A stretch of 63,169 bases of DNA, the filler included, from Collodictyon triciliatum (Eukaryota): NCBI GenBank assembly GCA_043381765.1. It is 7 parts of 7 records of this genome, joined end to end, with 100 filler letters (N's around TTAATTAATTAA, not from the genome) between each part and the next. Parts side by side here need not be neighbours in the genome. Positions count along the whole stretch, not along the records: positions 33,214 to 44,170 come from JBHJMP010002520.1; 6 more parts are not named here. One strand, given 5' to 3'. This document shows positions 1-63,169 of the stretch, in pieces. How positions within the stretch are numbered: position 1 is the first letter of the stretch; every line of letters starts with the position of its first letter. The position numbers were made by a program, and so were the translations under genes. Below the pieces are notes generated by a model that was not told the origin of the DNA, searched no databases, and saw only the letters and a program-made list of their open reading frames with translations.

Positions 1-205
1 AATAAAATAATAAAATAATAAAATAATAAAATAATAAAATAATAAAATAATAAAATAATAAAATAATAAAATAATAAAATAATAAAATAATAAAATAATA
101 AAATAATAAAATAATAAAATAATAAAATAATAAAATAATAAAATAATAAAATAATAAAATAGTAAAATAATAAAATGATAAAATAATAAAATAATGAAAT
201 AATGA

Positions 206-269
<64 letters not shown>

Positions 270-270
270 G
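1..270. repeat. (AATAAAAT)n followed by (AAT)n microsatellite at window/contig start
   Basis: Directly visible tandem repeats. Confidence 0.95.
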
Positions 271-366
271 TAGAAAAAATGGTATATTCACCTTCGGCTT
301 CTTGGCCAGCTAGCTTTCTTCTTATATATAATATAAAAGTAGGAGACAGGTGAGAAATCCAGCAAA

Positions 367-3346
<2,980 letters not shown>

Positions 3347-3930
3347 ATGAAAGAGCCCATCCAGGCACCAAATAAAAGACACAACTTGAAGTCCAGTGAC
3401 TTTCTACCAATCTTCAATGTAGCTCAAAGCGCAGCAGAGAAGCGCAAAAGATTTAGTGTAATAATAATAAGAATGAACGTAAGGTGAGAATCACCAGCAA
3501 CACCTTACTTCGCTTGACATAGCCAATGGGACGAGTTTTTATTGTTTCTGTTGTCCATATCTAATTGAATATAAAAGAATACTCTTGGCAGAGAACAAAG
3601 TCCTGCAATGAGCCGCAAGACAGCCAAATAGTATAATAGCGCGATGCGGCAAACAGAACGCGTGAGCTTTTGGAGCGTTGATGCCTGTTATGTCATCATA
3701 AAGCAAATCGTCTCTTTCTATTCATCTGTCGGCCTATGCGCAAAGCAACCAAAATAGTTTTAATATACAAAGAATGGCTGAGTTAGCCAAGCCAACACAC
3801 AATACGGGAAAAAATGAAGAAAAGCAGCAACACTAATCTAACAGTGCCTGTTTCAACACTACGAGACAGGCTCAATCGCGAAAAGGAGCAAGGCTTTCCC
3901 AACCAAGACCTTCGCAATCAGCTGCCTTTC

Positions 3931-6900
3931 ATGGTTGGTTTTTTTTAAAAAAATAATAATAGCTCACTGACTCACTAATTATTTATATTATGAGCATTTA
4001 TATTCTTGTCGTGGGACACCCTTTGATTAGCGGCGGGATCGGAATAATTCTGTTTTACTTTGCAGGATCAAGTAGCTGAAAATGGGCTTGAAGAGGAGAT
4101 TGCAAAGAATCCCTTTTATCCTTTGCTTAAGGTTAGTCGTGACTGTCGTGCGTGCGAGCCGCTTTATTTTATAAGATTCATAAAAGCAGCGTAGATAATA
4201 TCCGCCTTTGCATGACATATTCAAGTGCCTAAAGTATAAGTGCCTTTTATATTCCGCTCCACTTTTCCAAACATAATGCATAGCACTTATTATTTACTTA
4301 CTTATTTACTACTTCTATACACAAACGCAATAGAGCGAATACCTTTTTGTTTTTGAAAGAACGGGTACCAATCGATTCACCGTTCTTCTTCCACCGAAGG
4401 CATCTTTGGAGGAGCATCCTGGATTGAGCTCTTTGCTAGGTCTATTTGCACTAGACGATATATTTGTTGATTTCCATACAGAAACGATAACAGCATAGCA
4501 GGCGCATGCGATGATCAGAAGTGAAGCAAAAAGAAAAAAGAAAAAGAAGGAACATTAACAGCACTTTTATAGAATCGCACATTATTCGCTCCGAGCAAAT
4601 TAATGGACGATATTCAACAGTGAGCGGGAAGTGGGTTACCATCAGTGAAAACAAAGTGACAACAAACGATGGTATACTATTCTGAAAATCATCACACAAT
4701 CATTAAAACATCCCAGTGATATATTAAAATATCATTTTCATATTTTCCAGCTAAAAAAAAACTATTTACTTAGGGTTTGATGTGGATCATTCGGTGCAAA
4801 TTACAGGAGAACATATAATCGTCAATAGCAAGAAAAAGTTTATTTTTTTCCCAAAAAAAATAAAGAAAAGAACTGAAACCTCACACAATCAATAATATGA
4901 TAAAATAAAATTACTTTAAAGGTTACTGCCAAGTTCAATTTTTTTTTATTAATATTAATATTGTAGATCTGTTCGCATCCTTCTTGTTTCAGAACCCTTG
5001 ATTCCTGAAGAAACAAAGGTAAAACTAGACGAATGTTCCACCATTCATCATATAAAGCTTAAAATTTATGAAATCGTGAATGTATTCCCTTCTCTAGAGA
5101 AAAATATCCTTCAATTCACCAAAGGCGTCAATTTTTTCAATACTTCCAAAGAGGCCAACGATGCAAAAGTATGCATGCACCCTCTCAATTTATCAAGATA
5201 ATAACATATACATGCATAATCTTGCAATTTCTGAGAGATGACAGAAACTTTTTTTTTTTTTTTACAGCTAATAATACCAAATGCAACTGTTTAGCTATGT
5301 TGATTTCTTGTGCTCATTTCCTGAGAATGCGCCCGTCATACAAAAGATGGATGATTATATCCGAGACTTTAACGAACATTACATCATGATTCCTGGGTGT
5401 GAAAGCCAAGTGTGGAAGAGAATAAAATCTATTTGGATGGATATAATTGAGGTTCGGCTAAAAAATCCTTTTTTTTTTTAAAAAAAAATAATAAATTATT
5501 AAAACTGCAATCGTGGGCAATATTGTTCGCTATGCATTCTTTTCCAACTAGTCTTTTCCTTTGTTAGAGTCTTTTCTATGTCAATGCCTCTTTCTACAGT
5601 TGTCGAAATAATGTTCAATGTGTAAATGAGCTTCATTTAGCTGTGGAAAGGTTTTTTTTTCTTCACAACAAATGTATCTATGAATCTAATTTTTGTAATT
5701 TTCTTTCAGCGGGTACAAATTGAAGTTAAAAAATCCTTCTTTTTTAAAAAAAAGTTACATACTTAATGGAGTCTACGATGTTGTTTATACTGGTTTGTGT
5801 GATATCCATAAGAAAGAGGACATTTTGCTTATGGAGAAAATCAATGAATTCAAGGATATTACTGCCACAGATTTGAGTGAGTGTATATCATTTGTCCCAT
5901 AATATTGATATTATATATTTTATGATATTTTCACGGTTAAATCCATGATATTAGATATACCAGCTGAGTTTTCATGTGACTTCGAACCTGTTAATGATGA
6001 GTTCAAGAAAATATATTCATCAGTATGAATTATCCATGGTGATAACTCCGAAAAAAATTTATTTATCCTTCCGCATATTTCAGGATTTTAATGTCAATAT
6101 TTACTTTAACTTTATTGTGAATATGTTTAGAGAACTCCAATAGACAAGTTAAGATGTCTTCAATCAACTATCAAACTACTCACTGTACAAATCGAGGAAC
6201 ACATAGAAAGGTCTCATATGACAGGAAGTAATATGTCATTTTTAATTCAAATCGTGAGATTTGCTTCTTTTACCTCCTCTATGTAATAACTCGCTCTTTT
6301 TTTAATTTATAAAAATAAAAATTAATCATAATCATCTAGACGGGCCTATTCCTTTTACCACGGATGACCTTCTCTGTTGCATGGTTTATGTGATTATCAA
6401 ATCAACGCCAGATCACATACACGCCGATTTTGCTTACATGCAAAACTTTCGTTTTTCAAGCGTTTCGATGAGCGAGCTGGGGTATCTATATGTAGTCACA
6501 AAAATTTCATATTTTCAAAATTACATACCACAATATTTAAACAGTAAATTATATGGAATCCTTATCTCTATTAGATTCAATCTTGTTACTCTGCAAGCTG
6601 CTGTTGCTTTCATCACGCAGGAACTAAGTGTTCAATCAACAGGTTAACCAGAACAATAATCCAAAAAAATTGAATGACAATCATAATTAAATACACTATT
6701 TATGCGCTATATTCACTGATGTCATATCTGGTCATCGCTACGTGTATTCTCATTCTTTTTCAATTGAGCCAATCAGCAAGACTTCGTTCTTCCTCTTTCT
6801 TCTTCTTTTTTTCTCATACACTTTCATAATGACGGTGAATTTGTAGATTATTCTACCCATGCCTTTGCACCGCATGAAACACAAAGAGAAAGCGTCACCT

Positions 6901-7316
6901 TTCTACAACCACCAGGAAGTCCTCCTGTGGATGTAAATGAAGAGGATACTTCGCAGACACCGCCGCATCCTGACACAAACATCCAATCAGAAACAGAATC
7001 CACTGCCGTACAGGACAATCCAAATGCATCTGCAGGTCTTTCATCCGCGAGTACAATCCTCGGGGATTCATCAGCGTCAGCAAGTGTACACGACGAATCC
7101 TCTCCGCTACCAACTTCGTTCCACACGCCAACGGCAACTCCCGTGACTGCACAAACTCCAATATCATCAGGCTCTCCCAGCCACATACATTCGCAATCGT
7201 CATCTCCTTTTATGCACTCGGCTATATCCCAAGGCTTTGCGCCTGCAAGGACAGCAAATACTAGCGTTCTGTCTACAACGCACGCCCCTGACCACTCCTC
7301 TGATGACTGCGCCTAA
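3931..7316 (+). CDS. VPS9-domain Rab GEF, VARP/ANKRD27-like, with Ser/Pro/Thr-rich tail; multi-exon
   Basis: Spliced peptides EEEIAKNPFYPLLK, TVLLPPKASL and LESHII resemble the VARP N-terminus. The VPS9 core reads TPIDKLRCLQSTIKLL..TTDDLLCCMVYVIIKS..AYMQNFRFSSVSMSELGFNLVTLQAAVAFI. The start (a lone ATG exon at 3931) is inferred. Confidence 0.8.
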
Positions 7317-7665
7317 CATGTTTGCCCAGGAACATAGTTTTCTCTTTGGTGAACCTTTTCAAAGCAAAGTTCGTAATTGTTTTCGGGATGTTTGTGTGTC
7401 TGTCTCATCGAATGAAGGAATAGAAAACTGGTTGCAAAGTTATGCCCGCTTGACACAAAATTACAATTTTGACCAAAATCTTGGTCGCTATACCCCTTTT
7501 GGTAAACAATATATGGCCGACTTATTAGAGCCTTGTTGCACTATTCGTTTCATTTTCATGTATTTTCTTCTCCTTTTTTTCTCTTTTTAACAAGTGAGAC
7601 ATAATTGATGCGATTTGCGGGGATAAAGGATGTGGCTGGTTTTGAGCAGGAATGATACTTTGCTG

Positions 7666-10600
7666 TTAGGTCGCAGAGGGGTCAAATGCAAAAAAGAAAC
7701 GTCTCTTGTCGTTCACTAGAAGCGAATTCCCCAAAGGATTCCAACAGAGACTTTCGACGCTGAATGAATCTACAAGTTTTAAGTTAAGACGTAAAATAAT
7801 AGAAATTAAAAAGAACAGAGTGTCAATTGAATGATGGACGAAAGACCCCAGCTCATGAAACATATTTCATTTTTTTTTCTGGCTACTCTGATGATTACTC
7901 CTGATAGTTTATGCACAAAGGTTGTATGTCACGTATATATATACCTGCTGGTATTGGTATTATGGAGCATGTTTCTGGTGTCCAAATATAAATCTGGTCA
8001 TTTGTCGTTGACACGCACAGGCGATGGTCGGTCTGATGGATAAATAATAAAGAGAATTTATTTATTCCTTCTTCCAACACACGTGGATGTATTCTTTGAG
8101 AGTCAAATCAGATACTATGAAATGTGTTTATTTCAACCTGAGACCACAATGCCACGCTAACCGATTTTTTAAACACCAGGACAGAGTAAAGTGTCAAACA
8201 TGACATATCCCATACCCAAACTGTACTTGGCATATTTTCTGAATATGTAGAGCGACGAATGTGAGATTAGTTTAGTCGTAGTGTTGAAGACGGATTGCAT
8301 ACGCCAGATATAAGAATTATTTAGATGTAATTAAATTATGTCCATATGGGTGAGTACAAATTAAGCACAAAATCAAGAAGACGCGTGTACCATTCTTTGT
8401 CAAAAGATATCGACTATCGTGGCTCCATGAAACCTGAATAACTCCGTATGAATTCTCCACAGACCTCGGATTTATTTTTGTCGTTGGAATTCTGGTAAAA
8501 AATTGTGAAGGTTAAAAAATCAAATACTTTAGACATTTTAAGGAATGGAAGAGAGAAACAGACAAATAAATATGTGACAGATTACGTGATGTTGCCTGAA
8601 ACAGTACTAACTGTATGTAAGAGTTGAATAGTTATTAGAAATGTGTATAACTAAATAAAATTCTTGTCTACAATTTAATTTTAGGAATTGAATTAGGGAA
8701 CGAATCAGGAGTTTGTTTACATTTGGTTCTATTTTGAAGACTAGTAACAGACTGTGAAAAATCCATAGGAATATCTTCCTCTCGATATACTCTCTTTCAA
8801 AATAACAAAGTATGAATTGTGATTATGGGAAAAGCTCCGATAAATAAGTGTTAAATTCCTCAAACGATAATCTGATTACTATCTGATTTCCAGGTAAGAA
8901 ACTACGATGCTCTCCTTCAAAAATGATATCTCCATTCAGACCATTGAGGACTCGAACCTGGCCGCAATATGGGTTCGTTTAATGTTCGAATGATATTAAG
9001 TTTGAATTGAATATGCAAGTGAAGAAACTTAAATCACATTTAGTCATGAAAAAATAATAATTTAGACGCCAGTTGTGAGACTAGATCTTGGTAATTTACC
9101 TTTTGGTCGAAACTTCCAATTGCAATTAACCTTAAGGTGGGCGAAGGTGCCATCGATTTGATACCCAAGATTTTTTCCATGGGGGAAAATTTAGCATGAA
9201 GCTTACCATCAATCGTGTATAAACATAGCTTAAACTATAATATAATTTTATTATTTCATCTTGTTTAATTGTTTTATCACAAACATATTCAGTGTTTATT
9301 TATTTTTTTGGCTTTTTAGTGGCTACTGATTCCGCCAATTAAGTACATACACAACCATACCATAAATGTATCTTCAAAAGATTCGCCAAAATGCGAACAA
9401 TTGTAATATGATAGCAATAATTATATAAAAGAGAAAAACCTCCAGGTGGGTATCTCGGATACATATGAATTCATCATTCGCTGACCAGCAGAGATCCTCC
9501 AAATCAAATGTGTCCACATAAAATTGCTACATTTTCATATATGAAATTGAAAAGAAAAAAAAAGAAGGAAAGATTGAAAGAAAGAAGGAAATTTCGGAGG
9601 ACAAGAATGAAAAAAATGCTATTTTCATACATATTTCATCGATATACTAGCGATTATACTGCGTATATATCTGTTAATGGAAAGAAAATGACTACCGAAG
9701 TTATTTTCCACTCATGAGTAGAAAATATAATAATATAGTCTTTCATTTCCCTTCGGAAAGATACAGCAAAGAACAATCCATTTTTACTGAAGGCATATCC
9801 TTGAATATATATATGCGAATTAGAATTTCGGGGGGTTTTTTTTTTAGTTGTTAGTCTTTCTATTCTAACAGGAGCCAAGGTTTAAAGAAAATCCCACCTT
9901 TGTCAGTGAATTTAGGACATGGAATATACCGGATTTCTTTTGAAGTGAGTGACCATATGGTAATTCGCAGCTAAAAGGTGGAATGTAAGAAAATGACTCG
10001 AGGGATATTGATCGAAGAAGAGGGTGGGTATAATTTGTCCACGTGTCAAATAAATGCAGTGAATTCGAATGTTATACACAATTATTACGCGTTTTTGGAT
10101 CAAATAAAAGGCTGATATATTATGGCCTGATAGAAACCTGGTGTTCAGCGAACGTTAATATAAAGTTCCCATCCGGACTCCATCTAGCTGCAGCCAACCC
10201 AAATGGTCCCTCGTTTATTGTGCAGGCCCATTTTGAGCTTGATATAGACCATGCCTATGAGAGATGAATGATTATCAAAGAAATAAACAAATAAACAAAA
10301 CAAAACAAAACAAAACAAAACAAAACAAAACAAAACAAAACAAAACAAAACAAAACAAAACAAAACAAAGTAAGAAAGGAGCAAAGAAGCAAATTTAATA
10401 AGTAGCAAAGTAACATAAAGTACTCGGATGAGAAAGGAGAGCAAACCTGGACTATTCCCTTGTTGTAGTTTGCGCAGAGGACAGAGTCTCCAGAGTGGTC
10501 CCATTCCACATACGCGGGTGTCTCGAGCGGAGCCCAGTTTGCCTCCACAACAAAATCCGGCACAGAGCGGACAATCAAACGCCCGGTGAGAAACGAGACT

Positions 10601-10671
10601 ACACGTCGGCCTGTAGGACTGAGGCGAAGAAGTGCTGCGTTACTGTGCCGGTACAACTCCGTCAGTTCCAT
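7666..10671 (-). CDS. WRAP73: WD-repeat protein WRAP73/WDR8 (centriole/basal body), multi-exon
   Basis: MELTELYRHS..LSPTG..VEWDHSGDSVLCANYNKGIVQAWS..WACTINEGPFGLAAARWSPDG..EHQLRITIWSL..PKFTDKGYAFSKNG..KDYIIIFS; final exon SLCWNPLGNSLLV..-TAA. Confidence 0.88.
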
Positions 10672-10796
10672 CCTTCTCTATGATTCTCGGCGGTTCGGTC
10701 TTTCCCTGCTCTGATTGTGGCCCCTATGCCAAGTCAGCTCCTTATTCTCTTTCTTCTATCCCCTGGTATCGAGCCAGCCCGAAGGGTCGTCTCGTC

Positions 10797-10834
<38 letters not shown>

Positions 10835-10978
10835 GTAGTAGGCGTGTAAGGAGAGAGAGAGAGAGAGAAGGAGAGAAGAAGAGAAGGAGAGAAGGAGAGA
10901 AGGAGAGAAGGAGAGAAGGAGAGAAGGAGAGAAGGAGAGAAGGAGAGAAGGAGAGAAGGAGAGAAGGAGAGAAGGAGA

Positions 10979-11078
10979 NNNNNNNNNNNNNNNNNNNNNN
11001 NNNNNNNNNNNNNNNNNNNNNNTTAATTAATTAANNNNNNNNNNNNNNNNNNNNNNNNNNNNNNNNNNNNNNNNNNNN
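10979..11078. other. Artificial contig spacer (44 N + TTAATTAATTAA + 44 N)
   Basis: Identical 100-nt linker with six-frame stop core, repeated six times in the window. Confidence 0.98.
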
Positions 11079-11304
11079 ACAAAAAACAAAAAACAAAAAA
11101 CAAAAAACAAAAAACAAAAAACAAAAAACAAAAAACAAAAAACAAAAAACAAAAAACAAAAAACAAAAAACAAAAGCCAAAAAACACTTTTTTTCTACAC
11201 TCCCGCATTTATAATTATATCCTTGTCGATTCGCTATGATGAAAGTAGAGTACAAAATCTCACTATTGTCTTAATAATAAGTGCCACCTTACTATTTAAA
11301 ATAG

Positions 11305-11851
11305 CACAAATATCGTACTACTTTTACTCTTACTTGAAGGTGACAAAAAACATCGGGGACCTGGTACTGATATGGATTCATATATTATTGATGAATTCTT
11401 ACACCAAACCTTTGTTTGTACTCACACAATAATAAAACCTATTCTATTAAATTTCAAAGGTCCATTATTCAGTCCCTACTGGCAACTTTGGCGATGTTCT
11501 AGCGGGCTATTACGCGAAGAGGTCAAACTGATTTATTGATTTATCCCGCACGTATTTCTTCCTCCATTCTACCACAACCAGTTCTCACGTCATATCAATA
11601 TCTCGACACATTTGTTCTTGCACGTACTTTTATTTCCTAGCATCAAGTTTCGTGATTATATTTCTCTCCGCGTTGCCATATGTGGTTTCTTTCTGATTAG
11701 TAATTATATCTAAATAGAATTGGACTTCCAGTTGGTAAACTAATTGTGGCTACAAATGATAATGGTATCATTTTGAGTATCTTTACTCGCCAGTATGATT
11801 TGCATACCAATACTACTCACTCTTTCCGTGTGGACAATCATAATGCAATTA

Positions 11852-11883
<32 letters not shown>

Positions 11884-12329
11884 TTTCGTTGCACCACCAG
11901 ATATCTTGGACAGACTTTTCAAGGAGGGCGACTACTCAAAGAAGCAGGTCACTGCAACATCATCTCCCAGCATGGATATCCAAGTAACTCGGCCAATTAT
12001 GCCATATTCACAGCTACTTTTTTTAGTCTAATTATAAAATTAGAAATGTGTAATCTTTTTCATTTACAAGATGACTGAGACAACTCACCTACATACTAAG
12101 TCGATTTTTGATAAGTGCCAATAATTTCCAAAATATTTAAAACCAAGATATCATCAAATCTCGAGCGTTACCTTTACTACACAGCAGCTTTCCTTTACGG
12201 TGAGGTACTGCGGTGTGTCCTTTTCTATTCATCACTTATTTATTTATATTTTCTCCTTGAAACTTAGAATGATTTCTTCTTATTTTATGCCATGTACAAG
12301 TATTCCCCCAACATGTGCGTCTTTGCTGA

Positions 12330-12428
<99 letters not shown>

Positions 12429-13571
12429 AATGCAATTATGAAACACAGGAAAACGCGGCCACCAAAGTCCTCAGCTGGATGAATTTATTCAATAAAGCTG
12501 GCTCTCTTCAATTCGATAAAGAATGGATAGATTTAGCGAGGAAAGATATGTAAGTTTCACTTCCAAAAATAAACCTAAATAAAAGGAATAGGAAGAAAAA
12601 AAAGCCTTCTATATTACTCTAAGCTTCGAACGATATGATGCCATTATTACTTAATTTCCACCAGCAAAATACATCGAATGATAAATACGATTATATCTAA
12701 AAAACAAAAAACAAAAAACAAAAAACAAAAAACAAAAAACAAAAAACAAAAAACAAAAAAAACAGGAATTCTCACCGGGTGGTCCAAAATGATGTTAAGC
12801 GTATCATGCGTTTGGCGTTTGAAACTAATAATGTACCATTTCTCATACCGTCTTTATTTTGAATCATCTTCTCAACACGCCTAAATATGCTATCTGCCAC
12901 CATCTTCCTATTTTATTTTTTTATTTTTTTTTATAAAAAATTGATTCATAACATGGCAAATGTAGTATATCCTGGACCCACATAGCGCTATCGGTGTTGG
13001 CGCGGCGCTAGAAGTCGTCGATGAGACAATCAATGTAAGCAGAACGAGACAAAACATCATTCCTCAACCAAACGCAATTACTTTATACACAGCCACATCA
13101 ATTTATCTGGCATAGAAGAATACTTTGTATTTCATAATTATTTTATTTATTATTTTTTAGCTACAAAAAGTGATTTAGTGAATAAATTACAACCATATTA
13201 GTTTACATGTAATCACCCTTAGGAGCAACCGGTCATTTGTCTGGCTACAGCCCACGCCGCAAAGTTCAATGAAGCTGTCGTCGATGCCATTGAAAGAACG
13301 CCGGATGTGCCGAGTCATTGCGAGGGACTTCTGACCCGTGAAACAAGGTTAGATAAGTGTAAATAAAAATCAAGGAAAATGCAGCAATACGATCGCCAAA
13401 TAATTTGAGAATGAAAGCATGTCTCATTGCGGCCCTCAACTCTTTGTATACATGCATGTAAATCTTTCTTACTTCACATCATTCGTAATTATTCTTCCAA
13501 TCAGGTCTCGCAAATCTATCGCCACGGCAGAATCCATCAAACAAATCATACAAGATAAGTTGGGTTCTTAA
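11305..13571 (+). CDS. thrC: Threonine synthase (fungal/bacterial type), 5'-truncated by contig end, multi-exon
   Basis: AQISYYFYSY, YSVPTGNFGDVLAGYYAK, GLPVGKLIVATNDNDILDRLF, TSSPSMDIQISSNLERYL, YILDPHSAIG, ICLATAHAAKF, ending KLGS-TAA. Confidence 0.92.
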
Positions 13572-14099
13572 TACAAATATAAACCTTTTTGATGAAGAGA
13601 TGAAAGAGTCCGATTGGATGGTTGCATTTTAATAAACATACTGCATCCCTTGGAAAGTGCATAAACTGATTGCACAATGACGCATAAATAATTAGCATAT
13701 ATCATATTCAAGTTCAATGTAGCATCGTAATTGTTTATTTTTCATGCGATGAGCTTTATCACCTGCTATCGAAGTTTGAGGCATTGTTTTCTTGGAAAAA
13801 AACATGATTATCAGAGAAGCACGCCATCGAAACAGAGTGCGAGAAAAGGTGCAAAGGAGGGAGTTAAAAATGAAGGTGAATATTAGAGAGGGATATTATA
13901 GAATAGACTCAGAGTCATAGCGGGAAGGAAGAGGTTGACCATGGATGAAGCTAAATCTTTCCCTTTTTTTCTTTCACATCAAGAAAAGAGGCACTCACAT
14001 AATCATTTTCTTATTGATACATGAATCTCATTTCTATTCCTTATCAAATTAGTTTTGGTGAAGATATAGTATCTGAGAAATAAATGGACAGCAAGGAGC

Positions 14100-17000
14100 T
14101 TAATCTGTGGGCTGGGTGCGATTGTGATGGTGATGGCCATCACGGCCGTGATGTGTGGGAGACGCGGCGTGGTGCGAAGAGTGCCCGGAGCGCGGGACGC
14201 ATTTTCTCCTTCGATGAGCAAGAAGAGACAGCGCAGATGCGGCGTCGAGCAGAAGCTCTTCCTCTTCCGGGATAAAATTGAGCAGGTAATGAATCGGGAT
14301 GGACGGCGTCGCGTGACGAGCTTGTGATTGTGATATTGGTTGTGATGCCGGATGCGGATGCGGTTGCGCTTGAATACTCTGCCCTTGGCCGGGGATTTGT
14401 GTTTGCGTCTGTGATTGCGGTTGTGATTGTGGTTGGGATGGCTTGGGGCTGTCACCGTGCGGATTGGACTGCACAGCCGATGCTGACGAGTTTGAAGAGT
14501 CTGAGTTTCTGGCAGGGTGGCGCGTGCCTGTCTCGTTTGGCGGGGACAAAGAACTCGGGCTGTCATCTGGAGAGAACGAAGGGTTCAGAATCGAGGATAT
14601 GATGGAGTTTCCGTTCTGCAGCGTGTGGTGCTTCACGCGGAATCCTGCATTGTGCGAGGAGGTTGTGTTTGATGTGGATGGTCTCTTGTGTGCAGGATAG
14701 CGCGGGTTCATGTGCTCGGCCGTATCGCTGGCACTGGAGTGTGCTTTGGGGATAGAAGGCGAGTGTGCCACAGATGAGAGCGACCGAGTGCCCTTCAGCC
14801 CTTGTGCAAGGAAAACCTTGGCCTCGGACTCCAAAGCCGTGTCATGCTCGGTTCCGAGCGTGTCTGCGTTTGTATTTGAGTGAGGGGTAGGATGTGAGTT
14901 TGAGTTTGAGTTTGAGTTTGAGTTTGAGTTTGTTTGTGTGTCGTCTCGGCTGGGCGGCGGCGTTTCCTTGGGATCCGAGTCCACCAAGCATGAATCACGG
15001 CTATTAGTTCCGCCGGCTGTTTCCACTTTTTGAGTCGCTGATGATGAAACTGCTGCTGCTGCTGTTTGTTGTTCGCGTCGGTGCTCATCAGACTTTGACG
15101 CACGCAGAGTTTTCCCAGGACATGACTCGGCCAAGTCGGACTTTTGTGAGGGAAGCTTTGCCCCTGATGTGCTACTTTGTCCATTGGAGGATGACAGGTC
15201 GCGGTCGGGCTCGGATTCTGTTGTCCGGTGCATGTGGGCACTTGAATCAGGGCTTCCATCCCCAAGTGAGTCTGGGAACTGATGGCCTTCGAATCCATCC
15301 AGAGCGCGTTTTCCTTTGATTGGGGCGATTGCTTGGGCCTGAGAAGATAGAGATATAGAAGGGAAACTACTAGATTGGTTCTGCTGCTTGACTCGGGACG
15401 ACGCGGAGGAAATAGATGGAGAGGATGACGAGGAGATAAGTGCAGATATGGCTCCATCAGCCTCCGATGATTGGATTGGGTGGTGATGATGATGGGTATG
15501 GTGATGACGTCGCACGTGCGCTTTATCAGGTGGGGCTGAAAATGTATCTGGGTTTCCTGAGGACGAATTGCAAATGGATTCGAGGGGATGTTCTATGGAA
15601 TCGGCGTGTGACAACATACTACTGCCTGGAGTGTTCCTGTCCCAGTGACCAACAGTGAATTTGGCATCTCTCCCGGGTTTATTGGACGCTAAGGCTGATG
15701 CTTCTCTTGTGGATTGAGAAGGGCTTTGTTTGTTGAGGGATACAGTGCTGCTTGATTCCCTCGCATGTGGGGGTTCATCCTCCATCTCGTGGTTTGAGTA
15801 TTCCGCCTCGCTGACAGACTCATCCTCCTCTTCCATATTAGATGCATTGCTTGACTCCCTTTCAGAATCATGCACACCTCTTTTGGGTCGGCTTGGGTCA
15901 TTTTTAAGATCAGTCTCCATGTTTGGCCTCTTTTCATGATTCGAATCGTCCCCTTTACTTCCACTTTCGCTTCCGTTGCGACGAATATGGTCCGTTATAT
16001 GAACGATTCTCGATGCTCGATTGCTTGTAATAGAAATGGCTTCTTGAAGGATGGATTCCTTTGGATCTGTTCTTGCTTTTTTGCTTCGGTTAGTTATTGG
16101 TGACGAGGTCTCTGCAGGTTTCCCATTTCCAACGAAAGCTGTACATTCTTGAAAGAAACGCATATAATCAATACCATGAGGATAAATATTTTCTTTTTTA
16201 GTAATGAAGTGCTTACATTTTTGATGATGCAACATGGCTCAATATAAAGATAATTATAAATAGGTTGTCTTTCAGGTAAACAAATAAACAAATAAATACA
16301 AAATTGAAACCTGGTAAAATCTCAGGTTTCATTAGAAACCCAAATTTATAGACACCTTCGAGTAGACGTTCTTCAAACTGGCGATACTTGATTGCAAATT
16401 GCCGCAGACTTTCTGGCATATACTTCTTTATCACAATCTTCAGCTGATACCAACCTGCGTCCCAGCACTTTTTTGAATAAAACAAAAGCATTTAATAGAA
16501 AAACGGATATATTTTTATTTTTACAGAAAATCATTGAAAAATGAATGAGTATTTTGATAGGAGTTTGTAGATCGTACATGTAGGTGATAAGATGACTGAT
16601 TTCGGTGGAGCTCGGCTCTAAATACCATCGAGTCTCGCACAAGATTACGACCGAGCTCTAATATCTCGGTTGCATCAGGAGATAGTTGAGATTTCTAAGC
16701 AATAATTTGTTAATAAATCAAAATTCTACGCTTGGGGAATTGTAAAAAGAATTTATATTAAAACATGACCTGCTAATTTGAATGCATGTTATTTTATTTC
16801 AAAAAATTACGAATGAAGGGGAATTAATTTTTGAAAGATTGATAATTACATACGTTTAAATAGTTGAATGTATATCTGTCAAGAAGAAGGCTATAGGGCA
16901 GCGGAGATGAACCGGATGCAGTCTTCTTGTGGGCTTCAAGAGCAATCTTTGCCGTATCTGTGAGATGAGAGACATCCAAGGAACCATCTTGAGTTATGGA

Positions 17001-19937
17001 AATTCCTTCAGCATTCAAATCCTCCTTGATTAATCTTTCAGAATCCTTTTCCATTTCCCCAAAATTGTGCAGCTTTGCAAGGTGATTCATCTCCTTTCGG
17101 CTCATGAAAAAGAAAGAGTTAATTATATTCTCCATGAGTCCTTCTTTACCGTCATCCGGATTTGATATAAGGTCACGGAGGCTACTTTGATTGGACTTGT
17201 CCTTTATTAAAGGCAAGAAAAAAGGAATTAGATAAATGAACGGATAAACAAAATTATTGCAGATGAAATAATCGACCATTCAATATCGATGATGCGCCAC
17301 TGAGCAGACATATCATATGCAATTCTAATGCGATTATATAAAAAAAACCTGAAACAAACAATAAACCACGCAGTCCTTTGACCAGAGCTCAAAGTCTGGA
17401 GCCAGGACATCTGGAACCGAGTATTCATCCGAGTAGTTTAACCAAGTGCGAGTCACAGAGCGGCGGGCCAGAAAGAGGGCTGCAACGCGGAGTAGGTTTT
17501 CACGGACGATGGGGACGCCATGGCCAGACTTGAATGCGGCCGAGTAGAGGCCAACAAGTTCGAGATTATGCTGGACGCTATTGGCGTTGTTGTGGAAGTA
17601 GCCGAGGGCAGAAAGGGGCAAGCGGGTGGGGCCAGGGCAGACTTTGAGGCCGGAAATGACATTGAGGCGTGGAGACATTAATGGCAGGCCTTTTGTAGCA
17701 GAGCGAACCCAATCGGATGCTGTGCCACTTTGGAAGACAAGCGGTTTGTGCCCGATGCAGACAGAGATGCCACGAGATTCCTGGACAAAGACGCGCAGGC
17801 GCAGGACAATCGGCTCTGTTTGTGATGACGAGGACGAGGACGATGACTGTGATGACGATGACTGTGATGATGAGCGGCTCCGCCAGATAGTGAAGTTTGT
17901 CGACGCGACGGTCTTTGGATCGGCAGGGGCAGCGGACGGGAACGTAAATCCATCCACGAATGCCCAGTGCCGGAAAAAGAATCGGCGGAAGGGTGCCACG
18001 TTCGGCCCGGACAGGAAGTTTGCCGGTGCAAAGACTGCAACAAGCATCTCTGCACTCTGCAGCGTACTGAGTCGGAAGAGAATCTGCGCACTCGGCTGAT
18101 ACGCCGCTTTGCCGAGTCCAAGCTGCTCCATTTCCCGTCGGCATGCTGTGTACATCGCAGCCGCCCCACTCGGACCTCGCCCGCTGCTTCTGGCCCCGCG
18201 TCCTTGCGTGCCCATGCTGGCGGTTCCATTCGCATTACCAGCACTAATATCAATACCTAGACTGTTGCCGTTTCTATTCGAATTCGCACCGCCAATAGAG
18301 TTAAGATTGACATTGACACTGATGCTCCCGTTTGGATTTCCAGCGCCGCTGCCCGGCTGCACAAGTGAGCCGACGACAAGGACCGGCCGACTTTTGTCCC
18401 GGGTGTTCAGCGCTCGGCCGAGGGACTCTGGCAGGCTCTGCCGCACGCGGTCCAGACTGTCCGCTGCCAAGTCCACTGGGAATCGATGAGTTCCTGTGGC
18501 ATTCTCGGAATGCATGAGTGACTCGGCGACATCAGACACAAAGAGCGGCGTTGCTGTGGCCAGACTTGTGCCTCCGCTGATGTCCCATATAGTGTGCCGC
18601 ACGGCCCAATCATCTCCGAGGCTCTGTGCAAGAAGCTGCTCCCCTGTCTGCAGCCATACTGCTGCTCGCCGCGTCTCGTTCGCCCGTCGGCGTGTGCTTG
18701 TGGAAGTGGTTCGTGGTTGTGATTGTGACTGTGATTGTGACTGTGATTGTGATTGTGACTGTGATTGTGGTTGGGGTAGATGAGGCTGTGACTTTGGTTG
18801 CAAATGCGCTTGTTGCTGTGCTTGAATATGTGTTTGTGGCAGATGTGGCATCATTTGTGGTTGTAAATGCGCTTGTTGCGACAGTTGTGGCTGTGGCATT
18901 GAAACTCCCATGGGTGACTTTGGGACAAAGGGAAAAGGCTGTGTCGGCGGTGTTGGGAAGCAGACGGACGGGTGTGGACTGCGCTGTGTGGCCGCCGCCA
19001 GAAACTGCGCAAAGTGGGCGTGGGCTTGTGTTAGGACAGCAATTTCGCGGCCGTTCGGGAAGAGAAGACGGCTAAGGTGGTCTGTTTATCGATGTTTATT
19101 TATTAGAATATTTGTACGTTTTATATGTTCTTTGTTCAGCGGCAGAGGAAAAAAAAGAAAACAAAAAAAGAAAACAAAAAAAGAAAACAAAAAAAGAAAA
19201 CAAAAAACAAAAAAAAACAAACAAACAAACAAAAAACACAAAAAAACAAAAAGAAAAAACTATAATTTCATTATTTTTACTAACAAATCATGTCAGAATG
19301 TTATTATAAAAAATAACAGAGTGTCTGGGCCATGAAAAAGATATTACAGTTTGGATCTGGAAGGTGCGTGGGAAGCGGTGTCTGCAAGTATTGGTTATTT
19401 GCGACAAAGTGGAAGAGTTGGACTGCCTCGTTTTGGTCAAGAGGGAAGTCGCACGGGACTGCGTTGGTGCGCCACCATTGAAAAAGCGTGGTCCACTACG
19501 TTCCAAAGAAAGTTGTATTTATATAATGCAGAATATTATGAAGAGAACAGGAAACATATTTTTGTTTTATTTGTGTTCACACACACGCATGAGTCTACCT
19601 GTGCGTTCATTCCTATTGGTTGGTGAGGAGGATAAGAGGAGGAGCCCAGTGAAGCGGTAGCTTTGCTCTTAGCCTCTCTTTCTCTAAAAAAAAAAAAAAA
19701 AAAGCATGCGCACCCATTCAGCTCTTGTGTTAGAATCCTTCTTGTCTGGTGTCGTTTTTTTTTTTCTTTCAACTCGATAGGTTTGAGTTGTTTGCGTGCG
19801 AATGCGATTGGCTTTGTTCTCTTTGCTTCTTGGTTGCATGCGAGCGAATAGTGCGATGCTGAACTTATACCTCCGGGATATAACCACGAAGGACGTTGTT
19901 GCAAGCACAAAACAACCAGAAACACACAGGAAGCCAT
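14100..19937 (-). CDS. Large multi-exon protein: degenerate prokaryotic R-M/N6-adenine methyltransferase-like core plus long low-complexity regions
   Basis: Phase-compatible GT-AG exons join WTTLFQWW..NNQYLQ, LFPNGREIAV, SLGDDWAVRHTIWDISGG, LGLGKAAYQPSAQILFRL, FLSGPNVAPFRRFF, TNFTIW, LGYFHNNANSV, FLARRSVTRTWLNYSDEYSVP, DCVVYCLFQDKSNQSSLR, LSPDATEILE, YHLHCWDAGWYQLK and VYKFGFL to the ~700-aa S/H/Q-rich ORF ending at 14100. The start codon is uncertain (19937, or a later ATG near 19615). Confidence 0.72.
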
Positions 19938-20529
19938 TCGATTATACAGGCGATACCTGCACTTGTGTGTTTTTTTTTCTTTTCCTTCCACTATTTTTCT
20001 TTCCCACAGAGAAGGCAGACGGCCGTGAAACTCGAAGCAAATGGGCGAATGGAATTGAAAAATGAAGAAAAAAGAGGGAAAAAATAGGTATTGTCTCGCG
20101 CACAATCGATCGCTTTATTAGTGGGCTTTGGTCTTTCTTGCCTTCTGCCTTTTTTCTGGCAAACCACTGCCACGCCATGTGCGCCCTTCTTCTGAAGCTC
20201 TCCGGCGCACTTCAAAGCGGAAGGGCGTTTTTCTGAAGAAATTAAGCAGAAATGTTTCCTTAGTGAGGTGGTTGCCGTTAGTCGTGTCCCATATTTGGGG
20301 GTTTCTGCACTCACACTCCCATTTTTGGGACATGGTTCGTTTATAGAAATCGTAGTATGGTACCACACTACATTTAGAAAGAGACCAGAGGGTATGCTTC
20401 CGTTTATGAGCATAAATAATTCAGTCATTTATTCTATATATGGAATATAATTGGTAATGGTGTTGAATCGTAATATTATGCTAGTCTCGTAAATTATTCA
20501 ATCGAATAATATAAAAATATTTATTAAGT

Positions 20530-22053
20530 ATTTTTTTAACGGAACGTATCTTGGCTTTGTGTCTCTGGTGTTCCACAGCCAACTTCACTCTTACATCCAA
20601 AGTCTGACGAGGCAGAAAACAAAAGTATCGAAGGTCGAACAACCTACATCTGCACCACAATTCATTCATATCCAACAGCAGTGTATCTGTCTCCAGAATG
20701 GAATGCTATGCTCATCATGCTTCCTTATGCTTGTTTCAGCTAACGCGGATATGCTGTCGCTCGTTCATGTAAGCCCTCCTGCTGGCTCCATCTATTTCAT
20801 CCTAAACCCGATTTTTTTAAGCCTTGAAAAGAGTAAGGTGCATAGTTGTCTGCAGATGCAACAAAAAAAAAAAGCATGGAATTGCACCACCAGAAAGGAT
20901 TGATAGCAGGTTGGTCAGGTGGACAACTCAACCAGTTGGCTGGCTAGGTGGGTGGCAAGGGTTGAATATGAGATGAGGATATATCTAACGATGTTTTCTC
21001 GCCTATGACCTCATACCATCACAAACGTGGCGGATGCGGGTGTATTTCAGCAGGTCACTCAAGAACCTCTATCGCGCAAGACTTTCCAGCCCGAATAGAT
21101 TCGTTTCTCGTTCCTCGAGTTATGACAGCGAGATAAACCACGAGTACTTCATAAGGAAATACTATATATATATATTCTTCTGAATATTGAGAGTATTCTT
21201 TTGTCATGGGATATTTGACTATGGAACAAGATGGTACCAAGATACTTGAGTGGATGTGACGGTGGCTCCCACACAATATTTCCTGGAAACATAAGTCCGT
21301 CCTGAAACCCAAAAAGAATACCATCTGTCTTTTCGTTGTTCATTTTCCCGCCGACAGCTCGTGTGTATTCTCGCATGCATTTGTTGGCGAGTGTGGCGCC
21401 TTCGGGAGACCGCAAGATGAAAGCTGTGTCATCTGCATATTGAAGAAACAGTTGGTTGCGCACCTTGTTTTCGTTTCGGAAGTGGTTTGCAAGGCAGCCA
21501 GTCAACGAAGTTGAAGAGCAGTGGTGCAAGTGGGCAGCCTTGATACACCCCGCTCTGTCTTTGGATTGCATCCGTAGGTCCGTGTGCCGTGAGTAGCCTC
21601 GCTGTTGGATTGTCGTGCAGTTTCTTGATTAGACCGGTGAATCCAGTATAGAAGTCTCTTTTGTGTAGGATGGTTTCCAGTGCTTTGTGATTCACATAGT
21701 CGTATGCTTTCTCCAGGTCGTAGAAAATCATAGCGCGGGGTGTCCCGCTTACTTGGTATTCCACGTAATCCTTGTTTTTGACAATCCAGATGCTTGTGTC
21801 GATGTTCCTTCCGTTCATGAAACCAATCTGCTCTTTGGATATGAGTTTGTAAGCGATGGGTGATATGCGATATCTGAGTAGCATCGCAAATATCTTATAG
21901 TCGTTATTCTACAGTGATATTAATCGCCAGTCCGCAAGATTGCTCGAGTTTCCTTTCTTTGGTATCAGCCGCACCGTGGCCTCTGTAAATCCTTGCGGTA
22001 GGTCGCCACCAGACATGATTCCATTCAGAAAAGTCACTAAGGATGCCTTCACC
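20530..22053 (-). mobile_element. Decayed non-LTR retrotransposon (L1/Tx1-like) ORF2 reverse transcriptase and 3' end, cut by contig end
   Basis: RT motifs VRLIPKKG..DWRLISL*NNDYKIF, EQIGFMNGR, DLEKAYDYVNH, GVYQGCPLAPLLFN, QYADDT, KYLG; an in-frame TAG (~21910) and a frameshift (~21500); A-run at the 3' end (T-run 20531-20537). Confidence 0.9.
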
Positions 22054-22153
22054 NNNNNNNNNNNNNNNNNNNNNNNNNNNNNNNNNNNNNNNNNNNNTTA
22101 ATTAATTAANNNNNNNNNNNNNNNNNNNNNNNNNNNNNNNNNNNNNNNNNNNN
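22054..22153. other. Artificial contig spacer
   Basis: N-TTAATTAATTAA-N linker. Confidence 0.98.
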
Positions 22154-22154
22154 T

Positions 22155-22246
<92 letters not shown>

Positions 22247-22291
22247 TTCCCTCCCGCAGGCAGCACAGCACACTTATTCGGAGAGGGCTCC

Positions 22292-24734
22292 ATGGACGGC
22301 CTGGGCTCACTTTGCGAATACTCGTCCGACACAGACCTGACCGATGCAAAGACGGAGGCGAAGGCATCCAAACTCCCTCTGAAAACACCGTTATCTCCAA
22401 AGAACGAGCCCAGCCAGCGAGTGGAAAGGCATGAAAGCAGAGACGTGCCGGCCGTTCATTCGAGCCATATCGATGCTTTGGCACGTTCGCGATATGTGTC
22501 GAAGCGCGAGCGACAGCAGCTTTCGTGTGCCAAGGAGGAGGACGGTGATGAGCGGGGTGAGTCGAGTGATAAGCCTCTGATTGCGTGTGATGAAAAGAAG
22601 CACAAGATATCTCCTGCGAGTGAATGGCTAGAGTGTGCGTTTGCTGCACCTGTCGGCGAAGTGGGAAAGCGGCAGAGTTTTTACATGCCCAGACATAAAT
22701 CCCACCAATGGAAAGGACACGAAACTAGTGTAGTAGCAATCAGATGGATGGCTTCACACGGTATCTGTTATTGACACTTTTTCTTAGTGTTTTTTTTCTT
22801 AATCTCTATTTGCTCGACAGATTAATTCAAGATATACAAGTATTTTTGTATAAATCAAGCAAAAAGTCTCATTTGTCATAATCTATTATAAAAAGGAAGT
22901 AAACTAGCTTCGGCCTCGCTTGACGGGAAGATTGCAGTATGGGATGTATTCAATTCTAGAAAAATACTTTGGGAGGACAGAAACCACTCGAGTGAGTGTT
23001 TTGACACAGCGATAAACTAATATCACACCTCCTGATTCTATCTTATCAATTTTCTACCTAGCTGGAGTCAAGGATATTCAATTCGATTGGTGCCACAGAA
23101 TGATTTCGTGTGGTTTGGACAGATCTATACGCTTAGTTGATTTACAGCATGACTCTGTCAGCAAGGTTGAATACTGACTTTAACACAAATAAATATTCTT
23201 TGCAAAGTCAGAGCTACGACAAACTCATTTCAAAATAAACCAGCGGCATGTCATTTGGTTTCATTAAAAAAAAATAATGAAAAACACACGCACACAGGTC
23301 TTTACACCGAATGACCTTATTACTTGTCTGCGATTCCATCCGCGCGACACAAATGTCTTCCTTGCCGGTGGTTCAAGCACAGGGATTTCAAGCTGGGATA
23401 TGCGGTGTGGAAGGTTCGCTTGAAATTGATAGCTTCAACTTTCCAAAGATATGAATCGTTCATTTTTTTCTGTGCAATTTAGTTTCTCTTTCTTCACCTC
23501 CCTTTTATATATATATATATATAATTAAAAGAATAAACCAAAATATACTTTTTTTTTCTGGTGTATAGTCGGGCAATAGCTTAACTTGCTTTGGGATTCA
23601 CCACTGAATAGCTTTGCTCATAGTCACTTGCCTTTGCAGCGTTGTTCGGCAGTATAAAGCACCTTTTGGACAAGTGCAAGATATCGAATTTCTTCGGGAT
23701 GGCAAGGAATTTGTTTCCAGTGCTGATGTTTTGAAGAGAAATTCAATCGACAAGGGGATTATCGTTTGGGATTATGAATCCGTAATACTTTGCAGTTTGC
23801 ATAGCCTTCTTCACTCGAGTATAACCGCCTCTTCTTGTGTTGCTATAATGCTTATTTAATAATGTTCAGCTGGACACATATCGACATTTATACATTACGC
23901 ATTTAGACTGTTTGTTTGTCAAATCAAGTTTACACAGAGGCTTACACTTGCTACAGTATTCGCACAAATCCAAAGGTGAATCAGTTTGTCGCACAATCGA
24001 ATGGAAACTACATAGCCATATTTTCGGGCACCCACCCCTTTAAAATGAACAAAAACAAGGTTTTCTTTGATACATATATAGATATTGATGTAGATACACC
24101 GTGAGATAGACATATTGTTATCATTGGACTCTTTTTTTCTTCTTCTTTTTTCTTTATGCCACTTTCTATGTCCTATTCCTTGGGTATTGAGATAGCGGTA
24201 CGAAAGCCACACGGTGTCAGGATACAGAATCCAGTGCAACTTTTCAAATAGTAATCCTTTCACACAAAATGAATGAGTGTGTAGAGAAGCTTATGAAATC
24301 ATCTCAACCAAATGGCCACCATCTGCACAGAGGAGGCAAAGTTCAAAGGGATGTTAATCTCCACCAAATATTTATTATATATTTCCATATAGCTGGCGAT
24401 GTGCTGGCAACTGGTTCTTCCGACGGCAAAATGTATTTCTACGATGTCGCGAAAGGCACTGTCCTGCGCTCACTCAACGTACTATTCAAACAATGGCCTC
24501 TGAATCTTCACACGCATTGTCATCATTTACATATTAATATTAAGATATAAATGATGACACACATGTTATTCGCTTGTACATTCTCCAGGAATCGTGAAGG
24601 GAAATCCATCCCCAGGGTGATTAATCATGAATGCGTAGGTGTATGATTCCGCATGTATGGATGTTGCATTTCATCCCGAAGTCCAGTCTTTTGCCTCCTG
24701 CTCGTGGGCGGGCGACCTGACTCTTTGGACATGA
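22292..24734 (+). CDS. WDR25: WD repeat-containing protein 25, multi-exon
   Basis: MDGLGSLCEYSSD, LASASLDGKIAVWD, CLRFHPRDTNVFLAGG, SIDKGIIVWD, LSNQVYTEAYTC, FVAQSNGNYIAIFS, KRYESHTVSGYRIQCNFS, ATGSSDG, CMDVAFHP..ASCSWAG..-TGA. Confidence 0.87.
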
Positions 24735-25203
24735 CGCAGAAAACAAGGACGCGGTTCTCCTCTGCTTTCTCCTCTCTGTGTGCTCCGGGAATAAGAGGTG
24801 GAAATGAGTGGCAAAAAGTGACATAAAAAAAAAAAGAGAATGATTGGGTGAAGGCAAGCCAGACATCAAAATAGGTCATAGACATGTGAAGAGTGGCACA
24901 AAACATAAACTCTTCTGCAATAACGGCACGCGAGCAAGAGTCATACTCATCAACATAACGAAAATATAAATCTGGCATTTCTCTGGAATTGCATTCAATC
25001 ACTTTTGTTGCGAGAATTGATGAAAGAAAACATAGAGATAATGAATAGATATGCCATTTGATTGCATTCTGGCAAAGATTAAATCTCTGGACAATCTACA
25101 TCTCGTTTATCATGTGTTATTCAAATCAACCACATTTCCAAACATACATTAAAAGGAAAACAATACACCCCTTTTTTTTTTTAAAAAAAAAAAAGCTAGT
25201 AAT

Positions 25204-30937
<5,734 letters not shown>

Positions 30938-31549
30938 TCCTTGTCTGGTCTGGCGGGGATTACGGATAAGTTTTTCAATTTGGCGAAGCAAAAAAAAAAA
31001 AAAAATATTAAAAATTAAAAAAAAACCAAAGAAAATGAAGATTATATACATATATACGAAGATAAAAAGCAATAAACAAAACTTTAAAATATCGAATGTA
31101 ATTGTTTTTAAAGAACAAGGAGCAAAACACGCTTTGGCCAAGAAACGAGGAAGCAGAACTTTGACGGATCAATGCGCCGCACCAAATCTCGAACGCAAAC
31201 ATCAAATGATGGAAGAGTAAATCAATTCGATAACATCCACATCCGGAGCAACGGTGTTCCACAATAAGAAAATTCATAAACATTACTCCACAATTGGTTA
31301 AAAGGGTGCAATGCCACTCGCTGCATCTCAACCCACAGGAAAAGGAAAATAACAAAAATTACAAAAAAACAAAAAAAACAAGGAAAAAACAAAAAAAAAA
31401 CAAAAAAAAAACAAAAAAAATGCACAGCTGCAGCAAGAGGGTAAGGCAGGTGACAGCGTCGCTGCGATAGGCTCAAGAAACTGAGCTTCATACATATTGT
31501 TCATTCTCTGTTTCTTTTAAGTCCCCATCTTTTTTGTGGAGAGGTGGCG

Positions 31550-32712
31550 ATGGAAGGGTCTTTGCCGGGAGAGGACGAAAGCAGCAGCGAAGCATTCATG
31601 GATGTTTTCCAAACATACGAAAGTTGTGTCCAGGCAAGTTTTTTATTTGGCTTTTGTTGAAGCGTTAGGAATCGTTGAATCGTCAATCTCTTCTTTCAGG
31701 ATACTCCTCGTTTTCATTTTGCTTTTTTTGGTTTTGCCTTTTTTGTTTTGCCTTTGTTTTTTACGTGAAAACGTATTCTCTCGTTTTCTGGGAGTGCGTT
31801 CAATCAAGAGTCTACAGTTGATAGAAAGTCAAATATTCCATCGGTCGACTTTTAAAACACATGGTGGCAAAGAAACAGCTCTTTTTAACTAATAACACTT
31901 TCAATTCGACATTATTTTCGATTATTTTTTTTGGGAAAATCATTGAAAGAAATTGAATGTTAATCTTAAAATATGAAACTGGTTGGTAAAACACCAGTCT
32001 TACATTAACACTGCATTTTTCTAGACCCCAAAACTCGATGTTGCTTTTTTCGACATGGTCTTTCGAAAGCTGAGGCATCGCAAAGCTCTGTATCTGCGTG
32101 AGGTGACTATTTTACAAGATCAGCTTTTATTTTTTCCTTCACTATTTCCTTCATAGCTCCCATGTAAAAAAAGAAGAAAAACGAAGCTGATGATTTTTTG
32201 AAGACATGAATGCTTGTTGTGAGCATTAAATATATTAGCTTTAATTGTCGCATTTAGCGAATTAATACTTGCCACGTGAATCTTTGAATTCTTCTGTCTC
32301 AGGTTTCTATGTCTATTATTCTAATTCTATTTGAAAACCATTTGTTCCTGTGAAAGGATTTCTGTGGCACCGCTAATATAAGCAGAACATGGGTTGAGTC
32401 TGACGTTCAAAGATTAGGTCTTGGTATAGACTTGGATGGAGAGACAATAGAATGGGCGAAGAAAAAGAATGCGCAGTACGTGCTTTTTTCCAATAAGAGA
32501 TATGCATACACATACGATTATTTTTAATTGAACAGATTAAGTTGCTTATATTACAGGCTTGGATTTGAAGACCGGATAGAGCTCGTCTGTGCGAATGTAC
32601 TTGATCCCATCGAAACTGATTTCCCAAAGGCTGATATAACCTTCGCTTTCAACTACAGCGTCTGTTACATGAAATCAAGGAGCGAACTACTAAAGTACTT
32701 CGAAACTGCTAG
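31550..32712 (+). CDS. Uncharacterised class I SAM-dependent methyltransferase (EDFCGT family), 3'-truncated by contig end
   Basis: Spliced YESCVQ/TPKLDVAFF..LYLRE/DFCGTANISRTW..GLGIDLDGETIEW..IELVCANVL..ADITFAFNYSVCY..ELLKYF; divergent from BBS9. Confidence 0.8.
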
Positions 32713-33019
32713 GTGAATACTTTATCATCTGGGACTATAACAACAAGTCATTGATCAATTTATTTCCAAAGATTAGACTTGCCGGTCAATTATATCTGTA
32801 AATTGTGATAAGAATCTATTCAGTTCTATGTCGAAATCAAATCCATTTTAGAATGTTTTTGCTGTAGTTAGCGAAATTGTTAAAACTTTTGTTTCTTTTG
32901 TATCTTTTGTTTCTTTTGTTTCTTTTGTATCTTTTGTTTTTGTTTTTGTTTTTGTTTTTGTTTTTGTTTTTTTGTTTTTTTGTTTTTGTTTTTTTGTTTT
33001 TGTTTTTGTTTTTGTTTTT

Positions 33020-33113
<94 letters not shown>

Positions 33114-33213
33114 NNNNNNNNNNNNNNNNNNNNNNNNNNNNNNNNNNNNNNNNNNNNTTAATTAATTAANNNNNNNNNNNNNNNNNNNNNNNNNNNNNNN
33201 NNNNNNNNNNNNN
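33114..33213. other. Artificial contig spacer
   Basis: N-TTAATTAATTAA-N linker. Confidence 0.98.
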
Positions 33214-33915
33214 TAGTGTCGAGAATAGTTGCAACCTTCCAGAGTTGCGACTACCAAGGGCTATGACTTCAATTTGATCAGAGGCCAAATTCTCCCTGGA
33301 GCGAAAGTGCACGCGACTACCCTGCTCTCCTTTCCGATCAGATTCCTTTATATTCGTTCATTCTATTCGGCTCCAAATTCAATACCCTTGACTTATATAT
33401 GTCTAATATTTAACAGAGAACATATAACAGCCGGCAAACCAGCATAACTTCTTCAGCATAGGCATCAGCGGAACCGGCAAGAATATTGTAAATTACTTTT
33501 TGCAGACTCTGAAGAAATATACCTTTATTTTTTGAATCAGCAACTACAGTATAAGTCAAAATTTTGGAAACATAAATAATGAATTATCCATTCTAATAGT
33601 CTGAAGACATTCGTCCGTTCAACTCGACTCCTTGAAACTCAAAATCATACTTTAATCAACCAGATTCAGTTATGACACATGTTTGGGAATATCTCTACAG
33701 GTATTTTTATGGCTAAATAAACGGTAGATTCTGATACTTTGCTATCTTAGTTAATTTTTACCCTAACATTTCATAAGGCTTAAATGATATTGAATAATAT
33801 ATGAATTAAAAATAACTAAGTTGGAAAAGTCCATCCTGAGTTAATTTCAACAATATTAAAGGGGGTTTTATTGAAACGAAAAAATCTATACGTAATTAAT
33901 AAAACAATTTTCGAC

Positions 33916-34098
33916 TTTTTTTTATTAATCCATTCCATTTTGTGCAGGACGGTGGAGATGTTGGCTTTGGTTCGCTGGCCATCGTTTGCATGGACGCTAC
34001 TTGGTTGCCGGGTGGCATAGAAGTAATCGGTATTCAGGAATTACATCCTGCAGTTTGGCCTGTAGCCTGGGTCTTGTGCTTGGATAAGAAAAACCAGG
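33916..34098 (-). mobile_element. Short polyA-tailed retro-fragment, longest copy (~180 bp)
   Basis: Ends ..CCAAAGCCAACATCTCCACCGTCCTGCACAAAATGGAATGGATTAATAAAAAAA. It is flanked by an imperfect direct repeat (GAGTTGAAAAATTTGT / AAGTCGAAAATTGT) and shares its 3' end with three other loci. Confidence 0.7.
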
Positions 34099-35994
34099 AC
34101 AAATTTTTCAACTCTTAAATTTTGATTATTTCTCAGGATGAACTCAAAAAAACCATTTATCATAGCACTTCGCGAACTTTCTGAAAGGCCATCTGTCATT
34201 CCATTTCTTCGTACAAGGAACTCTGGTGCTCTCATTTTTTTGGTGATAAACAAGTTATACAGTAAGTTGACCAAGCCAAATCATAGCATCGAAATTTATT
34301 TATTTCAAGGTTTCAAGTTCCATTAATCTAATTTTTATAATAATTAAAGAAACTCATAATTAAAACTTTGAGGGCATTACAAAGAATAGTGCAATCTTTG
34401 GGCCAGATTGACCAAGATTCTGATACTAAAAAAACATGATTCTTGTCTAATTTTACCTTCTAATTCTCCATAATTGAAAAGCACGAAAAATTTTAAATTT
34501 TTATCACAGAAAATTCGTCACATGTTTGATATTCAACGATAGGAAAACCAAATACGCAAATTTTAATTACATGTGTTTATAAAGCCTAATTTTTAGCAGA
34601 TTATCAATCAAACTTCATTCTTAATTTAGGTCTCGTCTTGATAAATGGTTCAATCTTACAACTTCATGGAATAGCTGAAAAATCGTATTGCTTTATTCAA
34701 TCTACCATATTTAGCATTATTTATTCATCTTCAATCGGAAAATGTTCAAACTTAAGTCATGGGCAAAACTCAGATACAGTTGCAAATGAAAGGGACAAAA
34801 GACAAAATCCGTGGGAAAGGGAACTGTTTCGATCTACTACTTGGAGGAGGGGGGAGGGGTGGATCGGCGGCTCCTAGTTTTCCCGATGGTCTGAAGTAAA
34901 GGTCTAAGAACGTACGGTGGGGGTGTTGGGTTGTGTTGTGTGTGGAAGTAAGTATGTCTTTGTCCAGTCATTCACGACCAAAAAATAAATAAAATAATAA
35001 TATTCGTTGTAAATTTTTGTAATCAAAAGTCGTGTATCCTTTTTTTGCGGTAAGGAGGCTTAATCTTATTCGAAAACATTGCCTATTTAACATATAAAAT
35101 ACAGCATGTATAAAGTCGAATATTTTAATTAAAAAATACTTCAGTTTTAAAACTATTACTAATAATGATAGAACAAAATCTATAAAATTAAGAATTATCA
35201 TCCAAGTCTGTCCAACCTAGGTATTTCATTATTCAGTTGATATATTTATTATGGTATGAAACATGGAATCAATATTTATAATATTTATAATTGTCTCAGC
35301 TATATATTTTCTAATGAAGTTAAATCAATATGAATGGTCTGCCTACAGAATCTGCATCGCTATGTCGTCGTTTATTTTTCAATAATCGTATTACGTATCG
35401 CCTTATGAATATTTAATCTACAAAAAAATCATTAAACTACTTATCTACTAGAGAAGCTTAGTTATCTGCATACTCTTGGTATCCGTATTTTAAATTCCGT
35501 TTTAATACAATCGATAGATAGACAATTGCATCAAATATGAATTTAAAAAACAACTAACCAACTAATGAACCATTATTATGTCCAAATCGAAAAACACATA
35601 CCATGTCCCCGCTAAAAATCAGTTTGCCGCTGAATGATACACCACCCCTCCCATTGAACGACCTGCAATCTTTTGTCCACAGCTTCACGCCCATACCCCT
35701 CACCTTACTAGACCTTGTTCGTTTCTCCAAGTGAAATGATTTGTAAGTTTATCGCTCAATAAATAAACCAATACAATAGACAATAGTTGTTATATCATCT
35801 AAATTAGTTCAATATTCTCCCTTGGTTATTTAGATGTCGATTTATCAAATCCAACAAACCCACCCCTCCCCCTTCCAATTCCAAATGAATCAGAGGTAAG
35901 AATGTCCTTATCTGCTATGTGTTCTGTGTTGACCCGACTAACAAAGAATATGGTAAATGGCTCACGCCCTTTTCATTTTCTATGATTACTATCA

Positions 35995-36108
35995 TATACA
36001 TACATACATACATACATACATACATACATACATACATACATACATACATACATACATACATACATACATACATACATACATACATACATACATACATACA
36101 TACATACA
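35995..36108. repeat. (TACA)n microsatellite
   Basis: Visible perfect repeat. Confidence 0.95.
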
Positions 36109-38659
36109 GTGTGTCTTCTTATCATCGCTTTTTTTAATATTCTATCATATCATTAATTATCTGATATTGTTCGTTTATTATATTTGTTCAAAATATGGTC
36201 GATTACTAGAATTAAATATGATTATAATTTCATTTATTTCTTTATTATTCAACAATTTTCAACTAGGAACATTACCTCTTTATTGACGCACAAGTAAAAC
36301 ACTTGAATAGATAAATCGTGAATTATAAATTATCTTATATAATGATTGTACTTTTAATTTAATTGATATTCCGAACTTTGGTGCCTTTCTTATCCATGAA
36401 TAATTCTAATTAATATCAAAATTATAGTAATACTTAAGTATAATAGAGTTATTTTATTCAGAGTTCCAAAGAAACGTTATGGCACATAGTCTACAAATTT
36501 TCCATTAAATACATGATTTGTATATGGTATATCACGATAAATAGTAAAAATAATGAATCACTTATTTATTAGTAAGCTTTGGTTTTGATTAATAAAGCTT
36601 TTTTTTAGTTCAATGAATTATTTTAATATGGTTATTGTGACAAATATGTCATTTTAAGAGAGATTAATTAGATATCACTATTTCAGAGCCTTATGATAAA
36701 GAATTATATATTAGTTGTTATGAAATAGAAAATACATACATCATAAAACTAAAATTGATTGTTTATTAGTAAAAATGTTGGAGATGACATCCTGTGCTCA
36801 CAAAATAACCTCTGGTATTTCAATCAGTTAATGAAGTTTTACCGAATATTAGGATGTGATTCATCGCTTGGGCCCTATTTTGTACACAGATGGTTATACT
36901 TCCAGGGCATCATATTTTAAATATAATCGATCATGTAGTTAACTGAATGAAAATATATTTAATTAAATTGAAACATATTTTTTAATTTCCTAGCAGAGGT
37001 GATCGAAAAACATGTTCCGAAGAAAATCATTCTGTTTGCTCCTGTATGATGTTCATTCGATCTAGTCGAGCGAACAGGATTTATTTTACAATTGAATCAG
37101 TATAAGCTATCTAAAAATATTACTATTGTTAACAGGTATGATTATCTTATTAATTATAATATATGGCTTATACGGAAACAATAAAACGATTTGAATAAGT
37201 AAATTTCTCGATTTATAAAAAACACATTTTGATAGTCAATAATTAATAATAGCCTGATTAATATTTCCTGAAATATCTTGATATTTTTAGTTCTTCATTT
37301 TGAAGAATATTGATACAGATTTTCAATAAATAAAGCAATTTTTCAAAGTATACACTGGTTCTGGTAATGAATATTTTATGAGATTATATTTTAATTATAT
37401 TCATCTGATCAAGAATCTATTAATAATTTCTCTTGAATTAATTATGTTCAATATTATTCAATTCTAATGTTATTCCCATAAATCTCTCACGATTAATCCA
37501 TATGACAATAGATAAGTAATTAAATTTTATGTCATTAGCCACTTCTTACTTTTAAATATTATATAATCCGCTCATCCAATTTTAGAATGCTGGGAAAACA
37601 AGGATATATGTTTGAAGTTTGATATATTGATCAGTTAAAATAAATATAGATATTTTGTAAATTAAAAAGCCTGTATAAAGAATACGTTATTAAATAACCA
37701 ATTTAATAATTATTTCTTAACTTTATCAAATATTATGTACGAAATTCATGGCAAAAATGAAATCAAATACTTGACATGTTTTTCCGTGAGAATATATTTT
37801 AATCATTATTTTGTTGTATACTTAATTTCTTGGTTCCCATAACATATAACTGTTCTTTTCATATTGAACTCACTTATAATCGTGTAATTTTTTTGATAAA
37901 TAATTAATTTTATATTTTTAATTGATAGGTTTGATTTATTGATTTTAAAGTGTATGTAATTGATTAAAAAAGTCTTGTGTGAAATCGTCGGCTATTGTAA
38001 TTACCACAATTTATTGATTTATAGCTAAGACAAACCAAAACTATTGGTCTCAAACTGAAACATATATTATCCTGTCACTTAAAATTAATTTTTTATTTGA
38101 TTTATTCTCTTCTTGTTTACTATTCATAAGGCTATCTTGCACGAGTCATATATTTTTTATTGCCTTATGTCGTATATTGATTATTTGTATATAAGACATG
38201 ATTAATCAAATAATTTATCCAGATTTTTTCTTTAACTACTTCATCAAAATCTACATATAATTGATAGGAAAATGACTTTGTTAAAAATATAAAATTGGAT
38301 AAACCATTAGTTTTATTAGTCTTTACTTATCAATTTGTGACTAGATATCATTTATTTTGAAAGGGAGATTATGTTCCAATTTTTTATAATTTTCATGAAT
38401 CATCTGATTAAGTCATTATAACATCAAAAAACATAGTCAAAGTTTAACAATTTGTATTAATGAGAGTATTTAAATTTTGAGATTTTATTTACATGAATCT
38501 TATTGAATTTATGCAGATGGTCTATATCTATGTATTTCTGAATCAAAAATAATAATTGAGTGTAATTATTCAATATCATATAAAAACTAATATCTTTGGT
38601 TATAACACCTTGCCATTAATTGTATTTTAACCTTTGAACACATGTCGTATTAATTTAGA

Positions 38660-41600
38660 ATGAGATTGAACTCAAAGTCTCTTGCAGCCGTGTTGCTGTT
38701 GAGTGAGTAATTAATGATATTGTTTTAATTTTATTGACTTCAAATTACATAGAATTTTAAATAACATATTTTTTTTAGGATTGATGCTCCACTACCAATT
38801 TATTAGAGTTGAAGGACAAGGTAGTTTGATTCGCACATTGACTGGTCATACTGATGGCGTTTGGAGTGTTGCTATTACTCCTGATGGTACAAAAATTGTT
38901 TCTGGAAGTAGTTATCATGTAAGTTATGATAATACAATCAAAATCTGGAAACTTTCTGATGGAATTTTGATTCGCACATTGACTGGTCATACTGATTGGG
39001 TCCTCAGTGTTGCTATTACTCCTGATGGTTCAAAAATTGTTTCTGGAGGCAGTGGTGGAACAATCAAAATTTGGAATCTTTCTGATGGAGCTTTGATTCT
39101 TGCATTGACTGGTCATGCTGGTGAGGTTTGGAGTGTTGCTATTACTCCGGATGGCTCAAAAATTGTCTCTGGAAGTAGGGATAAACCAATCAAAATCTGG
39201 AATATTTCTAATGGAGCTTTGATTCGTGTATTGACCGGTCATACTGGTGGTGTTGGTGTTATGACTGTCGCTATTACTCCTGATGGCTCAAAAATTGTTT
39301 CTGGAAGTGGTGATTGTACAATCAAAATCTGGAATCTTTCCGACGGAGCTTTGGTTCGTACATTGACCGGTCATACTGGTGGTGTTGGTGTTAAGACTGT
39401 CGCTATCACTCCTGATGCATCAAAAATTGTTTCTGGAAGCTGGGATGGTACAATCAAAATATGGAATCTTTCCGACGGAGCTTTGATTCATGTATTGACC
39501 GGTCATACTGGTGGTGTTGGTGTTAAGACTGTCGCTATTACTCCTGATGGCTCAAAAATTGTTTCTGGAAGTGGTGATTATTATAGTGGAGAAATCAAAA
39601 TATGGAATTTTTCAGATGGAGCTTTGATTCACACATTGAGTGGTCATACTAGTGGTGTTTCCAGTGTTTCTGTCACTCCTGATGGCTCAAAAATTGTTTC
39701 TGGTGGAGAAAGGTTAGATAAAACAATCAAAATCTGGGGGCTTTGTGTTGCTGGTCAGTTTTATGATTCAGTTTCAAAGTCTTGTAAAATATGCTCATTC
39801 GGGAGCTACAGTGCTGGTGGAATGTCATCTTGTTCTTTATGCCCTGCCGGTACATACAATCCATCAACAGGCTCTACAAGTGTTGATGCTTGTATTTCAT
39901 GTGCAGCTGGAACATACAATCCATCCACTGGTCAAGCAACCTGTCTTTCATGTGCAGCTGGTACATACAATCCATATCTTGGTCAAAAAACCTGTCTTCC
40001 ATGTGCAGCTGGAACATACAATCCATCAACTGGTTCTACAAGTGTTAGTGCCTGCATTTTTTGTGAGGAAGGAAATTATAACAACAAAACTGGCCAGATA
40101 TCATGCCATAATTGCGAACCAGGAACATATAGTCCTTCAAAAGGACAGCCATTATGTTTTGACTGCCCATTAGGTTTCTACAATCAAGAATCAGGAAAAA
40201 CGTTTTGCACACCATGCGGCCCAGGAACGTATTCGAATTCGACAAAAGGGAAATCTTGTGGAAAATGTCCAGCCGGGACTTTTAATCCAAATGTTGCGTC
40301 AACTAGCATAAGCAGCTGTCAATCGTGTCCAAAAGGGAAATTTTCTTCAAAATCAGGTGAATCAATATGCGAAATTTGTCAATCTGGTTCTTACAACCCC
40401 TACTTTGGACAGACAGGATGCGCTAATTGCACTGCCGGAACGTACAATCCGAGATTTGGTTCAACAAGTAACAAATCATGTGTGCAATGCCCAGCAGGAA
40501 CTTTTGGTAATGAACAAAGAGATGAATGTTTATCATGCCCAGCTGGTACATTCAACAATCAAACTGGCTCATTCAATCAATCATCATGCATTTCGTGTCC
40601 AAATGGAAGCTACAGCACAGAAAGAAGCACATCATGCAGTCTATGTTCATCAGGATTCTATCAAAAAGAAGGCATCACAAAAGATTCGAAATCATGCTAC
40701 GCTTGTCCAAAAGGAACATTCAACTTGAACTCCGGCTCATATGGAAACAAATCATGCATGGAATGTCCACAAGGTACTTGGAATGATAGAGATGGCCAAG
40801 CATCGTGCACATCATGCCCAGCTGGTACATTCAATAATAAAACTGGCTCATTCAATGAATCATCATGCATTTCGTGTCCATACGGAAGCTACAGCTCAGA
40901 AAGAAGCTCATCATGCAGTCTATGCTCATCAGGATTCTATCAAAAAGAAGGTGTCACAAAAGACTCGGAATCATGCTATGCTTGTACAAAAGGCTCATTC
41001 AATTCAAACTCCGGCTCATATGGAAACAAATCATGCATGGAATGTCCACAAGGCACTTGGGATGATAGAGATGGTCAGGCATCATGCACATCATGCCCAG
41101 CTGGTACATTCAATGGTAAAACTGGCTCATTTAATCAATCATCATGCATTTCATGTCAAAATGGAAGCTACAGCTCAGAAAGAAGCGCATCATGCAGCTT
41201 ATGCTTATCAGGATTCTATCAAAAAGAAGGAATCTCAAAAGACTCAAAATCATGCTTTGCTTGTCCAAAAGGTACATTCAACACGAAATCTGGCTCATAT
41301 GGAAATACATCGTGTGTTGAATGTCCACAAGGTACTTGGAACGATAGAGATGGTCAAGTATCATGCACATTATGTCCAGCCGGTACATTCAATAATAAAA
41401 CTGGCTCATTTAATCAATTATCATGCATTTCATGCCCAAATGGAAGCTACAGCTCAGAAAGGAGCTCATCATGCAGCTTATGCTTATCAGGATTTTATCA
41501 AAAAGAAGACATTATAAAAGACTCACAATCATGCCATGCTTGTCCAAAAGGTACATTCAACTCAAAATCCGGTTCATATGGAAACAAATCATGTATCGAA

Positions 41601-44170
41601 TGTCCACTAGGTACTTGGAATGATAGAGACGGTCAAGCATCATGCACATCATGTCCAGCTGGTACATATAATGATATAACTGGCTCATTCAATCAATCAT
41701 CTTGTATTTCATGTCCAGACGGAAGCTACAGCTCAGAAAGGAGCTCTTCTTGTAGCTTGTGTTTAGCAGGATTCTACCAAAAAGAAGAAATCACAAAAGA
41801 TTCACAATCATGCTACGCTTGTCCAAAAGGCACCTTTAACTCAAACTCCGGCTCTTATGGAAACGTATCATGTATTGAATGTCCACAAGGCACATGGAGT
41901 GATAGAGATGGTCAAGCATCGTGCACATCATGTCCAGCTGGTACATTCAACAATAAAAATGGTTCAATTTATGAATTATCATGTATCTCATGTCCAAGTG
42001 GAAGCTACAGCACAGAGAGAAGCTCATCATGCAGTCTATGTTCATCAGGATTCTATCAAGAAGAGGGAATCACAAAAGACTCAAAATCATGTTATGCTTG
42101 TCCAAAAGGTACATTCAACACAAACTTCGGCTCATATGGAAACGTATCATGTATTGAATGTCCACAAGGTACTTGGAATGATAGAGATGGTCAAGCATCA
42201 TGCACATCATGTCCCGCTGGTACATTCCACAATAAAACTGGCTCATTCAATCAATCATCTTGTATTTCATGTCCAGACGGAAGCTACAGCTCAGAGAGAA
42301 GTGCTTCATGCAACTCATGCTCACCAGGATTCTATCAAAAAGAAGACATAAAAAAAGACTCAAGCTCATGCTATGCTTGTCCAAAAGGCTCATTCAACTC
42401 AAACTCCGGCTCATATGGAAACAAATCATGCATTGAATGTCCACAAGGTACTTGGAATGATAGAGATGGTCAAGCATCATGCACATCATGTCCAGCTGGT
42501 ACATTCAACAATAAAACTGGCTCATTCAATCAATCATCATGCATTTCATGTCCAAATGGAAGCCACAGCTCAGAGAGAAGTGCTTCATGCAACTCATGCT
42601 CATCAGGATTCTATCAAAATGAAGATATCACAAAAGACTCCAAATCATGCTACGCTTGTCCAAAAGGCTTATTCAACTCAAAATCCGGCTCATATGGAAA
42701 TGCATCATGTATCGAATGTCCACAAGGTACTTGGAATGATAGAGATGGTCAAGCATCATGCACATCATGTCCAGCTGGGACATTCAACAATCAAACTGGC
42801 TCATTCAATCAATCATCATGCATTTCATGTTCAAATGGAAGCTATAGCTCAGAGAGAAGCGCATCATGCACTTTGTGCTCATCAGGATTCTATCAAAAAG
42901 TAGGAATCACAAAAGACTCTAAATCATGCTACGCTTGTCCAAAAGGCACATTCAACTCAATATCCGGCTCATATGGAAACACATCATGCACTGAATGTCC
43001 ACAAGGTACTTGGAATGATAGAGATGGTCAAGCATCATGCACATCATGTCCAGCTGGTACATTCAACAATCAAACTGGTTCATTCAACCAATCATCATGT
43101 ATTTCATGTCCAAAGGGAAGCTACAGCTCAGAAAGAAGCTCATCATGCAGTTTATGCTTATCAGGATTCTATCAAAATGAAGATATCACAAAAGATTTAC
43201 AATCATGCTATGCTTGTCCAAAAGGCACATTCAATCCAATCTCCGGCTCATATGGAGACAAATCATGTATCGAATGTCCACAAGGTACTTGGAATGATAG
43301 AGAGGGTCAAGCATCATGCACATCATGTCCAGCTGGTACATTCAACAATAAAATTGGTTCATTCAACCAATTAATATGCATTTCATGTCCGAATGGAAGC
43401 CACAGCTCAGAAAGAAGCGCATCATGCAGCTTGTGTTTATCAGGATTCTATCAAAAAGAAGGTGTCATAAAAGACTCTAAATCATGCTATGATTGTCCAA
43501 AAGGCACATTCAACTCATACTCCGGCTCATATGGAAACACATCATGCATTGAATGTCCACAAGGTACTTGGAATGATAGAGATGGTCAAGCATCATGCAC
43601 ATCATGTCCAGCTGGTACATTCAACAACAAAACTAGTTCATTCAATCAATCATCATGCATTACATGTCCAAATGGAAGCTACAGCTCAGAGAGAAGTGCT
43701 TCATGCAACTCATGCTCATCAGGATTCTATCAAAAAGAAGATATCACAAAAGACTCACAATCATGCTATGCTTGTCCAAAAGGCACATTCAACTCAAACT
43801 CCGGCTCATATGGAAACACATCATGCATTGAATGTCCACAAGGTACTTGGAATGATAGAGATGGTCAGGCATCATGCACATCGTGTCCAGCTGGTACATT
43901 CAACAATAAAACTGGCTCATTCAATCAATCATCATGCATTTCATGTCCAAATGGAAGCTACAGCTCAGAAAGAAGCTCATCATGCAATTTATGTTCATCA
44001 GGATTTTATCAAAAAGAAGGAGTAATGAAAGACCCAAAATCATGCTATGCTTGTTCAAAAGGCACATTCAACTCAAATTCCGGCTCATATGGAAACAAAT
44101 CATGCATTGAATGTCCACAAGGTACTTGGAATGATATAAATGGTCAAGCATCATGCACATCATGTCCAGC
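38660..44170 (+). CDS. Putative secreted/surface protein: signal peptide, 7 WD40 repeats, Cys-rich (ephrin-receptor-like/GCC2-GCC3-type) repeats; 3'-truncated
   Basis: Exon 1 (38660-38702, MRLNSKSLAAVLLL) splices through a GT-AG intron (38703-38778) in frame into the 1813-codon ORF. Seven LTGH..VAITPDGSKIVSG..TIKIW units are followed by CxxCPAGT(Y/F)N repeats. Confidence 0.88.
40761..44108 (+). repeat. Coding tandem array of 12 complete 279-bp (93-aa, 10-Cys) units, with partial units on both sides
   Basis: GAATGTCCAC(A/T)AGG recurs every 279 nt from 40761 to 44109. Confidence 0.92.
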
Positions 44171-44270
44171 NNNNNNNNNNNNNNNNNNNNNNNNNNNNNN
44201 NNNNNNNNNNNNNNTTAATTAATTAANNNNNNNNNNNNNNNNNNNNNNNNNNNNNNNNNNNNNNNNNNNN
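44171..44270. other. Artificial contig spacer
   Basis: N-TTAATTAATTAA-N linker. Confidence 0.98.
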
Positions 44271-44326
<56 letters not shown>

Positions 44327-44700
44327 AAAAAAACAAAAAAAAAAAAAACCAAAACAAATGAAAAAGAAAAGAGAAGACCATCGCAAACAGCCAATAAGAG
44401 TGCAGGATCGAGACTAACCCGCCTCCTAAAGCCCACAGAAGAGAAAGATTAAACTAGAGAAGGAAAAATCCGCAAAGTAAAACTCCTTTGTGTAAGAAAA
44501 CGTTCGATCCAAACCCTTTGTGTTGATCTGATCGCTTTCTGATGGTCACACACCATGTTTTTTTGCTTCGCATTTTACAGAAAAAAAGCCCAGGGTGTTA
44601 TTCCCAACCTGCCCAAACGTACTATTCAGTATATACATATATTTGTGTGTTTTTGAAGTATTCGCTCCTTACATTTTTTTTTTCTAACATAACATAACAT

Positions 44701-44772
44701 TGATGGCTAGCGAACCAAACCAACATCTCCACTATCCTGCACAAAATTGAAAGGAAGAATATAAAAAAAAAA
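44701..44772 (+). mobile_element. Short polyA-tailed retro-fragment, copy 2, inside (AACAT)n
   Basis: GATGGCTAGCGAACCAAACCAACATCTCCACTATCCTGCACAAAATTGAAAGGAAGAATATAAAAAAAA with AACATAACATAACAT on both sides. Confidence 0.75.
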
Positions 44773-45102
44773 CATAACATAACATAACATAAGCGAATGA
44801 GAAGGGATTAAAACAGAAGAAAATGAAATAAAACCCACGGAAAATGAAGCTGAAATAGCAAAAGCAAATATTATCTCTCTTTATCAACAATCCAACCCAA
44901 ACAAAAGCCCTCATCGCGTCATCCACTTCAAAATACTAACGATATGGAAAAATCTATTTTTAATCATAGTTTCAAACTTTTTACGTAATGCGTGTAAAAT
45001 ATAAAGACTAGGGTGTATTACTATATCATATAAGTACATCATATGGCTAAACTGTTCACTATACGTCCGGTCCTAAACACCTCTTTCATCATAACCTGCA
45101 CG

Positions 45103-47445
45103 ATGCAAGCCATGGCCCATAAACAAGCGCCCATGTCCCGCACAGCACCCGGGCCAACAAATCCGCCTGAAACGCCGCATCACCGGCCGCAGGCGAAGCA
45201 CACATCTCCATCACCCACGTCACATTTGCACGCATACTCGTTGATGTCACCGTCATCTTTGACCCCGAGCGATCTCGCAGCACTACAAAAGGACGTTTTG
45301 ACGCTGCCAAATCTGAGCCAATCTTTTCTGCTCCCAATTGGCAAACGTGCTCAGGCAGCAATCAAGGATATGGCTGAAACCACCGACGCAAGTCTGCTTT
45401 CAAGTACCACGTCTAAAGCTCACGACAGATTCTCATACTCGCACACGGCCAATCTGTATCATCCGTCGCTCACACAGACAGCACCCCCAGTTTTCCCAGA
45501 GAATCAGTCTGGGCGGCTTTCATCGATGGATGTAGACAACTCACAAAGACTTGAAATGAGAAGGCAGCTACCTGCAGAGGAGCGCCCGCGACTGATGTTT
45601 TCGTCATCGGTTATCAACAGAGATGAAATGCTGGAGGCAAATATGTCTCATGCAACGAAAGCGTCTTCACGAGCAAAGGACTCCCTGGTATCCCACAGAG
45701 GAGATAAACAACGTGTGTCATTTTTACGAAATACATTATGCGCTTATTCAATCTTTCAATCTTTTCGTACTTTTATTGGATTTTTTTGGAGTATATCCCA
45801 TGTTCTTTTTTTTTGTGAGGCTCTATGGTTTGTGTGCGACATTTCTTTAGAAGATTTCCATCGAACATACAATCTTTTATCATAAATTCTCATGTGTTCC
45901 GAATATAACGTGATCAGTTTAAAATAATTGAAAATCGATATAGAATCCCTTATATCAACAAAGGACTCGGAGGATGGAAGTCGTGCATTTACGACTTATA
46001 GCAAACAATACACAGGTTCATCCTTTCAATTGATTTACTCTTGCTGACAAAATTTTGCTGACTATGTACAAATTTAATCATAAAGAGGCCACATCAGAGT
46101 CAGATGCACCAGAAATACGGCTGGTATGTCTCCAAAACATGGCATTGCAGTATAGATCAAAGACCATTGATAATTCACTAATTGAATGGTATTCATAATA
46201 TCACACACAAACATCTCATCTGAAATTTAGAAGCCATCAAGGAGGTCGCAACAAGAGGCTACGCCTCACACCCTGCAAGATGTACATTATTCAAATTTCA
46301 TAAAAAAAAAATCGCCATGTTCTCATTTCTTTTTCGAAGTTGTTGAATATACCCTTCAAAATCTATTTACATTACCCAGCGTGCAATAAAAAAAAGGCTG
46401 CTTCATTTTGAATTTTCTTTATTTGCTTATGTTTCCTTTATACACATAATAGGCATCCCTTCCAAGAATTCTTTTTCCCTTGGTGTCAAAAGATGAGGCA
46501 CAAGAACTTCAACCTCCATTTATTGGCTGTAATACTACTTACAATCATCACAAAATTCATGCATCAAACTTGAAGATGAATAACCATGCATAAATCTTCC
46601 TCTCAGAATCTACTCAATTACGTTTCGCGAAATATGAAATCGACCATTTTTTTTTCATGTAGCTGATGGAAAATGGCATTTTCAAATGTTACCATCTCGA
46701 GGACCAACATCCCGCAAAGAAGTCATACTTTTGCAAAAGTGGATGGATAAGGAACTTGAAAAACTGAAATCATCACCTGAGGACCAGAATGATACGATGT
46801 TCTACTCCAACGAGCTTTTGAGTACTAATATATGCCATTGTTTTTTTTTTTTTTTAATATCTTAACTGTTGTCGGAAATATTTGCCAACTTTGTATTCTT
46901 ACAAACAGATTCAAATCAAAGTCACTCAAGTTCTCAAGTCTTTGAGGCTTGCTATCACGAACTGATCCGACAGGTATCAGTCACGTGCCAAGAACGCGGG
47001 GATTTATTGGAGATTGTGTGGGATTTTCAGTCAAAACTGGGCAAGAAGTTGATATCAGACAATGATAAACTCAGGAAAAAAATTGCAGAACGTAATTATT
47101 CCAATTTCTGTTTTTTTTTTCTATTTCCATCCTTTCAATTTAATTTTTATAAGTTACTATTTCTCTATGTACAAGCTTGTCTTCATATTTTATGATGAAA
47201 AGAAAATATTTATATTTTTAACAATTATATCTGTTCATTTTTCAATCTAGTTGAAGAAATCATCGTTGATGCGAAGACCAATAGTCATGTGTAAGTTCTT
47301 AGTCAAGCAAGACATATGTATGCTTGTTTTTTTTTATTTATACATCCAATTATTTCGATCTGCTTAACTAATATAAAATAATTAACTCAGACTAAGAGAG
47401 AACATCAATAGCCTTAAAAGTCAATTGACAGATTTGACAAAGTAA

Positions 47446-47496
<51 letters not shown>

Positions 47497-50400
47497 AGAT
47501 ATAATAGCTTGATTTACTTAAGTGTGTATCTAAATGATTCGGATATTTTACAGGGAGAAAAATTTTGCAGAGGAATGCATTAAACAATCCGAAACAAAAA
47601 TTTTCCGGCTATCATACGACTTGAAACAATGCGATACAATTATTGGAGGGCTGAGGAGACAAATTATCGATCTTGGTCTGTGCCATCATAAATATAAGAC
47701 TTGGATACATGTTTGCCATGAATCTATTCTCACAATCTGTATGTATACAGAATCCTTAGAGTCAGAGCGACAAGAAGCTTTGAGAAAGCTTGCAGAAAGC
47801 TCTTCGTGAGTTATCCATTTTATTTTATTTTACTTTATTTTATTTTATTTTTGCAAACGAAAACCTAAAAATATAGTAAAATAAAAATTTACTTATATCG
47901 GGTTCAAATAATGTGTCGAAAACCATTATGATAACTAAAATTACCCAACCATTGCTCTCAAGCGTTCGGAAGGAGCTTGTAAAAAAAACAAAGGAATGCG
48001 AGACTTTAGAAAAGAAAATCGAGGATATATTATCAAGGAACTCATCAAAACAATACAAATTAGAAAAGGAAATTGTCCGACTCCGTGAAACAACAGGTAC
48101 TTCTTCAACTCAATCACTTCCTCTGTTGCAAGTCTATTTTAAATCATGGTACATTATTGTCTAGCAGACACACCTTTTTTCGAAACAAACGAACAAAATC
48201 AAACAAACAAAAAAAAAATAATAAAAGACAAATTCTGAGCTTTTTCTTTGCTAGAAAAATTACAAGCGGACATGAAGAAAAGAGTTGAACTGGAAAAAGC
48301 AAATACGTCATCCACAGGAATGGGTAATTATTTATCTCTGAAATATTTGTCTTCTTTCAAATGAAACTGAGGAAAGTATAAGAAATCTTAATTGGTTCTG
48401 ATACTAGTTTGATTCTTATTTTTTCTTTCTTCTGACCAATATGCCATAATATGTGATCTACATAGCTACTAGCCGGTTAAAGGCAGCACTGAAGGAACGA
48501 GGGTCAATGTCGCTCCAAGACCTAAACATCTTGGAGCAAGCCTACCCTGCTGAATCCGATCGAAAAACTCTCGGCTCTATCCAATTCAAGTTGAATCCAA
48601 AGGTTTCCACGAGGAAACCCCCCACTCAATTTGAGATTGGGGCTGAGCCCGCCTTGTCTGGTGGTGAAGATAGCTATCAACATAAGGCTGTTGAAAAGGA
48701 TGCGCAGAAAGAGGTATCTACGGACGAACAAATCAACTCAGGATTGTATCGAACTATTGAGACTCAAACAGAACAGGAGGCTAAAGTAGTTCAACAAACA
48801 TTTGAAGTGGACATACAGACAGCAGACCTTATTAGGTACGAGAACAGAGAGACACAGGTATGGCCATCAGGGCCTCTACGATTCAAGTTCAGTGACCACA
48901 ACTCTCAAGTATTGAGAAGATTTCGTCGGCAATTTTCATCCCAAGACCTTAGAAAGCTTGACCGTAAAGCGGATGTTCTTCGCGAAGTCAGCTCCTTAAA
49001 GTCGTTTGCCTCGTCAAATAATCTGAAAACGCTACTACGTCTTCCTCAAGAAAATCCAAACATGCGAATTGAAAGATTAAGAAAAGTATAGTCTTTACTT
49101 CTTGGCAATGAGTCACTTATTCGTTATTATTCGCCCCTATATTCAAAGACATGCTTTTTAATACTCTTTGATTTTTTAATATTTTTTTTTTGAACAGAGC
49201 ATAGCTTTCGGTACGAACAAAGTGGAGAATGTAGAGGCCTTGATTAATACATTCGCAAATGTGGATGTACAACCAACCTTAAATAAAAATTGCGATAAAG
49301 CAGTTCAAGCGAAGTTGTATGTATCGCAAGATTTTTCATGTCAGGCTTCTCTGTCTCAAGCCTTTCAGATCATGGAACCAATGTAAGCACGTCAATACTC
49401 TATAAAATCGCATATAAATAGCCTTCATTCTTCCTCGGGACGTTTTTGTGTTTATTGTTCCATAGAATCAATGGTTTTGGTGACATTTATGTCGACTTTT
49501 GTAGCTGTTGAGCCTAACAAATTAATATGTGATTTGAGAACCAACTGCATAATCCTTTTACGAACATCTTTTTTAACCGCAAAATTATAATTCACAGGTT
49601 TTCGAGTGATAATATCCAAGCATCCGAGTCTAATGTTTGAACCTTACTTTTTTTTATCTTCTTTTCATATGTATTTACAATTTTCTCCTCTATCTGCTAT
49701 CCTGTTATATATCATTAATTAATTGACTAGGGAGCCATATCCTCCGGAGTGCATTCAAAAACCTATGATTTTCCAGGTTAGATAGCTTGCCTCACTTTAA
49801 ATAAACCATAAATTAAAAAAATATGATTGCATACCATATTTTTAGCCTTATTATAGCTTAAAATTCTGATGATGAAAATTTTAATGACGTCCAGATCGTG
49901 AAAAAAGTGTTGTTCACTCATCCACACCTGTTTCAGCCGTCGAGAAGAGTGACAAAGCCACCAACACCGATCTGTTAAATTCAGACTCACCAAAGTATCC
50001 TAATGACCACGAGTCTCTTTCATCTCCCAGACATTCTAAGTTACCTACAAAATTGCTTTTATCTAAAGGGGAACACGAACTAACCTTCGGACCGGAAACT
50101 GTTCAATCTGTGCATATCCCAAAATCCTCACGAGATAACGCAGCCTTCTCAAAGGCTCCTCCATCCCCAAGAAAAATGGCAAAATCTTCGGCGATTGGGA
50201 GCCAATCACATCCCTCTCTTAATACTGTCGAGCCCAGCCACCAAGCTTCCACATCATCATTGGAGTTTGAAGAAAATGACCCAATTTCAGAGCACAAGCA
50301 TCACTTTGAAACATCAAAAATAGAATCAAAGGAAGAAAGATCACATGTTGACGAAAAAAGTACCGACCATGGCCATAATCAGGAGCAAAGCAGAGCAGGT

Positions 50401-53400
50401 GCTTCAGTAGACAAATACCAAAAGACAGAATACAAAAAGAGGACAGGAAACTCTGTTTCTTCGGAAAACCCGCTAGCGCTGAAACAAACCACCACAATAG
50501 GAGTAAACACAGACCCGGTGACGATATTACCTGCAAATGTACTAGTACCGCCCACTTCTAAAGATATTGCCGGTAATGGTGATGCCCTTGATGAGATAAG
50601 AAGTAGAAAAGAACCTACCCATCCCAGAGCGGTTGATGAGCCTGGAAAGTTTAATGAAAATCAAAAAATACACAATTGGATATCATTACCATCTGAGCAG
50701 AATAGTCAGCCTTCAAGAGCTTCTCAAAACGCAGACACAAATGTTAACAGCCACCTTGATGTTCATGCTAACATAGAGAGCATGAGACAAGCTCAGAATT
50801 TGTCCCCAGCCACAAACAAGTCAACTGTACATGCAGAAAGGAGAAGGTCGCAAAATGGACCATTATCAGTCGGGGATATGCAAAACGAGCCTGTTCGAGC
50901 CAATCCACTCCATTCAACGAACACACACCCAAGGACCCATGTAGACGAAGGAATAAAGTCGGTTCTTCCAAGGCTAATATCGATCGAGAGGATTAACCCA
51001 GATGTTCTTGACAAGAAACTAGAAAAAGCCGATGCTTTGGGCACATTTTTAATATCTGAACCAGCAAGACATTTGGAGATACTTTTATGTTTGAATAAAT
51101 CGGATCAGGTAGAAGCTCTGAAAGATAGACTAAGCACTCTTGTTCAATCGATGTCTATTCTAATTACTGGAGGATATGGTTTGTCTTGTTTATTTTTTAC
51201 CTAATTTCTCTTCATATCTCTCGATTTTGCACTCTTTTCTTCTTCTTTTTTTATCACTAGTTTTCATTTCATTTAAAGTTTCAAACATCTTAGATCAAAG
51301 TAGAAAAATTTTGGTGAATATGAAGGTATTTTTCTCCAATTGTTAAGACATTCCCATATTTTGATGGGGTTTTTTTAACCCTAAAGTATCCTGAGTACGC
51401 TTCATTTTTTATGTATATATTTATTGTTAGCTTGACAAAATTTGATATAGACCCCTCGTTTGAAATGCGAAGATAAATCGGTTCAGCTGACCCCAAGATA
51501 TGAAGTGACACCATTATCATACATCTTTTATCACCATAATACCATTTTCATTACCTTGTAACAATTGACCTGTTCCTTTACTCAAGAAAAGTTCTAACGT
51601 CGATATATTTCATATAGCAGGACCCTAGAATCGCGGACGATAGATTGAGGTTAGTATGCGTAGTAATGAATTTCTCTCTTTTCGTTTGTATGGTAAAGAA
51701 ATATCTTGTTTTTTTTCCCCCTCTTTCTTTTCTTTCGCCGACATTACTATCTTTTAAAAGGAATAATCACGATAATTTTAATGTGCAGATCAAAAAGTCC
51801 AGATAGATGGATTCAAGAGAATATGCGCCAATCAGGAAGACGAGGTTATTACCTATGATATCGACATTACTAGACATTCAGTTATCCACACCTATGACTT
51901 ATAAATCGACATATTTCTAAAATTCAACTGCTCAATGAATTGTATGTAATATTCTTTTCAATTATTTGAATATTCAGAGCCCGGTGAAGCCGCTGTTCAT
52001 AGTGGAAATTATGAACCAGAGTAATAATATATCTTGAAGTTTTGAAAATTCATATCTTGAGTCAACCCTATATTTTATCTTAAAAAGAGGAAAGAAAAAC
52101 AAAGAAGCTAACTCTTCTTCATCCCCTATATTCTCATTTGCTTATTGGAAATACAGTACACCGCAGAGAATGTCGCCTTTCAGAAACCAACCTCTCACAG
52201 GAATCCAGCAGGCTGGAATTTCGAACGGCCAAAGGTCGTAATATATACATACACTATGCTTGCTGGATGGATATCATTCGGGTCTAGTTGCAATCTGCAC
52301 TTGATTTCAATAACACCCTAAATCATGTGTTCTCTGATTTACTATTACATTTCAGGAATGGAGAAGAGCCTTATGATGTGTTAAACAGAGGAGAAAGAAG
52401 AGGCATCGGGCCGTTCTCGATTATGAAACAAGTGTCACCTTCGATTGGTGAATCCCAAAAGCCCTCTGCATCAAGAGTGTCCCCTCCAAACAGACACCCA
52501 ATGTCGAGAATATGGGCAAGTCTATTTGATAGTGTCTCGTTGGACTGTCAGACGCTCTGTGATATATTTGCCATAAAATCACTCTATTTTTTTAAGTTAT
52601 TTATGAGCAAAATTTTTGAATAAAAAATGAACCAACAACTTATAAACAGGATTCAGGCAGCCCTGCAGCTAATAGGCCTGCTGATCAAACACCAATCAAT
52701 ACGATTCATCCGGCGATAACCGACCCAAGAGTCCGCGTGAGCGAGCCAATAGTGCCTACTACCAATGCGAAGTTGTGTAGCTTTACACAAGGTGAATCGA
52801 GCTCAATGAAGACTTATTTAACTCATATATAAACCCATTCAGCTTTGTGTAATCTTTGCATTTTCCTCTTAACCATCCCAGCCGAAACAAAAGATGCACC
52901 CGCAAACCAATCTTCCGTGTCCAAAGCAAATCTATTGCGAAAGCGCATTTTCCAGTTCTATGTTGACCGTGTTCATGCCAAAAACAAAGACCCCAAGGTT
53001 CAAGAAAGAAAAAAAAGAAAATAAGAAACCCCCAACTCGCATAACAATTTATAACAATCTCCATTTTTTTGTCTTCTTTTAATGAAAAGAACAATCATAG
53101 GATTAAATAGACTAATAGAGTGATTAAATTATTAAGATTACATAATACATCTTGTTCATTCTAATACGGTGTCAAAATAGGTGCTTTATATATCGTTATC
53201 ACAGTTCGTTCGTGACTCCTTCCTGCAAAAATATGGCCTGAAATCATTGGCTGAGCAGGTTTCCTCCATATTATCTAACAGTGTTTAAATAGAATTTGTA
53301 CATTCATTCGCATAACATACGTGGAAAACTGTGTTCTCATTTTTTTTTTTAAAAAAAAAAAACTTAATGCAGCACCTCAAAGAATTCCTTCAAACATTGA

Positions 53401-54220
53401 AGCACTACATTCGCAGACACCCACAAATTCAATTGTTTGCCCGCTTTTGTGGCTACGAAGAAGAACTTTGTCTCGAAGACCTGAATTTTTATATGTAAAC
53501 AATAATTTACATGAAACAATGTGGACCATATTTGGTGTGCATGTCGCAATTAAGATTATATGTTTTTTTTCGGGGTCCTTTTTTTTTTCTTCTGGCTTGT
53601 TATTATCTTTTTAGTTCTATTTTATTTTTATTATTTTTTGTTTTAAAGTTTCTTTCTTAATCTGAGTTATATATAATATGTAATGGCCATCTTCCTCGCT
53701 CTAATACAACCATTGCTAGACACTGCCTCGGCCTAGTCATGCAGCATGTGAATTTAACTTCACTTACCCAACAACGCGGACCGATTATGATACCGTCTTA
53801 TCGAGCAGAGATTGTTATTGATAGTGTTTTTGATGGAGTCACAAATGACGAACGTTTCCTGGCGGAAGTGAAGCTCAAGTTAGAGGAGAACACATTCCAA
53901 GACCCGAAGTATATTCCCTAAAAATAATTATCAATCCATTATGTCGAATCATATACTTTTTTTTTCAGTCAATTATTTATTACAAGGGTATATGCTTATC
54001 TAAAGAGACTATGTCTTTTTATTACCCAATTAATGATGCATTCACTTCCGAATAGTATTTACCTACGCATATTATATCTGATATCTAATTCTTCAATCAA
54101 TTGATTTTTCCAACTGACCATTTCGAATTCTATAGCGCTCCGCGAGTCGACCTGGAATGGTTCCTCGTCCATCTGCTGGAACAATGGCGGTCTCTGCCTA
54201 TTGTTCAAATAGATATTTAG
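45103..54220 (+). CDS. Large multi-exon coiled-coil protein with axonemal dynein light chain (p28-like) domain, AXDND1-like
   Basis: PSRGPTSRKEVILLQKWMDKEL..VFEACYHELIRQVSVTCQERGDLLEIVW resembles the Ax_dynein_light motif. Coiled coils and disordered segments follow, then a C-terminal helical domain (FLQKYGLKSLAEQHLKEFL..IQLFARFC..VDLEWFL) ending TAG at 54220. Continuity as one gene was only partly traced. Confidence 0.6.
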
Positions 54221-54603
54221 TTGTCGGGTTTGTCCTTTCTGTTTCACCTACGTTGTAAGTTGGGATGTCAATTAGTCTTGAATCCATTTTCATTCTACGA
54301 ATGATTTGTCTCTCCCGTTCTCTTTCCTCTTTCCTACCTAACCCATTCCATCAATAATTGATTGTAAAATCATTACCACCCTATCAAATTTCATTTCCTC
54401 CTCTATCTCTTTATTTTTCATTCATCTCCTCTCCTCCTCTATTTCGAGTATACTCTCATTGCAAAAAATATACATATATGATGAAGAGAAGAGAGAAGAA
54501 AGCAGTGGGCGCACATGAATAGTTTGTCTGGGTTGTGATGTAAACCTCGTTGCCCTACTGATTGCAATAAACACACAACAATTGATTTGTTTATTCATTA
54601 ATT

Positions 54604-54663
<60 letters not shown>

Positions 54664-55152
54664 TCTATATAGTTAGATAAATATAATATCAATTTATTTA
54701 TTGATTTATTTATTTCTATATCCCGCTTCGCCCCTTTCGTCCGAATCATGTCAAAAGCAAAGCCATGTCAATAAACCCACACTGTATGGCGGATAAACAG
54801 GGATTCCCCACACTCGCGCATCCCTTTCTGCCTCAAAAACAAACACTTCTTTTGCCCCATCTTTGCTGCCGCGAAGGAATCGTCTGGTGCGATTGTGAGA
54901 ATCTGGGGACTTTGTTGAAGGGGGCCTGCGTTGAGGCAGAATGGAGAGGGCTTTTAAGTAAGATAATGTGTCTGAGGTTAGAGGTAGGGCGGCGCGTTTG
55001 TTGTGAAGTGGGAGCTTTCTGTGACGAAGACAACTTTGCTCTCTTTGCGCAGCTACAGAGTAACTACCGGGGCGAATCTCCTTTTTTTTCTTTTTTTCCT
55101 TTTACCTTTATTTTTTTCCTTTTTTTTTACTTTTTTTTTTTACTTTTTTTTT

Positions 55153-55228
<76 letters not shown>

Positions 55229-55328
55229 NNNNNNNNNNNNNNNNNNNNNNNNNNNNNNNNNNNNNNNNNNNNTTAATTAATTAANNNNNNNNNNNNNNNN
55301 NNNNNNNNNNNNNNNNNNNNNNNNNNNN
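55229..55328. other. Artificial contig spacer
   Basis: N-TTAATTAATTAA-N linker. Confidence 0.98.
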
Positions 55329-55449
55329 ATCAGAGTTTTGTTTGTGGTGGGGTGTGGGGGGGGGGGGGGGGGGGAGGGGGGGGGGGGGGGGGGGGTTGTA
55401 ATTGAGATTTTCTTCTCAAGAACAAAAACAAAAACAAACCTCCAATAAC

Positions 55450-56550
55450 CTTTGATGTGGAGATGAGGACAGGGTAATTGTGGTACACATTCTTTTTCAA
55501 GGATTCAGTACCAGCATATTTCTGCTTCTCTAGCATAGAGTACGTGGATTTGACCTAAACCATGTAAAGATAATTACAATTGGAATGATTTTTGAGGCGG
55601 TTATTATTCTGGAGCATTATGTCCTATTCTGCATCAAAGACATCGAATAGATATTGAATGAAATAGTTATGTTTCGTGGTTGCTTCCATCGTATATGGAG
55701 TATTTATTATTATTTTTTTTGCATGATATGAAAATTGTACGCGTATCTTCAAATAACTAGAGGAACATAATGTAATTAATTAAACAGAAATTACCTTTTC
55801 TATGGACTCTTTCACGAAAATTTGGTTTGAATCTAACAAAAAAAATATAATTACAATTTATATTTTGTACAATTAATTCATTTATAATGAAAATTTAATT
55901 TTGAATTTTTTTTGGTATTTCAGTTCGAAATAGCGAATAACTCCGATAAAAGTGTAATCATATATTGCTTCATAAAGAGATAGAGTTAAAGTGTAAATAT
56001 TAAAATATTTTACCATACTTAAGTGTAGATAAATGAAAAAAATACAAATACACAGATACACAAATAACTAGATATACAGATACAGATTTTTTTTATTCTT
56101 CCTATCAATTTTGTGCAGGATGATGGAATGTTGACTTTGGACACAGGTATAGATATAGATATAGATATAGATATAGATATAGATATAGATATAGATATAG
56201 ATATAGATATAGATATAGATATAGATATAGATATAGATATAGATATTGATATTGATATTGATATTGATATTGATATTGATATTGATATTGATATTGATAT
56301 TGATATTTATGTGCATGAATATATATGTAAGTAAATGAATGAAAATAACTACAGGGAAACACATACACCTTTCAGGGTCTTCTATCCACTCGAGAACTTC
56401 ATCATCACTGGCAGACATGGCTTGAGCGCGGGGTGAGCGTTCGTTGATACCTCCTCGCGACCGGCCGTCCTTGCGCCTTGCCGGCAGCGTAAAGAGCTGA
56501 CGGCCGCTGTTTGGAAATGGTGACGTGGCAAACATCTGCAGGCGATCCAT
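55450..56550 (-). CDS. Exocyst Exo84/EXOC8-like (Vps51-type N-terminal domain), 5' part only
   Basis: Three phase-compatible exons give EDPERYSNQIFVKESIEKVKSTYSMLEKQKYAGTESLKKNVYHNYPVLISTSK, matching the LxxNVYxNYxxFI motif. The start is uncertain. Confidence 0.65.
56087..56141 (-). mobile_element. Short polyA-tailed retro-fragment, copy 3, intronic, abutting (ATCTAT)n
   Basis: Minus strand CCAAAGTCAACATTCCATCATCCTGCACAAAATTGATAGGAAGAATAAAAAAAA. Confidence 0.72.
56148..56306. repeat. Compound (ATATAG)n-(ATATTG)n intronic microsatellite
   Basis: Visible; one motif switch near 56245. Confidence 0.95.
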
Positions 56551-57653
56551 GCCTCTCTGCTTCTCCTGTGACAGTTGGCAGATTCTTATCCAGGTTTACT
56601 GCTATGATCGAAGCGGTTTTGTCTTATCCTTCTTTGCTTCATTCGCATCAAGCTTGTTTTTCTTTTCTTTCGCTCAATCAACAGCGAAGAGTCTGTCAGA
56701 TTCGTTTACCTTGGGTGAGATCAATTCTGTTTCATCATGACAAAAAAGATAACAATCTAGATTGTATCCCAAATAATATTCCGCATATGAGAATTATAAG
56801 TTCTAAGCAGCAAGTCTGTGGCTCGGTAACTGAAGTAGAATAATTTATTGATCATTCATTATACTAAGCATAGAATAGATAAAATTTTGTACTTAACAAA
56901 TTAATATACAAAAATGCTCTATTTCTATGAACATATTGACTTTCGATTAACATATGGGTTTCTCAATAAATGTCAACAGAAATATATTTGGTCCCTTAAT
57001 TTTACCATATGATGTCAATCAAAGTACTTAACAATACACATCATAATCAAGTTTATTACGATGATTTTCCTTTCTTTCAAAATTTCATTGAAACCTCGGC
57101 CCCTATGGCGGAACCAAAGGGTTGTGGTATATTCTTGAAAGCCAGTTGATTCATCTTAGCTCTTTCAATACTGTGGTCATACATCCTCTCACTCTCGCGC
57201 TCTCGAATCCTCCAAAGCGGCCCCGTCGCAAGCCGAACGCATCGCGCTTTCACTGTACGTATTTCGCCCTTCGCAGCAGCGTCCTCATTGCCCTTTGGCA
57301 TTGAATTTTCCTAGTCCTGCGAAGCACGTCTGGTCTTTGTGCAGCCTTGTCCGTTTTCCTCTCAGTGTCCACTTTGGCCTGCGTCCTGTTTGATCGCGTG
57401 CACACCCTACTCTTGCTTTCATACGTGACTTTTTCCTTCTGTGCCAAGGTTGCATCTGAAGCAACTGCTCATAGTTTTTTTTATTTATTTTAAAAAATAA
57501 CTGCCCAAGAGCTGTGGTGTGTCACGCTACTCTTTTTTCTTTTCTCTTGACCTCTGGCCTATTCCAGTCTGGTTGTTTAATCATGTTTTGCATGCTCTCC
57601 CCTCGTTTGGTGGCTGACCGGCACGCTGTTCCTTTCGCTTAGAAACCCTAAAC

Positions 57654-58398
57654 ATGACTGTCAAGAGAAGAAACCACGGACGCTCCAAAAAGGGACGAGG
57701 ACACGTCTCCGTTGTTCGCTGCGACAACTGCGGCCGCTGCGTCTCCAAGGTCTTTTCCTTTCCTTTCCTTTCATTTCATTTCATTTTCCTCAAGAGACAA
57801 ATCCTACACATTTGTACACGAGGCCAAAATGATAAACACTCACCCGTTTCCACACACAGGACAAGGCTGTCAAGCGCTTCATCGTCCGCAACATCGTCGA
57901 GTCCGTATGTCTTTGCGCTGCAACCATACCATAACCGGCGACTCCACCCTTGTGTTCGTGTATTCCGTCGGGAAAAATTGTCTCACTCCTGTTCTCACCC
58001 GCACAGGCTGCCATCCGTGACTTGAGCGAGGCTGCCGTCTACGACTCGTATGTCCTGCCCAAGCTCTACATCAAGACCCAGTACTGCATCTCCTGCGCCG
58101 TCCACGCCCGCGTTGTCCGAGTCCGCTCAGTCACCAACCGCAAGAACCGCGAGCCTCCACGCCGCCCCATCCGCCGCGTATGTGTTTATACCCATTGTTT
58201 TGTTATGTTTTGTTATTACCTTTTCTTTTTCTTTTTTTTGGGACCTTTTCTTGCGCAAGAGATAATAAGGAATGTTCGGATGGGTCGTGTCTTTCCTGGC
58301 TGAGTTTTCGCTCTTGTCGATATCTATAGGACGGACCCTCCAAGCCTGATGCCAAGAAGACCGACGCCAAGAAGCCCGTCGCTGCCAAGAAGGCTTAA
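57654..58398 (+). CDS. RPS26: 40S ribosomal protein S26 (eS26), 4 exons
   Basis: [78 protein letters not shown]..-TAA. Confidence 0.98.
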
Positions 58399-59139
58399 AT
58401 TCGGAAAAGTTAGTGTCTCTTCTCCGAGGGTACAAATAAACGACCGAAATATATCTAACCAGACCCTGGCCTTGTGTGAATAGTAAGAGATCTACGTGAT
58501 ACCTCTAGACTACTTGAGCGCAGTAATATGAACTTATTCTGGAAATTAAACTAATTTATCATTATTGCGGCAAGGTGGCATCTTTTTTTCATTTGGATTG
58601 TTTTTTTTAGTGTCCAAATTTCGACCTGGTGCTTTGCTGCCCTGTTGACATTCTATTGGTACCATGAGACTTGTGGTAGCGGCAAGTTTGTTGGTTGAAA
58701 ACGTGAACTATCGGACGTCCCTGACGTTTTGTAACTGGGAGAAGACTTTGGGATGTTTGTTGCTTTTTTTGTTTGTAAGTGACTCCCCCGCGTGTGTGCC
58801 TTTGTGCCTGATCACCCTGTTTTCTTTTCTATCTCTTTTTTTTTTCTTCGTTCTGTCCTTCACGTTTGTCGTGGGCATTTAAAAGCTGGTCGATATCATA
58901 TGAGAGACTATTTCTTACACTTTCTATCTCCCTAGCTTGCGTTCTTGTTGGTACCATCTTTCGCTCAAACTCAAACGATTTTTTCCTATTTCATATTTCC
59001 TATTTCCTTTTTCTTTTCTTTTTTTCTTTTCTTTTTCTTTTCTTTTTCTTTTTTCTTTTTCTTTTTTCTTTTTCTTTTTTCTTTTTTCTTTTTTCTTTTT
59101 TCTTTTTTCTTTTTTCTTTTTTCTTTTTTCTTTTTTCTT

Positions 59140-59239
59140 NNNNNNNNNNNNNNNNNNNNNNNNNNNNNNNNNNNNNNNNNNNNTTAATTAATTAANNNNN
59201 NNNNNNNNNNNNNNNNNNNNNNNNNNNNNNNNNNNNNNN
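59140..59239. other. Artificial contig spacer
   Basis: N-TTAATTAATTAA-N linker. Confidence 0.98.
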
Positions 59240-59285
59240 AATCGATGAACTGGGATTTTTAACAGTAATATACCTATATGGCCAG

Positions 59286-60139
59286 GGGTTGGCAAGAGCT
59301 CCCTAATGAGTCGGTTTGCCACTGGTACATTTAATGCCCTTCATATCGCGACATTAGGGTAAATACACCTATATTTTCATTTAAACAAGCGCATACATTC
59401 TCTAAACAGAATGAAAAAAATTCATCAGCATTATTTTACTTTCATTTTTTTTATTTTATTTTTTTTGCATCCTCCTGAGATCATTAGGTATGTTATCTAA
59501 TCATTCCTATCGTATTATTTCTAGAATCGATTTTCAGTTTAGAACAGAGCAAATTTCTGGAAAGCAAGTCAAGATTCAAATATGGGATACCGCAGGACAG
59601 GAGCGCTTCAACGCAATAACGCAATGTAATGACAGTTGAGAAATGCCACTTTCATATGTTTTATAAAATGACCAAAAGAAAACAAAATAGAAGCAGATAA
59701 AAAATGTGTTCCAATTTCATCCGACATTCTCTTACTTATTATACTATATAACGTTTGAAGCATACTACCGCAATGTGAATGGATTCATATTGGTCTATGA
59801 TGTCACCAATAGAGAGTCATTCGAAGGTAAGTTCACCTTGTCATATTAGAATTTTACTCATTATGCAATCGACATATTGGATAAAACGCCCTGAAGCACC
59901 ACTTAAATAATTTGGCAGTTATGAAAGGTTACGAATCTTGAATCCGTCATATGGTAATTATGCTCATTCCATCATGGACATCTAATATATCAACTCTAGG
60001 GACTAGAAAATGGATGAAGGATATCCGAGCCCAGAGTGGAGAGAAAGCCATAGTCATCTTGGTTGGAAACAAAATTGACTTGGTGGATGAACGGGTAAAT
60101 TGGATGATTGGCCACCTGCATTTGCATCCGGGCCGTTGC

Positions 60140-60237
<98 letters not shown>

Positions 60238-60624
60238 TTTATTCTCCCTTTCAATTTTGTGCAGGGCGATGGGGAATTAATAATGATAATAATAATAATA
60301 ACAATAACAGCAACAATAAATAAATCAGTCTGATCTAATAAAATTCTACTCTGCATTTGATCACAATTTCACATCACTTAGCAAGTCAGCATTTCTGAAG
60401 GGGAGCAGCTTGCCAAAGAGTTCGGCATCGGATTTTATGAGTCCAGCGCTAAATCCGGGGCAAAAGTATCGGATTCGTTCATCTCGCTGGCCCAGTTGGT
60501 GATGTCCCAGTCGGACAATCCGCTTTATTCGAGGAAGAAACAGGCTGAGGACAAAGTTTCCATCACGGAGTCCCAAACTTCAAATGCTGGGTCGCCGTCT
60601 GCTGGCGGCTCAGGATGTTGTTAG
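59286..60624 (+). CDS. Rab GTPase (divergent Rab1/Rab8-like), 5'-truncated, multi-exon
   Basis: [50 protein letters not shown]-terminal GCC-TAG prenylation motif. Confidence 0.92.
60141..60236. repeat. (AAT)n intronic microsatellite
   Basis: Visible, in the last Rab intron. Confidence 0.95.
60237..60276 (-). mobile_element. Short retro-fragment, copy 4, inside (ATT)n
   Basis: Minus strand TTCCCCATCGCCCTGCACAAAATTGAAAGGGAGAATAAAA with ATT repeats on both sides. Confidence 0.65.
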
Positions 60625-61217
60625 GGTGGGAAGGATACTCTGTCGTGTTGAAGGACCGATGCTCCACGTTGTGCCAGAAGACTTGCGTGACTCAAATTAA
60701 AAGGAAAAACATGAAAGAAATCAAACAAACAAACAAACAAAAAAGAAAAAAAAAAGGAATCCCAACCGGGCTGTGGTGGCATAGTTAGCAAAATATATAG
60801 TACATAAGGATTGAATCAAAATGTTGACACTTTACATACTTTAATGTTGGTATTCTCTTTATAAGTATTATAATTAAAAATAATAATAATAATAATAATA
60901 AAACTAATTGTTCATTTTCTTATTTTTGGGGGGTTTAGAGTTGCCCCACTTACTACGTTTTTTTTTCTGATTACAGATGTAATCTGTCACGCCTCCATGA
61001 ATAATGTATAGGGTTAAGCATGGCTCATCTAAATATGATAATTCAGGTCTAAAAAAAAAAAGAACAAAACATTGTAATTTTTTTCAAAAAATATATAGAA
61101 ATAATGGATCTATAGAAATTCAGGCGTAACGTATTTGGAAGTAGATGTTTTGTTTTGTGTTGTTTTGTTTTGTGTTGTTTTGTGTTGTTTTGTGTTGTTT
61201 TGATTTGACTTGATTTC

Positions 61218-62147
61218 TTAGAAAACTGAAAATCCTTTATTTTTGTATCCGTGGGCGATGTACAACCTCCTATCGGCGCTGAGAGCCACTCCCGTGGGAT
61301 AAGGCAGCCTTATGACGCCCACAGGAGTCAAGTCTCTCGAGTAGCAAGTCACGGTCCCATTCCCAAAGTCGCTGTATATGAAACCTCCGTCAGCCCCACG
61401 AGCCAAGTAGTTTGCGTAGTCAGACTCCTTTGTGATGTCCTTGTGTATCCCGAGCACCTTGCCATCGAGGTCGAACACGTAGAGAAGAGCGGCTCCATAA
61501 GGCGAAACAACTATGCAATCGTCGTCTGTGACTGTAATCCCACACGGACGTATCAACCGATTGGATTCCTCATCGCAGTGAAACGATTTGACGTAGCTCC
61601 CGGTTGGCGAATACTTGACCACACGATTGTTGCCGCTGTCTGTGATGTAGAAGAAGCCGAGAGAGTCGAAGGCGACGTTGAAAGGGCTGCTGAGTTTTTC
61701 TTCGGGGCTTGAATCCGTCATGGATCTTATGAGATTGCCATCCGCGGTAAGTAAGAGCGCGGAGCTGCGACAATACTCCACCACAACGAATCGGGATCCG
61801 TCTGGGGATATGGCCACCCCCCAAGGCCCAGTGATGCTCCGGAGCTCGAGATCATCTACGTTTGATACGCAACGCAGCGAGCGGAGGGTTTCGTCAAAGA
61901 TTTGGACGCCTCTTCCTTCGTTGTCGGCCAAGTAAACCTCTCCATTTATTGGGTCGCAGGAAACCCCCCAGGGTACTCTTAAATCCATCTGGGAAGCTCC
62001 TTTGCAGTTCGGCCCGATTGCAATGCGAGGTTGTTCAAGGAACTCAGTTGGCCACTCTAGGAACGGATGTCCGGTCGAAAGTATTATATATTTTGCGCTG
62101 AGTTCTGATTCCTGTGGCTGTGGCTGTGGCTGTGGTAGAAATGGCAT
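61218..62147 (-). CDS. Stand-alone NHL-repeat beta-propeller protein, intronless, ~309 aa
   Basis: Repeated NHL motifs PWGVSCDP..VYLADNE, PWGVAISPDG, PFNVAFDSLGFFYITDSGNNRVVKY, PCGITV, PTGVALSADRRLYI. The first ATG is at 62147; the frame is open further upstream. Confidence 0.8.
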   Translation of the reverse strand: MPFLPQPQPQPQESELSAKYIILSTGHPFLEWPTEFLEQPRIAIGPNCKGASQMDLRVPWGVSCDPINGEVYLADNEGRGVQIFDETLRSLRCVSNVDDLELRSITGPWGVAISPDGSRFVVVEYCRSSALLLTADGNLIRSMTDSSPEEKLSSPFNVAFDSLGFFYITDSGNNRVVKYSPTGSYVKSFHCDEESNRLIRPCGITVTDDDCIVVSPYGAALLYVFDLDGKVLGIHKDITKESDYANYLARGADGGFIYSDFGNGTVTCYSRDLTPVGVIRLPYPTGVALSADRRLYIAHGYKNKGFSVF

Positions 62148-63125
62148 GGAAAGCAAAGGTCTGATGTGTATTTTTCGAACGACGCCGCTGCCGACGGTGA
62201 TGCTGCAAACATTTACACACCGCGCATACAGTTGAAATCTGCATGTGCCTTTCTTTGATTGCGCCGTTTTTTTCACAAAGATCGCGTGGGTTTCGGCGAT
62301 GGAGAGCTTCTTCAAGTTTTCAAGTCGTACCCTGGTCAGCTGATGGCAATAGAAAATGAGAGTTATCAAGGTCTTCAAAAAAGAAAAAAAAGAGAGAGTG
62401 TGTGTATATTTTATTGTTGCTTGTGCTCCGTTTCTTTCGTTTCATTCTACCAATTTCATTGATTTGATTGCAGTGATGCTTGACAGTTGATGGAGAAATA
62501 TTGGTAATTCTCTTGAATCGAATGGTTGATTTGAAAAAAAAAAAAAAAGGTCTGTAGATTTCAAAGAGAGTATACTTTAATACGTATGAAATCACCTCTG
62601 CAAGATTCAAGTCCATTATGGATTGGCACCACTCATGAGATTCTTCAAATTTAGACTTTATTTTCGCATCTATAGACTCGTTCGTAGTTGATATCTAAAG
62701 TCGATTACAACCATAATATTAACAAACTGAGAAAATCATAAAGTATATATATATAAAACCTCCCAACAACAACAACCAAACACCCCCCCCCCCCCCCCCC
62801 CAGAATATGGGTTTATTCAGAAATAATTCAAAGGGAGTTTGGTGTTCTTTTTGTTTCAGTTTTATCACCAGCGCTTGTGCGTTAAATTGGAAGGAGAAAA
62901 ATAAAAACATCCTAGCTTTCAGTGAAACAATAACAATAATAATAACATTTATATCAACAGTAATACAAGGAATACTACGAAGAAGAATAGGGATTTCAAA
63001 TAAAATAATATATAGTAAAAGTAGATAAATAACAAATCCCCTTAATCCACCCTGCCTGCTAAAAGCTATCCTCTCATAAACACTCGCTCTGCCTCCCTTT
63101 AAGGCCGCACACGTAAAGAAGACAA

Positions 63126-63169
<44 letters not shown>

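Follow-up and report, generated by a model that had tools for sequence, protein, structure and literature searches.

A predicted secreted WD40 propeller on a long cysteine-rich stalk in Collodictyon triciliatum

RESULTS

A locus of the AT-rich eukaryote Collodictyon triciliatum (assembly GCA_043381765.1) probably encodes the start of a giant secretory-pathway glycoprotein in which a WD40 head is carried on a long cysteine-rich stalk, with a role in adhesion or recognition. The locus lies on the plus strand of a composite window of 63,169 nucleotides (the whole stretch of DNA that was analyzed, assembled from seven pieces joined by filler), within the piece from JBHJMP010002520.1. With the predicted splicing, a 43-nt exon 1 is joined in frame to a 1,796-codon open frame running to position 44170, and the spliced translation comprises the first 1,811 residues of a larger protein. 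The tandem part of the stalk is still open in frame where the piece ends; the joint of the composite window (44171 to 44270; N44 - TTAATTAATTAA - N44, with the N run from 44171) cuts the gene at 44170, and the C terminus, with any transmembrane (TM) or GPI signal, therefore lies beyond the sequence at hand. Elsewhere in the composite window we observed PTHB1/BBS9, ZPR1, and NHL fragments, on pieces that are not necessarily contiguous with the locus.

Exon 1 (38660 to 38702, 14 codons plus 1 nt) supplies the ATG, the n-region of a leader (R2, K6), and the larger part of that leader's hydrophobic core. It is followed by an intron predicted from sequence (38703 to 38778; 76 nt, phase 1, GC content of 15.8%) that begins with GTGAGT and ends in a T run and TAG; on inspection, this is the sole GT/AG pair at this spot that restores the frame. 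Without splicing, the ATG at 38660 opens a mini-ORF of 16 codons, and the first ATG of the long frame is at 38784, 5 nt into exon 2. The start of exon 2 (38779 to 38816) encodes the remainder of the leader up to a putative cleavage site; its residues are disordered in the structural model (pLDDT of <50, residues 1 to 11 of P0002).

The leader was judged by a hydropathy heuristic and the −3/−1 rule. It combines a positively charged n-region with a hydrophobic core (maximum 9-mer Kyte-Doolittle value of 2.49, from residue 10) and has V at −3 and G at −1 of the putative cleavage site; 27 residues precede the repeats, and strand 1 of the propeller begins 4 residues past that site in the model and spliced translation. 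Two points are atypical, namely, an Arg (R15) inside the hydrophobic core and a long gap between the core and the proposed cleavage site. The heuristic has low specificity: it accepts 88 of 148 stalk relatives that start with M, but also 93 of 285 M-starting WD40-type controls (33%). An initial annotation of this DNA had proposed that a short first exon supplies a hydrophobic leader, and this fits: the splice restores the frame, and the heuristic and the −3/−1 rule agree on a putative leader.

The WD40 propeller (38817 to 39749) follows as seven repeat units of 42 to 47 amino acids, each with a GH anchor; the unit alignment places them at 38817 to 38957, 38958 to 39083, 39084 to 39209, 39210 to 39341, 39342 to 39473, 39474 to 39614, and 39615 to 39749. 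Pfam PF00400 matches the encoded protein (P0001) in seven stretches (E value of 5.6e-74; 241.9 bits against a cutoff of 27), and the stabilizing D-H-S/T-W hydrogen-bond tetrad, scored by eye on the unit alignment, is complete in six of the seven units, with G in place of D in unit 2. Pairwise identity between units ranges from 61 to 86% at the amino acid level (mean, 71.6%) and from 71 to 92% at the nucleotide level, and Tandem Repeats Finder reports a period of 132 with 5.9 copies and 82% matches. Units 4 to 6 are 84 to 86% identical in amino acids and 89 to 92% in nucleotides and have a 2-residue insertion in common, which indicates recent unit duplication.

An alignment-based AlphaFold (AF2) model (pLDDT of 93.8, pTM of 0.91) has 28 strands in a closed seven-blade propeller, in which the N terminus is predicted to supply strand D of blade 7 as a velcro closure; a single-sequence AlphaFold model (pLDDT of 65.3, Foldseek TM of ≤0.26) was dropped in its favor. 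Foldseek aligned the model to 7big_A with TM values of 0.86/0.97 and an rmsd of 1.2 Å, and solved seven-blade WD40 propellers gave TM values of 0.86 to 0.97; phmmer matched 2ymu_A with an E value of 8.5e-220. The propeller contains a single Cys and no disulfides. Together, the Pfam stretches, the GH anchors, and the model strands bear out the initial count of exactly seven WD40 repeats, while the description of these repeats as nearly identical was overstated given the pairwise range above. As modeled, the propeller is an ordinary WD40 fold, and the gene structure, the domain order, the fold, and the positions of the variable loops are established at the level of sequence and model.

The blades differ mainly in two loops. 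The D-A loops span 6 to 8 residues and the B-C loops 3 to 9, while the A-B loops (7/7) and C-D loops (6/6), on the bottom face, all have 5 residues and hardly differ in sequence. The D-A and B-C loops account for every difference in length between blades and for most differences in sequence. These loops are the two variable sites that had been noticed in the sequence, which are real, and when the variable residues are mapped on the structural model, all fall on the top face. By blade, the hotspot residues are W, L, W, M, K, K, S at R1; G, W, E, G, G, G, G at R1-2; and Y, S, R, G, W, G, L at D-1. According to the available part of PMC3419727, the D-A and B-C positions are general WD40 top-face hotspots. 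The blade-to-blade pattern at these positions is just as evident in a consensus of 46 kinase-WD40 relatives, most of them cyanobacterial, and is therefore generic to this WD40 subfamily rather than diagnostic of HET-E/NWD repeats. Where strand C ends on the bottom face, five of the seven blades have an N-x-S sequon, versus 27 of 325 equivalent sites in the same 46 relatives, an excess that may be the mere product of one unit's duplication.

The stalk starts a few residues past the last propeller strand (residues 316 to 320), without a linker. Its nontandem part (39750 to 40531) consists of Ephrin_rec_like/TNFR_ELAPOR1-like modules (Pfam PF07699 and PF23091; the best PF23091 stretch covers residues 327 to 358 of P0001), and its tandem part (40532 to 44170) holds 13.0 copies of a 279-nt (93-amino-acid) unit with 88% matches by Tandem Repeats Finder. 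PF07699 (Ephrin_rec_like, GCC2_GCC3) matches in 35 stretches (E value of 3.4e-230), a lower bound given that the gene is cut at 44170. The junction between propeller and stalk is spanned by one uninterrupted frame, in a region flanked by DNA of 24% GC. Over its 1,476 residues, the stalk contains 161 Cys and 44 N-x-S/T N-glycosylation sequons. These 4.4 kb of cysteine-rich repeats in the propeller's frame went unmentioned in the initial annotation.

An exhaustive library search with a 260-amino-acid stalk query returned 21,272 relatives at an E value of ≤0.001, the best 150 of which are 33 to 50% identical to it. A hydrophobic 19-mer lies within the last 150 residues in 51 of 162 stalk relatives versus 3 of 319 WD40-type matches. 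Judged from their sequences, the stalk relatives look like surface proteins.

No protein combining WD40 repeats with this stalk was found among 487 retrieved relatives, and the architecture is thus without independent confirmation. With HMMs built from the gene, 337 proteins divided into 319 of WD40 type and 18 of stalk type, with none matching both, and the WD40 model matched 0 of the best 150 of the 21,272 stalk matches. Three word-index homologue searches, which were swamped by multipropeller WD40 proteins, gave no match covering both halves among the matches listed (120 per search); the ESM Atlas returned WD40-only clusters alone, with scores of ≤0.84, which is chance level. Among literature titles on Reticulomyxa plus WD40 or GCC2_GCC3/Ephrin_rec_like/PF07699, none concerned a WD40-stalk fusion, and in phrase searches "extracellular WD40" turned up in just two papers, one on CRINKLY4 (a BLIP-II/UVR8-like propeller) and the other a review on cyanobacteria. 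Pfam found no NACHT or NB-ARC domain in P0001, in which just the 27-residue leader lies ahead of the repeats, and no paralogue was found in the composite window. By its predicted domains, a WD40 head on an Ephrin_rec_like stalk is a new domain combination of a familiar kind.

DISCUSSION

We propose that the leader is cleaved and that a single closed seven-blade WD40 propeller would directly follow it, running without a linker into a rod of at least 35 disulfide-rich Ephrin_rec_like modules that includes the 13 tandem 93-amino-acid units. In the model, strand C of blade 7 is the last before the chain exits the propeller on the bottom face, so that the top face would be directed away from the stalk. 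That face, with its variable D-A and B-C loops, would be the ligand-binding surface of a head that a rigid stalk keeps at a distance from the cell, as in an adhesion or recognition protein; the blades may differ because they jointly form one asymmetric binding site, and not through hypervariability of the gene. The consensus-like, highly repetitive WD40 type is known as unusually stable, and the stability of this disulfide-free form may permit function outside the cell. Secretion, orientation on the stalk, top-face binding, and membrane anchoring are what we infer from this arrangement. An extracellular location is strongly suggested mainly by the cysteines and sequons of the stalk; the initial annotation had likewise placed the propeller outside the cell, and its proposal gains from the at least 35 Ephrin_rec_like modules in the same frame, which it had not used.

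Other readings of the locus were weighed. Canonical GH-WD propellers, and WD40 domains at large, are normally intracellular scaffolds, and with an in-frame ATG 5 nt into exon 2 and a leader made atypical by R15 in its core, exon 1 could be unused and translation could start at 38784, giving a cytosolic WD40-stalk protein. We consider this very unlikely: 161 Cys in regular Ephrin_rec_like/TNFR-like modules would require an oxidizing compartment, the mini-ORF stops exactly at a consensus donor whose acceptor restores the frame, and leaders as well as C-terminal anchors occur in stalk relatives. It is still harder to believe that the gene is an artifact, either two genes, one for WD40 and one for the stalk, fused by repeat misassembly or a decaying pseudogene. 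Both halves are tandem repeats, hence prone to misassembly, and the evidence of a single contig leaves an assembly chimera some probability. The combination is absent from the 487 retrieved relatives, and RSCU values of the two halves correlate poorly (r = 0.13 to 0.30), a comparison that is uninformative because repeat arrays are dominated by the few codons that each unit amplifies. Against an artifact, the 1,796 codons contain no stop, the junction lies in nonrepetitive sequence (39750 to 40531), and GC3 is similar in the two halves (0.23 in the propeller and 0.24 to 0.28 in the stalk). The propeller might instead be extracellular without being a recognition head, acting as a stable cap or an oligomerization or matrix-assembly module for the stalk, in a protein that is perhaps shed rather than anchored. 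It has no known ligand, the C terminus lies beyond 44170, and the conserved surface of the CRINKLY4 propeller touches its own cysteine-rich domain, as stated in the available part of bioRxiv 10.1101/2020.08.10.245050. This, too, seems quite improbable, since the hotspot residues (W, L, W, M, K, K, W, E, Y, R, W, L) belong to types that are likely interaction hotspots according to Wu et al. (PMC3419727, in the portion available), and the sequons are on the opposite face.

The initial annotation had read the propeller as a variable receptor, that is, an NLR-type sensor moved to the cell surface, with repeat shuffling, positive selection, and a variable repertoire for prey, pathogens, or self. 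The blades do differ at the four positions, those of x-V-x behind GH and of x-D-x within the B-C turn, that, in the accessible part of PMC1805685, are under diversifying selection in HET-E/NWD repeats. Units 4 to 6 indicate recent unit duplication, and the relatives of the propeller include NACHT, NB-ARC, and TIR proteins (Reticulomyxa filosa NB-ARC, 50 to 53% identity; a TIR-WD40 protein, 59%). Crude dN/dS between units is 1.6 to 1.7 for the loops against 0.35 for the scaffold, values that are descriptive and, for the loops, circular because the columns were picked post hoc for varying. The reading as a variable receptor gained no support, however, as blade-to-blade differences at these positions also occur in cytosolic relatives, including the consensus of mostly cyanobacterial kinase-WD40 proteins described above, and internal identity is well under the "up to 100%" given for NWD repeats in the consulted part of PMC1805685. 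Moreover, loop insertions of 2 to 5 residues fit fixed structural differentiation of one binding site, NACHT/NB-ARC is absent, and no paralogue was found in the window or among the 487 database relatives. We therefore regard such a receptor as unlikely; on present evidence, the protein is probably not an immune-like variable receptor. The sequence does not discriminate between an NLR and a kinase-linked or other WD40 of the subfamily as the ancestor. It is also rather unlikely that an NLR-like WD40 sensor was exapted in this protist as the tip of a surface receptor in a so far unsampled family that diversifies its top-face loops by duplication, insertion, and selection; were this true, the family would parallel, outside the cell, the HET-E/NWD recognition repertoire of fungi.

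We favor a secreted head-on-stalk protein. If it is truly exported, a disulfide-free, consensus-like WD40 propeller is usable as an extracellular binding head, and the isolated head together with its top-face partner would make a simple, testable system.

The propeller has its repeat family and fold in common with the highly repetitive (HR) WD40 propellers of Nostoc punctiforme (2YMU), the WRAP-T designs (7BIE/7BIG), and Thermomonospora PkwA (5YZV), and cyanobacterial Ser/Thr-kinase-WD40 proteins are 45 to 59% identical to it. HR WD40s are defined by an internal repeat identity of ≥0.7 (Hu et al. 2017, PMC5587647); the mean of 71.6% found here, which lies at that threshold, was obtained with our own unit boundaries and not with the WDSP procedure of that paper. 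In prokaryotes, fungi, and protists, HR WD40s are C-terminal in cytosolic kinases, STAND NTPases, and TIR proteins, whereas the propeller described here is N-terminal, after a leader and before a cysteine-rich stalk, and has loop insertions and N-x-S sequons. HET-E/NWD proteins of Podospora likewise combine high internal identity with variation that flanks a conserved V and D on the top face, as far as the accessible part of PMC1805685 describes them, with repeats up to 100% identical versus 61 to 86% here. Unlike HET-E/NWD NLRs, the Collodictyon protein has no NACHT or effector domain, changes its loop lengths, and is predicted to be extracellular.

The ectodomain of the receptor kinase CRINKLY4 (ACR4/PpCR4) has the order predicted here, with a signal peptide, a seven-blade propeller, and an adjoining TNFR-like cysteine-rich domain, and is N-glycosylated. 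Each blade of its BLIP-II/UVR8-like propeller has one disulfide, the N-terminal strand is buried, and a single cysteine-rich domain of ~90 amino acids follows (bioRxiv 10.1101/2020.08.10.245050, in the part available). In contrast, the propeller here is a canonical GH-WD (PF00400) one without disulfides and is followed by at least 35 modules; features of a CRINKLY4-type propeller were absent, with one Cys in the whole propeller and canonical WD40 propellers as the best Foldseek matches. Four bacterial metagenomic proteins (P0009, P0019, P0020, and P0066) have canonical WD40 repeats that are 56% identical and stand directly after a leader-like hydrophobic N terminus; judged by eye from their sequences, they are apparently secreted, extracellular canonical WD40 proteins. 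In P0009, Pfam finds 13 stretches of WD40 and, behind them, 4 of CARDB. Proteins of this type differ from the locus in being prokaryotic, in having multiple propellers, and in carrying CARDB (scanned in P0009) instead of an Ephrin_rec_like stalk.

On the side of the stalk, 7 of the 18 stalk matches (P0157, P0160, P0184, P0203, P0204, P0207, and P0216) are uncharacterized database proteins with an RCC1-type propeller on an Ephrin_rec_like stalk. Their stalks are 35 to 38% identical to the one described here by BLASTP (42% over matched stretches for P0184), and in all seven the best RCC1-like stretch is N terminal of the best Ephrin_rec_like stretch. P0157, P0160, P0203, and P0216 all have hydrophobic N-terminal leaders; three of these four end in a hydrophobic tail and the fourth in a TM-like segment with a short tail. 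The heads of the RCC1-stalk proteins are PF00415/PF25390 and not WD40, and none matches the WD40 model built from this gene. If the WD40 head is truly exported, the Ephrin_rec_like stalk of protist surface proteins would take different heads, RCC1-type elsewhere and WD40 here.

A seven-blade WD40 propeller

The initial annotation described 38660..39740 as exactly seven near-identical WD40 repeats. The Pfam search agrees on the number (seven WD40 stretches; E = 5.6e-74), but "near-identical" is too strong: when cut at the GH anchors, the seven units (42 to 47 residues each) are 61 to 86% identical in protein (mean, 71.6%) and 71 to 92% identical in DNA. Units 4 to 6 are the most alike (protein, 84 to 86%; DNA, 89 to 92%) and have a two-residue insertion in common. 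The mean internal identity is far above the 10 to 20% given for ordinary WD40 proteins in the available text of PMC1805685 and, with our own unit boundaries, lies at the threshold of 0.7 that Hu et al. are reported to use for the "highly repetitive" WD40 proteins of prokaryotes, fungi, and protists (PMC5587647, in excerpt).

By sequence, the top solved relative is the repetitive propeller 2YMU of Nostoc punctiforme (E = 8.5e-220), followed by designed WRAP-T propellers, PkwA, Apaf-1, and WDR5. A single-sequence AlphaFold model was discarded (pLDDT, 65.3; Foldseek TM, ≤0.26). The model built from an alignment of 46 relatives (pLDDT, 93.8; pTM, 0.91) has 28 strands, superposes on the seven-blade WD40 structure 7big_A with TM scores of 0.86/0.97 and an rmsd of 1.2 Å, and compares with 5yzv and WDR5 at a TM of ~0.88. 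Strand D of its last blade is supplied by the first strand of the modeled chain (P0002, residues 15 to 20); the propeller is therefore complete and velcro-closed. It contains one cysteine in all and no disulfides.

A spliced first exon and a putative leader

Without splicing, the ATG at 38660 (+) opens 16 codons and then meets a stop. Exon 1 ends exactly on GTGAGT (donor, 38703), and an acceptor 76 bases downstream, a T-run plus TAG ending at 38778, restores the frame. The downstream open reading frame continues without a stop to 44170 (standard code); read from 38781 it comprises 1,796 residues (P0001), with its first ATG at 38784. The predicted spliced N terminus has a charged n-region (R2 and K6) and a hydrophobic core (9-mer Kyte-Doolittle maximum, 2.49, in the window from residue 10), with V at −3 and G at −1 relative to residue 28, a putative cleavage site by the −3/−1 rule. 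The propeller starts four residues past this site, and the model shows the rest of the leader as disordered. For the leader exon proposed in the initial annotation, the splice joins in frame and the hydropathy fits, but R15 inside the hydrophobic core and the long stretch from the core to the proposed cleavage site are weak points. A leader encoded by the spliced exon is plausible.

A cysteine-rich stalk follows the propeller

Residue 322, two residues beyond the last propeller strand (316 to 320), is a cysteine, and the first TNFR_ELAPOR1-like Pfam match begins at residue 327. Over the remainder of the piece, Pfam assigns 35 stretches to Ephrin_rec_like (PF07699, formerly GCC2_GCC3; E = 3.4e-230), together with weaker NCD3G and TNFR-like matches. 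The last 3.6 kb (40532-44170) form a tandem array of 13.0 copies of a 279-nucleotide (93-amino-acid) unit with 88% matches; each unit covers several Ephrin_rec_like modules, and the array, which is young and possibly length polymorphic, has not ended where the piece stops. Over its 1,476 residues the stalk has 161 cysteines, along with 44 N-x-S/T sequons. Since an array of such modules requires an oxidizing compartment, the stalk, ahead of the leader alone, is the chief argument for an extracellular propeller; absent from the initial annotation, it extends the observation made there, which is itself confirmed.

As strand C crosses the propeller from top to bottom, the chain exits blade 7 on the bottom face, a topology that would attach the stalk opposite the variable face. 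The bottom face also bears N-x-S sequons: five of seven blades have one where strand C ends, compared with 27 of 325 equivalent [I/L]-W sites in the 46 relatives; this excess is only suggestive because the units are themselves duplicates. Propeller and stalk have similar GC3 values (0.23 and 0.24 to 0.28, respectively), which speaks against recent acquisition of the head from a foreign source; the RSCU correlation between the two (r = 0.13 to 0.30) is uninformative for repeat arrays.

Surroundings of the gene

The window's 63,169 bases are seven pieces joined by linkers of the form N44-TTAATTAATTAA-N44 (10979-11078, 22054-22153, 33114-33213, 44171-44270, 55229-55328, and 59140-59239) and not a single locus; adjacent pieces are possibly not neighbors in the genome, and features are truncated at piece ends. 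The gene lies in the piece 33214-44170 (10,957 bases), to which all statements on its context refer, and is cut by the linker at 44170. Upstream (33214-38659), all open frames are of ≤109 codons (standard code), GC falls to 24%, and a perfect (ATAC)28 microsatellite lies 2.5 kb from the gene (35996-36108). The piece beyond the linker opens with ~80 bases of almost pure A (44271-44350). Two long minus-strand frames, of 712 codons (14100-16238) and 583 codons (17334-19085), are located in a stretch with a GC content of 42 to 52%, far above the remainder of the window, and neither has a Pfam match. Pfam also identifies, on separate pieces, a frame of NHL repeats, another propeller type (61218-62441, minus strand), a C-terminal fragment of the cilium protein PTHB1/BBS9 (25149-25616, minus strand), and a ZPR1 jelly-roll fragment (2578-3195, plus strand). 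These fragments suggest a eukaryote with cilia or flagella.

Relatives of the head and the stalk

Three word-index searches and an exhaustive search with 260 stalk residues retrieved 487 distinct proteins. Among the matches listed, the closest propeller relatives are 55 to 59% identical, and the relatives include Ser/Thr-kinase-WD40 proteins of cyanobacteria, a TIR-WD40 protein (P0132), bacterial and basidiomycete NACHT, NB-ARC, and AAA proteins, and an NB-ARC protein of Reticulomyxa filosa (50 to 53%). Stalk relatives (best 150 of 21,272) reach 7,926 residues in length; the closest are just 33 to 50% identical, so that no close paralogue is found in the libraries searched. Of HMMs built from the gene's own repeats, the WD40 model matched 319 of 337 retrieved proteins and the stalk model 18; none of the 337 matched both, and the WD40 model matched none of the 150 stalk relatives (best 150 of 21,272).

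Variable positions lie on the top face

Mapping the model strands onto the seven units assigned the loops. All seven A-B loops (TPDGS-like) and all six C-D loops (LSDGA-like) have five residues; nearly every substitution falls in the D-A loops (6 to 8 residues) and B-C loops (3 to 9 residues), which form the top face in standard WD40 topology. On the model, the variable sites cluster on this one face, as the initial annotation would have it. At the top-face hotspots that the available text of Wu et al. (PMC3419727) places at R1 and R1-2 of (V/L/I)-R1-R2-(V/L/I), at the start of strand a, and at D-1, preceding the tetrad Asp, the blades carry W, L, W, M, K, K, and S (R1); G, W, E, G, G, G, and G (R1-2); and, by eye from the unit alignment, Y, S, R, G, W, G, and L (D-1).

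The initial annotation took this variation for that of an NLR-style diversifying sensor. In Podospora HET-E/NWD proteins, the codons under positive selection are the two on either side of the conserved V of the D-A loop and the two on either side of the conserved D of the B-C turn (PMC1805685), and the variable positions here are the same V- and D-flanking pairs. The consensus of the 46 relatives, many of them cyanobacterial kinase-WD40 proteins, also has "x" at these positions (GHxxxVxSV and SGSxDxT), so the pattern is generic for this WD40 subfamily, and the blades of any one propeller must differ at top-face positions to form an asymmetric binding site. Between-unit dN/dS (Nei-Gojobori) is 0.35 in 32 scaffold columns and 1.6 to 1.7 in 18 loop columns, a descriptive value only, as the columns were picked because they vary. 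NWD repeats belong to a ten-gene family, with identities of up to 100% and varying repeat number (PMC1805685); the repeats here are less alike, and insertions of 2 to 5 residues add to the differences between their loops. A second copy of the gene is absent from the window (0 HSPs outside the gene), and Pfam finds no NACHT or NB-ARC domain in P0001, up to the piece end at 44170. The relatives do not set an NLR ancestor apart from any other ancestor within this subfamily. A diversifying receptor family appears quite unlikely. The proposed location and variable face are supported; diversification and NLR origin are not.

A probable propeller-headed surface protein

The reading that we favor, with somewhat better than even confidence, is that the gene encodes a giant secretory-pathway glycoprotein in which a rigid, disulfide-rich stalk would hold an N-terminal WD40 propeller at its distal end, with a ligand predicted to bind the propeller's aromatic and basic top face. 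Given this picture, an extracellular propeller is probable. Hu et al. report higher stability for the consensus-like repetitive WD40 class (PMC5587647), and designed propellers and a thermostable domain are among the structures closest to the model (Foldseek); it is reasonable that such stability could explain the survival of a disulfide-free propeller outside the cell.

Exported canonical WD40 proteins probably exist in bacteria. Four metagenomic bacterial proteins of ~2,500 amino acids (P0009, P0019, P0020, and P0066; 56% identical) have a leader-like hydrophobic segment directly before the WD40 repeats and C-terminal D-x-D-G-type repeats, dockerin-like by eye, and are apparently exported; a Pfam scan of one of them, P0009, gives 13 WD40 stretches and then four CARDB stretches. 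A literature phrase search for "extracellular/secreted/periplasmic WD40" returned only two papers, the preprint on CRINKLY4 and a review on cyanobacteria.

Among the 18 stalk-type hits, 7 uncharacterized proteins (P0160, P0203, P0207, P0216, P0157, P0184, and P0204) contain RCC1 repeats, and in all 7 the best RCC1-like stretch is N terminal to the best Ephrin_rec_like stretch. All four whose ends were examined (P0157, P0160, P0203, and P0216) begin with a hydrophobic leader. The C terminus of P0160, P0203, and P0216 is a hydrophobic tail that by eye resembles a GPI-anchor signal, and that of P0157 is a transmembrane-like segment with a short charged tail. The P0216 cluster has 274 member sequences, and P0184 additionally carries a subtilase and a P-domain. 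A hydrophobic 19-mer occurs in the last 150 residues of 51 of 162 stalk relatives versus 3 of 319 WD40-type hits. Together, the RCC1-stalk proteins and these C-terminal segments indicate that a membrane-anchored propeller on an Ephrin_rec_like stalk is a recurring design; the present protein has the same stalk type with a WD40 rather than an RCC1 head. The nearest published analogue is the CRINKLY4 ectodomain, described in a preprint (bioRxiv 10.1101/2020.08.10.245050) as a seven-blade, BLIP-II/UVR8-like propeller followed by a TNFR-like cysteine-rich domain, with a disulfide in each blade that the preprint's authors interpret as an adaptation to the extracellular environment. The gene represents a new combination of domains in an already known class, the propeller-headed, cysteine-rich surface protein.
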